Program-made: the position numbers and the translations under genes
The notes under the pieces: model-generated
Databases searched by the model: none
Seen by the model: the letters and a program-made list of their open reading frames with translations, nothing else
What the model was told of the DNA's origin: nothing
Shown here: positions 1 to 64,000 of the stretch, in pieces
How the letters are laid out: each line of letters starts with the position of its first letter
How positions within the stretch are numbered: position 1 is the stretch's first letter
Origin: a virus
Virus record (IMG/VR): IMGVR_UViG_3300010354_000064
Span: 1 to 64,000 of that record
DNA: 64,000 bases
Direction: 5' to 3' (one strand)

Positions 1-1244
1 ACCTCGCTACCGAAAGCCACCTCGAAGGCATCCCACTCCGCCGTGCTATCGGAGAGCTTGATACCCGCCGTCTGCGCCCACGTCGAGCCCGTCTGGTTGC
101 CATCGTCGAGATAGAGTTCCGTGAAGGCGCGGACTTCGAGGTCGCCCGCCTCGGACTCAACGACACCATCCGTCCGACCAATGAGAATCGGTCGCGTGAG
201 GCTCGACGCCAGGCGGATGCCCTGACCGAAGTCGTTGGACTGAGCGTTGTTGGCGAACGAATCCACGTCCGAGCCGATAGCCAACTCGGTGTTGCTCGTA
301 CCGGAGTTCTCGGTGAGGGTGAAGAGGGCGGCGTTCGCGAGGTCGCGAATCGTCCAGTAGATGCCCGCCGAGTTGAGGTCGAGGATGGCGTTCGTCGTGA
401 GTTCAACCGGGGTCGTGCCCTGGTTGTTGTAGACCTGCTGACGGGTCGAGGACGACGTGGAGGGCACGTCGAGTTCCGCGCCACGGAGGAAGTCCTGCTC
501 GTTGAGGTCTTCGAGCGCCTTGCGGGTGGCCGACGCGAAGTGGATGACCTTGTTCTCGATGTCCGCCACCGGGACGGCTTCGAGGTCGTTACCCGCAGCG
601 TTGACACGAACGAACGAAAGCTGGGCTCGGTCTGGCGACGTGCCCGTCATCGTGGAGCCGTCGGTGTTCGACTCCGTTTGGAAGAGGGCGAAGATTTGCC
701 GCTGGTCCGAAAGAATCGGGTCGTGGGTGACCGAATCAATGACCTGGCACAGGTTCTTCGGGCTGATGTTGGTCGAACCCGTGACCTCGGCAAGCGAGTG
801 TGACCCGAAGGAGGCGTTGTAAGCCGCCACCGTCCCGAGGGTCGTGACCGCACCGATGGCTGCCGTCGTGTTGGCGGGAAGCTGACCCAGAGACAGGACG
901 ACGTAGTTGTTGCCAGCGCCGACCGTGACATCGACAATCTGGTAGGCCGTGACGAGAACACGCTTGCGTTCGAGGTCGTGAAGCTGCTGGTTGAGCCCGT
1001 TGATGCCGCGCTGCGTGCCGTTCTCAAACGTGCTGGGAGCCGAGATGTCCGTGTACCAGTCACCACCGGGGAACGCTGCTCCGCTCCGGTTGATGATGCT
1101 CGCGACCTGCGAACGGAGACTGTTGAGGTCGTCCTCGATATGGACGGTGTTCGTCTCGTAGTTCGCCAACGACGGCGCGATGGTGTCGTCGTAAACGTCC
1201 GACTTGCGGATTTGCGTGTCTTGCCGAATGAATGTGCGACCCAT
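1..1244 (-). CDS. Virion structural/tail-associated protein, runs off the window edge (absent from the ORF track)
   Basis: ATG at 1244 with AGGAG upstream (1251-1255). Open frame MGRTFIRQDTQIRKSDVYDD...WDAFEVAFGSEV continues to position 1. T/S/N/G-rich composition, in the structural cluster. Confidence 0.7.
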   Translation of the reverse strand, partial: MGRTFIRQDTQIRKSDVYDDTIAPSLANYETNTVHIEDDLNSLRSQVASIINRSGAAFPGGDWYTDISAPSTFENGTQRGINGLNQQLHDLERKRVLVTAYQIVDVTVGAGNNYVVLSLGQLPANTTAAIGAVTTLGTVAAYNASFGSHSLAEVTGSTNISPKNLCQVIDSVTHDPILSDQRQIFALFQTESNTDGSTMTGTSPDRAQLSFVRVNAAGNDLEAVPVADIENKVIHFASATRKALEDLNEQDFLRGAELDVPSTSSSTRQQVYNNQGTTPVELTTNAILDLNSAGIYWTIRDLANAALFTLTENSGTSNTELAIGSDVDSFANNAQSNDFGQGIRLASSLTRPILIGRTDGVVESEAGDLEVRAFTELYLDDGNQTGSTWAQTAGIKLSDSTAEWDAFEVAFGSE

Positions 1245-1267
1245 GCCTAACTCCTACGCAAAGAAGA

Positions 1268-1576
1268 CTATTGCGTGACGATGTAGTCCGCGAACAGCTT
1301 GTCGCCGGGCTTGGGGGCCACAGCTAGAACAACCATGTCGTAGCCGGTCCCGTCGCCTTCGCTCTCGTCGAGGGTGTAGTCGTCGGGCCAGAACAGTCTG
1401 ATTCCATTATAGAAGATGCGTATCTGGATATAGGGTGGGTCGTGAACGAACTTTTCTTCCGGCGCTACCGTGAACGAGGTATTCGACCCGTCGATGACCC
1501 CGAAAAGCGAGATACCTGTTCGGAAGCGGGATGTGGGTATAAAACGAGCAAGGTAGGGATAGTTTACGGGGCGCAC
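1268..1576 (-). CDS. Small beta-rich virion protein
   Basis: GVIDGSNTSFT...FYNGIRL...DYT...APKPGDKLFADY pattern recurs in phage tail/baseplate proteins. Confidence 0.6.
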   Translation of the reverse strand: MRPVNYPYLARFIPTSRFRTGISLFGVIDGSNTSFTVAPEEKFVHDPPYIQIRIFYNGIRLFWPDDYTLDESEGDGTGYDMVVLAVAPKPGDKLFADYIVTQ

Positions 1577-1589
1577 TCATCCCTCCCTC

Positions 1590-1796
1590 TCAATCCTCCC
1601 GCTTGGCCTCGACCGTCAACTCCTGCACTCGAAGCGTCGGTTTGGGGGCAAGCGGCTTCGGCAAAGGGACGGCCCGCCGACCAAGCGCCTGTCCCGAGTT
1701 TCCCTTTGCAGACCAACCAAGACCGAACGCGCGCCCCAGAAGAACGCGCGTATCAGCCTCGGCCTCAAGTACCGCTTCGAGTTCAACTTTCGCCAC
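1590..1796 (-). CDS. Hypothetical protein
   Basis: Fills the gap between coupled minus-strand genes. Confidence 0.45.
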   Translation of the reverse strand: MAKVELEAVLEAEADTRVLLGRAFGLGWSAKGNSGQALGRRAVPLPKPLAPKPTLRVQELTVEAKRED

Positions 1797-1797
1797 G

Positions 1798-2334
1798 TTA
1801 CTGCCTCGTCCGCACCGTCAGACGGGGGACTGCTGGGGGCTGAGGGACTTGACGCAACACCGGAGGAGGCGGCGGAGGTACGAACTTGCGCGGTGGCGCG
1901 TGCTTGACGGTGAGGTCGAGAGCGACGAACGAAGAGTTCGCCGACCACGATGCAGCGACAGGCACATCCGCGAGCAGAGCCCCCATCTCAGACGACCCCG
2001 TAATCGCCACACCGGCAAGGGGGCAGTCCCCGAGAAGCGGCGCAGAGATAACGGAACCCGCTGAGAGAGCAGCATCGAGAGGGCAATCCCCCAGAAGCGA
2101 CGAAGCCGAGGCTGAGTCGCCCAACCAAGCCGCCCCAAAGGGAACGTCCCCGAGAAGCGGCATGGTAGCGGATGAGTCCGCCATCAACGTCGCCCCGAGG
2201 GGACAAGACACCGTGAGGCCCATGACGACCGATGAATCGGCCGTCCACGAAGCCCCAAGAGGCACGTCCCCAAGGAGCGGCGCGACGACGGAGGAGTCGG
2301 CCGAAATGGCCGCGTCGAGAGCTTCAGCGGCCAT
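1798..2334 (-). CDS. Tandem-repeat protein (~20-aa unit, LLGD[VC]PL.A.W..DS), probably structural
   Basis: About 7 imperfect repeats, then a Pro-rich tail. Directly downstream of a tail-fibre-like gene. Confidence 0.6.
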   Translation of the reverse strand: MAAEALDAAISADSSVVAPLLGDVPLGASWTADSSVVMGLTVSCPLGATLMADSSATMPLLGDVPFGAAWLGDSASASSLLGDCPLDAALSAGSVISAPLLGDCPLAGVAITGSSEMGALLADVPVAASWSANSSFVALDLTVKHAPPRKFVPPPPPPVLRQVPQPPAVPRLTVRTRQ

Positions 2335-2342
2335 GTGTCACC

Positions 2343-2738
2343 TCATTGTTCCGTGATGGAGAGCGTACCGACGGCGAAGCTCGCCGTGTCGCCGGGGTCG
2401 ATGGTCTTCGACGCCGCGAGGTTGCCGAAGTAGAGCATGTTGCCCGTACCCTGGTCGTGGATGGCCGCCGCGACGACGGTGCCCCAGAGCGCCGTGGCGA
2501 CCGGGAAGGTCACGAGGGCCGAGTTCTGAGTGACCCCGTTCGCCGGGGCGTCGAACGTGATGACCTGACGCGCGTACCCCGTGCCGATGGTGCTCACCTC
2601 CGTACCACCGCCGCTCGCCGTGGGGGCCACCGTGTAGAGGGCAACCTCGACCGTCGCGGGCGAAGTCTCCCCCGTCACGTCGGCGCGGAGGAAGAAGTTG
2701 AGGATGGAGTTGTCGAGCGTGTAGGACTTGGCAGCCAT
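2343..2738 (-). CDS. Phage tail/fibre-associated protein
   Basis: VALYT..PT..GGGTEVS..GYARQ.ITF...N...VTFP.AT..WGTV pattern of a common phage tail protein family. Confidence 0.8.
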   Translation of the reverse strand: MAAKSYTLDNSILNFFLRADVTGETSPATVEVALYTVAPTASGGGTEVSTIGTGYARQVITFDAPANGVTQNSALVTFPVATALWGTVVAAAIHDQGTGNMLYFGNLAASKTIDPGDTASFAVGTLSITEQ

Positions 2739-2768
2739 GTGCGGGTTCTCCTAGTCGAGAGAAACGAG

Positions 2769-3029
2769 TTATTTCATGTGGCAGAGCGATTTGAGTGTCT
2801 TCAAGTTGTGGGCGTAGGGGTTCGCGGCGACCTTGCCGGTGTTGTTGAACCACGCCGCCTTCAACTCATCGACGTTCGAGACGCTGGAGTCGAACACGAA
2901 GAACACCTTGCCGGAGTCAACGTGCCTGTCCGTGCGCTTCAACTCCACGCCTGCCGTCTGAAGGTAGGCCGCGAAGTAGAGGTCGCTGGTCTTGAACTCT
3001 GCTCCTTTGCTTGACATTTTCATCTCCAT
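2769..3029 (-). CDS. DUF5659-like small phage protein
   Basis: FKTSDLYFAAYL...G..L...DR....KVFFVF signature. Confidence 0.65.
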   Translation of the reverse strand: MEMKMSSKGAEFKTSDLYFAAYLQTAGVELKRTDRHVDSGKVFFVFDSSVSNVDELKAAWFNNTGKVAANPYAHNLKTLKSLCHMK

Positions 3030-3044
3030 CTAGGGCACCCGTCG

Positions 3045-4160
3045 TCAGACGAGGGTGAATACGTTGCTGACGAGACTGGTGTACTGCACCTGAACCTTGG
3101 TGCCGACACCGACACCCGCCGGGACGAGCGCGGCGGGGATGATGATTTGCGTGTCGGACACCTTGCCACCGGCCGTTGCCGTGATGGTGTACTGGTTGAG
3201 CGTCACGAAGCCGGTCGTCACCGAGGGAAGGATGAACTTGACCTTGGTGAGGAGGTCTTCGGCGTTCGGAACGCCAAAGCTCGCGAGGCCCGTGCCCGTG
3301 AGCGTGACCGCTCCAGGAACCGGGACGCCAAACTGCGCGTTCAAGAGCGTCGGAAGCGTGTTCGCAATCGAGAACAGCGTCGAGCCGTCATCCTCGACAA
3401 CCGTGACCGCAGGACCCGAGACGATGGCCGGGATGCGGTTCGGGTCGGGGTTGAAGCTGGCGCTACGCGCCTTCGCGATGTCGCCGACGAGGAAGCTCTT
3501 GACCGCCACGTCCGTCTCGATGAACTGCGGCGCGATGGCGTCGGCCGCCGCGTCCACCTGCGCGGGGGTGAGCCCGTCACCAAGCTGGAGCTTGACGTTG
3601 GCGGAAGACACGTTGAGAGGGCCGCCCACCGGGAGAGTCGCAAGGATGAACGCTGCCGGGGTCGGCACCGTCTTGCTGGCACCACCGACTGCGAGCCCGA
3701 GCGGCGTGTTGGCGGTCGAGCCACCGGCCACCGAGTCCACCTGAAGGTAGGTTCCCGTGCCCTTCGTCTTCGTCTGAAGCCACAGACGAACCGGAGAACC
3801 CGCGATGGCCGTGAAGTTGGCCGTCACGAAGAGCGCGTTGAGAGCGGCGACGAGCGCCGTCATGTTCGCGTAGACCGCCGCCGGAATCGTGAACGTCGTG
3901 TAAGCGCCAGCCGCCGAATCGCGGAGCTTCAGGGCGTCATTCACGCCGAGGTTGATGGCGAGCGGGAAGACGAGGGGGGCGCTCTGAAGAGAGGCCGGGA
4001 TGCTCGCTGCCATCATCGCCCCAACGGTGATTGCCGTGGGACGCGACAGGTAGCGCGTCTGCCCCTCGGGCTCCGTGGGGAAGTTGGCTTGACTGGTTGA
4101 CTCCAGGTCAGCCAGGAAGATGGGGCTGGGAATGTCTCCGCGAATGACTCCGACGCGCAT
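3045..4160 (-). CDS. Virion structural protein with C-terminal IPT/Ig-like domain
   Basis: A/T/G/V-rich. C-terminus is paralogous to 4550..5152 (NAQ.GVP..G.[VI]T[LI]TGT.L ... IPAALVP). Confidence 0.7.
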   Translation of the reverse strand: MRVGVIRGDIPSPIFLADLESTSQANFPTEPEGQTRYLSRPTAITVGAMMAASIPASLQSAPLVFPLAINLGVNDALKLRDSAAGAYTTFTIPAAVYANMTALVAALNALFVTANFTAIAGSPVRLWLQTKTKGTGTYLQVDSVAGGSTANTPLGLAVGGASKTVPTPAAFILATLPVGGPLNVSSANVKLQLGDGLTPAQVDAAADAIAPQFIETDVAVKSFLVGDIAKARSASFNPDPNRIPAIVSGPAVTVVEDDGSTLFSIANTLPTLLNAQFGVPVPGAVTLTGTGLASFGVPNAEDLLTKVKFILPSVTTGFVTLNQYTITATAGGKVSDTQIIIPAALVPAGVGVGTKVQVQYTSLVSNVFTLV

Positions 4161-4179
4161 GATTCAGGCTCCTTGTTTC

Positions 4180-4545
4180 TTACTCGGCGGCGGGTAGCTT
4201 CCCCCGTTGCGAGTCCTCTTTGAGGAGCCGCAAGACGGCCCCGTAGTCGCTGTAGAACGCCGCGATAGCGCGGACGAACTTGAGTTGGTCCCCCTTCCAA
4301 GTGAAGTGCGCCTCCCGCACGGCGAACCGCATCCGAGTGAGATGCTTGATGTAGAGGCTCCCTCGGTCGAGCGACTCCATCTCATCGCTGGCTGCGGCAA
4401 GATGGGTGTACCGGCGCACCACGTCGCGCAGAAGGGCTTGAGCTTGGGGAACGAAGAGCAAGTCCTTCGGCTGCCAAATCTTCTCGACGGGCTTGATGTC
4501 GCCCGCTTCTTCTTCGAGAAGCCAAGGGAGGAGCCGGTAGTCCAC
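4180..4545 (-). CDS. Hypothetical protein
   Basis: GTG start at 4545, just after the upstream stop. The longer ORF-track version overlaps the upstream gene. Confidence 0.6.
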   Translation of the reverse strand: MDYRLLPWLLEEEAGDIKPVEKIWQPKDLLFVPQAQALLRDVVRRYTHLAAASDEMESLDRGSLYIKHLTRMRFAVREAHFTWKGDQLKFVRAIAAFYSDYGAVLRLLKEDSQRGKLPAAE

Positions 4546-4549
4546 ACTA

Positions 4550-5152
4550 TCAGACCAGAGCGAAGGGGGTGGAGGCTTGGTCATCCGCCACAACCTGCAC
4601 GAAAGTCGTGCCCGCTGCGACGCCCGGCACGAGAGCCGCCGGGATGAAGATGGACAGGTTGGCGACCGTGCCGCCACCCGCGATGATGGCCGCCTCCGTG
4701 AGGGTCAGCGGGCCGCCCGTGCCGGTCACGAGCACCGTCGAGGTGTTCGGGGCGAGGGACACGAGGTTCGTGCCCGTGATGGTGATGTCACCCGCGCCGG
4801 GAACACCAAGCTGCGCGTTCGTCACGGTGGGTGCCGCCACGTCCGCCATCGTGAAGCTGACGACCGAGATGAACCCAGAGTCCGCGAGCTTCTTGATTTT
4901 GCCCTTACCCGCCGAGAAGTTGACCCGCTCCGTCTGGCGGAGGTCGAGGTAGCCCGGAATCGTCGGGTCGGTCGGCTTCGTCAGCGGGATGTAGCAGGGC
5001 TGCTTCGGGTAGTTGGCGTACCCGTCGCGGTCGTACGCCTTCGGGTCCGCCGTCGAGCCAAGACGATGCGTCTGCTTGTTCGGCAGCCCATCGTCGATGT
5101 CATCGACGAGAATCGGCGAGTTCATGGACTGGTTGTGAATCAAGCGCAGCAT
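4550..5152 (-). CDS. Virion structural protein with C-terminal IPT/Ig-like domain
   Basis: Paralog of the 3045..4160 C-terminus. AAGGAG RBS. Confidence 0.7.
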   Translation of the reverse strand: MLRLIHNQSMNSPILVDDIDDGLPNKQTHRLGSTADPKAYDRDGYANYPKQPCYIPLTKPTDPTIPGYLDLRQTERVNFSAGKGKIKKLADSGFISVVSFTMADVAAPTVTNAQLGVPGAGDITITGTNLVSLAPNTSTVLVTGTGGPLTLTEAAIIAGGGTVANLSIFIPAALVPGVAAGTTFVQVVADDQASTPFALV

Positions 5153-5216
5153 CCGAGGCTCCTTGGTGGGTTACGGGCTAGTCGATTTGACGGCGGCATA
5201 AGAAGAAGTGCGAGCG

Positions 5217-5867
5217 TCAAATCGGGTTCGAGACGGTTGCCTCGATGGAGAGCTTGGCTTGTGCCCCATTTCCGCGCACCCAGAGGCTTGCAGCCTTCGC
5301 GGTGAACGTCGAGAACTGGGGTTGGATGGAGTTCTGCCGAAGCAGGTACTCCGGCCCGCCAGGCTCGAACGCCACGAAGGCATCCGTCCCGGCCTCTTCG
5401 TTGAGGATGCGCCAGTCGCAGAGCAGACGGGGGAGGTCGAGTTGCAGCGAGCCCGCCACCGTCGCCGCGTTGGGGGCGTTTCCCCGCAGGAGAATGTGGC
5501 CGTACCCGCGCGTGAGGAACTGCGTCTGGTCGGGAAGCACGAGCGTTGGAGCACTCACCTGCGTCTCGACACCTGCCCCATCGACGTGGAACAGTTCAAG
5601 CCAGAACTGGTTGGCGTCCGTGAGCCCGTAAGTCGTCGGGTTGAAGACGACCCGCACCTGGCCTCCCGTCGGCTGCGTCTCGATGACTCGTCGGTCCACA
5701 CCCACGTCGTCGAGGAAGCCAAACTTCGGAGCCGTCAGGATGGTTGCGAACACCCCGTCGAAGTTCGCTGACGCCTTGAGGCGGTAGCCCTCGACACCCG
5801 CGACACGCTTGGTGAAGAGGTCAACGATACCGGGACGACGACGAGCGACCGAGAAGATGCGGTTCAT
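5217..5867 (-). CDS. Hypothetical, probably virion protein
   Basis: Typical codon usage. ATGA overlap with the upstream gene. Confidence 0.65.
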   Translation of the reverse strand: MNRIFSVARRRPGIVDLFTKRVAGVEGYRLKASANFDGVFATILTAPKFGFLDDVGVDRRVIETQPTGGQVRVVFNPTTYGLTDANQFWLELFHVDGAGVETQVSAPTLVLPDQTQFLTRGYGHILLRGNAPNAATVAGSLQLDLPRLLCDWRILNEEAGTDAFVAFEPGGPEYLLRQNSIQPQFSTFTAKAASLWVRGNGAQAKLSIEATVSNPI

Positions 5868-6301
5868 GGCGTACCTTCCTGCTTCACAAGGGAATCATAG
5901 GTGGAGGCCGCCTCGCGAGCCGCCGACACGTCCTGGGTTTCGGTCAGGGCCTTGTCGAAGGCCGCCTGCTTCGCATCGGCCCACGTTCCCGTCTGCTCCC
6001 CAGCGAAGTTCGGGACGAGCTTTGGGTTCGGCGCGTGGTCACGCTGCCGTCGCTCCATCACCCCTTGCCGAGCGGCGCGGTACTTGTTCTCCTTCATGGC
6101 CTTCGATACCCAGCCGCCGGACTCTCCGTCCTTCAGCACGAACCGCACGTCGCCGGGCGAGAACACGAGGTTCACGGCTCCGTGGCAGGTCGAGCACTCC
6201 AGGTTCTTGGTGCCGAGCTTCACGGCGTCGTAGTCCGAGAAGGACAGGCGCACGTCATGGTTCTTCTGGCACGTCTCGCAGCGGGTTGCGTAGGTGGGCA
6301 T
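5864..6301 (-). CDS. FmdB-family zinc-ribbon protein
   Basis: MPTY..RCETC...CSTC.G....VFSP....LK..GGW. Confidence 0.75.
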   Translation of the reverse strand: MPTYATRCETCQKNHDVRLSFSDYDAVKLGTKNLECSTCHGAVNLVFSPGDVRFVLKDGESGGWVSKAMKENKYRAARQGVMERRQRDHAPNPKLVPNFAGEQTGTWADAKQAAFDKALTETQDVSAAREAASTYDSLVKQEGTP

Positions 6302-6308
6302 CTGATTC

Positions 6309-7157
6309 TCATTTCTTCTTCGGGATGGACCATCCCTCGATGTGGTTCAACACCGCCGCGACGTGCTTGCACACGCGGTTGATGCGCTCGGGGTCTTTGA
6401 TGTCGGGCGTCGAAGCCGTGCCCCGAGGCTTGCCGTCGATGAACCGCTCCTGCTTGGCGTGATACTCGGAGCCGAGCCACCGCCACGCCTCACACGAGCA
6501 GGTGAGGGCAAGCTCCAGCTTCGTCATCGCGACGATGTTGCCCTTGCGTTCAGCTTTGAGCTTGATGGCCTTCGGGCCGTTACCGCAATCCACCGCGAAA
6601 ATCCACCGCAGGTTCGGCACGTCCACGCGCTTGGTTGTGACCCCACACTTCTTCGCTCGCGAGAGCGTCTTGGGGTTGAGCCCCTGCATGACCTCGCCGA
6701 GCCGGAGCGCGACCTTGACGGTTGGCTCGGGCGGCAGAACGAGGGTGTGGGCGGAACGAAGCTGGAACAGAGCGACCACGAACTCGGGGTCTACCGAGGC
6801 GTAGTGCTCGTGGGGCCGCTTGTCGCGGTACGGGTACTTCGTCTTGACGGTCGTGTCCCACTCACCCTTGCCGAGCGCGCCGATGCCGTCGTGCTTGTCG
6901 GCGTTGTCCTCGCGGGTGTCGATGCGGGAGCGTTCCTTCGTCAAGTCATCGGCGTTATCGACTCGCTTGATGGGCTCGTCGTCTTTCCGTGGCTCGCGAA
7001 TGTCGGACTCGGGCTTCGCGTAGGTCGCGGTGCCGGGGATGCTCGGGTCGAGCGGCATCCCTTTCCCACCGGGGCCGCCCGAGGGGAGCTTCGATTCAGC
7101 CACGGTGGAGAGCCCCCCGTGACCGTACGCCGGTCGGGTCACGAGGGGCTGCTGCAT
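6309..7157 (-). CDS. Protein with C-terminal SWIM-like zinc finger
   Basis: LTCSCEAWRW...VCKHVAAVL (CxC...CxH). Confidence 0.7.
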   Translation of the reverse strand: MQQPLVTRPAYGHGGLSTVAESKLPSGGPGGKGMPLDPSIPGTATYAKPESDIREPRKDDEPIKRVDNADDLTKERSRIDTREDNADKHDGIGALGKGEWDTTVKTKYPYRDKRPHEHYASVDPEFVVALFQLRSAHTLVLPPEPTVKVALRLGEVMQGLNPKTLSRAKKCGVTTKRVDVPNLRWIFAVDCGNGPKAIKLKAERKGNIVAMTKLELALTCSCEAWRWLGSEYHAKQERFIDGKPRGTASTPDIKDPERINRVCKHVAAVLNHIEGWSIPKKK

Positions 7158-7159
7158 GG

Positions 7160-9328
7160 TCAAGCCTTCCAGGGGTCAGAGGAGGCGTAGACGGTGTGAG
7201 CGCGGTCGAGCTTGATGCCGAGCTTCTTGGCCTCGGCCAAGAGGACTTGGCGAGCCATCGTGTTTTGCACGGCGTCCGTCTGGTCCGTGTACCACTCGCC
7301 TGCCTCGGCCGACATCTTCGCATCCGAGAGCCCAAGCTGCGTCACTTGCGATTGACGAGGCGGGCTATCCCACTTCGACGCTTCCGCGATGGCGAAAGTG
7401 ACGTGAACGAGCTTGTTCTGCACCAACTTGAGGCGAGGGAACCCACGCTCCTTCACGGCTTCGGGGTTCTCGAACATCTCCTTCATGTCGTCCTTGCCGA
7501 GGTGCTTCTCGATGGCCTGCATCACCTGCTGCATGACCTCAAGGGCTTCCGCCTTCGGGTTCGAGGCAGTCTTGAACTTGTCCCCGTGCTCCTCGGTCAT
7601 CGCCTTCCACTCGGCGGCGTCTTCCTCGGACATGTTCTCGGTCGGGTCGGCGGGCACACCCTTCTCGAAGCGAGCGGCCTTCCAGTCGTCGGCAACGGGC
7701 TCGGAGGAGGCGGACTTCTTCTTCGGACGCACGTCGATGTAAGCCACGTCCTCGTTGGAGTGCCCGTCGGGGTTCGCGCGGTTCTTGGTGAAGTCCACAG
7801 TCACCACGCCGTCCTTCTTCACGCGAACGACCTTGCCGGTGAACTTCTCCTTTTTGGGGGAGTTGGGCCACGGAACCCCCAACTCCATCTCCACCATGTC
7901 GCCCTTCTGAGCCTCTTCGATGGGAACGATGCGAGCAGCCGTCTTGACCTCAGCGGTCTTCACGGGCACGCAGTTCGGCACCATCTCGCCGCCCTTACCG
8001 GGCTTGAGGCCCTCGGCAACGTAGCCCTTCCAGCAGGCGTCTTCGAGGCCCTCATCGGCGGGCTCGTCCGCCGTGACGGCAGCGGCGCGGTAGCCGTACA
8101 TGTCCTCGTCGGCCGCCATCGCGCCGAACTCACGGGCCGCCTTCTCGGCCTTGTCACCCGTCAGGATGGTCTTCGTGCGCGGGTAGTAGAACACCTTGTC
8201 GCCCTTCTTGAAGGGCTTGCCGTCCTGGTCCTTGCCGGGGTACTTGGCGGTCATCCAGTAGGGGTCGCCGTAGGCCGCTTGCTTCTGGAGCACGTCGGAC
8301 TTCGAGGCATCCTGCTTGATGGCCGTCGAGAGTTGGGCGACCTTCGCGCTCAACCCGAGGAGCTTGTCGGCGTACTTGGGCGAGACGAGGCTGATGGCCT
8401 TCGTCATCGACTGCATCGTGTTGAGCCCGTGGACGGCTGCGGAGCGGTCGTGGCCGTTAGACGCCGACATGGCTGCCCGCTTGGCATCTGACGCCGCCAG
8501 GTTGAAGGCCATGAGCGCCGCCGACCCCGCACCGAAGCCGCTGAAGTCGAGGTCATCATCCTCTGCGGCCGACTTGTCCTTCACCACGTCCTTGTTCTTC
8601 TCGTGCATCTCGTCGATTTTCTCGACCGCTTCGTCCGAGATGTCGGGGTTGACCTTCTTGAAGTCCTCGCCCGCACCGGCTTCGAGCTTCTCGTCGGCGA
8701 CGAGGGCATCCGCGAGAACGCGCCGAAGGCTCGCAACGAGGTCGTTGCGGCTCGGGTGCTCGGTCGTCCGCAGGTACTCAGCAGCCTCACGGAAGTACCC
8801 GACGGGGTTCTTCTCGGAGGCGGTCTTCGCGTTGCCTTCGAGGCGCGCGATGAAGCGAGCCAGGTCGGCGGTCGGGACGGAACCCTTGGCCTCCGTGACC
8901 TTGGCGAACAGTTCCAGCGTACGAGCAGCTTCCTTGGCGTTCATTTGCGATGACCTCCGCTTGAGGTAGTGGAGGCGCACGTCGTCGAGAACGCGCTCCA
9001 GTTCCTCGGCTTTCTCGGGCTTCAAGCCCTGCTTGATTTCTTCGTAATCCATGCGGGCAGCAGCCATCGCCGCCGCATCGAGTGCCTTGTCGAGCTTGAA
9101 GAGAACGTCGGGGATGCCGTGAATCAAGTCCGCCGCGACCTCGAAGAAGTGGTCACGTTTCTCGGACTTCTCGACGAGTTCGAGGGCCTTGGCGACGTAC
9201 TGCTTCAACTGCGCCGCGCGCAGGCGAGCATCCCCAAGCTCCTCCATGAGGTAGACCACGATGCCGGACGCGATTTTGTCGTCACGTCCGGCAGTTCGGC
9301 TCATGCACCCGTTCGGCGTAGGTTCCAC
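7160..9328 (-). CDS. Modular putative internal head protein with CWKGY module
   Basis: Contains ACWKGYVAEGLKPGKGGEMVPNCVP and many [KR]xA motifs. Late-type promoter motif ends 15 nt before the GTG. Confidence 0.7.
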   Translation of the reverse strand: MEPTPNGCMSRTAGRDDKIASGIVVYLMEELGDARLRAAQLKQYVAKALELVEKSEKRDHFFEVAADLIHGIPDVLFKLDKALDAAAMAAARMDYEEIKQGLKPEKAEELERVLDDVRLHYLKRRSSQMNAKEAARTLELFAKVTEAKGSVPTADLARFIARLEGNAKTASEKNPVGYFREAAEYLRTTEHPSRNDLVASLRRVLADALVADEKLEAGAGEDFKKVNPDISDEAVEKIDEMHEKNKDVVKDKSAAEDDDLDFSGFGAGSAALMAFNLAASDAKRAAMSASNGHDRSAAVHGLNTMQSMTKAISLVSPKYADKLLGLSAKVAQLSTAIKQDASKSDVLQKQAAYGDPYWMTAKYPGKDQDGKPFKKGDKVFYYPRTKTILTGDKAEKAAREFGAMAADEDMYGYRAAAVTADEPADEGLEDACWKGYVAEGLKPGKGGEMVPNCVPVKTAEVKTAARIVPIEEAQKGDMVEMELGVPWPNSPKKEKFTGKVVRVKKDGVVTVDFTKNRANPDGHSNEDVAYIDVRPKKKSASSEPVADDWKAARFEKGVPADPTENMSEEDAAEWKAMTEEHGDKFKTASNPKAEALEVMQQVMQAIEKHLGKDDMKEMFENPEAVKERGFPRLKLVQNKLVHVTFAIAEASKWDSPPRQSQVTQLGLSDAKMSAEAGEWYTDQTDAVQNTMARQVLLAEAKKLGIKLDRAHTVYASSDPWKA

Positions 9329-9352
9329 GCCGATAGACGCCGCACAAGAGGA

Positions 9353-10492
9353 CTATGCGCCGAAGACGGAGGGGAACTCTTCGAGCAGCTTGGCCTTGAA
9401 GGCATCCGACTCGGCCGCGAACACGGCTCGAAGGATGTCCTCCCGGTCCTCATAATCCGCCGCAAGCCGAGCGAGCTTCTTGCGGTCAGGTGCCGAGAAG
9501 TCGTAGTTGGCGGGGAAGTCCTTGCAGAGGGCCTTGGCGACCTTCAGGCGCGCGTCGGCCGTCCCGTCGCGGAGCATGACGGGCTTCTGGGCCTCCTCGC
9601 TTCTGGGGTGGGGGTCGGCCGCCTTCTTCTTCGGGCCGTTCGTGTTCTTGAACACGATGCCGTCCTCGACGTGCTCGGTTACGGCAGCCTTCTCGCCGAA
9701 GTCCACAGGGTCGGCCGTCTCGATGCCTCCACCCGTTGTCACTTTGGCGGTGACGCCCTCGCGCGTCTCGGCCTTCGCGGTCTTGACCTTGGCGACGGGC
9801 TTCGCCATCGGAGTCGCGTCCGCGTACTTCGAGCGAGCCGCCTCTTTCTTGGCGAGGTACTCCGACCGTTCCTCCTCGCTCATACGAGCAAGGTAGTCCG
9901 ACTCCGAGAGCCCCTCTCCGGCGTCGATTTGCACGCTGTCCGCCTGCCGGAGCGCCGTCCCAACGGACTCGGCCGTCAGCACAGTACGGGAGTTCTTGGC
10001 CCGCTCACCGGCCGCCGTCTTGAGCCTGCGGACGGGCACACCGTCCTGCATCTCGACCGACCCACCGACTTCGTTGCGGAGGGGCTGCCCATGACGGTAG
10101 CTCGCGTTTGCTTGTCGGGCTGCTGCTGCATGGCTCACGGCGTTGCCGACCTCGCGCTCGTCCGTCTCAGCCACGACGGCGACCTTCTTGGTCGGGGTCT
10201 TACCCTCGAACGGGTTGCCGCCCTGGGTTGGGTGGCGAACCTGAATGTTGGCGGACACGGGACGCTGCTCCTCGGCACCCTCCCAGAAGGCCGCTGCCGG
10301 AACGAGCCAGCCCGACCGAACCGCGCCGCGAAGCTGCGGCATCGTGACCTCGGAACCGTCCACCTGGACCTTGGTTCCGTCGAAGTGGATGTCCATGCCC
10401 CGGCTGATTTGGAGGCCGGTCGAACCGAGCGCGAACCCACGGGTCGCGATGAAGTGCTGCATCTCGCCGGAGCGGTAGCTAATCTGATCCAT
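9353..10492 (-). CDS. Hypothetical virion-associated protein
   Basis: Start MDQISY at 10492 with GAGGAG RBS. The ORF-track extension is antisense to 10599..10934. Confidence 0.7.
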   Translation of the reverse strand: MDQISYRSGEMQHFIATRGFALGSTGLQISRGMDIHFDGTKVQVDGSEVTMPQLRGAVRSGWLVPAAAFWEGAEEQRPVSANIQVRHPTQGGNPFEGKTPTKKVAVVAETDEREVGNAVSHAAAARQANASYRHGQPLRNEVGGSVEMQDGVPVRRLKTAAGERAKNSRTVLTAESVGTALRQADSVQIDAGEGLSESDYLARMSEEERSEYLAKKEAARSKYADATPMAKPVAKVKTAKAETREGVTAKVTTGGGIETADPVDFGEKAAVTEHVEDGIVFKNTNGPKKKAADPHPRSEEAQKPVMLRDGTADARLKVAKALCKDFPANYDFSAPDRKKLARLAADYEDREDILRAVFAAESDAFKAKLLEEFPSVFGA

Positions 10493-10562
10493 GTCTGATT
10501 CTCCTCGTGAGGGCAAGGGGTGCCCCCTAATGAAAAGCAATAAGTGAAAATGCGACGGCCCC

Positions 10563-10598
10563 CGTTGGTACTCGGGGGGCTCGACTCGTAGAGGGAGT
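10563..10598 (+). promoter_or_regulatory. Class I bipartite promoter, copy 1 (leaderless)
   Basis: CGTTGGTAC-N13-CTCGTAGA-N6-ATG; same geometry as five other copies. Confidence 0.75.
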
Positions 10599-10934
10599 AT
10601 GAGCAACCTCGACACCCTCGCCGCCGCCCTCTTCGCCAACGTCCAGACCCTCGTCGCGGAGGCCCGCAAGGCCGAGGCGAAGGCCGCGAACCTCCCCGAG
10701 GTCGAGGCCGACGTGGCCGCGCTGCTCGACGCCCTCGCGGTGGCCGAGATGGAAGCCCGCCACCACTTCAAGAAGTTCCCCCGCACGGATGCGTGGGAGG
10801 GGGCCTACAACAACGACCCCGAGGTCGAGGCCGACTGGAAGGCCGTCTGCGCGGCCCGCGAGAAGGCTATCGGGGCCATCACCCGATTCGCGATGGCGCG
10901 CTTCGAGGCCGCCTCGGTCGCGAAGGCCGCCTGA
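10599..10934 (+). CDS. Hypothetical Ala-rich protein
   Basis: Strong GC3 codon bias. Starts exactly at the class I promoter +1. Confidence 0.75.
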   Translation: MSNLDTLAAALFANVQTLVAEARKAEAKAANLPEVEADVAALLDALAVAEMEARHHFKKFPRTDAWEGAYNNDPEVEADWKAVCAAREKAIGAITRFAMARFEAASVAKAA

Positions 10935-10993
10935 GCGGTTCACCTGAGAGGGCTGGGGATGACCCCTAGCCCTCTTGTCGTTTCCCGAGGGGT

Positions 10994-11521
10994 ATGCGTC
11001 AGACCGCTGCCCAGAGAGTAGTCCACAGGTTCATGCAAGCCAGCGAGCATATCGAGATGAAGGGGGCCATCATGTTCTCGGCCCCCGCCGTGCGTGCCGC
11101 CCAGGAGAAGGGGGAGGAAATCCTCGCCCGCCTCATCGGGCAGGAGAAGGCCGACGAGATGGTCAAAGCCCGCAAGGCGCGCGACGGCGAGAAGGCTCAC
11201 GTCACCATCGCGGGACCGAAGGACGCCAAGGAAGCGGTAGCCCAGAAGGCCGCGAAGGACGGGCTCTCGAAGGGTGCCGCCGAGAAGGCCATCAAAGAAG
11301 ACCTTGCCGGGATGCGCGGTGGGAGCTTCACCGTGAAGGGGCTCGGGCACGCCGAGGGTGGTGGCAACGAAGCCTACTTCGTGGTCATCGACTGGCCCGG
11401 TGGGCGAGAAATCCGCGAGAAGCTCGGGCTCTCACCGGACGGTCAGGACTTCCACGTCACCGTCGGTTTCACGGGCGGGGACGTTCACGGGGTCCGCAAA
11501 GACAAGGTGGTTGCCCGTTGA
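10994..11521 (+). CDS. 2H phosphoesterase with N-terminal RVVHRFM leader
   Basis: Two HxT motifs (AHVTI, FHVTVGF) plus GLG...NEAYFVVIDWP...LGL...DFHVTVGF..GDVHGV.KD. Confidence 0.8.
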   Translation: MRQTAAQRVVHRFMQASEHIEMKGAIMFSAPAVRAAQEKGEEILARLIGQEKADEMVKARKARDGEKAHVTIAGPKDAKEAVAQKAAKDGLSKGAAEKAIKEDLAGMRGGSFTVKGLGHAEGGGNEAYFVVIDWPGGREIREKLGLSPDGQDFHVTVGFTGGDVHGVRKDKVVAR

Positions 11522-11551
11522 TTCCAGACGGGCTCACCTCGTAGAGGGACC
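11516..11551 (+). promoter_or_regulatory. Class I bipartite promoter, copy 2
   Basis: CGTTGATTC-N13-CTCGTAGA-N6-ATG. Confidence 0.75.
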
Positions 11552-11770
11552 ATGAGCCACATCGTCGTCACCCCCGCCTACGGCCGCGACTATACCTCCA
11601 GCGAGGCGGCTTCGGCCGCCTGGGCCGCTGGCAAGGACTTCATCCTCCGCGACCCCACGTCTCGTTGGGATGGCAAGCCCATCAACAACGAGGATGCGGA
11701 AAGCGCCGGTATCACCTTGGTCAACATCCGCTATGCGGGTGGGACCAAGGTGACGGTGGTCCGGCTCTAG
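11552..11770 (+). CDS. Small hypothetical phage protein
   Basis: TPAYGRDY.S...W..GKDF motif. Starts at the class I promoter +1. Confidence 0.75.
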   Translation: MSHIVVTPAYGRDYTSSEAASAAWAAGKDFILRDPTSRWDGKPINNEDAESAGITLVNIRYAGGTKVTVVRL

Positions 11771-12456
11771 GCCGCCGTCAGGGCATCGAGGTAGCCCTGG
11801 GGAACCCCCACCTGGGGGGTAGGCCCCGCCGAAACACCGGACTGAGCCGCGAAGTCGTCCACGGCCTTCGCGGTTGAAGGCCCCCAGAGGCCATCGACCT
11901 TGATGGTGTAGAGGCCGAGCGCCTGGAGCTTGCGCTGGGCGACAATCAGGCGGTCCTTCGTCCAAGTGACGAACGCTTGAGCGGGGTCCGATTCCACGAC
12001 GGGCTGCACGAAGAGTTCTCCCTCGCTCTTGCGGCGGTTGTAGAGGCCGGGAAGCGTCTGGAGGACGCCCTTCACGCGAGCCTTCGACCAGGCGAGCAAG
12101 GCCCCCGGTACTTGGTCGAACTGACCGGCGTTCACGGCGTTGCCGACGTTCGTGTTCACGAGCCCACCTTCGCCGACGTTGAACGTGAAGCTGACGAGCG
12201 CCGCAAACTGGTTCTCGTTCAGCGGCACAGTCACGTTCCGGTAGACACCCTTCTCGAACCGCTCCACGTCCTTGCGGAGCAGGTCCATCGCCTGCTCCTG
12301 GGTGATGGTAGCCGGAAAGCTCTCGCCAGGGAGGACGACGTGGCCGTACCCGATGGTCGGCTTCCCAGCCGGGCAGATGTACTGCTTCAGGACGCAACCC
12401 TCCCACTTGGCGATGAGGTCGAGGCCCGCTTGGTTGGTCTTGAGGTTCTCGTTCAT
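11767..12456 (-). CDS. Endolysin: GH24 lysozyme + C-terminal peptidoglycan-binding domain
   Basis: GLDLIAKWEG...Y.CPAGKPTIGYGH...QFAALVSFTFNVG...LPGLYNRR..E; C-terminal VDGLWGPST. Start MNENLK at 12456. Confidence 0.92.
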   Translation of the reverse strand: MNENLKTNQAGLDLIAKWEGCVLKQYICPAGKPTIGYGHVVLPGESFPATITQEQAMDLLRKDVERFEKGVYRNVTVPLNENQFAALVSFTFNVGEGGLVNTNVGNAVNAGQFDQVPGALLAWSKARVKGVLQTLPGLYNRRKSEGELFVQPVVESDPAQAFVTWTKDRLIVAQRKLQALGLYTIKVDGLWGPSTAKAVDDFAAQSGVSAGPTPQVGVPQGYLDALTAA

Positions 12457-12499
12457 GGGGGTGCTCCTGAAGGTAGGGTTGTACTCTGGCAGAAGGATT

Positions 12500-12544
12500 G
12501 AAAGAAAGGCGAAAGCCCGGCCCCCTTGCGGGAACCGGGCTTTC
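12500..12544 (-). terminator. Intrinsic terminator after the major capsid gene
   Basis: GAAAGCCCGGTTCCC-GCAA-GGGGGCCGGGCTTTC followed by a T-rich tract. Confidence 0.75.
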
Positions 12545-12570
12545 TGACCGACCCTCACGGGTCACCAGCG

Positions 12571-13452
12571 TCAGACGCGGGTGACGACCATGCGGGTGAG
12601 GCCCTTCGGGTTGAACGCGCCGATGCCGACGTTCTCGAAGCACGAGAAGCCGATGGTGCGCGCCTTCGGGTCGTCCGCCGAGAGCACGGTGAGTTCCGTG
12701 CGGACGGGGAAGCGACCGAAGTTCTCCGGCTCGCAGCAGACGTACACGAAGCCGACCGGGACGAGACGGCTCGTGATGATTTGCGCGCCCCAGAGGACCG
12801 CCTGGAGGCCGGTCTTGAGCAGCGTCGCCTGCGACTCGATGTCGAGGATGTCACGGCCGAACTTGCGGATGTCCGCGTAGTCCGTCGCGTTCATGTAGAT
12901 GCGAGCCACGCGGAGGTCGTGGCGCTCAATCTCCGCGAACGCATCCGCGAGGACGCTCGGCGAGATGGGGGCGACCACGGCCACGTCGGGGTTCGTACCG
13001 CCGGGCAGGGTGTCGAAACCGCTGACCGCGATGCTGTCGAGCACCGCGAAGACGCGCTCGTCCTCGGCAGCCTGAATCTGCGCCTTCGCGAGGTCCTGGC
13101 TGCGCTCGATGAGGTCGAAGCGACGCTCCTTGATTTGCGTCAGCGGAATCTCCGGGTTCGAGGCAATCTCGAACAGCGGGAAGATGACGCGACGCGGCTT
13201 CTGGATGGCGAGGATGTTCTCGCCCTCCTCGCCGACCACGAACGCCGTAACGTCCGGGTCCTTGTCGTAGATGGGCAGCGCGCCGTCGGGAAGCTGCTCG
13301 ACCAGGAAGGTCTTGCGGCCGACCGCCGTGTAGTCGCGGCGGAGACGGAGCGGCTGAATCATCGAGGCAGCGAGCTTCGCGCGGCCAGCGGCCGTCTTGA
13401 TGTACTCGCTGATGATTTGCTGCTTGACTTCGTTGGAAACCGTGGTGCTCAT
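12571..13452 (-). CDS. Major capsid protein (HK97 fold)
   Basis: 293 aa, extreme codon bias, strong RBS. Follows protease, scaffold and decoration genes; followed by a terminator. Confidence 0.85.
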   Translation of the reverse strand: MSTTVSNEVKQQIISEYIKTAAGRAKLAASMIQPLRLRRDYTAVGRKTFLVEQLPDGALPIYDKDPDVTAFVVGEEGENILAIQKPRRVIFPLFEIASNPEIPLTQIKERRFDLIERSQDLAKAQIQAAEDERVFAVLDSIAVSGFDTLPGGTNPDVAVVAPISPSVLADAFAEIERHDLRVARIYMNATDYADIRKFGRDILDIESQATLLKTGLQAVLWGAQIITSRLVPVGFVYVCCEPENFGRFPVRTELTVLSADDPKARTIGFSCFENVGIGAFNPKGLTRMVVTRV

Positions 13453-13484
13453 GGGCTCTTTCTCCTCTTCCTTCGGTTGACTCG

Positions 13485-14102
13485 TCAGACGCGGAGGTCG
13501 AGGACGAGGAGGCTGGAGTTGGCGTCGGGAGCAACCTTCACGACGCCCATGAGAGTGGCAGAGCCACCCGCAGCGACTTCGTAAGCGTCACCCGAGACGT
13601 TGGTGAGGAGCCCGTTGACCGAAGCGAAGAGCTTGTCGCCGGGGGCGTAGGTGATGGGCGTACCCGCGCCACCGCCAAGCTGCACCTTCGTCTCGTAGAG
13701 CGAGACGCCGACACAGCTACCGCTGCCGCACACGTAGGGTCCACGGCCCGAGGCCACGCCGGGCGTGTTCTCGAAGGCGTTGCCGATGGCATCGTTCAGG
13801 AAGATGCCGAGGGGCAGGAACTTCGCGTTGTAGACGCCACCGGGGGCAACCGGACCACCGTGGTAGCCGTTGCCGTAGTCGGGGCGCGTGAAGGCGACGG
13901 TGCTTCCGAGCACGCCGACCTTGGTCACGTTGGTGAGGGTGGTGGACTTCTGCGTGGTGACGACAGGGGGGTTCGCCTGCGTGAAAGCGTCCGGCGTCAG
14001 AAGACCCAGCGAGTTGCGGGTCACGACGTGGAGAAGCTGAACACGGCTCGACGTTTCCTTGAAGTCACCCGAAGACTGTCCGCCGATTGCGTAGGTCGTC
14101 AT
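13485..14102 (-). CDS. Head decoration/cement protein
   Basis: Immediately upstream of the MCP. Y..GDKLFAS.NGLLT and GVVKVAP pattern of beta-tulip decoration proteins. Confidence 0.7.
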   Translation of the reverse strand: MTTYAIGGQSSGDFKETSSRVQLLHVVTRNSLGLLTPDAFTQANPPVVTTQKSTTLTNVTKVGVLGSTVAFTRPDYGNGYHGGPVAPGGVYNAKFLPLGIFLNDAIGNAFENTPGVASGRGPYVCGSGSCVGVSLYETKVQLGGGAGTPITYAPGDKLFASVNGLLTNVSGDAYEVAAGGSATLMGVVKVAPDANSSLLVLDLRV

Positions 14103-14229
14103 TGTGAACTCTCCTCAATGGGCGTTAGCTTTGGGACTTCTGGTCTGATTCGATGTAGGCACCGACGGACTCGGTGAAGTCTGCGGCGCGAGGCTCCGAG
14201 TTAGGGAGCCTCGCTGCCGGAAGGGGTAG

Positions 14230-15654
14230 TCACCGGAAGGCGTCCGAGACATCCGGGGCCGACGGCCAGAGAGCCGCCAGCTTGTTCACGTCGCCGCCAG
14301 CGTTGCCGCCGAGGCCACCGCCAACGCGGCTGACGCCCTGCGTCGGGCGGGTGCCGACCGTACGGGTCGAGGCCGTGCGGGCCATCGCCGTCTTGCCCTG
14401 CTGACCCTGCTCCTTCGCAGGCTCCTGCTCCTTCTTCTCGCCCTGCTCGGCCGCGAAGAGGGTCATGAGCACGTCGTCCTCGGGTCCGAGGCCCATCTCG
14501 CCAGCGTCCATCGGCGAGGGCTCCATCTCGATGCCCATCTCCGCGAGCCCGGCGTCGCCCGGCTCCATCATGAGCATGTCGGCGAGAGCCGCGTCATCGG
14601 CCTCGGCCTCGAAAGCCACCGGCTCCTGCTGGGCCATCGGCATCTGACCCGCCATCGGGGCCTGCTGGGCCATCGGCATCTGACCGGCCTGGATGGCCGC
14701 CATCGCCTGAGCCACAGCCTGACCGACAGCCTGGGCAACCTGCGTCTGACCGCCACCCGCCTGGATGGAAGCCATCGCCTGCGCCACAGCTTGCTGCACG
14801 GCGGTCTGGATTTGGTCGGCCTTCTTCTTCTGGCCCTGACCCTGCTCCTTCGCGCCCTGCTCGTCCTGCTGGGCCTGCTTCTTCTGCTGACCCTGAGCCT
14901 TCGCAGACTCCTGCTCCTTGGCAGGCTCCTGCTCCTTCTTCTCGCCCTGCTCCTTCTGCTGGGCGAGCTTACCGGCCCACATGCCACCGGCAACCGGGGC
15001 CTGACCCTGCTGGGCGGCCTCGATGGCAGCCTTCACCTGCTGCACCTGAGCGAGGCACTCCTGCGCCGCCTGAACGTCGCCCTGCGCCATGCACTCCTGC
15101 GCCTGCTGCATCATCGTCGCCATGCAGCCCTGAGCGGCCTGCACGTCACCGTTCGCGAGGCACTCCTGCGCCTGCATCGCCTGAGCCTGCACCTGCTGGG
15201 CGACCGTCTGCTGACCGGCGACCTGAGCCTGCGGGCCGTTGGCGAGACGGTTGAACGTGTTGATGAGGTCGGCGTCCGGCATGTGCATGAGAGCGACAGC
15301 CTGGTCCTCGACCGCAGCGTCGCCCGCCGCGCCGACCATCATGCTGGCCGTCTTGATGCAGAGGTCGGCCTTCTTGAGGAGGAGGCCGTGGTCCGCCGCC
15401 GTCTTCTCGGGGTGGTTGAACGTGTCCTTACGCATGTCTGCCATCCCGATCTCGTTGCGCTTGACCTGACCACCCGCGTACTCGGCCTCCCAGGTGTCCT
15501 TGGAAGGATGGATGTCCTCCGCGAAGGTGCTGGGGTCGCCGATCACGTAGTCGTCGGCGGACGGCTGCTGCGAAACGTGGTCCTGGTTCATCAGGTAGGG
15601 GTCGGCCTTCTTCATCTGGGCGGCCGAACGGTTCCAAGTGGTGCGCTCACGCAT
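14230..15654 (-). CDS. Capsid scaffolding/prohead core protein (Q/A-rich)
   Basis: Between protease and capsid genes. Low complexity, helical repeats, many KxA motifs. Confidence 0.7.
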   Translation of the reverse strand: MRERTTWNRSAAQMKKADPYLMNQDHVSQQPSADDYVIGDPSTFAEDIHPSKDTWEAEYAGGQVKRNEIGMADMRKDTFNHPEKTAADHGLLLKKADLCIKTASMMVGAAGDAAVEDQAVALMHMPDADLINTFNRLANGPQAQVAGQQTVAQQVQAQAMQAQECLANGDVQAAQGCMATMMQQAQECMAQGDVQAAQECLAQVQQVKAAIEAAQQGQAPVAGGMWAGKLAQQKEQGEKKEQEPAKEQESAKAQGQQKKQAQQDEQGAKEQGQGQKKKADQIQTAVQQAVAQAMASIQAGGGQTQVAQAVGQAVAQAMAAIQAGQMPMAQQAPMAGQMPMAQQEPVAFEAEADDAALADMLMMEPGDAGLAEMGIEMEPSPMDAGEMGLGPEDDVLMTLFAAEQGEKKEQEPAKEQGQQGKTAMARTASTRTVGTRPTQGVSRVGGGLGGNAGGDVNKLAALWPSAPDVSDAFR

Positions 15655-15697
15655 GGTTGGGCTCCATTCCTCGTCGTCTGAGGGTTTATAGAAAGAT

Positions 15698-17173
15698 TCA
15701 CGACCCAAGCGAGTAGAGATAGCCCTTCCACAGAAGGTCTACGCGCTCGGAGTCGGTCACCTCTCGTCCTAGTACCCGACGACAAGCCGCCAGGTAGGTT
15801 GCTTCATCTGGGTATTGCTTGACGCCACCGACAGCCAGAACCGTTCGATAGATTCTGCCATCGCCTGCTCGCGATGCCTTTCGAGTAGACATCTCGAAGA
15901 GGCGAGCGAGAGCAAGTACTTCATGCCCACGGAGGGCTTTCGACGCCTGCACGGCCTTCCAGCCGCCGCGCTTGTATAGCACCATCCCGAGAAGGAGGTG
16001 GCGGGCGATTTTCGGGTCACGTACTTGAGCGAGCACGACCCGCGCGATGTTCCGCCACGCCGGGTGCCGCATGGCTTCCTTCACGAGGTTGCCATTCTGG
16101 TTCTCGCTCGGAAGCCCCTTCACGTCCTGCTTGCCGATTTCCCCGCGCACCTTCTCCAGCGCGCGTTCGCGGATGAGGTCGGCCATCTCCCCGACCGCCT
16201 TGTCGAGGGGGTCAGGGGGAGGTGCAGCGGGAGCAGCGGCTCCGCCTTGACCTCCTCCAGGGAACTGCTCCTCTTCGCCGAACGCCACACGCTGACGGGC
16301 GGCCTTCTGAAGGAGCGTGGGGTCAGCGACTCGCGTGCCTTGCGAGAACGCCACCTGAATCTTCTTGCCGATGCCAGGGGCATCGTCGGCGGGGTTGAGG
16401 ATGTTCCGCATCACCGCACCGGGGAACGCAGGGTTCGCAACCCACGACGCCTCGATGAACTTGACCGAGCCGGGCTCCTCAGTGATGTGCCCGCAAAGCT
16501 CGGCAATCTTGCGCTCGACACCCGCCTCATCGACGAATTTGTTGCCCTTGTAGTACCGGATGTGGGGGCACAGTTGCGTCTCGTCGTAGGCGACGTTGCC
16601 ACACTTCGTGCAGGTCGTGAACTCGACCTGGCATCCCATGCTTAGGGTCTGAAGCTGACCCCCAGTAATCGCGCTGATGAGAGGCGCGTGCTTGCGGTTC
16701 GTCGCGACGAGGATGTCCACGTAGATGGAGTCCCCGATGTCACGGGCCGCAGCGTCGATGATTTTCCCCTTGGAAAGCTCGGGGATTTGGATGTGCTCGA
16801 CGTAGTTCTCACCACCTACGAAGGTGCGGAAACACGCGAGGAGGAGCTTCTTCTCCCAAGCGTCGAAGTTGTTGTTGACGTACTTGGTGGTTGAGGGCGT
16901 GATGAGGTAGTCCGCGTACTTGCGGTTGACCTCGAACCCATCGACCATGTGCTTGCCGATGGGCTGCCCACCCGGCTCCACGTCCACGGACGCGATGATG
17001 GTACAATGAGTGAGCAGGAAGTCCTTGGGGGTGAACTCCTGAAGGACGACCTTGGTGGCTTCCCGCTGCGCGAAGTTCGGCCCCTTCACAGCATGGTTGC
17101 GGACTTCCGCCCATCCGGTCAAATGGATGTCCGGCTTGATGATGGCGGCGTTGGCGAACTTGCGAAAGGCCAT
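15698..17173 (-). CDS. Prohead maturation protease with Zn-finger insertion
   Basis: NYVEH...SKGKIIDA...TLSMGC...CTKCG...CPH...FIEASWVANPAF, the HK97/herpes-type protease pattern. TAATG-coupled start at 17173. Confidence 0.85.
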   Translation of the reverse strand: MAFRKFANAAIIKPDIHLTGWAEVRNHAVKGPNFAQREATKVVLQEFTPKDFLLTHCTIIASVDVEPGGQPIGKHMVDGFEVNRKYADYLITPSTTKYVNNNFDAWEKKLLLACFRTFVGGENYVEHIQIPELSKGKIIDAAARDIGDSIYVDILVATNRKHAPLISAITGGQLQTLSMGCQVEFTTCTKCGNVAYDETQLCPHIRYYKGNKFVDEAGVERKIAELCGHITEEPGSVKFIEASWVANPAFPGAVMRNILNPADDAPGIGKKIQVAFSQGTRVADPTLLQKAARQRVAFGEEEQFPGGGQGGAAAPAAPPPDPLDKAVGEMADLIRERALEKVRGEIGKQDVKGLPSENQNGNLVKEAMRHPAWRNIARVVLAQVRDPKIARHLLLGMVLYKRGGWKAVQASKALRGHEVLALARLFEMSTRKASRAGDGRIYRTVLAVGGVKQYPDEATYLAACRRVLGREVTDSERVDLLWKGYLYSLGS

Positions 17174-17493
17174 TACTTCAACCCCATGCGGAGGAACGCC
17201 GCGTTCATGTCGTCGTAGAGGGAACCAACTTCGGTGGCCGCCGATTGAAGGGCTTGAAGAGCCTCGCGCAAACGAACCGTGTGCTGCTCGGGGGCATACT
17301 GGTCGAGGCCATGTAGAGCACTCACCAGCCCCCCCGCGTCCTTCTTGACGAGCTTCTCGACCGCTGCCAGAGCCCGCAGGGCGCTCTGGGCCGAATCCTT
17401 CGCCTTCGCGCACTCGTCCACTTCCTGAACGAGCTTCGACATCGGGGTCTGGTAGACCCCTGCGAGCTTCGTGCGGCGGTCGTAGCTGTACAT
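17173..17493 (-). CDS. Small putative internal head protein (MYSYDRR...)
   Basis: TGATG/TAATG coupling at both ends. Confidence 0.65.
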   Translation of the reverse strand: MYSYDRRTKLAGVYQTPMSKLVQEVDECAKAKDSAQSALRALAAVEKLVKKDAGGLVSALHGLDQYAPEQHTVRLREALQALQSAATEVGSLYDDMNAAFLRMGLK

Positions 17494-18215
17494 CACCACT
17501 CCACGGGCTCGCCACCGGGGCCGAGCATGTGGTCCTGCTTGATGAGGAAGAGGTCTTTCGGGCAAGCCCAGAGCCGGTGCTTGGCCCCCTCGCTCATCTT
17601 GTAGGTTGTACGCTTCATCTTCGTGCCGCACTTGGGGCAGAACGGCTTGCGCGAGTTCAACTCCTCCTGCGTGGCTCGGTACTGGCGGTTCTGAGCAACC
17701 CAGTAAGCGGCGGTCTTACGCGCGTGCTGCTGACACCGAAGCTCGACGAGGTTGCGAGCCACGAGGTAGAACTTACCCACCTCGTCCTTCATGGTGTCGT
17801 CGTGCGCCCCGAGGGCGGAGTACTTCCGCCACAACTGGTCGTACGCCTCGACTTCCCCCGCGCGCTTGGCCCAGAGGAAGGCGAGGTCACGGTGGAACCC
17901 CGCCGGAAGCTCCACCGTTCGCCACGCACCCGTCGCCTCAGACGCCTGCTTCCCCGCCCGATTGTCGTACGAGTCGTACGACTGGTCGAGCGTCGGCGGC
18001 AGGTACCGCTTGATTTCAGGGTTGATTCGCACCACCTCGTCCGGCTGCACGCGCTCGACACCGAAGGGCCATTGAACGTCGAGGCATCCGAGGCCACGGT
18101 GAACAGACGTAACACGCCCGATGAACGGGGAGAGCATCCCCGGATCACCAGGCATGAACTTCTGCACGGTGTCGCCGGGCTTGAAGTCTTTGGCTAGCTC
18201 CCAGTAGTCAATCAC
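17493..18215 (-). CDS. Hypothetical protein with SH3-like N-terminus and C-terminal zinc ribbon
   Basis: FKPGDTV...GRVTSV..LDVQWPFG; CPKCG...WACPKD. Confidence 0.7.
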   Translation of the reverse strand: MIDYWELAKDFKPGDTVQKFMPGDPGMLSPFIGRVTSVHRGLGCLDVQWPFGVERVQPDEVVRINPEIKRYLPPTLDQSYDSYDNRAGKQASEATGAWRTVELPAGFHRDLAFLWAKRAGEVEAYDQLWRKYSALGAHDDTMKDEVGKFYLVARNLVELRCQQHARKTAAYWVAQNRQYRATQEELNSRKPFCPKCGTKMKRTTYKMSEGAKHRLWACPKDLFLIKQDHMLGPGGEPVEW

Positions 18216-18243
18216 GGTGGGGGTACCTCGACGAAGGAGTGAC

Positions 18244-18639
18244 TCAGTACTGCGGCGCGAGCTTGCGGCCCGTCGTGGACTGGCCCGAGCCGACGGCGCT
18301 CGACTGGTCGTCCTTGTAGAGGCTCATGTACTTCTCGTCGGCATCGACCTGATGCGGCTGCATCGGGTTCTTGAACGTGTCCATGTAGGGCTCGTCCGCG
18401 TTGCGCTCGATGACGGCGGCGGTCTTGCCGAGCACCTCGGCCTGACGGCGCGCGAGCGAATCGGTGCCGAACGACGCGGCCTCGATTTCGTCAGCGGTCT
18501 TGTCGAGCGCGTTGACGATTTGCTTGGCTTGCTCGAAGGGCATCCCCCACGAGGCGTACTTGTCCTGCACGGTGGCAGCGATGCGGTCGAGCCGAGCGAG
18601 GATGCGGTCGGCGTCCTGGGAAGCGAACTTGGGGGTCAT
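18244..18639 (-). CDS. Hypothetical head-associated protein
   Basis: Strong codon bias; LDKTADEIE helix; KxA motifs. Confidence 0.7.
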   Translation of the reverse strand: MTPKFASQDADRILARLDRIAATVQDKYASWGMPFEQAKQIVNALDKTADEIEAASFGTDSLARRQAEVLGKTAAVIERNADEPYMDTFKNPMQPHQVDADEKYMSLYKDDQSSAVGSGQSTTGRKLAPQY

Positions 18640-18667
18640 TGTCGTGTTCTCCGGCGGTTGGAGGGTT

Positions 18668-21600
18668 TCAGCCGATTTGCTTGATGAGACGAAGCACCGG
18701 CTGGAGGGCCATCCGGGCCTGGGGGTTCTCGCTGGCGACGCGGATGACCTCGTGGCGGAGAGCGGCGTACGCCTGCTTCTTCTGCCCCTGCTCCTTGTCG
18801 TCGTCCGACTTCTCTTCCTTCTTCTTCATGTGCTCCTTGAGAGCCGGAGGAAGCTGCCCGCCCTGCTTCTTCTGACCCTGAGCCTGCTGGCCCTGGTCCT
18901 GCTGGCCCTGGTCCTGCTGGCCCTGCTCGGCCTCATCCTGCTCGGCAGCGAGCTTCATGAGGTCGAAGGCGATGTGCGGCTGGGTGCTGGCGAGCTTGGC
19001 GGCGTAGGAACGGATACGAGCAGAAGCGTGCATGGTGGTCGTCCTCTCTGGGGTCGGGTGATAAGGAGATTCGCTTGACCCCCTCGCCGCCTTGCGGACG
19101 GTGAGAAGAGTCTCGTCCTCGGGCTGGCCCGTGAGACGAGCCAGGAGCTTGTTGTAGAGGGCCGGGTGGAGCCCGACCGAGTACTTGCCGTTGTCGAGGG
19201 TGTAGACCGCGTAGTCAAGCGCAGCACGGAAGCGTGCGTCCGGCACACCGTCCCCCATCACCGAGGGGTCGAGGACGAACTGACCCAGCCAGTCTCGGGC
19301 CGCCTTGAGCAGAGCCGTCTCATCTGCCGCGTCAAGGTCGCGAGCGTGCGCTTGCTCCCACTCGTTGTAGGGGGCGAAGCCCTCATGCCCCGGCGGATAG
19401 GGCTCGACGCCCCAGTAAACCGCCTGGCGCGAACGCAAATCGTGCTCGGAAGCCATCACATCGCCTGCCGTACAAGTAAGATAGCGGTCGAGAACGCGAG
19501 CCGTGACCACGGGAGGAGTCGGTTTCCCGCCGAGGGAGCGGAAGAAGTCCATGAGCCTGTTGCCCCGAGACGGCTTTGGTCTTCGCACCTCGTCATAGCC
19601 CAAGGGCTTGAGGGGCTCGCGCGGCGGGTCGGGTAGCGGCCCATCACGGTAGGGGCCTCTGCCCCGCTCGGCCTTCTTGCGGTCGGACTCGTACTGCTTG
19701 GTTTCCTTCTGCCACCGCTTGTACTCGGCGTCGTAGTCGTCGGCGTCCTGCTCCTGCATCCACCGCTCGACAGCCGCCCTTTTGTCGGCGGATACCGGGG
19801 CGTCCTTGAAACTCTGACGTAGCCGCTCACGCAAGAGCTTTGCGCTATTGACCCTGCCCTCTTCGGGGTAGAGGGCGTCTCGGGAACGGAGGTCTTTCGA
19901 GGCCCGTTCGAGGTTCTTGAGGAGCTTGCCGGTGGGCACATGCTCGTTGATGGCGGTATCGGAGTCAGTCGGCGCTTCGAGATACCGGCGACGCATGTCT
20001 TGGTAGTCTCGGGCTTGCAGGTAAGCCACCGCCTGAGCCTTTGCGTCGTCGGTCTTGAGCCCGTCAAGGAGCTTCTTCGTGGCCGCAGAATCCATCGGAG
20101 ACTCGACCTTACCGTCGCCCAGAACCTCCTCGTAGGTCTGCCGTGGGGGCGGAGCAGGCTTGCCCCACATCGCTACGAGTCGGTCGGAGAGCCCGGCCGG
20201 AACACCGTTCTTGGACATGTCTTTCGCGACCATCCCCTGCCCGGCGAGGCTGATGGCGAGGATACGATTCCGATGGTCGTTGAGCGCCTGCGCCTTGTCC
20301 TTCGGTTCGAGGTCGGCGAAAGACACCTGTTTGCCCTTCCACTCGACTGTCTCGGGGGGCGGAATCTTCGCCGGGTCCGTCTGATAGACCGCTTGGAGCC
20401 GGTCGCGGAACGCATCCATATCTTCCGGCTTGGTGCTACGGAACGTCTTGATGTCGTTGAGAATCGCCGCCTGGTCGTCGGGGTGGAGCTTGGAGATTTG
20501 CCCGTAATGCACAGCGGGAATCGTAGCGAGCAAGTCGAAGTCGATTTGCTGCCTCTCGTCCGAAGGTACCTTGCGCCGCTTGAGAGGGGGTAGAGCCACT
20601 TCCTTTGAGGCTTCGGCGAGGTCGGCGAGAGACTCGACACCCTCGGGTAGCTTCACACCCTTCAACTCGGGCAAGTGCTTCGAGATAGGTAGCTCGTCGA
20701 GCGGAGCCCCGCTTTTCTTCAACTCTTGGAACCGTTGTGCAACGTCGCCGGTAGCGCCTTCACCGCCCGCCATAACGGCCGCGATTTGGTCGAAGATGGA
20801 CTGCACGTTGGGATGTTGTCGAACGAGCACTTGCATCTGCTCGCGACGAACTTTCTTCTGCTCTTTCCCCTCGAACTCTTCGATGACCTTAGCCTTAGCG
20901 TCATCGGGTAGCTCGTCGAACGGGACACGCTTCTTCGGCTTCTTGCTGCGGTCGAGGAAGAGGGGTTCACCAGCGGCATCTTCCGTGGTGGTGGGAAGTC
21001 CCTTCGCATAGGCGCGGAACTCGTCGCTTTTTGCCCTACCCTCCTGCAAGAACCGCTCGACAACCCGCTGTGCCTGCGCCTTTGACTCAGAGTCACCCGG
21101 TTTGCTCTCCGGCTTCGCACCCGGTTTGCTCTCCGGCTTCGCACCCGGTTTGTTCTCCGGCTTCGGATGGAGCTTCTTGGTGGCCTTGATGAGGTCATCA
21201 ACCGACTGGATGTCCTCGGGTAGCTTCACACCCTTCAACTCGGGAATGTGCTTCGAGAGGGGGAGGCTTTCGAGCGGGTGCCCTTCCTTCTGGAGAGCGC
21301 GAAGCCGAGTAGCGAGAGGCCCTTCCTCGTCACCAGGCCCCTTGGTGGCACCCCCGAGAAACGCGAGGTCTTTCAGGGCGGCCTGAATCTCAGCGTTCTC
21401 CGAGTGCTCTCGGAACGCCGCTACCGTGTCGTCGCCAAGTTTCTCGACACGGCGACGCTCAACGAGGTCTTCGAGAGCGGCCGAAGAAAGCTCGCCCACC
21501 GGCACGGACTTCTTCTGGCTCTTGTCGTAGACCCTGAGTTGCCCGTCCGCGCCGCGCTCGGCAAAGGGCAACTTCTCGATGAAGGCATCCCGCGCCTGCT

Positions 21601-22207
21601 CGTTCTCGAACGACTGGTTGAGCTTCGCCCGTGCTGCTTCGCGCTTCGGGTCGGGTTTTGCTGGTTCACCGCCTGGCTTCGGAGCCGCTCCTTCGGGTTT
21701 GGGCGCACCCGGTTGCGGAACCCCCGGTTGAGGGGCTTCAGGCTTGGGGGCTTCAGGCTTGGGGGCTTGAGGGGGTGCGGGGGCCTCTGGGGCAGCCGAA
21801 GGCGCGGACGGTTTGCCTTCGTCGTCCTTCCCTGCGGGGGCCTCTCCGGGTTGCACCCGCTTGTAGCGGCTCGGGTTGCTCTTGATGCGAGACTCGGGGA
21901 CAGAGGTGCGCTTCTGCTCCTGCTCATCCCAGACCGGAATGAGCGGCGGAGGCTTGCCAGCGAGCGCCTGAAGATAGCGGTCGGCAACCCGTCGCTGAAG
22001 CGAGCCCCCGACGTTCTTGTAGTTGAGCGACAAGTCGCGGTCGCCCTTCAGGTCAGGGTCACCCGCCGTGTCGGGGTCACGCTCGGCCTGGGTTGTCTCG
22101 CGCCGCTTATCCTTTCGAGGCGGCTTCACCTTGGGCGCAGGGCGGACAAGACGTTCGGCCTCGTCCTCCTCGCGCTCGTAGGTGTCCTTCGTGGCCCAGC
22201 GGTGCAT
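18668..22207 (-). CDS. Large repeat-containing putative internal head protein
   Basis: Immediately downstream of the portal. Three RVxxR[FY]L motifs, internal duplications, two in-frame internal starts. Confidence 0.75.
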   Translation of the reverse strand: MHRWATKDTYEREEDEAERLVRPAPKVKPPRKDKRRETTQAERDPDTAGDPDLKGDRDLSLNYKNVGGSLQRRVADRYLQALAGKPPPLIPVWDEQEQKRTSVPESRIKSNPSRYKRVQPGEAPAGKDDEGKPSAPSAAPEAPAPPQAPKPEAPKPEAPQPGVPQPGAPKPEGAAPKPGGEPAKPDPKREAARAKLNQSFENEQARDAFIEKLPFAERGADGQLRVYDKSQKKSVPVGELSSAALEDLVERRRVEKLGDDTVAAFREHSENAEIQAALKDLAFLGGATKGPGDEEGPLATRLRALQKEGHPLESLPLSKHIPELKGVKLPEDIQSVDDLIKATKKLHPKPENKPGAKPESKPGAKPESKPGDSESKAQAQRVVERFLQEGRAKSDEFRAYAKGLPTTTEDAAGEPLFLDRSKKPKKRVPFDELPDDAKAKVIEEFEGKEQKKVRREQMQVLVRQHPNVQSIFDQIAAVMAGGEGATGDVAQRFQELKKSGAPLDELPISKHLPELKGVKLPEGVESLADLAEASKEVALPPLKRRKVPSDERQQIDFDLLATIPAVHYGQISKLHPDDQAAILNDIKTFRSTKPEDMDAFRDRLQAVYQTDPAKIPPPETVEWKGKQVSFADLEPKDKAQALNDHRNRILAISLAGQGMVAKDMSKNGVPAGLSDRLVAMWGKPAPPPRQTYEEVLGDGKVESPMDSAATKKLLDGLKTDDAKAQAVAYLQARDYQDMRRRYLEAPTDSDTAINEHVPTGKLLKNLERASKDLRSRDALYPEEGRVNSAKLLRERLRQSFKDAPVSADKRAAVERWMQEQDADDYDAEYKRWQKETKQYESDRKKAERGRGPYRDGPLPDPPREPLKPLGYDEVRRPKPSRGNRLMDFFRSLGGKPTPPVVTARVLDRYLTCTAGDVMASEHDLRSRQAVYWGVEPYPPGHEGFAPYNEWEQAHARDLDAADETALLKAARDWLGQFVLDPSVMGDGVPDARFRAALDYAVYTLDNGKYSVGLHPALYNKLLARLTGQPEDETLLTVRKAARGSSESPYHPTPERTTTMHASARIRSYAAKLASTQPHIAFDLMKLAAEQDEAEQGQQDQGQQDQGQQAQGQKKQGGQLPPALKEHMKKKEEKSDDDKEQGQKKQAYAALRHEVIRVASENPQARMALQPVLRLIKQIG
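20641..21244. repeat. 31-nt exact direct repeat (20641-20671 and 21214-21244) and a 24-nt tandem repeat x3 (21094-21165)
   Basis: CCTCGGGTAGCTTCACACCCTTCAACTCGGG twice; CACCCGGTTTG[C/T]TCTCCGGCTTCG three times (encodes KPESKPGA-type units). Confidence 0.9.
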
Positions 22208-22238
22208 CACTCATGGCCCTTGATAGAAAGGCTAGGGG

Positions 22239-24032
22239 CTAGAAGCGACTCTCGGCCTCGGCAGGTTGCTCCTTCTTCTTGAGCCCGAGGTACTTCGTCA
22301 CCCGGTCGGCAACGTCCGACTGTTCCGCGATGGTGCCGCCGATAGCCCCGTAGATGCCACGGAGCACCTCGTTGAAGGTGGCGTCGTTCACCGTGAACAT
22401 GTCGCGTTCGATTTTGATGCGCGTGTCGTGCGGGTCCACGTTGAACATCTCCAGGATGAGGTCGATGGAAATCGAGCCCTTCTGGTAGAGGTTGAACAAG
22501 GCGTCGTACGTGTCCTGCGAGTCGCGGAGCGGCAAGCGCGTGAAGCTCAGGCGGGGGTAGAGCACTACCTCCTCGCCCCACTTGTCCTTCTCGATGAAGC
22601 CCTTGCGGCGCGCGACCGGCTTGAACAGGTACTCTTCGACGTACTCCTGGAGAAGTTCGCGCAGGAACAGGTACCGCTGGTTGATGACTTCGAGCTTCAA
22701 GCGGTCGCCCGAATAGAGCGTCTCGCCCGACATGAGGCTCTCGGTCACACCGAGGCCCGTGCGCAACCGACGCTCCGTCTGCTCGTACTCGGTCGAGAGG
22801 TCGAGGAGGCGGTCGCGGCTCCCCATCTCTTCCCAATGCACCTCGTAGTTCGTGATGATGGAGTAGTCGGGGTCCACGAGCGCCAAGTCCACCTGCTCCC
22901 GCAGAGATTCGGCGTCGGCCTGCGAGATGTCCTCGGCCCACACGATGCGCTTCGGCGTCATCGCACGGCTGGCAATCTGAGTCTGGGCCTGCCGGAGCTT
23001 CTCCCGGTAGTAGAGGGTGCGGAGACAGCGGTCGAGAAGGCTCTGCCCCATGTCGTCACCCGCGCCACGACGACCTGCCAGAAGGAACGCGAAGCTCCCC
23101 TCGTCGGGGTCAGTTCCGAGCGGGATGAGTTGGCTGCTCGCGATGTACTCCCGCACCTCGGCCGGAATCTCGTTGACCATCTCCTCGGCCATCGGGTCGC
23201 CTTGGCTCGCCTGCTCGATGAGCGCGCGGTCCCGGTCAGACGGGATGAGGTCCAACCGCACCTTGTCGGTGTAGTTGAACGTCGTGATTTTCACTTGGTC
23301 GATGGGGAAGATGAGGAGGCGGTCCCACCCCTGATAGTGCTTCTGGTAGTACCGAAGCTCCTCGTCCTCGCGGTTCGACTTCTCGACCCACGCCTCTTCG
23401 TCCTCTTCCTTGGTATCCCCTTCGTCGGTCAGGACCGACTTGCGGTTGACTTGGCGCTCGAAGCCCACGTCGTCCGGCATACTGACCTCGGAGTCCTCGG
23501 CGAACGCGATGACAGTTCCGTCAAGCCAGTAGTGGTGGACGAGCGTGATGAGCCGGTGGAAGAGCTTGATGCGCTTCGTCATCCGCTCGAAGAACGTCAG
23601 GATGTACTTACCGTAGTCGTCCGGCGAGTCGAAGCCCGCAGGGCACGTCGAGGGCTTCGGCGCGGCGAGCCGCACCTTCGAGAGCGGAAGCTCCGTGTGC
23701 AGGTCGATGGCCTGTGCGACCATCTCGTCGGTGTTGTAGAAGTGCCGGTAAATCTCGCGCTTTTCGCGGAGAGACTGCGGCAGTTCGAGAAAGTCAGTCG
23801 AAAGCTGGGGGCTGAAGAACGACTGGTTGCCAGAGAGGACGGTGTTACCCCCGATGTCCCCGGCGTACATGGCCGTCTTGTTCCGGTACTGCTGCCGGGC
23901 CGCACGCTCCTTGTCGGTGAGCGGCATGGACGAGCCCGCGCCCGTCTTGGTGACGAAAGGCGACCGACGAGCCTTCGGGGGCACGTCAACACCGACAGCG
24001 GTGCGGACGTTGGTGAAGTTACCTCGCGGCAT
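22239..24032 (-). CDS. Portal protein
   Basis: ~600 aa between terminase and head genes. FYNTDEMVAQAIDLH, GLGVTESLMSG, EYLFKPVARRKGF portal-like segments. Confidence 0.85.
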   Translation of the reverse strand: MPRGNFTNVRTAVGVDVPPKARRSPFVTKTGAGSSMPLTDKERAARQQYRNKTAMYAGDIGGNTVLSGNQSFFSPQLSTDFLELPQSLREKREIYRHFYNTDEMVAQAIDLHTELPLSKVRLAAPKPSTCPAGFDSPDDYGKYILTFFERMTKRIKLFHRLITLVHHYWLDGTVIAFAEDSEVSMPDDVGFERQVNRKSVLTDEGDTKEEDEEAWVEKSNREDEELRYYQKHYQGWDRLLIFPIDQVKITTFNYTDKVRLDLIPSDRDRALIEQASQGDPMAEEMVNEIPAEVREYIASSQLIPLGTDPDEGSFAFLLAGRRGAGDDMGQSLLDRCLRTLYYREKLRQAQTQIASRAMTPKRIVWAEDISQADAESLREQVDLALVDPDYSIITNYEVHWEEMGSRDRLLDLSTEYEQTERRLRTGLGVTESLMSGETLYSGDRLKLEVINQRYLFLRELLQEYVEEYLFKPVARRKGFIEKDKWGEEVVLYPRLSFTRLPLRDSQDTYDALFNLYQKGSISIDLILEMFNVDPHDTRIKIERDMFTVNDATFNEVLRGIYGAIGGTIAEQSDVADRVTKYLGLKKKEQPAEAESRF

Positions 24033-24420
24033 GGCTCACCATCTCCTGCCCGTAAAGCTCAACGAGGTCGGGCGTAGCTTGGGGCTCCGCCTGCTGGGCA
24101 GCGCGCTTTTCAGCCTGACGGGCCTCTCGTTCAGCATGTTCTTCGGCTTCGACCTGCTCACGTCGGATGGTTTCGACAAGGCGACTAACGCTCGCCGTGC
24201 GACGAATCCCCCCATCAACCATGCTGCCGAAACGAGTCCAGGCGTTCGCGAACGTCACGTACCGGCTCGTGAAGGTGTCAGCCGGAGCCCGCCGGACCTT
24301 GCTGTAGAGGGCCTGGGAAAGCTCGACCATGCGCGCCGCAAGGCGGTCCATCTCGTCCCGGACGGAGTGAATCTCCCGGACGATTTCGGCGCTTTCGAGA
24401 TTTCGAGGGTCACGGCTCAT
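24019..24420 (-). CDS. Hypothetical coiled-coil protein
   Basis: Translationally coupled in the operon. Confidence 0.65.
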   Translation of the reverse strand: MSRDPRNLESAEIVREIHSVRDEMDRLAARMVELSQALYSKVRRAPADTFTSRYVTFANAWTRFGSMVDGGIRRTASVSRLVETIRREQVEAEEHAEREARQAEKRAAQQAEPQATPDLVELYGQEMVSHAAR

Positions 24421-24939
24421 CTACATGCTCGTCTGGATGCCCAGGTAGTAGCGGTTGGCTTTCTTCGGCACTTGCGCGCAGAAGCCCGTGAAGAAGCACG
24501 GAGCCAGGAGGCTACCCGAGAGCGTAAGCTCGTCCTCCTTCGTCCAGAGGCCGCGCAGCGACAAGTAGAGCACGTCGTTCGGCCCGTAGACAAGCGGCAC
24601 AAGGGGGCCACCCCCGATGCGGCTCGCGTACGTGTACCGCTCGTAGCTTGTCGTCATCATCAGGCAACCGCCCGAGAACATCGTCGCCTCGGCGTAGACC
24701 ACTTGGTTCCGGGTCATGCTGACGTACCCATCACCGGGCTCGTCAGAACCCCAGACGAGGAACCCGCCGTAGAGCCCGTTCGAGTACGTGACCGTCCGAA
24801 CATCGGGAACGACGTTCGCCCACATGACGCCCTGACCACCAGGCCAGCCACCCGCGAGCATCGACGTATCGACGGCGACGGTCTGCCGGTCCCCGTAGTA
24901 GAGGACGACGCACTCTCGGCCGCGCAGAATCTCGCTCAT
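24421..24939 (-). CDS. Hypothetical virion protein, paralog B
   Basis: Shares VAVD, GW.GGQGV.W, WGSDE, SMTR, SRIGGGPLVP.VY, SLRG.WTKEDE.TLSG with the adjacent gene. Confidence 0.75.
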   Translation of the reverse strand: MSEILRGRECVVLYYGDRQTVAVDTSMLAGGWPGGQGVMWANVVPDVRTVTYSNGLYGGFLVWGSDEPGDGYVSMTRNQVVYAEATMFSGGCLMMTTSYERYTYASRIGGGPLVPLVYGPNDVLYLSLRGLWTKEDELTLSGSLLAPCFFTGFCAQVPKKANRYYLGIQTSM

Positions 24940-24941
24940 GG

Positions 24942-25463
24942 CTAGATGCTCACCTGGATGGTCATGTAGCCATCGGTCGAGGGGCTCGGAGCCTGCGCGC
25001 AGAAGCCGATGTAGTAGCTGTTCGGAGCGCGAGGGTCACCACTCAGCGTCCACTCGTCTTCCTTCGTCCAATACCCCCGGAGACTGAAGACGAGCCGGTC
25101 GCTCGCGCTGTAGACGATGGGCACGAGAGGCCCGCCGCCGATGCGGCTCAGATACGTGTACTTCTCGTACGTCGAGGTCGAAATGAGCCAGCCGCCCGCG
25201 CCGAACACGAGGTACTGGTAGGTCGGGAACTGCCTCGTCATCGACGTGAACTGGTCGGCAGACTCATCCGAGCCCCAGAGCGCGAAGCCCGCGTAGTACC
25301 CGTCCGACATCTTCACGGTCGGCAGGTCCTTCGTGGAAGGCGTCCATTGAACGCCCTGCCCCCCACGCCAGCCAGAAGCGGCGAGCGAGGGGTCTACCGC
25401 GACCGCGTAAGCATCCCCTTTCACGAGGATGATGGAGTCGCGGGTGCGCGGGAAATCAGCCAT
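24942..25463 (-). CDS. Hypothetical virion protein, paralog A
   Basis: Tandem paralog of 24421..24939. Confidence 0.75.
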   Translation of the reverse strand: MADFPRTRDSIILVKGDAYAVAVDPSLAASGWRGGQGVQWTPSTKDLPTVKMSDGYYAGFALWGSDESADQFTSMTRQFPTYQYLVFGAGGWLISTSTYEKYTYLSRIGGGPLVPIVYSASDRLVFSLRGYWTKEDEWTLSGDPRAPNSYYIGFCAQAPSPSTDGYMTIQVSI

Positions 25464-25717
25464 CAGACAACCTCTTGGGTCGTGTTCTTGCGGCCGGGCG
25501 TCTGCCCCCAGGTCGTCACGACCTGCTTGAGCATTTCCAGGTGCGGCAAGCTCCCGAGGCTAATCTGGTCCCACGCGCCGCCGAGCGACCGGAACGCCGT
25601 GCGGATGACCATGTAGTCGGTCTTCTCGGTGACGAGAGTCTCGCCGAACATGTGGTCCACCATCTGGCGAATCACATGGTTCGCGAACACCTTGGGGGGC
25701 GACTTGTTCTCGTCCAT
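25463..25717 (-). CDS. Hypothetical protein
   Basis: TGATG coupling to the next gene. Confidence 0.65.
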   Translation of the reverse strand: MDENKSPPKVFANHVIRQMVDHMFGETLVTEKTDYMVIRTAFRSLGGAWDQISLGSLPHLEMLKQVVTTWGQTPGRKNTTQEVV

Positions 25718-25740
25718 GCTTGGGGCTTCCTAGAAGGGCT

Positions 25741-27762
25741 TTACCGCCCCCTACCTCGGAGAACACCACCGCGCTGGGGACTACCTCGACCAGGAGCCAC
25801 TCGGTCACCGGCCCCACCGTGTGCCTTCGCGCGCGTCATCTGGTAGCGCGCCAAGGTCATACCGCCCCCAACCTGCCCCGCGTGAGGGTTCGTGGAAGCG
25901 ACGTACTTCATGGTCGTAAGTCTCTGCGCGGCAAGCCAGACGGAACGGACGAAGGCATCCGCCTGGTCGTCGTGGTAACCCGAGTTCGGAGGAGCCTGCA
26001 CGGTGACGACGTTCTTGCTCGACTGTTCGGCCTGGAGCGTGAGTAGCTCCTGGATAAACGGCGAGTGCTTGCCCTTGATGCCCGCCTGCTCACCAATCGG
26101 CCAGTCGTAGAGCCGGAGCTTGCGGTCGAACATCATCAGCTTCGCGTTTTGGTAGATTTTGCTCGCGAAGTCGCGGGTGAAGAACTCGGATTTGAACTGG
26201 CCCAGGCCCTTCTTGCGGAGCGCCTGCTCCAGCGGGATGCCGTTCCAGCGGTCGAAGATGCCCTCGACGATGAAGAACCGCTTGGTGAGCCCGGTAATCC
26301 AGTTGGCGATTTCCTCGAAGTCGAGGCGCTCGACCTCGGAGATACGCCGCGCATAGTCGCACGAGTAGTTCGGCAGGTGCGGGTTTGCCTGCCGCCAGTC
26401 CACCCCTGCGTACCATGTCTCGTGGTAGTCGAGCACCACCTTGTCGCCCTCGACGTGCGTGATGAAGACGGTTGTGCCGTCGTTCATGAGGCCGAGGTCG
26501 ATGCCCATGAAGTAGGGGTAGCGCGGGATGCCCTGCTCGACTGGCCGGAGAGCAGAGTCGATGCAGTCGGTGAGGTCTACCTCACGCTCAATCCAGCCAC
26601 GCACACGGTCGCTGAACTGCGCGCCGTACTCCGTCATGAAGGTCGCCGGGTCGGCGTGGTACTTCTGCCGGAGGAACTCGGGTTCGACGGTCGGGTTCAC
26701 CTCCCAGGTCGGGGCCTGGATGGCGAGCATGTTGGCCGAGCCCGGCCCGTTGCTCATCGCAAGGTGGTAAAGCTCGTAGAACTTGCCTGCCTTGTTCAGC
26801 GGGCTGGAGATGCAGATGATGCGCGACTCGACCGGGCCGATGGGAACCGTGGTGTCGGCAGGGTCTTTGGGGCTGAAGGCGAGCGCGCTCGGCGTGACGG
26901 CGTTGTAGATTTGCTCGGCCGACGAGTTGCCCTTGTCCTGGAAGTGGGCCATCTCGTCAAGGATGATGACGATGTTGCCGGAGCCGCGAAGGCCCTTGGC
27001 GACGCATGACTTGAAGGTCACGCGCATCGTCGCCTTGCCGTTGAACGAGACGAACTTGCCGTTCTCGTGCCGCGCCGTCTCGCCGTACTTCTTGATGTCG
27101 TAGGGCGTGCGGAACTGAATGTGCGAGAGCGTGTTGTTCGCGATGTACGGCTTGAAGTACTCGCACCGGCTGAGGTGGGTCGTCACCTCGTTGAAGAGGA
27201 GGCTCGCCTGGTCCTTGTCGGTGGCGACCGAGATAATCTGGATGCGGTTGCCGCTCGGGAGCCCGTAGTAGCCCTGCGGGTGCTCCAGGTTCAGGAGCCG
27301 GTAGACCTCGTAGCTGGCGAAGATGCCAGACATAGTGGTCTTCCCGGCGCGGCGGCCGATGGATAGCAGAAGCTCCCGTCGCTCGTGGTCCTGCTCCCCG
27401 ACGTTGCACCTCCCCTCCTCGTAGAGGAAGCGGACGTACTCTTTCTCGGTCATGTGGTACAAGACCTTGGTGCGAAACATGTCTCGCACCTCGATGGTCT
27501 TGACCTTATCCTCCAGCGGGATGTGGTAGTAGAGCTTGACGATGGCGCGCTGCACCGGGTACAGCCGCATCCCAAGGCCCCACGACTGCTCGATGTAGTC
27601 GAGGACGTTGAAGATGCGCGGGCGCTTCGGTCCCGTCTGAACGGCTGCCGCATCGGCAGGAGCGTTCGCTAGCTCGACAGTCGCCTTAGCCTGCTGGCCC
27701 GCTTGGCGGATGAGCGAGGATAGGGCGGGGCCTTTGCTCTGTTGAGCCTTGGGGGCAGCCAT
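25741..27762 (-). CDS. terL: Terminase large subunit
   Basis: Walker A GRRAGKT, Walker B IILDEMAHF, motif III ISSP, nuclease GIDLG and HDDQADA. Confidence 0.95.
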   Translation of the reverse strand: MAAPKAQQSKGPALSSLIRQAGQQAKATVELANAPADAAAVQTGPKRPRIFNVLDYIEQSWGLGMRLYPVQRAIVKLYYHIPLEDKVKTIEVRDMFRTKVLYHMTEKEYVRFLYEEGRCNVGEQDHERRELLLSIGRRAGKTTMSGIFASYEVYRLLNLEHPQGYYGLPSGNRIQIISVATDKDQASLLFNEVTTHLSRCEYFKPYIANNTLSHIQFRTPYDIKKYGETARHENGKFVSFNGKATMRVTFKSCVAKGLRGSGNIVIILDEMAHFQDKGNSSAEQIYNAVTPSALAFSPKDPADTTVPIGPVESRIICISSPLNKAGKFYELYHLAMSNGPGSANMLAIQAPTWEVNPTVEPEFLRQKYHADPATFMTEYGAQFSDRVRGWIEREVDLTDCIDSALRPVEQGIPRYPYFMGIDLGLMNDGTTVFITHVEGDKVVLDYHETWYAGVDWRQANPHLPNYSCDYARRISEVERLDFEEIANWITGLTKRFFIVEGIFDRWNGIPLEQALRKKGLGQFKSEFFTRDFASKIYQNAKLMMFDRKLRLYDWPIGEQAGIKGKHSPFIQELLTLQAEQSSKNVVTVQAPPNSGYHDDQADAFVRSVWLAAQRLTTMKYVASTNPHAGQVGGGMTLARYQMTRAKAHGGAGDRVAPGRGSPQRGGVLRGRGR

Positions 27763-27765
27763 GCG

Positions 27766-28458
27766 TCAGCGAACCGCGTCGGCCGCTCGGTCTTCCCAGC
27801 CCTCGATTTTCGTCGAGAAACGGTTGAAGAAGAGGTCGATTTGCTCGGGCGTGAGAGTGTCGGCAGCGACCTCGCGCATCATCTCAATCCAGAGGGCAAA
27901 GACCTTCTGGAACTTCTCAGCACGCAGGTCGATGGCGTCGCTGCCGAGCTTCTTGATTTCAAGCTCGATGTTCGCGATTTTCGTCAGGGCGTCGATGCGA
28001 CGAGTGCTCGTCTGGGCCGTATCCTTGCCGTACTTCTCGTTCTCGATGCGCTGGAAGTGCAAGGCAGCAGCCTCTTTGGCGACCTCGGCTCGGATGAGCT
28101 TGAGCACCTGGGCCGCATCGGCTGCTCCGCGCGTCGCCTGAACGACGGCATCGGAGTCGATGAACTTCGCCTTCTCCTCGCTGATGAGCGCGTGGTACTG
28201 AAGGTCGGAGGTCGTCGGCATCCGCTCGACCTTCCGGGGACGCCCCGGCCCGCGCTGAACCTTCAGGGCGTTCCCCTGCTTGCCCTTGCCACCAAGCGTC
28301 GGCGCAGCGTGAACGGGGAGAAGCTGAAGGACGTTCGTGGCCTTGCCGGACTCGCTGACCTCGGCCGTCTCGCCGATGGGGTCCGCGTCATCCTGTTCGT
28401 CGTCGGCATCGACCTCGGTGTCGGTCGTCTCATCCACGGGGGACTTGTCGGTCATCAT
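27766..28458 (-). CDS. Probable terminase small subunit with AT-hook
   Basis: Directly upstream of terL; RGPGRPRK AT-hook; helical C-terminus. Confidence 0.55.
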   Translation of the reverse strand: MMTDKSPVDETTDTEVDADDEQDDADPIGETAEVSESGKATNVLQLLPVHAAPTLGGKGKQGNALKVQRGPGRPRKVERMPTTSDLQYHALISEEKAKFIDSDAVVQATRGAADAAQVLKLIRAEVAKEAAALHFQRIENEKYGKDTAQTSTRRIDALTKIANIELEIKKLGSDAIDLRAEKFQKVFALWIEMMREVAADTLTPEQIDLFFNRFSTKIEGWEDRAADAVR

Positions 28459-28470
28459 GCGAGCCTCGCG

Positions 28471-29043
28471 CTACTTCTTGCCCACGGGCGGGGTGCCCCC
28501 GCCGCCCTCGGTGCGAATGAGGTACTGGGACAGGTTGGACACGGTATCATAACCTTTGTCCTTGGGCACCTGCTTGTCGAGCGCCTTCTGGAGGTCTTTC
28601 CCCGTCTCCGCAAAGTTGCGTACCCCCATCTGGTTCGGCGTTCCAGCGAACACGTCCTCGGGCCGAATATCTCGACGATGGTCTTTTACGATGTCCTCGC
28701 GATGGTTCACGCCGCGTGCGTGCTCCTTCACGATGTCCTTGTCGATGCCCTTCGGCTTGTTGATGGGGTGCGTGTGCTTGACCGCCTCCTGCCGCGCCTT
28801 CGGAGGCTGGTCGGCTTGAAGAAAGCGAGCCACGACGCGGTGCGGTGAAGCGGTCGCCTTCTTTAGTTTGGTCGCGTGCCCGCCCTTGTCGCGCAGCAGT
28901 TGCCTAACCTTGGCGAGAGGCAATTTCACGCGAATCGTGCCGTATTGCTCCTCGACTTCCCCGAAGATGTCCTCGGCGTCGGCGAGTCCGATACCCTCAA
29001 GCTCGATGAACTTGCCACGGTCGATAATAGTGACTTGGCTCAC
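28471..29043 (-). CDS. Hypothetical protein with HRVVARFL motif
   Basis: Coupled ORF carrying the shared motif. Confidence 0.7.
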   Translation of the reverse strand: MSQVTIIDRGKFIELEGIGLADAEDIFGEVEEQYGTIRVKLPLAKVRQLLRDKGGHATKLKKATASPHRVVARFLQADQPPKARQEAVKHTHPINKPKGIDKDIVKEHARGVNHREDIVKDHRRDIRPEDVFAGTPNQMGVRNFAETGKDLQKALDKQVPKDKGYDTVSNLSQYLIRTEGGGGTPPVGKK

Positions 29044-31301
29044 AGCTTGACCCCCTGCCCCGCGCCCCCGAACTCGACGCCGATGGTGTCGGCGACCTTC
29101 ACGGGGTCGAGTTCCACGTCGAGCCCGCCGTTCTGAAGCTGGTACTCAGCCATCATGGTGAGCCCGTTGTTCATGAGGCTCTCGTAGCTGACCTCGGTGG
29201 ACTTACCCGAAGCCAGCACCTCGCGCTGCTGCGCGGCCTTGTTGACGTAAGGCGGCTCCTCGACAAGCGGCTTGTTGACGACCGAGCAGAAGCCCGGCCG
29301 CGACTGGTGAACGCACGAGCCGCACTTCGAGCCCTGCTTGAGGTAGGGGACGAGTCGCGTCCGGTGGAGGCTCGCGGCTTCCTTGCAGCCCTTGCCGTAG
29401 TCGTCGTAGGCCGTCGGGTCAACGTAGTGGATGCCCTGGAGCCCCTGCTCGGCGATGACCGGACGAAGCTCCTCGGCGGAAGCCGTCAGGTCGCGCACCT
29501 CGAAGCGCCCCTTGAGGGAGGCCAGGAGGTCAGCCCCGTAAAGCCCCTCGTTCAGGAACCGCCGAGCGGTCTTGACGATTTCCCGCTTCGTGAGGCTCGA
29601 CGTGCTCGCCGCCTCCCCGCTTCGGTTCATCGTGTGAGCCTGAGCGAGCGCCTGGGCCATGCGGGTTGCCGGAGTCTGCTGGCCCTGAATGACCTGCCTG
29701 CGGGCCGAAGCGTGCATCGAGGCGAGAACGCTCCGAACGTCCTCGCCCGTCGGAACGACCGAGAGGCCCGCCGTCCGGTACTCCAAGGCGGCGCGCTCGA
29801 CCGTCTCCTGCGTGTAGAGTTCGGCCGCCTCCTTCACGAGAGGCTTGCCGTACATGAGGCAGCGGGACATCTTGCTGTAGATACAGCCCGAGCACTTCGA
29901 GCCCGCGACAATGCCTCGAACAGCGGGGTTGTAGGTCGCGAAGAAGTCCGCGCCCGTCCGGCAGTCATCGAACGACTCCTGGGTCGAGTAGATGACGCCG
30001 TAGAGGCCCGCCTCGCGGAGCATCGGCTCCAGGTGCGGGCGAGCAAGCTCGATGTCCGTGGTCTGAAAGGCGTGCTTCAGAACCGAGAGCACCTCGTCCT
30101 GGCCGCGACCCTTCAACATCTCGCGTCGGAGAAGGGCGACCATCGGGCGAGCCTTCTCGGCAGCGATGACGTTCCGAGCGTCCTCGTCCCGCTTGCGGGT
30201 GAGGTTGCTGGCCGCGATGAGTTGCTGGTCGGCCTCCTCGGCGGCGACCGGAGCCGCCACTCGCTGCTGCCCCGCGCCGACGTAAGTCGAACGCTCGGGG
30301 GCCTCCAGCCCTGACGCCTTCGCGCGAATGGTGGCGATGGTGTGTTCGTCGGTGGCCGACGCGACGATGCGGTAGGCCGACTGGGCCTGCTGGACCGTGA
30401 TGCGGCCAGTCGCGAGCGCCGTCTTGACGGCCATCTTCGCCTGCTCACGGGCAGCCGTCAAATCGACGGGCCGAACATAGTCCTCGTGGGCCTCGACCGG
30501 GCGCATGAGCCGCGCCACGTTGTCGATGGGCTTCGGCATCGGAGCCGGGCCGGGGGCCTCGAAGTCCTCGGCCAGCATGGCGAGCCGGATGCGTTGCTTC
30601 GAGGTCACGGTGGCAAGGGGGCCGGATGCCACCACGTCTTTGCCCTTCGACCGTTGAAGCTGCTCGACCTCGGCCGCGAGCGCGTCCGAGTAGGGCACCT
30701 GAATCTTGATTTCCTTGTGGAAGACCGCGCAGTTGTCGCCGCCGGTCGGGGTCTTCATGGCGTGGACACACCCCGCGCACGTCGGCTTGGCGACGACGAA
30801 ACGGGCCTCCTTCGCGTACCGCTTCACGAACTCGGCAGGCTGACTAGCACCCTTGTGGCAGCCCGCGAAGTCCGAGGCGTCGATGTAGAGCTTGCCGAGG
30901 AGGCCGCGCTCCGCAACGGCTTCCTCTAGCTCGACACGAGCGGCACGAAGGCTCTCACGGTCGAACCGTTTGGCGAGCGCGTCCCGAAGCCTGTTGAGGT
31001 CAGGCGACTGCATGAGAGCAAACCGCGCAACCTTGCGGATGTCCTCGGGCTTGGCTCGAAGGGGACCGTGCTCCGCCGAGAGGTCGCCCATCGTGTGCAG
31101 CAGGCTGCCCTTGTTCTCGACGTACGACGAAGCGGGCTTGTCCTCGTGGCTCCAGAGAGCTTCGAGGTCGGGCACCACGTCGAGGTTCTGCTTGGGCAGC
31201 GTGTCCTGCGCGCGATACTCGGCCGGGTCCACCTCCAACCAGTCGAGGTTGGGGACGGAGCCCTCCTTCAGAAACGCGCCCAAATCACCAAGGTCAGCCA
31301 T
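29040..31301 (-). CDS. Protein with three Cys4 repeat domains
   Basis: Three copies of E.GL.G..Y...C...CxxC...C...K. Confidence 0.75.
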   Translation of the reverse strand: MADLGDLGAFLKEGSVPNLDWLEVDPAEYRAQDTLPKQNLDVVPDLEALWSHEDKPASSYVENKGSLLHTMGDLSAEHGPLRAKPEDIRKVARFALMQSPDLNRLRDALAKRFDRESLRAARVELEEAVAERGLLGKLYIDASDFAGCHKGASQPAEFVKRYAKEARFVVAKPTCAGCVHAMKTPTGGDNCAVFHKEIKIQVPYSDALAAEVEQLQRSKGKDVVASGPLATVTSKQRIRLAMLAEDFEAPGPAPMPKPIDNVARLMRPVEAHEDYVRPVDLTAAREQAKMAVKTALATGRITVQQAQSAYRIVASATDEHTIATIRAKASGLEAPERSTYVGAGQQRVAAPVAAEEADQQLIAASNLTRKRDEDARNVIAAEKARPMVALLRREMLKGRGQDEVLSVLKHAFQTTDIELARPHLEPMLREAGLYGVIYSTQESFDDCRTGADFFATYNPAVRGIVAGSKCSGCIYSKMSRCLMYGKPLVKEAAELYTQETVERAALEYRTAGLSVVPTGEDVRSVLASMHASARRQVIQGQQTPATRMAQALAQAHTMNRSGEAASTSSLTKREIVKTARRFLNEGLYGADLLASLKGRFEVRDLTASAEELRPVIAEQGLQGIHYVDPTAYDDYGKGCKEAASLHRTRLVPYLKQGSKCGSCVHQSRPGFCSVVNKPLVEEPPYVNKAAQQREVLASGKSTEVSYESLMNNGLTMMAEYQLQNGGLDVELDPVKVADTIGVEFGGAGQGVKL

Positions 31302-31310
31302 CGCAGTTCC

Positions 31311-32834
31311 TCACTTCTTGTATGGCCCCTGGAGAGGGGGGCGCTGGTTCATCCAGTCGGGCCGCATCTGCGGAGTGTTGTAGTCGTACTTGACGTAAGG
31401 CACGTCAGGGCGCTCGTACTTGTAGCCGAGGTTCGGCCCCGGTGCCTTCTGCGAGTTGTACGAGGCCCCACCCCCATCTCCGGGGAGGTTCGACTCACCA
31501 ACGACCCCGTTGAAGTCGTTGCCCTTTGGCCCCGCGTAGTAGTCTGAGCGTGCCACCGGAGATACCACGTCGAGGGGCAGAAGTGCGCTCGACATCACGG
31601 GCATCCCCATCCCAGACGTGGCGCGCTCCGTGATAGCGGTCGAATCACTCGTATCGTCCCGTGTCTTGCCACCGGGGTCGTTCGGGAGCCCGGAACGGGG
31701 ACCGTAAACACCACGCCCACCAGAAGAGGGGTTGGCCTCCCCGTAGCCTCCCGCGCCCTGACCGTGGGCGTCATCGCCGTTGCCGCGACCGATGCCGAAG
31801 TCCCACGCCTCGGTCGGCGTGCGGTCGGTATTCGCATCGGGGACGTTCGACTTGGCGGACTTACCCGAGAAGTCGTTTTCCCAAGCGGAGGGGTAGTTGT
31901 ACTCGTCTCCCGCGCCTTCGTCACGGCTCCATTGGTCGCCGGTCGGAAGGCTCTCCTCGCGGTTGTAAGAGCCGAACGGCCCCGTCTGCTCACCACGGTC
32001 GAGATGGTTCACACGCGGACCAGGAAGGCTGTCCACGTTGACCGACGAGTTCGCGCGGCGGTCGTAGCCGTACCCGACACTCGACTGCTTCGTGAGAGAC
32101 GGGCGGTTCTGACGCGCAGGCTGCGGCCCTTGCTCTTTGGCGGGGCCTCCACCTCGGGGCATCTTCGAGCCCTTCGAGGGGTCTTCCTCGTTCTTGTAGC
32201 GGTCGGGTGCCCACGCGGCGGGCTCGTGCTCCGGTGCAGGGCCGTCCTCGACCTCGCTCATGTCTTCCTCGGCCTCCCCCTCGGGGTCTTCGAGGTAGTC
32301 GGTGGCGTCGGAGAGGAGCTTCTTGACCTCGCTCATGTCGCGCTTTTCGAGGTCGGCGAGCTTCGGCTTCCAGTGCTCTCCGTTGATTTCATCGTAGATG
32401 GCGTCGCAGATGGTCGAGAGATGCTCGGACGCCTCGTAGAGCTTGGCCCGCACGTCCTTCACGCCCATGACGTAGCCCCGCCCACCGACCATGCCGTCGG
32501 GCGAGAACGCCACGGACTTCAACCGGCTGAACTGCCGGTGCGCGGTGAGCGTGTGGCCGAGCGCCACGCTCGTAGCCCACAGCATCTTCACGAGAGGCTT
32601 GATAGCCTTGGGGTCAAAGGCATGGTTCGCCGGAATCTTCCGTTGGGCCGGAGCCGCGACCTCCCGCTTGTGCGGGGGCACGAAACCACCACCCTCCTGG
32701 GCCGCCGTCCGAACAATCGGGCCGGGAATCAGGTCCGTGACCCGACCATCACGCCCGTAAACAGGTGTGATTTCGCGGGTTTCTACGACTTCCCCGAACG
32801 CCTTGGCTACCTTCTCCCGCGCGCTCATGGTCAC
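31311..32834 (-). CDS. Hypothetical G/P/D-rich putative internal head protein
   Basis: Long ORF with typical codon usage; YGYDRRA motif. Confidence 0.7.
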   Translation of the reverse strand: MTMSAREKVAKAFGEVVETREITPVYGRDGRVTDLIPGPIVRTAAQEGGGFVPPHKREVAAPAQRKIPANHAFDPKAIKPLVKMLWATSVALGHTLTAHRQFSRLKSVAFSPDGMVGGRGYVMGVKDVRAKLYEASEHLSTICDAIYDEINGEHWKPKLADLEKRDMSEVKKLLSDATDYLEDPEGEAEEDMSEVEDGPAPEHEPAAWAPDRYKNEEDPSKGSKMPRGGGPAKEQGPQPARQNRPSLTKQSSVGYGYDRRANSSVNVDSLPGPRVNHLDRGEQTGPFGSYNREESLPTGDQWSRDEGAGDEYNYPSAWENDFSGKSAKSNVPDANTDRTPTEAWDFGIGRGNGDDAHGQGAGGYGEANPSSGGRGVYGPRSGLPNDPGGKTRDDTSDSTAITERATSGMGMPVMSSALLPLDVVSPVARSDYYAGPKGNDFNGVVGESNLPGDGGGASYNSQKAPGPNLGYKYERPDVPYVKYDYNTPQMRPDWMNQRPPLQGPYKK

Positions 32835-33103
32835 CCCTTGAGCGGCTGGCCGTTGTCGTCGAACAGGCGCTCGATGTAGAACTGGCCGTCGGCTTCTTTC
32901 TGAATACTCCAGAGGTCGCGGTTCGACTTGTGAATGAGCGTCTCGGTCGAGAGGCGCGTGAAGGGCTGAAGCTGCCCAACGGAGGCCACCCGAACACGGG
33001 CTGACTTCTGGAGCGGCTTGAGCATGGCGGGCTCTCGCTCGAAGAGCGCGTCGAGCCCCGTCGCCCCGGATACTTCCAACTGACCCAAATCGAAGAACGA
33101 CAT
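32831..33103 (-). CDS. Hypothetical protein
   Basis: Coupled ORF; LIHKSNRDLW...IERLFD. Confidence 0.7.
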   Translation of the reverse strand: MSFFDLGQLEVSGATGLDALFEREPAMLKPLQKSARVRVASVGQLQPFTRLSTETLIHKSNRDLWSIQKEADGQFYIERLFDDNGQPLKG

Positions 33104-33111
33104 GCCTGACC

Positions 33112-34014
33112 TCACGTAATCACGAGGGAAATCTGAACGTCGATGTACTCGTTCGTGCTGTAGCCGCTGACCCGCAGAATCTCCGAGTACGTGCCGGGCA
33201 GGCAGTTCGCGTTAGGCGTCACCTGCACGACCACAGACTGCGAAGCCGCTCCGGCCAACGACCCCTGGAACGGAGTCACGCCCGAAAGCCAGGCCCCCGA
33301 AGTGTTGGTGAGTCGCCGGACTTCGTATTCGAGCAGAGACGTGGGGGCACCCGTGTTCGTGAGAATGAACGACTGCGAGGGCACCGGAGGGAACGGACCC
33401 GTCAACGGCTTCGAGACGAAGAACGTGATGCTCGCCGTGCTGACCGTGATGGTCGCCTTGGGTCGAATGTTGATGGTAATGGGGACCGAAACCGGGTTGT
33501 TGGTCGCGGTGGGGTCTTGGAGGAGCACGACCTGCGCGTACGGGCTGTTCGACGCGAGCAGCGTCGAGGAATCGACCGCAACGTCGAACACACCGCTTTC
33601 CCCAGCAGCCAAGTTGCCGATGGAAGTGGGTCGAACACGAACGTAGGGCGCGTCCGAGGTAGAACTCGCGTCGAGGAGGCTGCCGAAGACGCCACCGTTC
33701 GACACCTGGAACGTCTGCACCGGCCCGTACCCTCGGCCTTCGTCGAGGTTGAACACAAGACCGCCGACGCTGACGACGAAGAGAGGCGCGAACTGTGCCT
33801 GCAACTGCGAGATGGAGTCGGCCATCGCCTGCACGACCATCCCTGGTAGGGGCACGCTATCCCGTAGCACGCCGTACGGGCTCAGGATGTCCCGCACCGA
33901 GTACGTGGGTGCAGGCCCCGACACGTCCATGCGCGTCGTCCACTTCCAGATTCCACGGGGGGTGGATTGCTGGAACTGGTAGTCTTGAAACTGAAGGGCG
34001 GCGGCAGAAGGCAC
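33112..34014 (-). CDS. Ig-like (BACON-type) structural protein
   Basis: SQSFILTNTG...WL..VTP.QGSL..AASQSVVVQV...L.PGTY; late-type motif upstream. Confidence 0.65.
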   Translation of the reverse strand: MPSAAALQFQDYQFQQSTPRGIWKWTTRMDVSGPAPTYSVRDILSPYGVLRDSVPLPGMVVQAMADSISQLQAQFAPLFVVSVGGLVFNLDEGRGYGPVQTFQVSNGGVFGSLLDASSTSDAPYVRVRPTSIGNLAAGESGVFDVAVDSSTLLASNSPYAQVVLLQDPTATNNPVSVPITINIRPKATITVSTASITFFVSKPLTGPFPPVPSQSFILTNTGAPTSLLEYEVRRLTNTSGAWLSGVTPFQGSLAGAASQSVVVQVTPNANCLPGTYSEILRVSGYSTNEYIDVQISLVIT

Positions 34015-34056
34015 GAGCTACCTCACGATAGCCCGCCCATAAGAAGAACCGCAGGC

Positions 34057-34359
34057 TCAAAAGGCCGCCATGAGCGTCGCCTTCGCGGCCTCGACGAGGG
34101 CCTTCTTCTGCACCCCCTTGCGGGCGATGTACTCAGCGGCCTCCTCGTCCCCGGCCGCCTTCGCGGCCTTCCACTCGCGGCGGAGCACCGCGAGGTGGCG
34201 CTCGCCACGGTCGATGTTGACCGAGAGGCTACCCTTGCCGAAGCAGAGGTAGCAGACCCCGTTGTCGGGATGCCAGTGGTCGGAGCCGCCATGCCCGCCG
34301 CAGCGCGGGCACTCGACCACAACCACCGTCTCGTTCGTCTGGGCGTTCTGGGGGACCAT
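34057..34359 (-). CDS. Small protein with DnaJ-type CxxCxGxG zinc finger
   Basis: CPRCGGHG...CYLCFGKG; starts at the class I promoter +1. Confidence 0.75.
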   Translation of the reverse strand: MVPQNAQTNETVVVVECPRCGGHGGSDHWHPDNGVCYLCFGKGSLSVNIDRGERHLAVLRREWKAAKAAGDEEAAEYIARKGVQKKALVEAAKATLMAAF

Positions 34360-34395
34360 GCCTCCTCTACGAGGTGGCCCCATCGAGAATCAACG
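34360..34395 (-). promoter_or_regulatory. Class I bipartite promoter, copy 3
   Basis: CGTTGATTC-N13-CTCGTAGA-N6-ATG on the minus strand. Confidence 0.75.
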
Positions 34396-35493
34396 TACCC
34401 AAACCTGACCTCGGTGGATTTTGCCGATGAGCGACACCCCCACCCCAAACGCAGCGGCCACCGACGATTGCGTGGCCCCTCCGGCTAGCCGCGCACGAAT
34501 CTCCGTGACCTTCTCGACCGTGAGCTTACCCGAACGTGCCGAGAGGCGGCGCGTCTGGTTCTGCTCGGCTTTCGTGGCCCAACGGCAGTTGGCAGGCCAC
34601 CCACGCGCAAGGCAGTCCGCGCACTTGCCGCACGAGTAGTGCCCTCCGCGATTTGCACGGGTGAGCGTGTACGTGGGGGCGGGCTTCACCCCCACGTCGG
34701 TCAAGAAATCCTCGAAAGACCCCCGCCAACGCTCGCACATCGTGATGCCCGAGCCCCCGTAATCCTCGTAGCGGCCGTGCTTCGGGTTGAAGCACCGAGT
34801 CTTGATGCTGACCCACGTCTTGTACTCAGGGCTACCCGTGCGTCCGTGGACGTGGTTGCCGTGGTCGGACCCCCTCGGCATCGGGCGGCGGTTCGCACTC
34901 TGCTCGCTCTTCGTCGCCCACCGGACGTTCCCCGGCTCGTACCCACGCGAACCGTCAATGCGGTCGAGGCTATGCTGCGGGGTCGGCTTCGGCCCAAGGT
35001 GATCAAAGAACGCCATGAAGTCGTCTACCCACCCCGCGTGGACGCCGATGCCGCGCCCACCCCAACCGGAGTAGTTGCTGCTCTTCGGGTTGAGGCAGCG
35101 GTCCTTCATAGAAATCCACGCGCGGTACTCCGGCGTATGGATGAGGCCATGCTTGAAGTTGGTGGGCCATCCGGGGCGGGGCTCCTTCGAGGAAGGTGCC
35201 CCCGCACCTTGCGGCCGACGGTTCCGGTTCTGCTCGGTAGGAAGCGACCACCGGACGTTGCCGGGTTCGTACCCCGCATCGTTGTCGATGCGGTCGAGGC
35301 TATGCTTCGGAGAGGGACGGGGGCCGACGTGGGCGAAGAACGCCTCGAAGTCCGCAGCCCACTCGGGGGCCAACGTAATCCCTCGGCCCCCGTAGTTCGG
35401 GTAGGCGAGGTGACGAGGGTTCAAGCATCGCTGCTTGATCTGCTGCCAACACTTGTACTCGGGAAGCTGGGATCGACCATGCTTGAGGTACAT
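34390..35493 (-). mobile_element. Free-standing HNH-type homing endonuclease-like gene: three tandem domains + C-terminal HTH
   Basis: Three copies of HG...PEY..W..[IM]K.RC.NP...[YW]GG.GI...W...F..F, two followed by SLDRID...YEPGNVRW...EQ..NRR. C-terminal KLTVEKVTEIR..HTH. Confidence 0.85.
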
Positions 35494-35541
35494 GGCCGGA
35501 ATCTAAGCACTCTGCACCACTAAGTCAACGTGTTAGTTGAC
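35494..35541 (-). promoter_or_regulatory. Housekeeping sigma70-type promoter of the HNH gene with overlapping inverted repeat
   Basis: TTGACT(35528-35523)-N17-TAGATT(35505-35500)-N6-ATG; GTCAAC-N6-GTTGAC at 35524-35541. Confidence 0.65.
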
Positions 35542-35558
35542 CTCGCGATGGAGAATGT

Positions 35559-36194
35559 TTAGAAACATTTATCCATACCTCTCCCTTGCCATTGTGGTAG
35601 ACGCACCTCGCGAAGAATGTTGAAACGCTTGCTCGCGATGGCCGAAAACACCTTCTGGTACGGGGAGTACTTGGCGTCTGCGCGGGCGAGGTCTTCGAGG
35701 CTCTTCACGGCGCGGAAGAAGCGATGCCGCACCCGCCCTTGCGTGAGGTTCAGCCGTGTGGCGACCTCGGACTGGCAGGTCGTCTCCCACATGCCGACGA
35801 GGATGTCCACGTCGATGGGGGCGAACACGTCGGCGAGGTCTTCGCGGATTTCATCCACGGTGATTTGCGGAATAGACAGCAGGAACTTGATGCGCTTGAG
35901 CCCCCGGTCGAGCCGATAGCTGATGGCTGCCTGGGTGACCTCGAAGATGGCTGCGATGTCCGCCTGCCTCTTGCGCTTGATGAAGTACAGGTAGATGAGG
36001 TCGGCTTCCCGACGCGGGATGCGGTCGAGCAAAGGCGCGATACGACTCTCGTAGTCGGCCTCCGCGAACAGCGTCTCGACGCCTTCCTCTTCGGCCTCGG
36101 AATCCAAGCTCGGCGTGACCAAGCGGTTCGCCAAAGCCATTGGGTCCATCGGAATCACGTACCCGGATGCCACCATCTTGTCCTCCCAACTCAC
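35559..36194 (-). CDS. Sigma-factor-like protein with two sigma4-type HTH domains
   Basis: IPRREADLIYLYF...QADIAAIFEVTQAAISYRLDRG and QSEVATRLNLTQGRVRHRFFRA. Confidence 0.7.
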   Translation of the reverse strand: MSWEDKMVASGYVIPMDPMALANRLVTPSLDSEAEEEGVETLFAEADYESRIAPLLDRIPRREADLIYLYFIKRKRQADIAAIFEVTQAAISYRLDRGLKRIKFLLSIPQITVDEIREDLADVFAPIDVDILVGMWETTCQSEVATRLNLTQGRVRHRFFRAVKSLEDLARADAKYSPYQKVFSAIASKRFNILREVRLPQWQGRGMDKCF

Positions 36195-38086
36195 GAGGCA
36201 GCCTCCGAGAAGAAGGCCGAGAGCACGCGCGACTTGTTCATTCCGATGTCATCCAACGCGAGGCTGGACGCGCCCTGGTCGGCGTTCGGGGAGTGTAGCC
36301 GGAGGTCGAGGTTCGTCACGAGCGTCATGAGACGCACATTCAGGCGCACTTGCTTCTCAGCCGCCCGGATTTTCTCGCGGAGCGACTGCGAGAGCCCAGC
36401 AAGGTTCGAGACGAAGATACCATCGACGGTCCCGTAAAGGTTCAGCAGCTTGCTGGCAGTCTTGTTTCCGCAGCCCGGCGCACCGGGGATGTTGTCAGAG
36501 GTGTCCCCACCGAGCGCGCGGAGATGCACCATCCGCTCGGGGGCTACCCCGTACTCGGCCTGCACGACCTCGGGGGTGCAGAGCCTCTCCTTGCCAACAC
36601 CGACCGCCGGGACGAGTACGTGCGTCGTGTCCGTCACGAGTTGCATGAAGTCTCGGTCGTTCGAGACGATGACGTTGTGCTGGTCGGCGAGCCGACCGCG
36701 CACCAACGAAGCCACCACGTCGTCCGCTTCTTCGCCTTCAGCGTGTGCTTGCCAAACGCCAAGAGAGGGGAGGTTCGCCTTGAGCCACTCGACCTCGAAG
36801 GTCACGCGCAGAGGGTTTCGATTCGCCTTGTAGTCGGCGAACAACTCCTTACGGCGCGTCGAGAGGCTATCCCAGCAGACCCACACCTCGGCCTCGGGGT
36901 ATCGCTTGCGGAGCGCCGAGAGACTGTTGAGGAACCCGACGATGGCCCCCGTGGGTCGTCCCTTGGCGTCGCGAAGGTCAGAAAGGCCCGGTGCCATCGA
37001 GCACCGAACCGCCATGTTCATGCCGTCGATGACGACGTTCTCGGTCACGGTGCTCCCTTTCATGCGGCGCTCAATAGACAGAACCGACCGTTCGATGTCA
37101 AGGAAGCGCAGCACCGCCGAGTGTAGCAGACTGAAAGATTGCGCCACCCCTTCGAGTGAACCCCAAGGTAGGTTGCGGTCAGTCTGCTCCACGACCCGAT
37201 TCAACTGCCCCAGACGTTGCCCCCAATCGCGAAGCCTCTCCAAGTTAGAGTGCGTGTCGAGCACCGACCCCAAGCTGAGAGGGTGCTCGAAAGCGCGAAG
37301 GAAAGCATGTAGTTGCGCGCCTTGCCTCAACCACCGGGTGAGGTGATGGTACCGGGTGTAGAGACGCTTCATCTCCACGAGAAGTTGAGGAGCCGACTGG
37401 AGCCGCATCTCGGCCTGGATGGTGCGACCGTTCGAGAGCCAGCGGTCGATGCGTTGCACCTCGAAAAGGCGCTCCCGAAGCGGCTCGATGGAACGAGGCT
37501 CCCAACGAAGCAAAGGAAGAGCGGCATTGAACCAGCCACGCGCCTCACGAGCTTGCAGCACGAACGACGGGAGGGACACCTTGTTCAGCAGGTGAAGGAA
37601 CGAGCGCGGCAACGTGATGAGGCTATCCTTGCTGCGAAGCTCGACGCTGACCTGCACGGAATCCTGCTCGGGGATGTCCTCGATGACTACCGCCGTGAGA
37701 TTCTTGTAGGGGCCGGAGTTGATGACCACGGTGTCGCCGACGCCGATACCCTGGTCTGAGTGCGCGCGAATCTGCCGCCGAAATTTGTCGATGTCACGGT
37801 CGGTCACGCACGCGAGACGACGCCCTCGGGAACCGGGGTCGCGAACGACCGCCTGGACGTAGCGAGTGTCTTCAAGCCGAAAGTACTTCTCATCAGGGTG
37901 GGCGCGCTTGATGAAGGCGTAACCATCAACGAGATAGTTGATGACCCTATCCTCGCCGACTTGGGTCACCGAAGCAGGGACGAACACCTCGGCATCGCGG
38001 ATGGTCGCCCGAATCGCCGACCGAATCAGCGCCGGGTCTTCTCCCTCGGCCATAGGCCCTAGCTCTAGGATGACCCACTCAGACAT
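36191..38086 (-). CDS. NusG/RfaH-like (NGN+KOW) domain fused to a 5'-3' exonuclease (PolI N-terminal/FEN family)
   Basis: N-term WVIL...VFVP...LVDGYAFI...VGDTVVINSGPYKNL. C-term VIDGMN...WD...RKELFADYKANR...EADDVVASL...SNDRDFMQL...GDTSDNIPG. One uninterrupted frame. Confidence 0.85.
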   Translation of the reverse strand: MSEWVILELGPMAEGEDPALIRSAIRATIRDAEVFVPASVTQVGEDRVINYLVDGYAFIKRAHPDEKYFRLEDTRYVQAVVRDPGSRGRRLACVTDRDIDKFRRQIRAHSDQGIGVGDTVVINSGPYKNLTAVVIEDIPEQDSVQVSVELRSKDSLITLPRSFLHLLNKVSLPSFVLQAREARGWFNAALPLLRWEPRSIEPLRERLFEVQRIDRWLSNGRTIQAEMRLQSAPQLLVEMKRLYTRYHHLTRWLRQGAQLHAFLRAFEHPLSLGSVLDTHSNLERLRDWGQRLGQLNRVVEQTDRNLPWGSLEGVAQSFSLLHSAVLRFLDIERSVLSIERRMKGSTVTENVVIDGMNMAVRCSMAPGLSDLRDAKGRPTGAIVGFLNSLSALRKRYPEAEVWVCWDSLSTRRKELFADYKANRNPLRVTFEVEWLKANLPSLGVWQAHAEGEEADDVVASLVRGRLADQHNVIVSNDRDFMQLVTDTTHVLVPAVGVGKERLCTPEVVQAEYGVAPERMVHLRALGGDTSDNIPGAPGCGNKTASKLLNLYGTVDGIFVSNLAGLSQSLREKIRAAEKQVRLNVRLMTLVTNLDLRLHSPNADQGASSLALDDIGMNKSRVLSAFFSEAAS

Positions 38087-38088
38087 CC

Positions 38089-39513
38089 CTACCCTCTCCC
38101 CGGCCAAGTAAGCTCGAACTCGCGTCGCCATTGTTCGGGGGTGAGGATTTGGTGCCCATCTGCTTCTTCGACCCCGGCAAAGTTGAGCGCCAGCGGCGCG
38201 TGGTCACGGCCCCTCGGCTTCTGACGAGCGACTGCCTGATGGTCGAAGTCCGTGAGCGCGGCGATGTCGCCAGAGCCGAGACTCCCGATGCCGTCGGTGC
38301 GTACCACACCTTTCCCATTCGGTGAAGGTTTCGATGCAGGAATAGGAGCCGGAACTGGGGCAGGAGCAGGAGCAGGCGGAGGTGCAGCCACCGCCGCCGG
38401 GGCAGGCGGAGGGGTCACTGGGGCGGCCGGAAGCGGAGCAGCCACGACCAGAACGGGCGCGGCGACAGGACCAGAAGTCGTCGGGATGCCCCCAGAGAGG
38501 CGGAGCACGTCGCAGAGGAGCGACACCTTCGAGGCGTACCGCTGACGAAGGAAGTGCTCGGCGAGCCGCACCACGTTGTCGCCGTAGGCGTCGTAAACCC
38601 GCTGCCCGAGGCTCTTGTCTACGTACACGAAGTCCGCGAACATCCCGTGCCTCAGCCGAAACGTGTTCATGGCCGCCTCGGCAAGGCCAGCCGACACGTC
38701 CTCGGGGCTCACCCGTTCGCAGAGGCCCTCGACAAGTTCGATGGCGCGCTTCGGGGTACCGAGCGCCAGAAGCACCTCGTAGTAGGTCGAGACGACAGAG
38801 AGGTGCAGGTACTCGCGCACGTTGTCGAGGTTGACCCGCCCCATCTGGGCAATCATCTCCAGCCGGTTCACGACATCGCGAACGTGGCCGCCCGAGTAGT
38901 CGATGACGGTGAGCACGCCATCGTCCTCGTGTTCAACCCCCTCGGCATCGAGGATGCGGTTCATCCGTTCGAGCACGTCCTCGCGCGTGATTTTGCGGAT
39001 GGCGTACTCCTCACAGCGGGAGCGGATGGGGCCTCGGATTTTCTCGGGCTCGGTCGTGCAGAACACGCCGACCATCTTCTTCTCTTCGAGCGGCTTCAGG
39101 AGAACGTCCTGAGCATCCCGGCTCATCCGGTGCGCCTCGTCGAACACGTAGACGCGCTTCGCGGCATTGAAGACCGCGAACGGAAGGTCATCGACAATGG
39201 CCCGGATGTTCTCGATGGTGCCGCCCGATGCCGCATCCTGCTCGACGTAGGCCCCCGGCTGACCGTTGAGCACGTCGCGGCAGTTGTCGCACTCGTTGCA
39301 GGGCTCGGGGTCAGCCTTGTCGAGATTCTGGCAAAGCATGGCCCGCGCGTGGATACGGGCAAGGGTGGTCTTCCCCTGCCCGTGCCCACCCGCGAAGATG
39401 TAGGACACGTCGAGCGCGGTGCCTTTGGCGAGCCGCGCCTTGAGTAGCTGAACGGTACCCGATTGACCGAGCACGTCACCGAACTTGAGGGGGCGATAGC
39501 GGGTGTCCCACAC
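38089..39513 (-). CDS. dnaX: DNA polymerase III clamp loader gamma/tau subunit
   Basis: RYRP..F.DVLGQ, G..GQGKTT.ARI, PCNECDNC, DAAS, DEAH, IRSRC, G.VRD. Confidence 0.93.
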   Translation of the reverse strand: MWDTRYRPLKFGDVLGQSGTVQLLKARLAKGTALDVSYIFAGGHGQGKTTLARIHARAMLCQNLDKADPEPCNECDNCRDVLNGQPGAYVEQDAASGGTIENIRAIVDDLPFAVFNAAKRVYVFDEAHRMSRDAQDVLLKPLEEKKMVGVFCTTEPEKIRGPIRSRCEEYAIRKITREDVLERMNRILDAEGVEHEDDGVLTVIDYSGGHVRDVVNRLEMIAQMGRVNLDNVREYLHLSVVSTYYEVLLALGTPKRAIELVEGLCERVSPEDVSAGLAEAAMNTFRLRHGMFADFVYVDKSLGQRVYDAYGDNVVRLAEHFLRQRYASKVSLLCDVLRLSGGIPTTSGPVAAPVLVVAAPLPAAPVTPPPAPAAVAAPPPAPAPAPVPAPIPASKPSPNGKGVVRTDGIGSLGSGDIAALTDFDHQAVARQKPRGRDHAPLALNFAGVEEADGHQILTPEQWRREFELTWPGRG

Positions 39514-39524
39514 GGTGTGCGCCC

Positions 39525-40016
39525 TTAGACCGAGGCCATCACGCCATCGACAGACGCCGAAGCCACCACGTCCTCGACCATGCCGTCGATGTCCACGGTC
39601 TTGGCGACGCTCGCGAAACCAGCGAGGTCGTCGTTCCAGGCACCATGACGACGAAGGATGGCCGTGAACTCGGACACGTCGGGTTCGCGAGTCGTCCAGT
39701 TCATGTCGCCGGTCTTCTCGTCTTCCTCACCCGTGCAGCGTTCGAGCAGGTGGTCCACGAGTGCCTGCCGCTGCTCCTCGGACTTCTCGTTCCATTGGTC
39801 GAGAGCGACCTCGACGATGAAGTCGCACTCCAGCAGGTACTCCAGCGAACCGCTGACCTTGCGCACCTTGCCGTTGACGGGGCGGCCACCCTTGCTGCTC
39901 GCCTTGTCCACGAACAGGTACTTGATGCGCGCGGTGGCGATTTCCGGGTGGTACATCGGAATGAGGTTCGAGGCGACGGCCTCGACAGACTCAGCGTCGG
40001 AATACAGCTTCGGCAT
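39525..40016 (-). CDS. Putative phage metallopeptidase-like protein
   Basis: ARIKYLF...GK...DFIVEV...W....QRQALVDHLL..C...PDV.EF..I.RRHG; the HExxH motif is degenerate (HLLER). Confidence 0.65.
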   Translation of the reverse strand: MPKLYSDAESVEAVASNLIPMYHPEIATARIKYLFVDKASSKGGRPVNGKVRKVSGSLEYLLECDFIVEVALDQWNEKSEEQRQALVDHLLERCTGEEDEKTGDMNWTTREPDVSEFTAILRRHGAWNDDLAGFASVAKTVDIDGMVEDVVASASVDGVMASV

Positions 40017-40737
40017 CGGGGAACTCCATAGGGTCAGTAGACCGCAGCACGGTCTGGATGAATCGGCCAACTTGCTCGTCACCCCAAGCCTCCCAGAGTT
40101 CGCCTGGGTCTTTCGTCGGGTTGGGGCTTCCTAGCACACGAGCTTGGGGATAATACACCGTCTCCACACGAAAATCGCGGCCATGTGTGCGGGTAAAGTC
40201 CGCCGCCGCCGCACGACCAGCAGCGTCAACGTCGTAGCCCACCCATACCTGCCGCACCATTCGACGCATGACGCGGATGAGGCTTTCGGGGACGCGAGCC
40301 GTAAGCGTGGCAACTACCCCAGGAAAGTGTCGCTGGATGGGGAACAGGTCGAAGGCCCCCTCGACGAGCCAGATACCCCCAGTACGCCAGACGTGAGGCA
40401 TCGCCTGCGCGAGCCCGAAGAGCACGCACTCCTCCTTGTAGGGGATGAAGTCGAGGTAGCCCTTCCGCGCGCGGTCAACGTGCCGGAACTGAAACCCGTG
40501 AACGACCCCCAAGGTACTGGTGAGCGGGAACACGAGCACGTCGTCGAGCCGCGCTCCTTGGTGCGCCCACTTGAGGAAGTCCTCCATCCCATCGAGGTCG
40601 GGAAGGCTTCGGTCGAGATACCCTATGCGATACTCAGCGATTTGGTCGTCCGACACGCCGCGCGCGTAAAGCGCCTCACGAACCCCGTCGGTGAGGTTCG
40701 TCTGAGCGTGCGCGGTCAAGTCGTCGAGCCACGTCAC
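39991..40737 (-). CDS. DnaG-type primase core (Toprim), no N-terminal zinc-binding domain
   Basis: ARGVS...YRIGY, LVFPL...GF..R, LFGL, LVEGAFD, GYDVDAAG, KDPGE. Confidence 0.8.
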   Translation of the reverse strand: MTWLDDLTAHAQTNLTDGVREALYARGVSDDQIAEYRIGYLDRSLPDLDGMEDFLKWAHQGARLDDVLVFPLTSTLGVVHGFQFRHVDRARKGYLDFIPYKEECVLFGLAQAMPHVWRTGGIWLVEGAFDLFPIQRHFPGVVATLTARVPESLIRVMRRMVRQVWVGYDVDAAGRAAAADFTRTHGRDFRVETVYYPQARVLGSPNPTKDPGELWEAWGDEQVGRFIQTVLRSTDPMEFPDAEAVFRR

Positions 40738-41330
40738 GTCACCACCATGAGGGCCTGGTCGGCGCGTTGAAGCACAACCCCAAGGTGCTCTCCGGTGCGG
40801 ACGTAACTGCCCACCAACGCGGGCATCGCAGCGACGAACCCGGCTCGTCCAGGCAGGTCCGCCAGAAGTACAGTGACCCCAGAGACGACCGCCACCTCGC
40901 TTCGCGTCCGCATGGCCGCCCATGCCTCATCGAGGTTCACGTCCAAGCCGGGCGTGATTTCGGCGAGCAGCTTCGGGGATGCGACGATGGTGTGCGGCTC
41001 CATGCTGTTGAGTTGAAGCCGGTGAATGGCCTCCTGTACATTGGTACACCGGCCAGGCCAGTTCGGTCGCGAAGAAAGCACACGATGAAGCTCGACCAGG
41101 AGGGCGTCGTCCTGCCCGACGGGAATGGGCGAGAAGCCGTACCGAACGATGCCTTCCCGCGAAGGTCGGGTCTGAAGGAACATGCCGCGCATGTTCGTGA
41201 CGAAGAACGGCCCGTCGGTCGGGTCGGCGACGCGCTCCCCGAGGGCAGGAATGGAGAAGCCCCCTTGCCGGGCAGCCCGCTGTCGGACGCGCTCGGTTGC
41301 GAGCAGCCGCTCAAGAGCCGTGAACGCCAT
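40734..41330 (-). CDS. Hypothetical protein
   Basis: Start MAFTAL at 41330; coupled to the primase gene. Confidence 0.6.
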   Translation of the reverse strand: MAFTALERLLATERVRQRAARQGGFSIPALGERVADPTDGPFFVTNMRGMFLQTRPSREGIVRYGFSPIPVGQDDALLVELHRVLSSRPNWPGRCTNVQEAIHRLQLNSMEPHTIVASPKLLAEITPGLDVNLDEAWAAMRTRSEVAVVSGVTVLLADLPGRAGFVAAMPALVGSYVRTGEHLGVVLQRADQALMVVT

Positions 41331-41859
41331 CGTCGCCCTCAGCCGGGAGAAGCCCAGCCACGGTACGGACGGGCTCGGTGCGAAGGCGCAGGAACCGGAA
41401 CCAGAGCCGCTTCCACCAGGGCAAGTGGTAGTTCGGAGTGCTCTCGTCCAGAGCCCAGAGAAGGGCGGCCACGGCAGGCAAGTTCGCGGAGAGCCACACC
41501 TCGTCCTCGACCTCTCGACGGAAGTCAGCGAGGATGTCCTCCTTCGTCCTAGTCGGCGTAAAGCTCGGGCACCGCTGGGCGTCGAGGGGCTCGTCGCAGA
41601 TGTCCCCCTGCCACTCGGCGGGGTCGTCCGCACCAAGCATACAGAGCCCGATGGTCTGCACGACCGGCAAATGCCGACGGTCCACCCGGTTGAAGCCGTC
41701 GTTCGGTTCCCCAGCGACTTCCTTGCGGGAGTCGAGCGGCTGACGATGGTTGTGCTGGCAGCGTCCCGGTAGCCGCTGGTTAGCCTCCGCTACGCGCCGG
41801 TCTAGTTCCGCTAGCAGCAGGGTGTGGATGCGGTTCTGGATTTCATCTCGGTTCTTCAT
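41311..41859 (-). CDS. Hypothetical Cys-containing protein
   Basis: ATGA overlap; RCQHNH...GLC...ICDE...RCP. Confidence 0.65.
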   Translation of the reverse strand: MKNRDEIQNRIHTLLLAELDRRVAEANQRLPGRCQHNHRQPLDSRKEVAGEPNDGFNRVDRRHLPVVQTIGLCMLGADDPAEWQGDICDEPLDAQRCPSFTPTRTKEDILADFRREVEDEVWLSANLPAVAALLWALDESTPNYHLPWWKRLWFRFLRLRTEPVRTVAGLLPAEGDDGVHGS

Positions 41860-42539
41860 CGGTGCCCTCGGATGCGCTTGAGCCCCAGGCTCCACGTCCC
41901 GTCGTCCTGCGTGTCCTCAGTCCCCTGGTAGGCCGTGTGCGCGTGGTCGAGGTAGGACTGCTTGTGGGTAATCATCAGCAGGTCGATGCCCGTCGAGTCC
42001 GCCAGCTTGCACAGGAACTTGCCCGCCTGGTCGGTGTACTCGTCGCTGACCGCTGCCAACGTCTCGTCGAGAAGAAGCAGGGGGCGCTTCTTCAGCCGGA
42101 GAAGCGCGAGCAGCCGGAGCACGAGCGACGCAACGCTTGATGGCCCACCCCCGAAGGATTCCAGAGGGTGCCCTCGGATGACCGTTTCGTCCGCGCCTTG
42201 GCGCAGAAAGAAGTCGATGGCGACCTTGTTGTACTTGGTCCCGACTTCGGCCTCGAAGGCGAGCGACTGGTCGTGGAAGATGGTGTGAAGGCCCTCGGTG
42301 ACGATGCCTTCGATGCCCTTCACTTGGTCGAGCACGAGCCTGTCCATCAGCACACGAAGAAGCTCGCCGACCTTGGTGAGCTTCTCGATGCTCTCCGACA
42401 GACTCGCCACCTCGGCCTCCTTCTCAGCCACTTCGGCCACAAGGGCGTCTCGCGCCACTTGCAGCCGAAGGGCTCTCCGGGATAGCTCGCGGGTACGCGC
42501 CGTCAGTCCTTCGAGGGCATGAACCGGGTCACTCGGCAT
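41856..42539 (-). CDS. SbcC/Rad50-like ATPase, C-terminal half
   Basis: Coiled coil, then signature FGGG, Walker B LLLLDE, H-loop LMITHK. Confidence 0.85.
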   Translation of the reverse strand: MPSDPVHALEGLTARTRELSRRALRLQVARDALVAEVAEKEAEVASLSESIEKLTKVGELLRVLMDRLVLDQVKGIEGIVTEGLHTIFHDQSLAFEAEVGTKYNKVAIDFFLRQGADETVIRGHPLESFGGGPSSVASLVLRLLALLRLKKRPLLLLDETLAAVSDEYTDQAGKFLCKLADSTGIDLLMITHKQSYLDHAHTAYQGTEDTQDDGTWSLGLKRIRGHR

Positions 42540-43747
42540 CGGTACGTGTTCTCCGGCTGCGTTTCTACACCGCTTCCGCCGATGACCTTGCCATCACCGT
42601 CGATGAGAAACTCGTCGATGGTGCGAAGCATCGCCTGGTCCTTCGGGCGGCGCTCGTCAGCCGGGAGAATCATGACCCGCATCTCCAGACGGTCGCCCTT
42701 CGCGCCTTCGAGGAGGTCGATGAGGTGGTAGAGGTTGACCCCGAAGGTGAAGTCGCGGCTCTCGGAACCATCCTTGGGGAGCACGGGCACCGGGAAGCTC
42801 TTTGCCTTCGAGTTGCCCTCGACGACCGAGAAACTCAGTTCGTTCGATGCCGCCGTGTAGGTCAGGCGGATTTTGTCCCGCTTCGCGTCGAGTTCGGTCT
42901 TCGTGTACTTCAGCGCGTTCACGAGAGCGCGCACAGGCACGTCGAAGACGAACTTGTCGTTCTTCAGCGCGTAGTAGGCGTACTTCGAGTGGGTCTTCGT
43001 GTGGTGAGCCCAGCCGAGCACCCGCCCCTTGCCGTCGATGGCGAAGGTCATGTTCTGGCCGGTCTTGATGGTGACCGTGCTCTCGCACTTGCCGAGGAAG
43101 CTCGACACGAAGGGAAGGTGCTGCCCGTGAAGCCCGAGGCCCTTGCCCTTGAAGGCGTCGCAGTAGAAGTAGAACGCCTGCGTGCCGTTCGCGCCGAAGA
43201 GCGTGCCGTCACCCTTCGCCCACGCCTCGTTCGATTCGTCGAAAACCTGGATGGCCTTGTACTGGTCTTCGGCCTTGTTGTCTTGGGGCTTGGCGAGGAA
43301 GGGCTTGGCGAGGCTGATGGACTCGCGGAGGATAGCGACCGAGAAGTCGCGCTCGTTCGAGGCTGCCTCCACGTCCTTATCGCAAGACGCCATGAGCTTG
43401 GGGTCGTAGCTCGTGCGCTCCGAGCCCGCGCCGCTGCCCGACGTGTATTTGACGGTGTGAACGTCGCCGCTGCTGGTGGCCTCGAAGGTCAGCACCTCGT
43501 CCTGAAGGAACCGAAAGCCCTCGATGTAGTCGGCAGGGTAGATGAACGACCCCTCGCCTTCAACATCGGACACGGGGAAGTCCGCCCGCGCGACGTGCAG
43601 CGAGTCGCGGCTGTAGACGAAGCACGTCTCCCCTCGGATGACGAAGAGGTAGCCCTTACCACCCTGCGGGGTGATGGGGCGGGGCGGGACGATGGACACG
43701 ATGTCGAGGGCCGCGTTGAGGTCGGCAGCCTTGGCCTGAAATTTCAT
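42503..43747 (-). CDS. DNA polymerase III beta sliding clamp-like protein
   Basis: MKF....DL.AAL.IVS.V N-terminus, EGEGS, ~400 aa; clamp-loader genes nearby. Confidence 0.7.
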   Translation of the reverse strand: MKFQAKAADLNAALDIVSIVPPRPITPQGGKGYLFVIRGETCFVYSRDSLHVARADFPVSDVEGEGSFIYPADYIEGFRFLQDEVLTFEATSSGDVHTVKYTSGSGAGSERTSYDPKLMASCDKDVEAASNERDFSVAILRESISLAKPFLAKPQDNKAEDQYKAIQVFDESNEAWAKGDGTLFGANGTQAFYFYCDAFKGKGLGLHGQHLPFVSSFLGKCESTVTIKTGQNMTFAIDGKGRVLGWAHHTKTHSKYAYYALKNDKFVFDVPVRALVNALKYTKTELDAKRDKIRLTYTAASNELSFSVVEGNSKAKSFPVPVLPKDGSESRDFTFGVNLYHLIDLLEGAKGDRLEMRVMILPADERRPKDQAMLRTIDEFLIDGDGKVIGGSGVETQPENTYRCRVTRFMPSKD

Positions 43748-43760
43748 CTGGGTGTTCCTC

Positions 43761-44036
43761 TCACTTCTTGGTGTCGTAGCTCGCCAGCGCGGCCTCGACG
43801 GCTACGAGGTCCGTCTCGTAAGTCGCAATCATCTCGGTCAACTGCCCCTGCACCTTGTCGCGCTCCTCGCGCAACGTCTTGGGGTCGTAGCCAGCCGCCC
43901 TGATTTCGACGATGAGTTGCGCAAGCTCCTCCTTCTTCGCCTGGAGCTTGCCACTCAGGTTCGACTTCTTCGTGTTGACGACCTCGGTTCGCTTCGCCAA
44001 GTCGTCGATTTTCTTACGTAGTTCTTCCGGGGTCAT
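43761..44036 (-). CDS. Small coiled-coil protein
   Basis: Heptad pattern with a central GYDP turn. Confidence 0.7.
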   Translation of the reverse strand: MTPEELRKKIDDLAKRTEVVNTKKSNLSGKLQAKKEELAQLIVEIRAAGYDPKTLREERDKVQGQLTEMIATYETDLVAVEAALASYDTKK

Positions 44037-44051
44037 CGCATCTCCGTGAGG

Positions 44052-44942
44052 CTAGAAGCCGACATCTTCTACACCTACGCCATCACCGACGGTATCGATT
44101 TGGCGAGACAGGAATGTCTCGCCGTCGATGCAGACCGGCCGGTATGCGCAGAGGTTACACTTACCACTAGGCTGGGCAGGGAACGTCGTGGGGAGCAGGG
44201 GCAGGGGGTTCTCCGACTGAGCAAGGAGCCTCTTGCCTTGCTCGATGTGTTGCACGCTGTCTAGTACACCGGCCAGCAGGTCATCGAGCGACTTCTCGTC
44301 GAAGGCTACCCAATCGAGGCTGTTTTCGGGCTCCTGCCGCCAGTAGACGAAGCCGAGGCGGTCGGGCGCGTGCCCGAACTTGCGACGGTGAAGCATCGCG
44401 TACCACCATAGCTGCTGGGGATCGACGTACTTGTCCCGGTGCCGCGAACCCTTGCCGTCGAGGATGACCAAATCCCCGTGAGGCTTCACGCGCCGGATGA
44501 TGAAGTCCGCGCGCCCCCCAATCATGTGCCCGTCGATGAGCGAGTCGAGCTTGACCTCGGCGTCGGCGGGCTGGCCGAGTAGCCGGTGGTGCCGAACGAT
44601 GCCGATGCCTCTTGGGATGGCCTTCATGACCTCACGCCGCAGCGTGTCGCGGGACTTGTAGTTGGCCCTCTTGTCCTCCCAGTCGAAGACCCCCGTCTCG
44701 CTCTCGCGCCGGATGATGCTGTCGAGGGTGGGGTCCACCATCGCTTCGAGAAGCTCTTGGACCCCCTTCTGCATCCAGATGCGCTCGTTATAGAACGCCT
44801 CGAAGATGGTCCCGACAGTCGAGCCGTAAAGCGCGTTCACCCGGTTATCGGGGGTGTCGAGCTTCGTCTTGCCGATGTAGCGATGCCAGTACTGCCGGGG
44901 GCAGTCCTTGTACGTCTTATGGCCGGAGTAGGAGAGGTACAC
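44052..44942 (-). CDS. PD-(D/E)XK (RecB/Cas4-like) nuclease
   Basis: LSYS...CPRQYW, GRADF, ILDGKG, QL.WYA, CNLCAYRPVC. Confidence 0.85.
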   Translation of the reverse strand: MYLSYSGHKTYKDCPRQYWHRYIGKTKLDTPDNRVNALYGSTVGTIFEAFYNERIWMQKGVQELLEAMVDPTLDSIIRRESETGVFDWEDKRANYKSRDTLRREVMKAIPRGIGIVRHHRLLGQPADAEVKLDSLIDGHMIGGRADFIIRRVKPHGDLVILDGKGSRHRDKYVDPQQLWWYAMLHRRKFGHAPDRLGFVYWRQEPENSLDWVAFDEKSLDDLLAGVLDSVQHIEQGKRLLAQSENPLPLLPTTFPAQPSGKCNLCAYRPVCIDGETFLSRQIDTVGDGVGVEDVGF

Positions 44943-44943
44943 G

Positions 44944-45924
44944 TCAACCCACTTCTGCGCGAGCGCGTTCGAGATACCCAAGAGCCAAGTCCCGCACTTC
45001 CCTGGCGAAGTCCAGAGCTTGCAAGTTGGCCTCAATGCTCAGAGATGGGTCATACTCGGCGCTCGCACGGAGGGTGGCGACGAAGTTGTCGATTTCGACA
45101 CCCTCGGCCTCCGCGCGCTCCTTGCGCTCGAAGTCGAACACGTCGGCGGCAGGGGCAACAATCATGGGCATCGTGACCGTCACGATGCCGCTCGGCTGCA
45201 CCTCCAGCAGGGTGGCGCTCGGGGTTCGCTCGATGTTCTCGCGGATGAGGGCTCCTCGGGAGAGCGCCCCTTGGTTGACGAACTGCTTGCCTCCGACCTC
45301 GATAATGCCCTGGTCTTTGTGCCAATGCCCGAAGCACCACACGTCGGGACCGTCGGGGGTCACGAGGTCGGGGTAACGGAAGACGGGCTCGCCGAAGAAA
45401 TCCTCGACGCTCGGAGGCGGGTCGGCCCCCGCGAGCGCGTGGACGATAGCGATGAGGAAGTCGTCCCCCGGCTGCTTCTGGATGGCGAGTAGCTCGTCGA
45501 GCTTGCGGAACGGGCTGTAGGGCACACCGACCACCCGGACACGCATCCCCCCGTCCTCGAATACGGCCTCTCGGAGGTGCTCGAAGACCTTGGCGGCGTA
45601 GAGCACACCGAGAGGCTGCTTCGGCACGGAGTCGAGGTTGTTGTAGGCGATGTCGTGGTTGCCCTCGACGCAGTAGACGGGGCAAGGGTAGGCCCGGTGA
45701 ACCTCGGCCGTCCGCGCCACGACCGCGTGAGGGTTCCGGGTGGCCGCCTTGACGTGGAAGTAGTCGCCCCCGTCGAGCACGGCCTTCACGCCGTGCTTCC
45801 GCGCAAGCTGACCGACCTGCTCCAGGTTCGACCAGACCTCGGAGGGGTAATCCCCCTTCCACGAGGACGGGCTGCGGTCGCTGACGTGCGTATCGGTGCG
45901 GAACAGGAAGGCGAGCCGGGGCAT
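44944..45924 (-). CDS. SbcD/Mre11-like metallophosphoesterase nuclease
   Basis: TDTH, GGDYFH, GNHD, GHWH, NQGAL.R. Confidence 0.9.
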   Translation of the reverse strand: MPRLAFLFRTDTHVSDRSPSSWKGDYPSEVWSNLEQVGQLARKHGVKAVLDGGDYFHVKAATRNPHAVVARTAEVHRAYPCPVYCVEGNHDIAYNNLDSVPKQPLGVLYAAKVFEHLREAVFEDGGMRVRVVGVPYSPFRKLDELLAIQKQPGDDFLIAIVHALAGADPPPSVEDFFGEPVFRYPDLVTPDGPDVWCFGHWHKDQGIIEVGGKQFVNQGALSRGALIRENIERTPSATLLEVQPSGIVTVTMPMIVAPAADVFDFERKERAEAEGVEIDNFVATLRASAEYDPSLSIEANLQALDFAREVRDLALGYLERARAEVG

Positions 45925-45928
45925 GAGG

Positions 45929-47143
45929 CTACTCTACACCTCCGCACTCCGCAACGGAGCGCGCACACGTCGGGCAGACGCCAAGTTCGTCTTGCTCTGC
46001 CTTGATGGCCGTTTCCTCTGTCAGAACGACCGCGAGTTCATCGTCCAGGCTCTTGACCAGAGCCATCAGGTTCGTGTGCTTGGTGAGCAGGGCGTCGAGG
46101 GCCGTGAGCCGGTCGCGCGCTTCCGTGAGCGCCTTGGCCTCGGGCACCGGAGCCGACTCAACCGCCTTCCAGGGGCCAAGCCAGCCCTTCATCTCGACGA
46201 GCTTGGCGACCCATCCGTCGAGACGAGTCAGAGCCTTGGATGCGTCACCGAGCGCGGCGGCGGACGGCACCTGCACGTCCTCGACACCCGAGAGGCGGGC
46301 AATCTCCTGCTCTCGGGCTAGCTTCCGGGCCAGGAACTCATCGAGGGCATCAAGCCGCTCCTCCTCGGCGCGCAACGTCGAGGGGTCGGGGATGACGATG
46401 GCCGTGACCTTCCCAAGCTCACGGACTACCCCTGCGAGCGACGACAGTTGCCCGAGGAACTCGTCTACCCGCTGGAGAGCGCGCTCCTGCTTCTCGATGG
46501 CAACGTGACGGTCAGCGATGGCTTGGGCATCGGCCAAAGCAGTATCGAGCCCGTCGTAGGCGACGAGCTTGGTGCGAAGGTCGGTCACGTCCTTCTCGCG
46601 GACCTTGCGGGTCGAGACGGCTTCCTTGCGGTCACGCTCCGCGAGCCGCATGGCCGCGTTGATGCGGTCGAGCCGCGCCACGTCCGAGAGGGTATCGGCA
46701 ACGGCCCCACCCGTCTGGTCGAGCAGGAAGATGGGGCTGAACTGGTCGGCGACCTGGAGCATCTCCTGCCGGTCGCCGACCTTCACGGGAGCGAAGTCGG
46801 GCTGAAGGAAGTCCGGCGTTCCGCGCTCGGCCTTGTCGTAGACCGCCCCGTTGAACGTGTAGCGGTTGATGGCGTCGCCCTTCTCCCAGAGGAGGTCGAA
46901 GCCCTCGGCGACCATGTGGACGGAGGCGAAGCACTTGCAGGTTTTCGCCTTCTTGGTGCGCCGGAGGCAGGCTGCCCCGTGACGGACGAACGAAGACGCA
47001 GGTGCCCCCGTGAGGGCCGCCTTCACGGCTCTCACGAGGGCACTCTTACCGATGTTGCTGCGCCCGACGATGACGGTGAACCCGTCAATGCGGAAGGCTG
47101 CCTTCTCGATAGACTGGAAGTTACGGACTTCGACCTCGACCAC
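45929..47143 (-). CDS. SbcC/Rad50-like ATPase, N-terminal half
   Basis: VRNFQSI, Walker A GRSNIGKS, Q-loop DQF, coiled coil ending in zinc-hook CPTC. Confidence 0.88.
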   Translation of the reverse strand: MVEVEVRNFQSIEKAAFRIDGFTVIVGRSNIGKSALVRAVKAALTGAPASSFVRHGAACLRRTKKAKTCKCFASVHMVAEGFDLLWEKGDAINRYTFNGAVYDKAERGTPDFLQPDFAPVKVGDRQEMLQVADQFSPIFLLDQTGGAVADTLSDVARLDRINAAMRLAERDRKEAVSTRKVREKDVTDLRTKLVAYDGLDTALADAQAIADRHVAIEKQERALQRVDEFLGQLSSLAGVVRELGKVTAIVIPDPSTLRAEEERLDALDEFLARKLAREQEIARLSGVEDVQVPSAAALGDASKALTRLDGWVAKLVEMKGWLGPWKAVESAPVPEAKALTEARDRLTALDALLTKHTNLMALVKSLDDELAVVLTEETAIKAEQDELGVCPTCARSVAECGGVE

Positions 47144-47145
47144 GG

Positions 47146-48390
47146 TTACTCCGCGCCCGCGTCGGCATCCTCCACGACCTCTTCGGTGGGCGAGTCGGGG
47201 GAGTCGTCGAACTCCTGCCCCATGTCCGACAGGAGGCTATCCTCCTCGCCGATGTCCTCGTCCTTGACGACCGTGCTAGCAGCGCCGAGGGCAGCCGTCA
47301 CCTTACCACAGACCTCGGTGTAGAGCTTGGTGTTCTCCATGAGGAGCGCACGGAACTTGTCGCGGCCCTGGGTCCGGTGCTCGCCGTAGGCGTAGTAGGC
47401 ACCCTCCTTCTTGACGATGCCCTGCGCGATACCCGTCTCGATGATGCTGAAGTAGTTGTCGAGCCCGTACCCGTACCGGATGAAGAAGTCGCCGCTCGAC
47501 CCCTGGGTGCCGTCGAGCTTGTTCTTCACGACCTTCACCTGGGTCTTGTTGCCATACGGGAACTTCTTGGTCTTGCCCGACATCGGGTCTTTCTTCTCGA
47601 TGATTTCCGAGCCCGTTCGGATGAACCGCAGACGGAGGCTCGCGTAGAACTTGACGGCCTTGCCGCCCGCCGTGTTGGTATCGGGTCCATGCCCACCCGT
47701 CGCGATGACGGCGCGCTCCTGGTTCAGGAGGATGAGCGCCGTACCGAGCTTCGTGGGGTCCATCTTCTTCGTCTCCCCAGAGCCGGTCTTCGGGCAGGTG
47801 GCAAGCCACCCGCAAATCTTGGGGAGCGTCTCGGCCATCTTCTTCGCCACCGCGCCGACCTTGGCGGTGTCGTCGAGCTTCTTCTCCAGTTCGTCCTTCG
47901 GCACCATCGCGGCCACCGAGTCCACGATGATGAGGTCAACCCCGGTGTTGATGCCGACCCAAATCATCTTCAGGCCCTCCTCCATCGTGTCGGGTGCGAA
48001 CACCATGAAGGAGTCGTCGTACTTGACGCCGATGCTCTGGGCATAGCCGTGGTGAATGGCGTGCTCGAAGTCCAGGAACATGACGGTGCCCCCAGCCTTC
48101 TGGACCTGCACAGCAGCCGAGAGCGCCACCGTCGTCTTACCGGAGGACTCCGGCCCGAAGATTTCGGTGACCTTGCGGCGCGGATAGCCGGGGCACGTCA
48201 GGCCCTTGCCATCCTTCGCGAGGCTGCCACCGATGAGCCCGTTGATGATGATGCTGCCTGAATCGACGTGAGGGAGCGTCGAGAACGACGCCTCGACGGG
48301 CTTCTGCCCGGTCGCCTTGAGGATGAGAGCCCTCGCGGCGGTAAGAGCGTTCGGTGCGTTGTCAGATTTCTTGGCTTTGGCTGCACTCAT
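47146..48390 (-). CDS. recA: RecA recombinase
   Basis: EIFGPESSGKTT, FLDFEHA, IVDSVAAMVPK.E, LNQ.R, GGKAVKFYASLR, KVVKNK. Confidence 0.95.
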   Translation of the reverse strand: MSAAKAKKSDNAPNALTAARALILKATGQKPVEASFSTLPHVDSGSIIINGLIGGSLAKDGKGLTCPGYPRRKVTEIFGPESSGKTTVALSAAVQVQKAGGTVMFLDFEHAIHHGYAQSIGVKYDDSFMVFAPDTMEEGLKMIWVGINTGVDLIIVDSVAAMVPKDELEKKLDDTAKVGAVAKKMAETLPKICGWLATCPKTGSGETKKMDPTKLGTALILLNQERAVIATGGHGPDTNTAGGKAVKFYASLRLRFIRTGSEIIEKKDPMSGKTKKFPYGNKTQVKVVKNKLDGTQGSSGDFFIRYGYGLDNYFSIIETGIAQGIVKKEGAYYAYGEHRTQGRDKFRALLMENTKLYTEVCGKVTAALGAASTVVKDEDIGEEDSLLSDMGQEFDDSPDSPTEEVVEDADAGAE

Positions 48391-49034
48391 TTGGGAATCT
48401 CCGAGAAGCGAAAGAACCGTTGACCTTCCTTGAAGGCCGCGCCCATCTGGACCGTCTCGCCCTTCTTCTTACCCCGCGTGAACGTGTGGACGCGGGCGAA
48501 AGAGCGGTGCTCGGCAGGGGTGAGGTCGGCTTCGAGGATGTCGCCTCGCACGAACCCAAAGAAACGAGCGGCGAAGCGGGCGAGGTGATAGGCGTCGGCC
48601 TCGTTGTGGTTGAACTTGCCCTTGATGCCGGTGTCGGCCTTGGCAGCTTCAACCATGTCGGCCTTGAACATCTTGCCGGTGCGAACGGACGGGTCTTCCT
48701 TCGCGAGCATCTTGAGGGTGCCGGGGTCGAAGTACACCACGTCCCTGCGGCGGACGTAGATGGCCTCGTTCACCATCATGAAGAGGGCGTAGAGCCCTTC
48801 GCTGTACTGCTCGCCGAAAGGCGGTGACTCGACGCCCACCGCTGCGATGGCAGGGTGTTCGTCGAGCACGCGACCCACAGACTCGCGAAGCTCGATGTAC
48901 CGCTGAACGAAAATCGCCTTGGAGGAGGTCGAGAACCTACCCCTCGCGACGACGCGCGCGGCACCAGAAGCGTCGGAGTCGTGGACGCACCATCCGAAGC
49001 CCGTCAGAGACGGGTCGAGGCCAAGTGTGAGCAT
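48387..49034 (-). CDS. RuvC-like Holliday junction resolvase
   Basis: LGLDPSLTGFGW, VGVE, P.TLK, K.DM, NEADAY. Confidence 0.85.
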   Translation of the reverse strand: MLTLGLDPSLTGFGWCVHDSDASGAARVVARGRFSTSSKAIFVQRYIELRESVGRVLDEHPAIAAVGVESPPFGEQYSEGLYALFMMVNEAIYVRRRDVVYFDPGTLKMLAKEDPSVRTGKMFKADMVEAAKADTGIKGKFNHNEADAYHLARFAARFFGFVRGDILEADLTPAEHRSFARVHTFTRGKKKGETVQMGAAFKEGQRFFRFSEIPK

Positions 49035-49094
49035 GGCGATAGATACACCGAAGGCCGAGCCGGGCTTTCACCCAACTCGGCCCCCAGTCGCCGG

Positions 49095-49967
49095 TCACAC
49101 GCCGTCGAGAACGTCCGCGAAGTCACCCGCCGAAGCGGCCGACACGTCGCTGACCGCCGAACCACCGAGGCCGAGCTTCGCACGAAGCTGGTCGGTCGTC
49201 ATCTCGCGGAAGGGAACGAGCTTCTCGAACATCGGAATCGCCCTGGCGAGCACGACGTTGCGGAACTTCTCGGACTTCTGCCAGAGAGCAGGACCGACGA
49301 AGCTGACCGCGATGTTCTGGTACTGGGCGTCCTTGCACTCCAGCTTGATGTCCTGCGAGTGCAGACCCATGCCGTTGTCCTTCAGCCCCGCATTGAGCTT
49401 CCAGAGGTCTTCGTAGACCCGCTTGCCGAAGCGCCAGGGGATGAGGTTCCAGTCGGTGAGGAGACGGTCCTTGTCGATGTTCCCGGCGCGGTCGGTCGGG
49501 TACGTCAGGAGCAGCGTCGTGTGGTACTGCTTCGGCTCCGCGATTTTGTTCCAGACCGCATCGGCGTCGGGGCCGTCCTTGCCCTTGCGGTTGATGACGA
49601 AGCCGAGCCCCTGCTGGTAGCTCGCCATCATGCGCTTGAACTTCGCCTCGGAGAGGTCGAGTCGGTCCACCTGCGTCAGAGCGTCCACGCTCTTGCCGAG
49701 CGATTGAGCGCGCTCCTCCAGGGCCTTCTGGGCCACCGCACGGAGGTCCGCAGCAGAGGGCGTCTCACCCCGACGACGAGCCTCAGCACGGAGGCGGGCC
49801 ACGGCGTTGAGGTCGATGGGGTGGAAGTAGACGAGGGCGGCGCGGATGTTCTGCCCCTTGGTCATCTTCAACCAGTTCTCGCGGTCGTTGTAGACCTTCG
49901 AGTCCTCGTCGAGGCCCACGTCCTCGTCGAGGTTGTAGTCGGGGTCGAACGGATTGTGGCTTGCCAT
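49095..49967 (-). CDS. Probable single-stranded DNA-binding protein (gp32-like)
   Basis: Next to recA/ruvC, high codon bias, acidic tail GDFADVLDGV. Confidence 0.55.
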   Translation of the reverse strand: MASHNPFDPDYNLDEDVGLDEDSKVYNDRENWLKMTKGQNIRAALVYFHPIDLNAVARLRAEARRRGETPSAADLRAVAQKALEERAQSLGKSVDALTQVDRLDLSEAKFKRMMASYQQGLGFVINRKGKDGPDADAVWNKIAEPKQYHTTLLLTYPTDRAGNIDKDRLLTDWNLIPWRFGKRVYEDLWKLNAGLKDNGMGLHSQDIKLECKDAQYQNIAVSFVGPALWQKSEKFRNVVLARAIPMFEKLVPFREMTTDQLRAKLGLGGSAVSDVSAASAGDFADVLDGV

Positions 49968-50139
49968 GTTCTTGCTCTCTTTCTTTGGGGCTGCCCCACG
50001 CACAGTTGCCGGTCAGGCGGGTGGTGAGGACAAGCCAGTTGGTTGAAACGAGCGGCCCCCTTGGCCGGTTCCGGCGGGCGCTGGGGGAGAAGGCCCATCA
50101 GATTTGCCTTCGGGGCCGCTCAACTCCTATCATACACCG
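49968..50139 (-). promoter_or_regulatory. Class II promoter (CGGTGTATGAT) and structured 5' leader of the SSB-like gene
   Basis: 10-bp stem 50112-50121/50050-50059 enclosing two hairpins. Confidence 0.55.
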
Positions 50140-50146
50140 GCCGAGG

Positions 50147-50926
50147 TCAGATATTCGCGAAGACTTCTGCGAAATCGTCATCGAGCGAGGTCGATTTTTC
50201 GGCGTCATCATCCGTGTCGCCCAGGAACGCTGCGATGGCCTGGGCGGCCGGGTCCGCCGGGGCAGACGGCTGAGGTACGGGGGCTTCTTCGACGGAAGCC
50301 GCCACGGGGGGCGGAGCCGCAGGCGTGGCGGGAGGCAGGCTGACCGGGGGCGTCGGAGTGCCTGCCATGAGCCGCTCCAGTTCCTCCTCGGTCATGTCAT
50401 CCCCGAACGCCGGAGCCACGGGACGACGCTCGTGCGGGGAAGCACGCTCGTCGCCGTACATGGCCCCGGTGTCGATTTCGTCGCGAATCAGACTCCGCTG
50501 GAGCTTGATTTCCGACATCGTTGCGGTCAGTTCCTTGTGCCGGTGCCTGACAGCCTTATCGACGAACTCCAAGTCTTGCAGGGCGGCCTTCAGCGACTCG
50601 ATAACTTGCCGCTCGTCCCGCAGAAACACACCGACCGTGGCCTTGCGGTCCTCGATGCTGGGTAGCCGCCGAACACGGTCGTCGTTCGCGAGCAGGTCGT
50701 CGAAGCTCAACTGGTAGGCCGCTTCTCGTGCGCGGAGGTCGCGGGAGAGCACCTGCTTCTCCCGATGCACCTCTAGCTGGACGCGGCTGACGGCGTTCAG
50801 GTAGTTGCGCGTCTTCGCGATGAGGTCGTTCAGGTAGAGCGGCCCGAGCGAGCGCGGGTCGGGGTGAAGCTGTACGAGGTACTGCTCCAGTTCGGCGTAG
50901 ACTTCCTTGATGCGGTCGAGCTTCAC
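50147..50926 (-). CDS. Coiled-coil protein, possible UvsY-like recombination mediator
   Basis: Helical body, Pro-rich linker, acidic tail DDDFAEVFANI; adjacent to the SSB-like gene. Confidence 0.5.
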   Translation of the reverse strand: MKLDRIKEVYAELEQYLVQLHPDPRSLGPLYLNDLIAKTRNYLNAVSRVQLEVHREKQVLSRDLRAREAAYQLSFDDLLANDDRVRRLPSIEDRKATVGVFLRDERQVIESLKAALQDLEFVDKAVRHRHKELTATMSEIKLQRSLIRDEIDTGAMYGDERASPHERRPVAPAFGDDMTEEELERLMAGTPTPPVSLPPATPAAPPPVAASVEEAPVPQPSAPADPAAQAIAAFLGDTDDDAEKSTSLDDDFAEVFANI

Positions 50927-51348
50927 TTGTCGTCCTCGATGACGTTGAGGAGCTTCGCGATGCCGTTGTCGTAGCGCGTCAGCACAGCCCGAAGCTCCTC
51001 CTGCGCCGACGAGGCTGCCATCATACCCCGCTTCACGGCGTCGTCGTAGGTCGCCGTGACGACGTGCTTGCCGAGCAGGAGCCGAGCGAGCTTCGCGTCG
51101 TCCGGGCTGAACCCGGAGGGCTCGTGGTGGTCGTTCGAGAGTTGGTTCACCTCGGCCCCCGTACCACGGGATGCGGTGACGCTGTAGAACGCGCTCGTCT
51201 TGCGGCCGTCTCGGTTGCGCTCCTCGATGGAGTGCGAGACGGTGATTTTGTCGATGAGGAGCGCGCCGCTGACCGACTTCAGTCGGGCCTTCTGCTTCTC
51301 AGTCAGGTTCGACAGCGGGCCTTCGGGCTTCTTCTCGGGGGTGGTCAT
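50923..51348 (-). CDS. Hypothetical protein
   Basis: Coupled ORF; class II motif just upstream. Confidence 0.7.
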   Translation of the reverse strand: MTTPEKKPEGPLSNLTEKQKARLKSVSGALLIDKITVSHSIEERNRDGRKTSAFYSVTASRGTGAEVNQLSNDHHEPSGFSPDDAKLARLLLGKHVVTATYDDAVKRGMMAASSAQEELRAVLTRYDNGIAKLLNVIEDDK

Positions 51349-53563
51349 GCCCCTCTCTTACACCGGAGAGCGAGACAACCGCCTCGGAAACAGCGCGGCC
51401 GAACGCCGTGTTCCTCAGCACCACCTTGTCGTTGCCGATGGCCTTGTAGACCGAGAAGGGGTCGCCGAGAACCCAGCACTTCTTCTTCGCGCGCGTGACC
51501 GCCGTGTAGAAGAGGTTGCGCTGAAGCATCCTCCCATGCCCCTTGACGATGGGGAGGAGCACGTTGTCGAACTCGCTCCCCTGCGACTTGTGGACGGTGA
51601 TGGCGTAGGCGAGCCGAAGAAGCTCAGGGGCGTCGGCCTTCGGGATGGCGACCAGGGTATCGACCGCGCCCGGCCCGATGCCGTGGATGCGGACCATGAG
51701 GTTCTCGCGCTGAATCTCGACGAGCTTACCCATGTCGCCGTTGTAGATGCCGAGCTTGTAGTTGTTCTTGATGACCATGAGCCGGTCACCCACTCGGCTG
51801 TGGAAGTACCCGGCCTTCCACTCGGGTTGCCCCGTGCTGGGGTTCAGCGCCTCGCGCAGCCGGTCGTTCAGGTTGTTGACCCCGACGTAGCCGTCGTACT
51901 TGGGGGTAAGCACCTGGAAGTTCGCGTCGCGCGCCTTGAGCTTCAGGGCCATCTTGACGATGAGTTCGGAGATTTGCTCCTCGTCCGTCAGGTGAACGAA
52001 CTGGAACTCGCTCTCGGGCGGGCGCTTCTCCAGCGAGAGCGTCTCCCCTCGGTTGATGGTGTGGCTTGCGACGACGATTTCGCTCGTATGCTGCTGCCGG
52101 AAGATTTGGGTGAGCCGCACGTTGGGGACGTGCTCGGAGGCGAGAAGCTCACGGAGGACGTTGCCCGGCCCGACGCTTGGAAGCTGGGCGTCGTCGCCGA
52201 CGAGCACGAGGATGGTATCCGGGTGGAGGGCGTCGAGGACGCGGAAGAATAGCTCTTGGTCCACCATCGACATCTCATCGACGATGACCGCATCCGTCTG
52301 GAACTTGTTAGCCCCGTGGTACTGCCAGCCGTCCCCGTCGTAACCGAACGCACGATGGATGGTGTACGCCTCGGTGCCCGTGACGCCAGCGAGTCGCTTG
52401 GCCGCGATGCCCGTGGGAGCCATGAGCGTGTGGGTCAGCTTCTTCTCACGGAAGAGGCGGACGAACGCGCGGACGAGGGTCGTCTTGCCGGTGCCGGGAA
52501 GGCCGGTGAGGACGAGCACTCGGTTCTCGATGAGCTTCTGGATGCCGTCCTTCTGGGCCGGAGAGAGAACGATGGGGTTGACCCGCTCGTACTCGGCCAC
52601 GAAGGCGGCGAGGTCTACGTCGAGCTTCGAGGCGGTGATGAACTTCGCCAGCATGGCGGCGCTCTCACGCTCATGCTTCCAATGGACGGGGAGGTAGACC
52701 CCCGCCGACTTGTCGAGGTAAGCGTCCTTGCGTTCGACGAGCCGGTCCACGGCGGCGAGAAGCGCGCGTGAGAGGTCGGGCACGTCGAACGCCTCCATGA
52801 ACTCTCTCTGCATGAGGTCGTCCACGAGGGCGGGGAGGTCGCCGCGCCGGATGTAGAGGTGCCCGTTCTGGGCCTCCTGCCGGAGCAGGTAGAGGACGGC
52901 CCCCTCGATGCGCTCGGGCGCGTCTCGACCGAAGCCCTGCTTGAAGGCGAGCTTGTCGGCGAGCGCGAACCCGAAACCATTGACCGAAACGAGCCGGTAG
53001 GGGTTCTCGGTGATGACCCGGATGGCGTTCGAGTCGAACGTCGCGTAGACCGCCCGGATGGTGTTGGCATCGACCTGGAACTCGGTCAGAAAGACCGAGA
53101 GGTCGGCGAGGCTACGCGCGCGAGCCCACGCCATGATGGCCCGGTCGAGCCTATCTCTCGCCGGGTCGTCCGGGGAGAAGAGAGCCTGCACCTCGGCGGG
53201 CCGCTCCGAGAGAACCGCGAAGACTTCCGTCCCGTAGGTCTGAACGAGCTTGTCCACGACCACAGGGTCGGTGAAGTCCGAGACGCACTCGGAAAGGAAC
53301 CGCTCGATGTCGCGCGGCGTGCGAGCGTACGGGTGCCAGGTATGGGGGATGAACTGCTTGCCGAACTTCGGGTGTGCGCCCCATTGACCGCTGAACGCAA
53401 CCGTCACCCCCACGGTGACCTGAAGCAAACCGAACAGCGGCCCGGCGACCGTGACGACCTTCTCTTCGACGGAGGGTTGGGCCTCGTCAAGCGCAACCGT
53501 GAAGACGCAGAAGTCGTCTCCCTTGTGCCTGACGGCGATGACTCGGCCTCGGATGATTGCCAC
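51299..53563 (-). CDS. recD2: RecD2-type SF1B helicase
   Basis: HPKFGKQF, NPYRL..GFGF..AD, GLPGTGKTT, APTG.AAKRL, VDEMSMVD, VGD..QLPSVGPG, YAITVHKSQGSEF, YTAVTRAK. Confidence 0.95.
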   Translation of the reverse strand: MAIIRGRVIAVRHKGDDFCVFTVALDEAQPSVEEKVVTVAGPLFGLLQVTVGVTVAFSGQWGAHPKFGKQFIPHTWHPYARTPRDIERFLSECVSDFTDPVVVDKLVQTYGTEVFAVLSERPAEVQALFSPDDPARDRLDRAIMAWARARSLADLSVFLTEFQVDANTIRAVYATFDSNAIRVITENPYRLVSVNGFGFALADKLAFKQGFGRDAPERIEGAVLYLLRQEAQNGHLYIRRGDLPALVDDLMQREFMEAFDVPDLSRALLAAVDRLVERKDAYLDKSAGVYLPVHWKHERESAAMLAKFITASKLDVDLAAFVAEYERVNPIVLSPAQKDGIQKLIENRVLVLTGLPGTGKTTLVRAFVRLFREKKLTHTLMAPTGIAAKRLAGVTGTEAYTIHRAFGYDGDGWQYHGANKFQTDAVIVDEMSMVDQELFFRVLDALHPDTILVLVGDDAQLPSVGPGNVLRELLASEHVPNVRLTQIFRQQHTSEIVVASHTINRGETLSLEKRPPESEFQFVHLTDEEQISELIVKMALKLKARDANFQVLTPKYDGYVGVNNLNDRLREALNPSTGQPEWKAGYFHSRVGDRLMVIKNNYKLGIYNGDMGKLVEIQRENLMVRIHGIGPGAVDTLVAIPKADAPELLRLAYAITVHKSQGSEFDNVLLPIVKGHGRMLQRNLFYTAVTRAKKKCWVLGDPFSVYKAIGNDKVVLRNTAFGRAVSEAVVSLSGVREGHDHPREEARRPAVEPD

Positions 53564-53564
53564 G

Positions 53565-55481
53565 CTATGCCTTTGCGAGTTCGATGAACTGCTCCTCGGA
53601 GAGGAGCTTGGTGCCGTGCTTACGCGCTGCCTGCGCTTTCGTCGAGGACGAGTTGGGGTCAGCGATGACGAGATAGGTGAGCCCCTTCGCGACGCTCGCC
53701 TTCACGACTCCTCCCTGCTGCACGACGAGCCCTTCGAGGTCGGCACGCTTGCGTTGCATCGAGCCCGTGAAGCAGAACGACTGCCCGGTGAGCCTCCCTT
53801 GTACCCGAGCCTTGATGTGAACTCCAGCAGCGAGAAGGTCCGCGACGACGTTCTCACCAGCCCCATGCAGCCAGGTGTGGAGAGCCTCGGCCTTTACGGG
53901 GCCGAGCCCTGCGATGGAACGGAGGGTGATGAGGTCCACAGCGCGGAGCTTCTCCCAGGTGTCGTGCCCGGCGTCCGTGACCATCTGGATGGTCTGGGTC
54001 GCACAGAGGGGAATCGACAGCGCGCCGAGCAGGACTTCAAGGGGCTGCTCACTCTTCTCTCGGAGGAGTACCAGGAGCTTGTCGGCCCCGTGCTCCGTGA
54101 TGCGCTCGACCTCGGCGAGCGAGGGGATGGTGAGCCGGAAGAGGTCGGCGGGGCTCTTGACCTTGCCTGACTCGACAAGGCGCTCGATGAGCGTCTCGCC
54201 CCACTCCTTCACGTCGAGGGCGGCGATGAACCGCTTGATGCGACCGACAAGTTGCGCGGGACACTCCGCCGTGTTGGGGCACACGAGGTACTCCCCGTCC
54301 TGGGCGACCTTGTGCTGACAGGAGGGGCAGAAGAGGGGGCATTTCACAGGCTGGTTGGACCTCGCGACGAGCGCGGTGACGCGAGGGATGACATCGTTGG
54401 CCCGAGCCACGAGGATGCGTGCGCCCGGTGAGAGCCCGAGGTCGGTGACGTACTTGAAGTTGTAGAGGCTTGCCTGCATGACCTTCGCGCCCACGAGTTC
54501 CACGGGGTCGAAGGTGCCGACAGGCGTGAGGCGGCCCGTGCCGCCCACCTGCCAGTCAATCTGCCGAAGGGTCGTCTCCTGCGCCTGCGACGGAAACTTG
54601 AAAGCCACGGCAGCGCGAGGGCGACCGTCCTTGTCGCCGAACGACCGCTGCCGAGCGATACCGTTGACCCGAACGACGAGCCCGTCGATGTCGTAGTCGA
54701 GCGCGTCCCGGTGGCCCTGCTGGTAGTGGAGCCAAACCTCGATGGGGTTGACCACGACGCACCAATCGGGGAGCATGAACCCCTGCTGGCCGAGCCATTG
54801 AAGCTGCTCGTCCTCGGCCTGGAAGTCCCGCCCCTCGACGACTTGATAGGGGATGACTGTCAGGTGCTCGCACCCCTTGCCGTCGAGCCTTTTGCTGATG
54901 CCCGAGGCTGCGTTGCGGGGGTTCGCGTAGTCGGGGAAGTGTGCCCGGTGGGCTGACTTGAGCAGGACGATTTCGCCGCGAATCGACCCCGTGAAGCCCT
55001 CGACCTCGGGCTGGACGTTGTTCATGCGGAGGACGTTCCGGGTGATGTCCTCGCCCGTGATGCCGTCGCCGCGCGTGATAGCCTGGACGAGCTTGCCCGC
55101 CTCGTACCGCAGATGGATGCTGATGCCGTCGAGCTTCTCGGTCACGAAGAGGGGCGGGATGCCGCGCGTCGGGGGCAGCGTGTTGTAGGTGCGCGCCCAC
55201 TCGCGAAGCTCCTCGGGGGTGTTCACCTTGTCGAGGCTGCCCATGACGAATCCGTGCCGAGCTTTCTTCCACTCGGAAGTGTCGGGCACGGGTGCGCCGA
55301 TAGCCGTGACGGCAGGCGACGCTGGGCGGAGAGCGCGTAGCTCATCTACCCAGGCGTCGTACTGCTCATCGCTAACGGTCGGGGTACCGTTGTAGTAGGC
55401 GTCCCGAGCAGCCTGGACTTTCGCTTCCAGAGAGGCAACGGGAGCCGCGTCGGCTTCTTCGAGGAGGGCCATGAGGTCCAT
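53565..55481 (-). CDS. ligA: NAD-dependent DNA ligase
   Basis: EKLDG, TRGDG..GEDIT, RGE, NPRNAASG, DGLVV, Zn finger, C-terminal BRCT. Confidence 0.96.
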   Translation of the reverse strand: MDLMALLEEADAAPVASLEAKVQAARDAYYNGTPTVSDEQYDAWVDELRALRPASPAVTAIGAPVPDTSEWKKARHGFVMGSLDKVNTPEELREWARTYNTLPPTRGIPPLFVTEKLDGISIHLRYEAGKLVQAITRGDGITGEDITRNVLRMNNVQPEVEGFTGSIRGEIVLLKSAHRAHFPDYANPRNAASGISKRLDGKGCEHLTVIPYQVVEGRDFQAEDEQLQWLGQQGFMLPDWCVVVNPIEVWLHYQQGHRDALDYDIDGLVVRVNGIARQRSFGDKDGRPRAAVAFKFPSQAQETTLRQIDWQVGGTGRLTPVGTFDPVELVGAKVMQASLYNFKYVTDLGLSPGARILVARANDVIPRVTALVARSNQPVKCPLFCPSCQHKVAQDGEYLVCPNTAECPAQLVGRIKRFIAALDVKEWGETLIERLVESGKVKSPADLFRLTIPSLAEVERITEHGADKLLVLLREKSEQPLEVLLGALSIPLCATQTIQMVTDAGHDTWEKLRAVDLITLRSIAGLGPVKAEALHTWLHGAGENVVADLLAAGVHIKARVQGRLTGQSFCFTGSMQRKRADLEGLVVQQGGVVKASVAKGLTYLVIADPNSSSTKAQAARKHGTKLLSEEQFIELAKA

Positions 55482-55507
55482 GACCCTCCTCTACACCGAA
55501 CGTCCCG

Positions 55508-55756
55508 CTAGTTGCGGGACTTTGCGTCGGGTACGTCTTCCATCTTCAACTCCCCCGCCTCGACCATCTCGGCGAGCCGATTGATGGTCGAGAACGGGGC
55601 GACGACGAACCGGACCTCTTCACCCTTGTAGCGTTCGAGCACCGCCTGAACGTCCACGTAGTTGAAGCCCCCCTCGGGCCGCTCGCACCGAAGCACGAGG
55701 CGGCCCGTCATGGGGTCAAGTTCGACGATGCCTTCCGCGACGAGTCCGAGGTCCAT
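55508..55756 (-). CDS. Hypothetical protein
   Basis: Start MDLGLV immediately after the RNR stop. Confidence 0.6.
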   Translation of the reverse strand: MDLGLVAEGIVELDPMTGRLVLRCERPEGGFNYVDVQAVLERYKGEEVRFVVAPFSTINRLAEMVEAGELKMEDVPDAKSRN

Positions 55757-55757
55757 G

Positions 55758-58061
55758 CTAGAACTTGACCTCACAGTAGCCGCCAGCGCAAGCCACTTCG
55801 CCCGCGAGGTTCGTCTCATCCCCCTCCTCGACGATGGCCGTGTAGTCCACCGGCTTGTAGCTCTCCAGGATGGCGTTCCAGCGCGCCTCGTCGGCGGGCG
55901 TGGTGACCTCCTCATTCGGGGCGAAAGCGTAGTCCTTGTCGCCGGAAGCAGCCAGCAGGCTGACACCCGTGAAGTACTCGCGGTTCTCCCAGAGGTAGTC
56001 CGCCACCTTGTCCCACTCCTCGGGCCGCACCGTGACGGTGTTGCTGACGTTGTGGTTGAGCCCCGGCGAGTGCTTGGGGTCCGACGTGCCGGGAAGCACC
56101 CAGTTCTGCTGAGTGGACTTCACCATGTCGAGGAACTGGATAGCCCCCAGGTCGGCTCGCACCGTTGCGTTCGCAGGGGCCTCGACCGGAAACTCGATGA
56201 CGTACTTGCCGTCCGGCTTCCTGACGCACATGTGCGGGTTGACCGCCCGGAACGCCTGGAAGACCGTTTCGAGTTCGTCGGCCGTGACGCGACGGATGTA
56301 CCGCTTCGCGTGGTGAGCGTGGTGCCCGGAACCGACACAACCAAGTTCGAGGCTCGTGGTGCCAGAGGGCTTCACGCAGGTCGTACGAGCGGCGGGCTTG
56401 ACCCCAATCTTCGCAGCGTACTCGGCGTTCCACGCCTTGATTTTGCCCGCCACTTCCCGCTGGTACTCGGGGTTGCAGGCGATGTGGGGCGCATCGAGCA
56501 TCCCGGTCATACCGATGCCGAGCAGGGCCTCGCGCTCGGCGAGCGTCTCGCTAATCCACCCGAGGTAGGGCATCCGGGTGTACCCTGCCTGGAGCGTGCC
56601 GATGAGCGTGGCGGCCTTGGCGGCCTCCTCGAAATCCGCGAGGCTCGTGAGCTTGGCCGCGTTGATTTCGCAGAGGTTGCAGAAAGCCCAGCCGGTGTAG
56701 GTCTGCCCGACGGTCACCTTGACTCCACGCGCAGCGAGCTTCGTCTGCTCCTCCTCCGTGATGGTGAGCAGAGGGTTGAGCCCGATTTCGCAGCAGGGAT
56801 TGGTGCCGTAGTCGTAGTTCGCGGTGAAGTAGAAGCCGGGCTCTCCCCATTGGCGCGTCATCTGGAAGATGCGCTTGAACTGCTTTTTCTTCACCTCGTC
56901 ACGCTTCAGAACGACCGAGTTGTTCGCGTTCGCGAAGTAGGGGTCCGTCTCCCACCAGTTGCCGGTCTTCGCAAAGAGCATCTCGGAGTCGTCGAGGCTG
57001 AAGAGGCAAATCATCGCCGAGCGACGGATACCGCCCGAGAGAACGGCGTCAGCCGCGTGGCACATGATGCGGTGGCACTCGATGGGCCGGAGCTTGCGAC
57101 CCTGAGCCTTCGAGAGCACACCTCGGATGCGCTCCAGGGAATCCTTCAGCTTGAGGTGTCCGGGAGCCTTGCCGCCCGACGTGTGAAGCGGAGCACCCGC
57201 GTCGCGAATCAGGTGGTAGGACAACTCCAGGTTCACGCCATCGAGGTAGCTCTGGATGAGCGCCTTCAGCGCATCGGCCCATCCCTCGATGGTGTCCTCG
57301 ACGACGTGGTGGCGGACCTTCTTGGGGTCCACGTAGCCGAGGCCGGGTAGCTTCTCAACGTGGTCAAACTGCACCGAGTAGCCGACCCCGCAACCGGAGA
57401 GCAGGAGGAACAGCGCCTCCGAGAAGACCTCGGGGCGGTCTACCAAGGAAAACGAGCAGTTGTAGATGCGGTTGTTGTTCGAGAGGATGGCGTCACCTCC
57501 GAACTGCATCGACCGCATCGAGGGCAGGACGCGCTTGGCGCGCACGAGGTCGAAGGCCCACTTGATTTCCTCGGCGAGGGCCTCGTACTGGTTGAGGTGC
57601 ATCACCTCAACGCGCTCGACCGTCTCCTCGTAGACCTCTCGGCGGCGCAGACGAGAGACGTACCGGGCATACTTGCCCGCGTGGATGTAGTCGCTGATGG
57701 CCTTGGGGTCGGGAGCCTTCGAGGTGCGCCCACCACGAGCCTCAGCGCGCTTGTGCCGGAAGAGGATGAACGCCTTGGCGACCTCGAACTGCCCGTGCTT
57801 CATGAGGGCCGTCTCGACCGCATCCTGCACACGCTCCACGTCGATAACGTCCTCGGTGAGCGTGTCGATGACGGTGCCGATGACCCTTGTGATGGCGCGT
57901 TCGTCGAGAGTCTTGCACTCCTGCCAGGCGCGGCCGATAGCCCGCCTCAGCTTTTCGACATCGAACGGCTGAAAGGTGTTGCCATCGCGCTTGAGGATTT
58001 TCTTACCCTTGGCTTTGGTCGGTGTGTCTGCGCGGTTGTCGGTTGCGTTCGATGAGAGCAT
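55758..58061 (-). CDS. nrdJ: Class II (B12-dependent, monomeric-type) ribonucleotide reductase with N-terminal ATP cone
   Basis: KRDG...FDVEK ATP cone; LPSMR, YNC, GGIRRSA, GEPG, TNPCCEI, TCVKPSGT, C-terminal ACAGGYCE. Confidence 0.9.
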   Translation of the reverse strand: MLSSNATDNRADTPTKAKGKKILKRDGNTFQPFDVEKLRRAIGRAWQECKTLDERAITRVIGTVIDTLTEDVIDVERVQDAVETALMKHGQFEVAKAFILFRHKRAEARGGRTSKAPDPKAISDYIHAGKYARYVSRLRRREVYEETVERVEVMHLNQYEALAEEIKWAFDLVRAKRVLPSMRSMQFGGDAILSNNNRIYNCSFSLVDRPEVFSEALFLLLSGCGVGYSVQFDHVEKLPGLGYVDPKKVRHHVVEDTIEGWADALKALIQSYLDGVNLELSYHLIRDAGAPLHTSGGKAPGHLKLKDSLERIRGVLSKAQGRKLRPIECHRIMCHAADAVLSGGIRRSAMICLFSLDDSEMLFAKTGNWWETDPYFANANNSVVLKRDEVKKKQFKRIFQMTRQWGEPGFYFTANYDYGTNPCCEIGLNPLLTITEEEQTKLAARGVKVTVGQTYTGWAFCNLCEINAAKLTSLADFEEAAKAATLIGTLQAGYTRMPYLGWISETLAEREALLGIGMTGMLDAPHIACNPEYQREVAGKIKAWNAEYAAKIGVKPAARTTCVKPSGTTSLELGCVGSGHHAHHAKRYIRRVTADELETVFQAFRAVNPHMCVRKPDGKYVIEFPVEAPANATVRADLGAIQFLDMVKSTQQNWVLPGTSDPKHSPGLNHNVSNTVTVRPEEWDKVADYLWENREYFTGVSLLAASGDKDYAFAPNEEVTTPADEARWNAILESYKPVDYTAIVEEGDETNLAGEVACAGGYCEVKF

Positions 58062-58075
58062 GAGTGAGCGTCCTC

Positions 58076-59044
58076 CTAGCCTGAAATCCGCAGCACGGCC
58101 AACTCCACGAGGGTACGTTTGGAGCGAGCCGGTCCCTTTACATCTTCATCTAGTGTGCAGAGGCGACGCATGTGGCCGATGAGGTCGGTCATGCGGTGCT
58201 TCTGCACGATGGGCAAGAACTGCGTCTTGCAACGCCAGGGGTGCATCCCCAGGGCAACGGCAACCTCTTCTTCGGAAGCGCCGCGTTCCACGAGCGACCG
58301 CGCCAGTACCACCTTCTCGGCCTGACGAATCAGCGAGAACGTGATGGGTACGTGCGCTTCGTCCCCCATGACCCTGTAGACGGTCGATAGGACGTTCATC
58401 GCCTTCTTAGTGTCCTTCGAGAAGGCAGCGTCCGCGACTTGGTAAGGCTCCGCCGTCGGCGACGGAGCGATGACGAGCTTGACCTGCTCGGGGCCAACCT
58501 TTGCCTGCTTACCGAGAAGCACCGAGAGCTTGCGAAGCTCGTTCGAGAGCCGGTAAAGGTTGGGGCCGACGAGTTGGAAGAGCAGGCTGCCGATGTTGTC
58601 GTCGAGCAGGAGCCCGAGACGCCGCGCCTCGTTCTCGACCCACTTGACGACCTCATTGTTCGAGTCCCAGGTCTTGAGCTTCTTGTGCTCGATGAGGCGG
58701 CCCTTCTTCGCCGCTTCGCTCCAGATGGCCGGGCACTTCTCGGAGCGCACGATGGCAACGATGACCGTCTGGTCGTCCTTGGGGTCTTTCGCCGAGACGT
58801 ACGCCTTCAGAGCCTTGTCGCCCTTGACCTTGTTCGCCTCGTCGAGGACGATGACGCGCTTGCCGCCGTCCAGACTGCCCGTCTCAGCGAGCCCGACAAG
58901 TTCTCGGTCGTCGATGTCTTCGCCCGACACTTGAATGACGTGACGGTCTTTCCAGGCGAGCGCGCGCTCGATGTCGCGGTCGAGGAAGAAGTCCTCGGCT
59001 CCGAAAGAGACAATAAAGGCTTGGGATGCGTCCTTTGCGGCCAT
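58076..59044 (-). CDS. holA: DNA polymerase III delta subunit-like
   Basis: G.EDFF, SL.GGKRVI, VGPNL..L.NEL.KL, D..VKG. Confidence 0.8.
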   Translation of the reverse strand: MAAKDASQAFIVSFGAEDFFLDRDIERALAWKDRHVIQVSGEDIDDRELVGLAETGSLDGGKRVIVLDEANKVKGDKALKAYVSAKDPKDDQTVIVAIVRSEKCPAIWSEAAKKGRLIEHKKLKTWDSNNEVVKWVENEARRLGLLLDDNIGSLLFQLVGPNLYRLSNELRKLSVLLGKQAKVGPEQVKLVIAPSPTAEPYQVADAAFSKDTKKAMNVLSTVYRVMGDEAHVPITFSLIRQAEKVVLARSLVERGASEEEVAVALGMHPWRCKTQFLPIVQKHRMTDLIGHMRRLCTLDEDVKGPARSKRTLVELAVLRISG

Positions 59045-59047
59045 CCT

Positions 59048-60004
59048 TCAAGCTCCGACGAAGGTTTCGAGCAGCAGGGTCTTCGCGTGAAACGCAAGCT
59101 GAGTCTTCGTCGCGCGCGCCTTCGCGAGCATCGAGTCGAGCCCCTGATGAAGGGTCTGCCAGGTAGTTGGGCTAGGCGAACGCATCTTCCGCAGGGTGTC
59201 TTTCACGTCGAGGTTCAGAACGCGGGTATCGTCCACGTCGAGCACGAGCAAGTCGTGAACGATGGTGTCGAGGAACCGCAAGGTCAAAGGCAAGTCCTTC
59301 TCTAGCTGGTCGAGAAGCAAGAAGACCCCCGCCACGTCTCTCGCGACCGCAGACGTGAGTAGCGATAGGGCCTTGTCGCGAAGAGCCAGACGACCAGACC
59401 CCCAGTATTGGATGGCCTTGCCTACCGAACCTTCGCCTAGTCGCGCGTAGACAAGAGCTTTCGTCACGTCCTTCTCGAACTGCTGCACCTTCTCGTGAAC
59501 GAAGGCTTCGGGCAGCGGACGGAAGTTCAGTACACCGCAACGCGACCGAATCGTCGGAAGAACACGAGCGGCTGACTCGGCAAGCAAGAAAATCCGGGCA
59601 GTTGCGGGAGGTTCTTCAAGCGTCTTGAGAAGAGCGTTCGCAGCAGGAGCCGTCATCCGGTCGGCTCCGTCGATGATGAATACGCGAAGCGCCGACTGCG
59701 TGGGATACGTGTCGATGGCTTCGATAAGCGAGCGTGCCGCGTCAACCCCGATGTCCTTGCCGTCCTGGGGGGCAAGAACGAGGAGGTCAGGGTGCATCCC
59801 CTGCGTAACCTGCAAGCAGTCCACGCACGAGCAGGCTGAAGACCTGTCGCCCGTGCAGAACAGTTCACGGGTCGTCTGAAGCGCAGCGTATCGGCGACCG
59901 ACCCCCTCGCCCCCAAGGAGTAGGAGGGGGTTCGTCAGGCGTCCTTCGACAACGCGCCGCAAGAACAGAACAGCATCATCTTGGTGTAGTACGTCATTCA
60001 ACAC
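59048..60004 (-). CDS. holB: DNA polymerase III delta-prime subunit
   Basis: G.EGVGR, C..C..C, HPDL, AANALLKTLEEPP, LPTIRSRC. Confidence 0.92.
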   Translation of the reverse strand: MLNDVLHQDDAVLFLRRVVEGRLTNPLLLLGGEGVGRRYAALQTTRELFCTGDRSSACSCVDCLQVTQGMHPDLLVLAPQDGKDIGVDAARSLIEAIDTYPTQSALRVFIIDGADRMTAPAANALLKTLEEPPATARIFLLAESAARVLPTIRSRCGVLNFRPLPEAFVHEKVQQFEKDVTKALVYARLGEGSVGKAIQYWGSGRLALRDKALSLLTSAVARDVAGVFLLLDQLEKDLPLTLRFLDTIVHDLLVLDVDDTRVLNLDVKDTLRKMRSPSPTTWQTLHQGLDSMLAKARATKTQLAFHAKTLLLETFVGA

Positions 60005-60185
60005 GCGAGGGCTCCGGCAGCAAGGGGACCGCTGGCGAAGCTAGAGGCTCGACCGGGACGATTTGCAGCACGAGGTGGTAGTTCTGACCGCACTTGCCGC
60101 AAATGTGCCGATGGGGCTCTACGCCACTCGCCATGAGCAGACCCTTACACCGGAGGCACCGGAGGACGGAGCCACTTTCCGACAT
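59994..60185 (-). CDS. Small zinc-finger protein
   Basis: CLRC...CGKCG. Confidence 0.55.
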   Translation of the reverse strand: MSESGSVLRCLRCKGLLMASGVEPHRHICGKCGQNYHLVLQIVPVEPLASPAVPLLPEPSRVE

Positions 60186-60196
60186 GATTTGTCGCC

Positions 60197-60412
60197 TTAG
60201 ATGTCTACCGCGCCGCCCGTGTTGACGCCCCACGAGGTCTTGCACTTGGCGCATTGGTAGAGCCGTCGGCCGCCGACCGTGCCTGGGTGCTTGACCTCGA
60301 TGGCGAGAATGGAGTCGCACTCGGGTCGCTTGCACTTCATGTGAACGGTAGGAGCCGAGGGGTTGGCAGGTCCAGCCAGTCCGGGCGTCGTGCCCGCAGG
60401 GTCGATAGGCAT
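60197..60412 (-). CDS. Small zinc-ribbon protein
   Basis: CKRPEC...LYQCAKCKTSW; GAGGA RBS. Confidence 0.7.
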   Translation of the reverse strand: MPIDPAGTTPGLAGPANPSAPTVHMKCKRPECDSILAIEVKHPGTVGGRRLYQCAKCKTSWGVNTGGAVDI

Positions 60413-60422
60413 GTGCTTTCCT

Positions 60423-60812
60423 CTAGTACTTGGACTTCGGGTACGAAACTGGGAAAAGCAGGGTAAGCACGTAGAGCACGCGCTTGTAAAGCGGGTCCGA
60501 CTGAACCATCGAGGGATTGAGAGTCACCCGAGGCTCTGAAAGCTGATACCCTGCCGATACAGGGAACAGCGTTGGCGAGAACACCCCGTCCCGAACGTAG
60601 GGGTCGATTTTCATCCAGTCGTCCCAGAGAACGGCAACCTCGAAGAAGTCGGACTTGAACGTCATCACACGCACCGTGTCCGTCGTCAGAGGACCCGCAG
60701 CGACGGGGTAGCCGCGCACGTACGTGGTGATAGCCATCGCCACGGCAGGCAAGTCCTGCTGACGAAGGTGGCTCGGCCGTTGGCCGAAGACGAGCCCGAG
60801 GCGGTTGTCCAT
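60423..60812 (-). CDS. Hypothetical protein (late-type promoter)
   Basis: CTAGCCTTCCTAT ends 14 nt before the ATG. Confidence 0.65.
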   Translation of the reverse strand: MDNRLGLVFGQRPSHLRQQDLPAVAMAITTYVRGYPVAAGPLTTDTVRVMTFKSDFFEVAVLWDDWMKIDPYVRDGVFSPTLFPVSAGYQLSEPRVTLNPSMVQSDPLYKRVLYVLTLLFPVSYPKSKY

Positions 60813-60835
60813 GCCCGAGCGTTCCGATAGGAAGG

Positions 60836-61252
60836 CTAGCCCTCGGTCTTGTACTGCTTGCGCCCAGGGAACTTCGGGTACTTGCGGGGCCTCGGCGGCT
60901 CCGGGACGGGCACCGGCTTCACGGGGCCGCGCAGATGCGGCGGCTTTGGGAGCTTCACCGGCTGCGGGGGCTTCGGGTATTTCGGCGGGATGGGGATGGG
61001 ATTACGCGGAACGTGCGGCTTGTCGGGCTTCGGCGGCTGCTTCGGCGGCGTCGGCCGATGCTGGTAGCCTTCGGGCTTGAGGTCTTCAGGACTCGTCCGC
61101 TCGAACCGAGAGCCCTCTTCCTTCATCGTCTCAGGCAGCACGTACACGAGCCGCCCCGTGTCCTTGTTGCGGACGGGAACTTTGCCCTTTCCCTTCGCGG
61201 CTTCGAGCGCCGCGAGGTAGCGGGCCACGACTCGGTGGGCCAGCACGTTCAT
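60836..61252 (-). CDS. Putative virion cargo protein with N-terminal HRVVARYL motif and P/K-rich tail
   Basis: Shared motif; late-type motif ends 16 nt before the ATG. Confidence 0.7.
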   Translation of the reverse strand: MNVLAHRVVARYLAALEAAKGKGKVPVRNKDTGRLVYVLPETMKEEGSRFERTSPEDLKPEGYQHRPTPPKQPPKPDKPHVPRNPIPIPPKYPKPPQPVKLPKPPHLRGPVKPVPVPEPPRPRKYPKFPGRKQYKTEG

Positions 61253-61296
61253 GCACAGAGGCTAGCGCACAAGACCCTTATGCAGTTACTTGGGGT

Positions 61297-61707
61297 GTGA
61301 AGGCGTTACCAGTACTCCCCTGTCACCCGTGCCCACACGGTAACCGCTGCTGCTCGAAAGGAACCAACCTCCGAGACGATGAAGCGGCAGACATCGCAGA
61401 GAAGTACGGGGCCACGACTGTCGTGCTTCTGGTGGGGCACGAGGTCCACGAGAGATTTTCGGTCAACGGAGAAGCCGTCTCCGCAAGTACCCTCTGGAAT
61501 CGAGGTGCGCCCGAATGGGCAACAGCCGTAAGCCAGCGAGGGTGCGTATTCCTCGAACCCGACGGGTCTTGTCGGCTGTACGCGGAGTCCTTCTACCCGC
61601 AGGTCTGCCGGATGTTTCCGTGGAAGGATCTCGCATCGGCTGACCGCGCAGAAGACGCGGAGCTATGCCCCGCGCACGGTCAACCGATGGCGACGCAGAC
61701 CATGTAG
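61297..61707 (+). CDS. YkgJ-family (CxxCxxCC) cysteine-cluster protein
   Basis: CHPC...CC, GCVFL...SCRLY...P.VCRMFP. Confidence 0.8.
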   Translation: MKALPVLPCHPCPHGNRCCSKGTNLRDDEAADIAEKYGATTVVLLVGHEVHERFSVNGEAVSASTLWNRGAPEWATAVSQRGCVFLEPDGSCRLYAESFYPQVCRMFPWKDLASADRAEDAELCPAHGQPMATQTM

Positions 61708-61889
61708 GCCGCGAACCGCTCGGGGCACGGAGTACCCTCGCGCCGGACGGCCTCTTCGGCGATTTTGAGCCACAAGGGCTTGTTGTGGGCCGTCGTGGCC
61801 CACTCGCGGATGGACTTGCTCTCGACCTTCGCGAGGGCGCGAGAGAAGAACGCGCGGGCCTCGGACTTCATGGCGGAGTTGGTGCTCAT
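61680..61889 (-). CDS. Small hypothetical protein
   Basis: Starts at the class I promoter +1; typical codon usage. Confidence 0.7.
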   Translation of the reverse strand: MSTNSAMKSEARAFFSRALAKVESKSIREWATTAHNKPLWLKIAEEAVRREGTPCPERFAAYMVCVAIG

Positions 61890-61925
61890 GCTGCCTCTAC
61901 GAGGTGAGGAGGTCGTGTACCAACG
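61890..61925 (-). promoter_or_regulatory. Class I bipartite promoter, copy 4
   Basis: CGTTGGTAC-N13-CTCGTAGA-N6-ATG. Confidence 0.75.
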
Positions 61926-61934
61926 CCCCGACCC

Positions 61935-61979
61935 CAGAAACTACGAGAGCCGGTACCTCGGCCAAGGTATCCGGCTCTC
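61935..61979 (-). terminator. 3' terminal hairpin of the candidate ncRNA
   Basis: GAGAGCCGG-A-TACCTTGGCCGAGGTA-CCGGCTCTC followed by GTAGTTTCT. Confidence 0.55.
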
Positions 61980-62452
61980 AGCGACCAGTATGGCTCGTCG
62001 TCGCCCCGACCCTTTGGTGGTCGGCACCCCCGCGCTCTGGGTTCGCGGTCCCCCGGCTGCGTCCGCCGGACGACCTCTCTGACAGTTGCCCGTCTTGCCC
62101 CTTGGCCGGAGGCTCCCGTGAGAGACGGGAAGTTGGTGGGCTCGTTGCCACCAGGGAACGGCATCGAGAGCGTGGCCCTCGGCAGACCCGTTAGGTCGAG
62201 CCCGGAAAGGTTGGAGTGCGCCCCCGATCTCTCCTCGGGGGCTTGGAGCCGAGCAACCCTCTGCTCGGGGGAGTCCGGCCCTAGAAACCGGAGGTATCGA
62301 AAACTTGCCGGGCTCGTCACCCCGGCGGGAGCCTCGGTCTTTCCTACCATCCCCCCACTCTTGCGAGGGGGAGCCCGACCTCTTTCGAGGCCCCGGAACC
62401 AGCACCCTTGGTTAGCTGGCCTCCGGCCCGACCGTTTCGGCGTCGTCCCTAC
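61935..62452 (-). ncRNA. Candidate large structured non-coding RNA (~515 nt), family not recognised
   Basis: Has its own class I promoter but no start codon at +1. Nested long-range helices, more than 12 hairpins (three with GNRA loops), 3' terminator-like stem. Confidence 0.7.
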
Positions 62453-62488
62453 ACTCCCTCTACGAGGTGAGCCCGCTGACTATCAACG
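62453..62488 (-). promoter_or_regulatory. Class I bipartite promoter, copy 5 (drives the ncRNA)
   Basis: CGTTGATAG-N13-CTCGTAGA-N6, then GTAGGGACGAC. Confidence 0.75.
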
Positions 62489-62698
62489 GGTTTCTTCGTA
62501 GAGGGCGACCCTTCCTGCTGCCGCCTTCGCTTCCCACCGCTGCACCGCCTGAATGACACGGTGACGGTAGGAGCCGTCCGCTTCTGACGGCCGACGCGCA
62601 ACCTCGACGCCCATCGAACGGACGAGCCGCTCCAGGGCCGAGGTCGGCACCTGACGCAGTTCGTCGAACTTCAGGGTGATGGTCAGCGAGCGGCGCAT
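62483..62698 (-). CDS. Small hypothetical protein
   Basis: Starts at the class I promoter +1 (MRRSLT). Confidence 0.7.
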   Translation of the reverse strand: MRRSLTITLKFDELRQVPTSALERLVRSMGVEVARRPSEADGSYRHRVIQAVQRWEAKAAAGRVALYEETR

Positions 62699-62734
62699 AC
62701 CTCCTCTACGAGGTGAGCGTGCCGAGCACCAACG
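62699..62734 (-). promoter_or_regulatory. Class I bipartite promoter, copy 6
   Basis: CGTTGGTGC-N13-CTCGTAGA-N6-ATG. Confidence 0.75.
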
Positions 62735-62770
62735 GAGGGTCGGCACTTTTCTAGAACTACCGACGTTTCG

Positions 62771-64000
62771 TCACCCGCTCACCACAGAATCGGAGGGCTT
62801 CCTCTTGTGGAGCATGGCCTCGGTCGTCAACATCGTCCCAGCGACCGAGACGGCGTTCTGGAGCGCGCAGCGCACGACCTTGGCAGGGTCAAGCACTCCG
62901 GCATCGAGCAGGTTCTTGACCTCGAACGTCGTCGCATCGAGCCCGTGGTTGTCGTCCGCATCCTCGACGCGCGCAACCCAGAGGTCAGCCGACTCCCCGG
63001 CGTTCTGGCAGATGACTCGCAGAGGCTCGCGGCACGCCTTCAGGACGAGGTTGAAGCCAATCCACTCGGTGTCCCCCTCGGGAAGGTCGTATCGAGCGAG
63101 AGCCGCGCGTGAGCCCTCGTCACCATCGACCGCGAAGCCGACGAGCGCGTTGACCTGGAGAGCCGCGTGAATGAACGTCGTACCCCCGCCCGCAACCACG
63201 CCTTCGTCGATGCTCGACTTGGTGGCGTAGAGGGCGTCCTCCATGCGGGCTTTGAGTTCCTTCATCTCGGGTTCCGTGTGCGCGCCAACGCGAATCACGC
63301 AGACCCCTCCGAGGAGCTTGCCGAGACGCTCCCGAATTTTGTCGGCGTCGTACTCCGAGCCTGAGCGTGTGGCCTCGGCCTTCAGTTCGGCGATGCGTGC
63401 TTCGATGGCTTCGTCGGAGCCGCCCCCATCCGAGATGAGCGTCTCCTTGGCGGTGACGCGGATGCGCTTGGCCGTCCCGAGGTGTTCGAGGGTGAGCCCC
63501 TCGAAGCTCATGCCGACTTCCTTCGAGACGAAGGTCGCGCCGGTCAGTATGGCGATGTCCTTGAGCAGATAGCTCTGCTGCGTGCCGAAGCCGGGGGCCT
63601 TCACGAGGCACGAGAGGAACTGGTTGCGCTGGAGGTTCATCACGAACGTCGGGATGGCATCCCCAGAGAAGTCTGCCGCCATGATGAAGAGCGACCGGCG
63701 CTCGGCGAGGACGGCCTCGATGAGCGGGACGAGCGGACGGACGCTCCCAAGCGTCATGTCGGTCACGAGCACGTAGGGGTCGTGCAGGACCGTCTCCTGC
63801 TTACCCTCATCGGCGCAGAAGGCGGCGCTAGCCCAGCCACGGTCGAGCTTCATGCCGTCGGTTGTCTCGACAACCGTCGTGGCCTTCTTGCCCTCCTCGA
63901 TGTTGACAACCCCATCCTTACCGACCTTGGCGACCGCTTCCGCGATGACGCGGCCGATTTCCTTGTCCCCGTTGGCCGAGAGGGTTGCCACCTGGGCGAT
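62771..64000 (-). CDS. groEL: Chaperonin GroEL (5' part outside the window)
   Basis: SANGD.EIG, VGKDGV, GM..DRG, VKAPGFG, DIAILTG, ERLGKL.GGV, EDAL.ATK, GVVAGGG, GVLDPAKV.R.ALQNA.SVA. Confidence 0.95.
   Translation of the reverse strand: MAQVATLSANGDKEIGRVIAEAVAKVGKDGVVNIEEGKKATTVVETTDGMKLDRGWASAAFCADEGKQETVLHDPYVLVTDMTLGSVRPLVPLIEAVLAERRSLFIMAADFSGDAIPTFVMNLQRNQFLSCLVKAPGFGTQQSYLLKDIAILTGATFVSKEVGMSFEGLTLEHLGTAKRIRVTAKETLISDGGGSDEAIEARIAELKAEATRSGSEYDADKIRERLGKLLGGVCVIRVGAHTEPEMKELKARMEDALYATKSSIDEGVVAGGGTTFIHAALQVNALVGFAVDGDEGSRAALARYDLPEGDTEWIGFNLVLKACREPLRVICQNAGESADLWVARVEDADDNHGLDATTFEVKNLLDAGVLDPAKVVRCALQNAVSVAGTMLTTEAMLHKRKPSDSVVSG

What the first reader, a model, noticed from the sequence alone, without database searches (positions are those of the whole stretch)
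36191..38086. NusG-like domain fused to a 5'-3' exonuclease
Seen: one frame containing NGN+KOW (about aa 1-165), a ~180-aa W/R/L-rich helical linker with weak internal periodicity and more AT-rich codons, then a complete PolI-type 5' nuclease. An internal GGGAG-N4-GTG at 37048 could also yield a stand-alone nuclease. Known: NusG/Spt5 travels with elongating RNA polymerase, and nucleases drive torpedo-type termination in eukaryotes (Xrn2) and archaea (FttA with Spt4/5). I know no characterised bacterial or phage NusG-FEN fusion. Inference: an RNAP-tethered nuclease for R-loop or primer removal, host transcript destruction, or replication-coupled late transcription.
Basis: partly seen in the sequence, partly recalled or inferred. 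Interest (0 to 1): 0.72.

Follow-up and report, generated by a model that had tools for sequence, protein, structure and literature searches.

The report
Huge-phage NusG fused to flap nuclease
An uncultured freshwater huge phage joins a divergent copy of NusG, the factor that rides on RNA polymerase, to its only DNA flap nuclease in one protein; relatives show that the NusG part is an older phage transcription factor that later captured the nuclease, which points to an untested link between phage transcription and DNA replication.

Summary
Window 36191-38086 (-) encodes 631 aa in three parts: NusG-like NGN+KOW, a poorly conserved helical spacer of about 180 aa, and a complete Pol I-type 5' nuclease with all eight carboxylates invariant. 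It is not an accident. More than 150 proteins keep the fusion, and independent assemblies bridge the junctions without indels.

New here:
- The NusG-like gene alone sits in the same slot (clamp-loader tau / NusG-like / sigma-region-4-like gene) in more distant huge phages.
- No FEN was detected in any of the five such phage records searched.
- On a NusG-domain tree the fused forms make one clade, and the split form L018 nests inside it.
- Other fusions join this NusG domain to sigma domains.

So the core is a phage transcription module, and the nuclease is later cargo. In complete fused relatives it is the only FEN, and no phage RNA polymerase was detected.

My best reading (0.42) is a host-RNAP-tethered flap nuclease, possibly also made alone from an internal start. 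Binding to RNAP, the substrate and the second product are all untested. I found no paper describing it. This scan has noted the same fusion before on other DNA, in at least 15 genomes. Novelty: a new variant of a known kind.

The parts
36191..38086 (-). NusG-like/FEN fusion gene (631 aa plus stop); residue numbers below follow the 646-aa ORF P0001 that starts at 38131
38092..38100 (-). Shine-Dalgarno GGGAGAGGG, 5 nt before the ATG at 38086; the tau stop codon TAG (38091-38089) lies between them
37757..38086 (-). NGN domain (aa 16 to about 125), including the conserved YLVDGYAF strand
37583..37756 (-). KOW five-stranded barrel (aa about 126-183); tip loop LRSK with invariant Arg166 where NusG has IFGR
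37049..37582 (-). Helical W/R/L-rich spacer (aa 184-361); 104-207 aa long in relatives; 26% mean identity
37046..37057 (-). Candidate internal ribosome site GGGAG-CACC-GTG (Val362), at the column where the split FEN gene of L018 starts
36194..37048 (-). Pol I-type 5' nuclease/FEN (aa 362-646); D369, D421, E468, D470, D492, D494, D543, D546 and the arch YKANR are invariant
35559..36176 (-). Neighbouring gene: 205-aa protein with two sigma-70 region-4-like HTH units; RBS GGGAGGA-CAAG-ATG lies 14 nt after the fusion gene's stop
38089..39513 (-). Neighbouring gene: clamp-loader tau/gamma-like ATPase, ending 2 nt before the fusion gene's start

Best explanation
The gene makes a two-function protein.

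Its N-terminal 170 residues are a divergent NusG-family module (NGN+KOW). This module is an old transcription factor of this lineage of huge phages. It always lies between the clamp-loader tau gene and a sigma-region-4-like gene, at the border of the replication and virion-gene blocks.

In one sub-lineage a Pol I-type flap endonuclease gene landed directly behind it. The two were then fused through a variable-length coiled-coil-like spacer.

The inferred result: the phage's only flap nuclease is held on elongating host RNA polymerase. No phage RNAP was detected in relatives. There it can remove RNA-DNA flaps, R-loop ends or mRNA-derived primers where transcription and replication meet on a genome of roughly 400-500 kb with very long one-directional gene blocks. 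A free nuclease for ordinary Okazaki-fragment processing is possibly also made, from the internal GTG at 37048.

Shown: the domain identities, intact catalytic residues, conservation of the fusion, its phylogenetic pattern, the gene context and that it is the only FEN. Inferred: binding to RNAP, the substrate and the second product.
For: - Domains.
- Both enzymatic ends are about equally conserved (0.5-0.8 column identity) while the spacer is not (about 0.3). The catalytic carboxylates are invariant in 43 of 43 sequences.
- The fusion is kept in more than 150 proteins of 590-690 aa and in 18 of 21 IMG/VR loci, with identical synteny.
- Independent assemblies from other studies bridge the junctions with no indel.
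- In five relatives of 350-529 kb (three of them 100% complete), the fusion gene is the only PF02739 hit and the only NusG-like copy. A family-A polymerase without a FEN domain is present. No RNAP beta or beta' and no sigma region 2 were detected.
- The stand-alone NusG-like gene sits in the same tau/NusG/sigma4 slot in 13 loci, two of them the same sequence filed twice. Five of their phage records were searched and none has a FEN hit.
- On the tree, the fused-with-linker forms are one clade (100/99), with the split L018 nested inside it (96/87).
- Fusions that link this module to transcription: NusG-FEN-sigma4 (P0061) and sigma r2+r4-NusG (P0180).
- Internal start: the column of Val362 ranks 3rd of 737 for start codon plus SD-like motif. 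It is the only one of the top three in a non-conserved stretch, and it mostly holds ATG. It is also the ATG of the split FEN gene in L018.
Against: - Nothing here shows binding to RNAP. The NusG match is far below every NCBIfam cut-off (27 bits against 135.7).
- The KOW tip residue that housekeeping NusG uses for Rho and S10 (Phe165, from memory of the literature) is an invariant Arg, so its partners differ.
- No FEN was detected in the phages that have the NusG-like gene alone. So the module's function does not need a nuclease, and the fusion could be for co-expression only.
- The spacer length varies twofold, which argues against a precise geometric role.
- In this window GGGAG-N3-6-RTG marks true gene starts in only 2 of 10 cases on the coding strand, so the internal start is weak on this sequence alone.
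- Divergent phiKZ-like RNAPs might escape the Pfam models.
Confidence: 0.42

Rival explanations
1. Replication-coupled late transcription, with the logic of T4 gp45/gp33/gp55. The FEN end recognises nicks or flaps (or the sliding clamp) on replicating phage DNA. The NGN end holds RNAP at the beta' clamp helices and the neighbouring sigma-region-4-like protein holds the beta flap. Virion genes are then transcribed only from replicating templates.
For: The gene lies exactly between the replication block (primase, tau, delta, delta', ligase, RecD2, RecA) and the head/packaging block (terminase, portal, protease). It is co-operonic with tau and immediately upstream of the sigma4-like gene. No sigma region 2 was detected in five relatives. 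Fusions with sigma domains exist. A conserved C-terminal (I/V)LxAFF motif resembles clamp-binding peptides (the resemblance is from memory).
Against: All FEN catalytic residues are invariant, which a mere DNA-recognition role does not need. No FEN was detected in relatives that have the same tau/NusG/sigma4 module, so any such coupling cannot depend on it. No clamp was identified with confidence (weak phrog_947 hit). The (I/V)LxAFF stretch may simply be the last helix of the FEN fold.
Confidence: 0.2
2. Two independent functions in one polypeptide: a processive antiterminator for the very long one-directional operons, and an ordinary Okazaki-fragment nuclease. They were fused only because the genes were adjacent. 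The fusion gives co-expression but no physical coupling of the two processes.
For: The spacer is poorly conserved and of variable length. Fission occurred at least once without loss of either half (L018). The NusG-like gene works alone in other phages. A likely internal start would free the nuclease. Nearly all genes over 60 kb lie on one strand.
Against: The fusion persists through divergence down to about 37% identity in more than 150 proteins, while split forms are few. Even when split, the genes stay overlapped or translationally coupled (ATGA in L018).
Confidence: 0.2
3. The NusG-like module no longer binds RNAP. It serves as an adaptor to another machine, such as the replisome, the clamp loader or the ribosome.
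For: The module is very divergent from NusG (27 bits). Only 592 proteins of 1.84 billion match the family profile at E<=1e-3, so it is a family of its own. The KOW tip is changed to Arg. It is co-operonic with tau.
Against: There is constant adjacency and occasional fusion to sigma-type domains. The NGN core strand YLVDGYAF aligns with the FPGYVFV strand of NusG.
Confidence: 0.1
4. A torpedo-type terminator or host-transcript destroyer: the nuclease degrades nascent RNA 5' to 3' behind RNAP.
For: A nuclease fused to an RNAP-riding factor is formally analogous to Xrn2/Rat1 or FttA with Spt4/5 (from memory of the literature).
Against: The nuclease is closest to Pol I 5' nuclease domains and to FenA, which are DNA-structure-specific enzymes. 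It is the phage's only FEN, next to replication genes. The NusG module predates it.
Confidence: 0.05

Closest known systems
Specialised NusG paralogues (RfaH, LoaP, UpxY, ActX/TaA) and housekeeping NusG/Spt5
   Same: NGN plus a single KOW barrel, about 170 aa. Encoded by a mobile or accessory genome next to the genes it presumably serves. The profile matches NusG chains over their full length.
   Different: Scores are far below the NusG, UpxY and LoaP model cut-offs. The KOW tip is LRSK instead of IFGR. The module carries a 180-aa helical spacer and a nuclease. It is always paired with a sigma-region-4-like gene. No recruitment element is known.
Pol I-type 5' nucleases / stand-alone bacterial and phage FENs (M. 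smegmatis FenA, E. coli ExoIX, T5 D15, SPO1 gp32.85)
   Same: Same fold (Foldseek 4e-19, TM 0.78 to FenA), with all carboxylates, the YKANR arch and the H3TH module. It is the only FEN in a phage whose family-A polymerase lacks one.
   Different: None of these carries an N-terminal transcription-factor module.
T4 late-transcription machinery (gp45 clamp, gp44/62 loader, gp33, gp55)
   Same: Replication proteins are used to license late transcription by host RNAP. A small factor is predicted to sit on the beta flap. The gene lies at the replication/late junction and next to the clamp loader.
   Different: No sequence relation. Here the bridge would be a NusG-like domain and a nuclease rather than a sliding clamp. 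This is entirely inferred.
Nuclease-driven termination with Spt5 (archaeal FttA/aCPSF1 with Spt4/5; eukaryotic Xrn2/Rat1)
   Same: A nuclease working beside a NusG/Spt5-family factor on RNAP.
   Different: Those are separate proteins and RNA-specific nucleases of other families. Here the link is covalent and the enzyme is a DNA flap nuclease.

Membership tests
NusG/Spt5 superfamily | NGN alpha/beta domain | tested here: met
   Family profile against PDB: T. maritima NusG 3.4e-10 and E. coli NusG 1.2e-4 over positions 2-163. Foldseek NusG chains at 8e-10 and 1.5e-9. 12 of 15 members give a weak Pfam NusG hit.
NusG/Spt5 superfamily | KOW five-stranded barrel after the NGN domain | tested here: met
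   Pfam KOW at 23.7 bits on the isolated domain (cut-off 22.3), and 14 of 15 members hit. The model shows five strands at aa 134-183.
NusG/Spt5 superfamily | Binding of NGN to the RNAP clamp helices | not testable with these tools
   Host unknown.
Housekeeping NusG (TIGR00922) | Score over the equivalog cut-off | tested here: not met
   27.3 bits against a cut-off of 135.7.
Housekeeping NusG (TIGR00922) | KOW tip Phe (E. coli F165, used for Rho and S10; residue identity from memory) | tested here: not met
   IFGR of NusG aligns with LRSK. Arg166 is invariant in 43 sequences.
UpxY / LoaP antiterminators | Score over the NCBIfam cut-off | tested here: not met
   UpxY 21 bits against 100; LoaP 16.7 against 125.
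RfaH | ops-like recruitment element and an all-alpha autoinhibited KOW | tested here: inconclusive
   The model shows the barrel state. No recruitment element was sought.
Pol I-type 5' nuclease / FEN (PF02739 + PF01367) | Both Pfam domains over cut-off | tested here: met
   109.9 and 75.4 bits.
Pol I-type 5' nuclease / FEN (PF02739 + PF01367) | Eight metal-binding carboxylates and the helical-arch YKxxR | tested here: met
   D369, D421, E468, D470, D492, D494, D543, D546, Y434 and R438 are invariant, and K435 nearly so (at least 90%), in 43 sequences. The spacing matches that of T5 FEN (numbering from memory).
Pol I-type 5' nuclease / FEN (PF02739 + PF01367) | Flap or 5'-3' exonuclease activity | not testable with these tools
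   Needs an enzyme assay.
Sigma-70 family (neighbour gene 35559-36176) | Region 2 plus region 4 | tested here: not met
   Only region 4 matches, with two HTH units. No region 2 was found anywhere in five relatives.

The most novel reading that the evidence does not exclude
The NusG-like module and the neighbouring tandem sigma-region-4 protein together replace sigma on host core RNAP. NGN would sit on the beta' clamp helices, where sigma region 2 or T4 gp55 sits. The sigma4-like protein would sit on the beta flap, where sigma region 4 or T4 gp33 sits. In the fused clade the flap nuclease would anchor this bipartite factor to nicks, flaps or the clamp on replicating DNA. That would be a new way for phages without their own RNAP to couple late transcription to replication.
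Probability: 0.15. Interest if true: 0.85.

Novelty: new variant of a known kind. Interest (0 to 1): 0.64.

Why it matters
NusG/Spt5 is the only transcription factor conserved in all domains of life. Its known bacterial paralogues act only as regulators and carry no enzyme.

A whole lineage of 350-530 kb phages covalently attaches its single replication-type nuclease to such a factor. It keeps the factor next to a sigma fragment and the clamp loader. This offers a directly testable case of physical coupling between transcription and DNA replication or repair: R-loop and primer processing, collision repair, or replication-licensed late transcription.

The comparative series gives natural controls for experiments: NusG alone, then NusG plus an adjacent FEN gene, then the fusion, then secondary fission. 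The module also looks like a portable RNAP-docking domain with exchangeable cargo.

Tried and rejected
- Complex prediction of the fusion protein with the sigma4-like neighbour gave no verdict (score 0.19, mark 0.32). It counts neither for nor against binding.
Context came from IMG/VR loci instead.
- The protein-atlas search on the spacer gave no usable hit.
- The spacer folded alone (pLDDT 74, pTM 0.28) matched only generic coiled coils and long helices, with Z at most 6.5. No fold assignment.
P0207 found nothing.
- The T7-type RNAP search found nothing, but its controls were silent too, so it is uninformative.
- A beta-clamp Pfam model and DnaE were not detected in relatives. The clamp may be too divergent.
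- The one metatranscriptome run (X12) gave only two short contigs over 37701-38093. DNA carry-over cannot be excluded, so this is not evidence of expression or of transcript ends.
- GGGAG-N3-6-RTG as a stand-alone predictor of starts in this window: only 2 of 10 coding-strand hits are gene starts. The internal start therefore rests on the comparative signal only.
- Seven literature searches and one reading of the main jumbo-phage comparative paper found no description (one search was a syntax error).
- Accidental loss of a stop codon or an assembly error is rejected.
Full report
**What is there.** The minus strand holds one open frame, 36191..38131.
- Forty-three homologues begin at the second ATG (38086) with MxEWVVLEL.
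- That ATG follows a GGGAGAGGG Shine-Dalgarno. It lies 2 nt after the TAG of the upstream clamp-loader tau gene.
- Residues 366-613 (P0001 numbering) match both Pfam 5'-3' exonuclease domains (1.3e-31 and 5.2e-21).
- The NCBIfam Pol I models match at 2e-54 over their first 250 positions.
- An AlphaFold2 model (pLDDT 83.7) superposes on M. smegmatis FenA at Foldseek E 4e-19 and TM 0.78.
- D369, D421, E468, D470, D492, D494, D543 and D546 are invariant in 43 of 43 sequences, and the arch motif YKANR is conserved (Y434 and R438 invariant, K435 in at least 90%). The nuclease is catalytically intact.

**The NusG part.** With Pfam alone it is sub-threshold (KOW 1.7e-4, NusG 0.04). Four other lines confirm it.
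- PHROG 6386 'transcription antiterminator' matches at 2e-6.
- A profile of 15 family members hits PDB NusG chains: T. maritima at 3.4e-10, and E. coli at 1.2e-4 over the full length.
- Foldseek finds NusG chains at 8e-10 and 1.5e-9.
- The model shows an NGN alpha/beta domain followed by a five-stranded KOW barrel.

It is nevertheless no ordinary NusG.
- It scores 27 bits against a TIGR00922 cut-off of 135.7, and is far below the UpxY and LoaP cut-offs.
- Only 592 of 1.84 billion representative proteins match the family profile at E<=1e-3.
- The KOW tip IFGR of NusG aligns with LRSK, and Arg166 is invariant. From my memory of the literature, that Phe (E. coli F165) is the contact for Rho and S10, so the KOW partners probably differ.

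**The spacer.** Residues 184-361 form five long helices.
- The spacer is rich in L and R and holds 6 of the protein's 11 Trp. Three of these lie at 36-residue intervals. Only one helix pair is significantly alike (z 5.2). GC is only slightly lower than in the FEN part.
- Across relatives it is 104-207 aa long, through gain or loss of helix units of about 37 aa. Mean identity is 26%; only W200 and W231 are invariant.
- Folded alone, it matches only generic coiled coils (Z at most 6.5).
- It behaves as a flexible tether rather than a defined domain.

**Not an accident.**
- A word-indexed search with residues 1-365 returned 158 proteins. Nearly all are 590-690 aa and carry both FEN domains. They sit on contigs of up to 659 kb. 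JGI's pipeline already labels many of them '5'-3' exonuclease/transcription antitermination factor NusG'.
- Only four shorter proteins were found.
- Contigs from independent lake and freshwater studies span 35605-37426, 35721-37651 and 37622-38200 with substitutions but no indel.

**Genome and context.** The window is part of a 75.5-kb IMG/VR record that CheckV rates 16% complete.
- Upstream on the same strand lie the replication genes: RecD2-like helicase, NAD-dependent ligase, an ATP-cone (ribonucleotide-reductase-type) protein, Pol III delta and delta', RecA, SbcCD-like proteins, primase, a metallopeptidase and tau.
- Downstream lie the sigma-region-4-like gene, an HNH endonuclease, and then terminase, portal and protease.
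- In 21 IMG/VR loci the order primase / metallopeptidase / tau / NusG-FEN / sigma4-like / orf300 / orf94 / orf507 is the same.
- Five relatives of 350-529 kb were searched (three 100% complete, two with terminal repeats). In each, the fusion gene is the only PF02739 hit and the only NusG-like copy. A family-A polymerase of 950-1070 aa without a FEN domain is present. No DnaE, RNAP beta or beta', or sigma region 2 was detected.
- So these phages appear to use host RNAP throughout, and this protein is their only flap nuclease.

I classed the top 145 profile hits.
- 47 are fused.
- 59 are NusG-like only (165-240 aa).
- 38 carry other extensions.

Thirteen IMG/VR loci hold the stand-alone form, on contigs of up to 536 kb; two of them are the same sequence filed twice. 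All show the same slot, primase / metallopeptidase / tau / NusG-like / sigma4-like, with no FEN between. Five of these phage records were searched, two of them at least 90% complete, and none has a PF02739 hit.

One locus (L060) has NusG without a spacer, an overlapping separate FEN gene and then the sigma4-like gene.

A maximum-likelihood tree of the NusG domain separates the spacer-bearing forms from the stand-alone forms plus L060 at 100/99. The spacer-bearing side holds 17 fused genes plus the split L017 and L018.
- L018 is split into NusG-plus-spacer and FEN genes with an ATGA overlap. It nests inside a fused subclade with the window (96/87).
- L017 is split into overlapping frames and sits at the base of the clade.
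- The root is unknown and L060 has a long branch.

The simplest history is this. An old tau/NusG-like/sigma4-like module existed first. A FEN gene was then inserted behind NusG. The two fused through a new spacer. Secondary fission is rare and keeps translational coupling.

**Links to sigma.**
- The sigma4-like neighbour is more conserved than the fusion protein (65% against 48% mean column identity).
- P0061 (840 aa) continues from the FEN end straight into it (64% identity to the window's protein).
- P0180 (541 aa) has sigma regions 2 and 4 followed by this NusG-like domain.
- These fusions tie the module to the RNAP/sigma world rather than to the replisome.
- A structure-based test of direct binding between the fusion protein and the sigma4-like protein gave no verdict.

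**Internal start.** GGGAG-CACC-GTG (37057-37046) has the same geometry as the neighbour gene's ribosome site, GGGAGGA-CAAG-ATG.
- In the window alone the motif is not predictive: 2 of 10 coding-strand occurrences are gene starts.
- Comparatively, 8 of 17 fused genes have ATG, GTG or TTG at this column, seven codons before the catalytic Asp. Six of these have an SD-like motif. The background is 1.1% per codon.
- The column ranks third of 737. The two higher columns are conserved Val codons preceded by conserved Gly or Glu codons, and they hold no ATG.
- The same column holds the ATG of the separate FEN gene in L018.
- A second, nuclease-only product is therefore plausible but not shown. The signal could also be a relic of the former start codon.

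**Interpretation.**
- Most likely (0.42): the NusG-like module docks on host RNAP, as its relatives do. In this clade it carries the phage's sole flap nuclease to transcription complexes. There RNA-DNA flaps, R-loops or mRNA-primed restart products arise on a very large genome transcribed in long one-directional blocks.
- Rival (0.2): replication-licensed late transcription with T4-like logic.
- Rival (0.2): co-expression only, with no physical coupling.
- Rival (0.1): an adaptor that no longer binds RNAP.
- Rival (0.05): an RNA torpedo.

The torpedo and host-RNA-destruction ideas lose weight for two reasons. The NusG module predates the nuclease and works without it. And the nuclease is of the DNA-replication type.

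**Novelty.**
- I found no paper in the searchable library. The main comparative study of jumbo phages mentions flap nucleases but not NusG or KOW.
- The architecture is visible in automatic annotations.
- Earlier agents of this scan noted the same fusion on other DNA, in at least 15 genomes.
- I rate it a new variant of a known kind: a NusG paralogue with enzymatic cargo.

Noticed in passing
window 34390-35493 (-): A 367-aa protein with three tandem HNH-endonuclease units (phrog_3377, 1.8e-97) sits between the sigma4-like gene and orf300. Among 21 related loci it is present only in L009 and L010, with a remnant in L018, so it looks like a mobile homing endonuclease.
   Followed up: partly
L008 3335-6034, L009 3224-5920, L089 1327-3894: The tau clamp-loader gene is interrupted. 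Residues 1-48 and residues 41 onward lie about 1.3 kb apart. This looks like an intein or an intron with a homing endonuclease near the P-loop.
   Followed up: no
P0180 (541 aa) and P0061 (840 aa): Two other fusions of this NusG-like domain: sigma-70 regions 2+4 followed by NusG-like (P0180), and NusG-FEN running on into the sigma4-like protein (P0061).
   Followed up: partly
window 36194-36235 (-), aa 633-646: A conserved C-terminal (I/V)LxAFF motif followed by a variable tail occurs in most of 43 homologues. It resembles PIP-box or clamp-binding peptides, but it may simply be the last helix of the FEN fold.
   Followed up: no
window 42503-43747 (-): A 414-aa protein with only a weak match to phrog_947 'DNA polymerase processivity factor' (1.8e-4) is a candidate divergent sliding clamp. 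Standard beta-clamp Pfam models find nothing in relatives.
   Followed up: partly
P0232, P0236, P0245, P0252, P0267 (about 320 aa): These NusG-like proteins share a different C-terminal extension ending in GLWxLTxxG...A(R/K), with no Pfam match. They may be another cargo type on the same docking module.
   Followed up: partly
L009 7647-9389: About 1.7 kb of extra DNA lies between the fusion gene and the sigma4-like gene in this 411-kb relative. Everywhere else the two genes are adjacent.
   Followed up: no
window 62771-63991 (-) and 55758-58061 (-): The phage encodes a Cpn60/GroEL-like chaperonin fragment and a 767-aa protein with an ATP-cone, probably a ribonucleotide reductase.
   Followed up: no

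Follow-up and report, generated by a model that had tools for sequence, protein, structure and literature searches.

The window analysed here, a stretch of 64,000 nucleotides, covers bases 1-64000 of an IMG/VR record of 75,550 bp (IMGVR_UViG_3300010354_000064; GC 64%). CheckV put the completeness of the record at 16%, which points to a jumbo phage as its source, and GroEL relatives were numerous, a set of them 70-96% identical, on contigs of up to 550 kb, which makes the phage a member of a large jumbo-phage clade. The locus described below lies in a partial genome of a GC-rich jumbo phage from freshwater. Its genes are close-packed, predominantly on the minus strand, and show a strong codon periodicity (GC3 0.8-0.9, GC2 ~0.43). 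Toward the end of the window, groEL (62771-64420, minus strand) is the upstream neighbour of a predicted non-coding transcript of about 515 nt (61936..62452, minus strand), while holB (59048-60004, minus strand) lies downstream, beyond a block of small genes. A 71-aa ORF (62483-62698, minus strand) with its own leaderless promoter and an ATG at 62698 was found in the interval from groEL to the RNA. The TGA stop of this ORF (62483) falls inside the -35 element GTTGAT of the RNA promoter, so no terminator separates the two. The 71-aa product had no Pfam match and no counterpart in the related loci L008-L026 described below.

The promoter preceding the RNA belongs to a class with a fixed geometry, GTTGRT followed by TCACCTCGTAGAGG and four further nucleotides; the window has six such promoters and the 75.5-kb record nine. 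The A of an ATG is located at the predicted +1 in five of the six window promoters, and in all but two of the nine in the record. The exception within the window, as pointed out in the preliminary description, is indeed the promoter of the RNA (62453..62488, minus strand), in which GTTGAT (62487-62482) is followed by an 11-nt spacer, TCACCTCGTAGAGG (62470-62457) and AGT. Here GTA stands at the predicted +1, G being position 62452, a start site inferred from the motif geometry. The other exception in the record, at 71025 on the minus strand and beyond the window (L007 ~10990-11025), precedes a 144-aa ORF (70494-70928) with a leader of about 60 nt, so the promoter class is not strictly leaderless. 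The six window promoters, at 10565(+), 11518(+), 34393(-), 61923(-), 62486(-) and 62732(-), share a conserved CGTAGA (about -12 to -7) and GTTGRT (about -35); in these motifs they resemble the ECF-sigma type (CGT at -10) more closely than sigma-70, and a sigma-70 scan found none. A repeated promoter class TTGRY-N-ATAGCAGG was also sought in G019 and was rejected because a single copy occurred.

At its other end the RNA closes with a terminator-like hairpin (61936..61980, minus strand), placed directly before the next promoter. The terminal stem proposed previously is present in the sequence, with 16 bp followed by UAGUUUCU. The promoter-like and terminator-like elements occupy conserved positions on either side. 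Three lineages retain TTGAT and TAGnAGG with differing spacers, namely this phage, the related record L026 (TTGAT/TAGCAGG) and an abundant estuary relative (TTGATC and TAGTAGG, with another promoter spacer between them). At the place equivalent to the terminator, L026 carries a long hairpin with a GNRA cap and, after it, CUCGUUUCU; both genomes have a GUUUCU tail behind the terminator hairpin. The RNA may be co-expressed with small genes, as had been suggested, the one basis for this being the shared promoter motif.

A search of IMG/VR with a GroEL alignment yielded 19 related jumbo-phage loci with GroEL proteins 52-66% identical; single-query searches of the same database with GroEL or with the downstream 69-aa protein gave no close match. 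The order groEL, slot, 129-aa gene, 71-aa zinc-ribbon gene and holB is kept in all 19 loci. The slot after groEL (L008-L026, 6600-8300) is empty in most of them, carries about 1.5 kb of unrelated ORFs in three (L008, L009 and L017) and contains a homologue of the RNA in L026 only. The slot between groEL and the 129-aa/71-aa/holB block is a hot spot for accessory inserts. L026 (IMGVR_UViG_3300048575_000082) encodes a GroEL 58% identical to that of the phage studied here, and its RNA homologue of about 355 nt occupies the same slot; it was detected by nhmmer with an E-value of 2e-7, the match beginning right at the promoter, and by covariance model (CM) with an E-value of 2e-30. The groEL-downstream region of related phages, where homologues had been expected, thus supplied one homologue, while neither BLAST nor CM detected the RNA over the full length of the remaining 18 records. 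Its absence from these 18 records marks the RNA as dispensable for the clade and as a lineage-restricted accessory element.

Wider searches added no further homologue. There was no match to the RNA stretch by blastn against GenBank phages and none in an exact 32-mer scan of IMG/VR, and three RNA-motif patterns run against IMG/VR returned the contig of L026 and chance matches in coding sequence only. The GroEL of L026 used as IMG/VR query retrieved only itself. A motif scan of metagenomes gave 28 loci, all of them chance matches in GC-rich coding sequence, and a scan of genome contigs one chance match in a coding region of Vicinamibacterales.

The stretch or parts of it were present in public runs from at least 10 freshwater and estuary studies, and contigs of four such runs were compared with it. 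A contig of 201 nt from a metatranscriptome library spans 62282-62482, including the 5' domain, at 96% identity. It extends past the predicted start by 30 nt on the upstream side, and may represent read-through or DNA. A second RNA-library contig spans the small upstream ORF, 62483-62698 being covered for 100% by a metatranscriptome-library contig (X18). Such contigs carry no information on transcript ends, strand or expression. The abundant estuary relative shares 62306-62454 and continues with a different perfect hairpin after hairpin HC (see below). In one estuary run (X3), a contig of high depth joins 62333 to 62422, omitting hairpins HA, HB and HB', and another departs from the RNA at 62174, straight into a terminator-like hairpin. 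With sides this short, the contigs may reflect either natural, shorter forms of the RNA or relatives joined in error. The X3 joints 62333/62422 and 62450/62758 (short sides, low likeness) were left out of the evidence, as were the low word shares in runs X18-X20 and those parts of the stretch that had no cover in the RNA runs.

Conservation between the two homologues is concentrated in a 5' domain of about 125 nt with four hairpins. Over the first ~150 nt the RNAs are 72-80% identical, compared with 63% DNA identity for groEL and 54% for holB. The first hairpin, H0 (62429..62445, minus strand, as for all elements of the RNA), is a CGAC/GUCG stem with a 9-nt loop; it starts 5 nt from the predicted 5' end, represents the first copy of a repeated motif discussed below, and its stem is identical in L026. 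HA (62393..62426) is an 11-bp hairpin with a conserved 11-nt loop, UAACCAAGGGU. Compared with L026, two of its G.U pairs are replaced by G-C and one C-G by U-A, and the loop core AACCAAGG is invariant. HB (62377..62392) is capped by the GNRA loop GAAA, which reads GCAA both in L026 and in an estuary variant (62385 T>G), and one of its pairs changes from C-G to G-C in L026. A second GNRA hairpin with a GCAA loop, HB' (62351..62373), forms a 25-nt insertion absent from L026; in a contig from an RNA library (X20), 62369 G>A together with 62355 C>T converts its pair C84-G98 to U-A. The last part (62307..62348) consists of a conserved single-stranded segment, AGGAA..CC.AGGCUCCC, and the 6-bp hairpin HC with loop GUGAYRAG. 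The closing pair of HC is G-C here and C-G in L026, and loop position 138 is G or A among the variants and L026. An enclosing helix HD is possible, if weakly supported; it would pair GAGGCUCCC (62327-62335) with the 3' strand GGGAGCCUC (62109..62117), and its equivalent in L026, read by eye, is GGCUCCC/GGGGGCC around HC and a much shorter insert.

RNAalifold independently recovered H0, HA, HB and HC. In the conserved structure 94.9% of the cells pair, a value that falls to 29-51% once the partner columns are displaced by 1-3 positions. Relative to L026, a double change that preserves pairing occurs once in each of HA, HB and HC, three in all, and two single changes (G.U to G-C) preserve it as well; with the variants included, the count over two genomes and variant fragments is four double and two to three single changes. 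Of the covariation that the preliminary description had proposed to look for, a few compensatory changes and kept GNRA loops were observed, but with two full sequences this is not significant, 71 of 500 shuffles equalling the observed value. The sense strand shows conservation of the sequence and of a small number of base pairs.

Downstream of the 5' domain the two RNAs diverge. A variable central domain of about eight local hairpins (62118..62306) has no counterpart in L026. Internal direct repeats account for the extra ~160 nt of the window RNA relative to L026, and indicate that this length arose by duplication of 5'-domain hairpins. It is followed by a fast-evolving 3' hairpin array (61980..62094). 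The array includes copies 2 (62003-62027) and 3 (61980-62002) of a motif of about 25 nt, (G)GRGCGACGAC-loop-GGUCGGG or GRCGACGAC-loop-GGUCGGG, of which the first copy lies 5 nt into the transcript. Three copies (three to four) were counted here and four in L026, and in both genomes the motif is practically confined to the RNA locus. In an estuary variant the loops of the 3' array are changed and five small indels are present; the stems of the two motif copies are retained, and it is doubtful whether the array's first hairpin survives. As judged from these variants, the constraint on the 3' motif copies appears weaker than that on the 5' domain, and the changed loop sequences of the 3' copies make a sequence-specific repeated binding site less likely.

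All hairpins listed in the preliminary description, including the three capped by GNRA loops, are literally present in the sequence, as are the two long-range helices GGACGAC/GUCGUCC and the 10-bp GGCCGGAGGC/GCCUCCGGCC. The global fold built on these helices, described as almost entirely pairable, did not hold. In the minimum free energy (MFE) structure 68% of the bases pair, and in L026 no stretch of at least 6 nt is complementary to its own 5' end, while its own version of the 10-mer pairs locally. The long-range helices were rejected for want of a counterpart in L026; the 10-bp helix is moreover specific to this genome and competes with the conserved HA. The MFE structure was likewise rejected as a fold model, since natural variants break its long-range pairs 138-255, 102-321, 98-325, 79-341 and 144-249; the local hairpins fit the variants. 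The architecture that these comparisons suggest is a chain of local hairpins with perhaps one enclosing helix.

The folding z-score was -3.4 for the sense strand and -1.5 for the antisense strand, and -2.5 against -0.4 in L026. Among 13 coding windows of the same genome used as control (mean z -1.25, sd 1.2), two reached -3.2 or lower. The sense-strand value is therefore low, as anticipated, but it is equalled by two of the 13 controls, for which reason the z-score alone is not decisive and was rejected as proof of structure. The stretch of a 178-aa ORF at 1798-2334 (minus strand), with degenerate repeats of about 25 aa (..PLLGDVPLGA..ADSS..), gave z = -6.8, so extreme values in this genome are possible without an RNA gene; its codon periodicity is unclear and TRF reported no DNA tandem repeat.

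Comparison with known RNA families supported the earlier statement that the RNA could not be matched to the large structured RNAs known from phages. A cmscan of the whole window against Rfam 15 gave no match at gathering score. At 61600-62800 nothing was found at E<=1, and at E<=10 only noise was obtained there and at L026:6600-7100, in the form of miRNA, lncRNA and snoRNA models far below their thresholds. The families covered included ROOL, GOLLD, OLE, HEARO, raiA, RNase P, tmRNA, 6S, SRP, group I/II introns, Phage_pRNA and self-cleaving ribozymes. ARAGORN predicted no tRNA and no tmRNA in the window. No regular tandem repeats as in a type III antitoxin or a CRISPR array were found, the motif copies being irregularly spaced at 25-420 nt, and neither a toxin gene nor a cas gene lies beside the RNA, the neighbours being groEL, small ORFs and holB. 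Nothing in the present results points to a ribozyme in particular. No published description of the RNA was found in the literature and it has no Rfam 15 family; the family is probably new and undescribed.

Several other explanations of the locus were weighed. That it encodes a protein would be suggested by the two 154-aa ORFs open on the sense strand (61886..62350 and 61941..62405), or a small peptide might be produced. The stretch is non-coding, however: GC by codon phase over 61935-62452 is flat (0.66/0.66/0.70), 61891-62821 is the longest stretch without codon periodicity in the whole 75.5-kb record, and the three long overlapping ORFs had no Pfam match. In the homologue of L026, stops break every sense-strand frame, and tblastx between the two loci returned short pieces of similarity hopping between frames, which together exclude a conserved frame for 61886..62350. 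That ORF also crosses the terminator and the next promoter, and ORF 61941..62405 terminates inside the terminator. The transcript begins with GUA, which makes the leaderless initiation of the sister promoters impossible, and the indels between relatives (25 nt, 1 nt, 1-2 nt) are not multiples of three. The impression that the overlapping ORFs do not look protein-like was thus borne out, and the protein-coding reading is largely refuted and hardly credible. It is also very unlikely that the RNA is a highly divergent RNase P RNA, tmRNA, ROOL, GOLLD, phi29-type pRNA or group I/II intron, a reading that presumes divergence past the reach of the Rfam models. Two resemblances, serving as leads only, speak for it: AGGAAAGACCGAGGCUCC is similar to the P4/CR-I string of RNase P, and AACCAAGGGUGC to a stretch of E. 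coli tmRNA. Neither string is conserved in L026, the partner elements are missing, and neither homologue matched Rfam beyond noise at E<=10. The P4 strands of bacterial RNase P RNA are universally conserved, GGAAAGUCC... being paired with a 3' ...ACAGAAnCCGGCUUA. RNase P RNA was rejected because the required GGAAAGUCC reads AGGAAAGACC in the window, AGGAAUUCC in L026 and AGGAGAG in the RNA-library variant, and a 3' P4 partner (ACAGAAnCCGGCUUA) was not seen on reading the window sequence. For tmRNA, GGACGAC/GUCGUCC has A-U as third pair, has no adjacent T-arm and is absent from L026, and ARAGORN found neither tmRNA nor tRNA; no T-arm, CCA-type acceptor end, tag frame or flanking exons are present.

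Two further explanations were considered. The function of the locus could be one of the DNA itself, as an origin of replication or a regulatory region, with the three to four direct repeats of about 25 bp and internal dyad symmetry serving as iterons and the promoter providing transcriptional activation or an R-loop primer; activation or primer transcripts are found at lambda ori, T4 oriF and ColE1 RNA II. The repeats lie in the same orientation and are confined to the locus in both genomes, replication genes such as holB are nearby, and the rise in cumulative GC skew along the record ends at about 62 kb. The skew change is shallow, however, and coincides with a switch in gene orientation. An AT-rich unwinding element is absent, the repeat spacing is irregular with the first repeat exactly at the transcript 5' end in both phages, and the element is missing from the slot in 18 related phages. 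Moreover, signals at the RNA level are seen in the compensatory changes, the retained GNRA loops, the G.U pairs and the energy gap between sense and antisense, and an origin is judged improbable. Slightly less improbable, though still doubtful, is a functionless spacer or decaying insert, either what is left of a lost gene or a long 3' UTR belonging to the small ORF upstream, in which the hairpins would be those expected of any sequence with 66% GC. The coding control windows with similar z-scores, the lack of a terminator between the upstream ORF and the RNA, the RNA-library contig spanning the predicted start, the fast evolution of the centre and 3' part and the variability of the slot across the clade are in line with this. 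It does not account for a 5' domain conserved above groEL DNA between phages with 58% identical GroEL, for a promoter and a terminator flanking the stretch in both genomes, or for stem changes that preserve pairing, and 350-500 nt of junk is rarely kept in phage genomes so dense.

We consider it likely that the locus is an independently transcribed, structured non-coding RNA gene of a new family. The preliminary proposal of a new phage non-coding RNA stands in this respect, given the non-coding unit with promoter and terminator, the absence of a known family and the homologue in L026; its global architecture does not. A modular structured RNA with a proposed role in trans is, taken as a whole, the explanation we favour, with somewhat less assurance. 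In this model a conserved functional core of about 125 nt at the 5' end would be followed by an expandable hairpin array, grown by internal duplication of hairpin modules, and by an intrinsic-type terminator at the end. The role in trans itself is a tentative suggestion: the RNA might act as scaffold or decoy, through protein binding or self-association. In one option the repeated hairpins would bind several copies of one protein. In the other, the invariant HA loop (CCAAGG) would pair with a single CCUUGG near the 3' end, within or between molecules. Each RNA contains the HA-loop CCAAGG and one such CCUUGG, for which the chance estimate is roughly 1-3%, and the pairing is treated as a lead, not a result. 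Targets of the HA loop in phage mRNAs were also considered and rejected, with 7-mer matches only, at chance level. More speculative still is a new large class of jumbo-phage RNA in which the 5' domain would nucleate a homo-oligomer (CCAAGG/CCUUGG) or a multi-copy complex with a host or defence protein on the repeated hairpins (GACGAC...GGUCGGG); its role would then be that of a protein-free scaffold or of an anti-defence decoy in early infection.

The orphan large structured phage RNA is a kind already known. ROOL and GOLLD are large ornate RNAs, often of phages or prophages, for which cryo-EM revealed RNA-only homo-oligomeric nanocages (PMC12286853). Like them, the RNA described here is several hundred nucleotides long, non-coding, phage-borne, encoded by a stand-alone gene and rich in hairpins including GNRA loops. 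Set against the cages, the conserved CCAAGG loop and single CCUUGG would permit a kissing contact. Unlike ROOL and GOLLD, it has no Rfam match, no adjacent tRNA genes and a much narrower distribution, and its conservation is limited to the first ~125 nt. The pRNA of the phi29 family is likewise a phage-encoded structured RNA with its own promoter. It multimerises via an AACC/GGUU loop-loop contact, and the conserved HA loop here includes AACC..GG. pRNA, however, is about 120-174 nt long and belongs to small podoviruses, whereas the present RNA has no Rfam match and neighbours groEL and replication genes, with no link to packaging genes.

Several copies of a short hairpin motif per transcript are also a feature of protein-sequestering RNAs, namely CsrB/RsmZ, the type III antitoxin ToxI and the phage 'pseudo-ToxI' repeats, and by analogy with the decoys CsrB/RsmZ and ToxI a phage could sequester a host or defence protein with such an RNA. 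Unlike CsrB/RsmZ, no CsrA-type GGA-loop motifs are conserved in both homologues, and unlike ToxI there are neither tandem units of 34-36 nt nor an adjacent toxin gene, and the loops of the 3' copies vary between relatives. With RNase P RNA and tmRNA the RNA shares the size class and short strings (AGGAAAGnCC..GGCUCC, AACCAAGG.UGC), but their defining elements are missing and, within the reach of the tools, both are excluded.

Large structured RNAs without an assigned function are a rarity, several (ROOL, GOLLD) have a phage association, and each new family offers a chance to learn the role of such RNAs. The RNA is small enough for cryo-EM or SHAPE, its conserved domain is compact and its promoter clear, and the phages that carry it are abundant in freshwater and estuary metagenomes of at least 10 studies. 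If it is a decoy or a self-assembling scaffold, it would be an RNA-based addition to the takeover repertoire of jumbo phages; if not, it is another orphan non-coding RNA. In either case it illustrates growth by duplication of hairpin modules. Close to the RNA, a 136-aa ORF (61297-61707, plus strand) is oriented opposite to every neighbouring gene, with a weak periodicity and a sub-threshold match to DUF7531 (E 2.7e-4).
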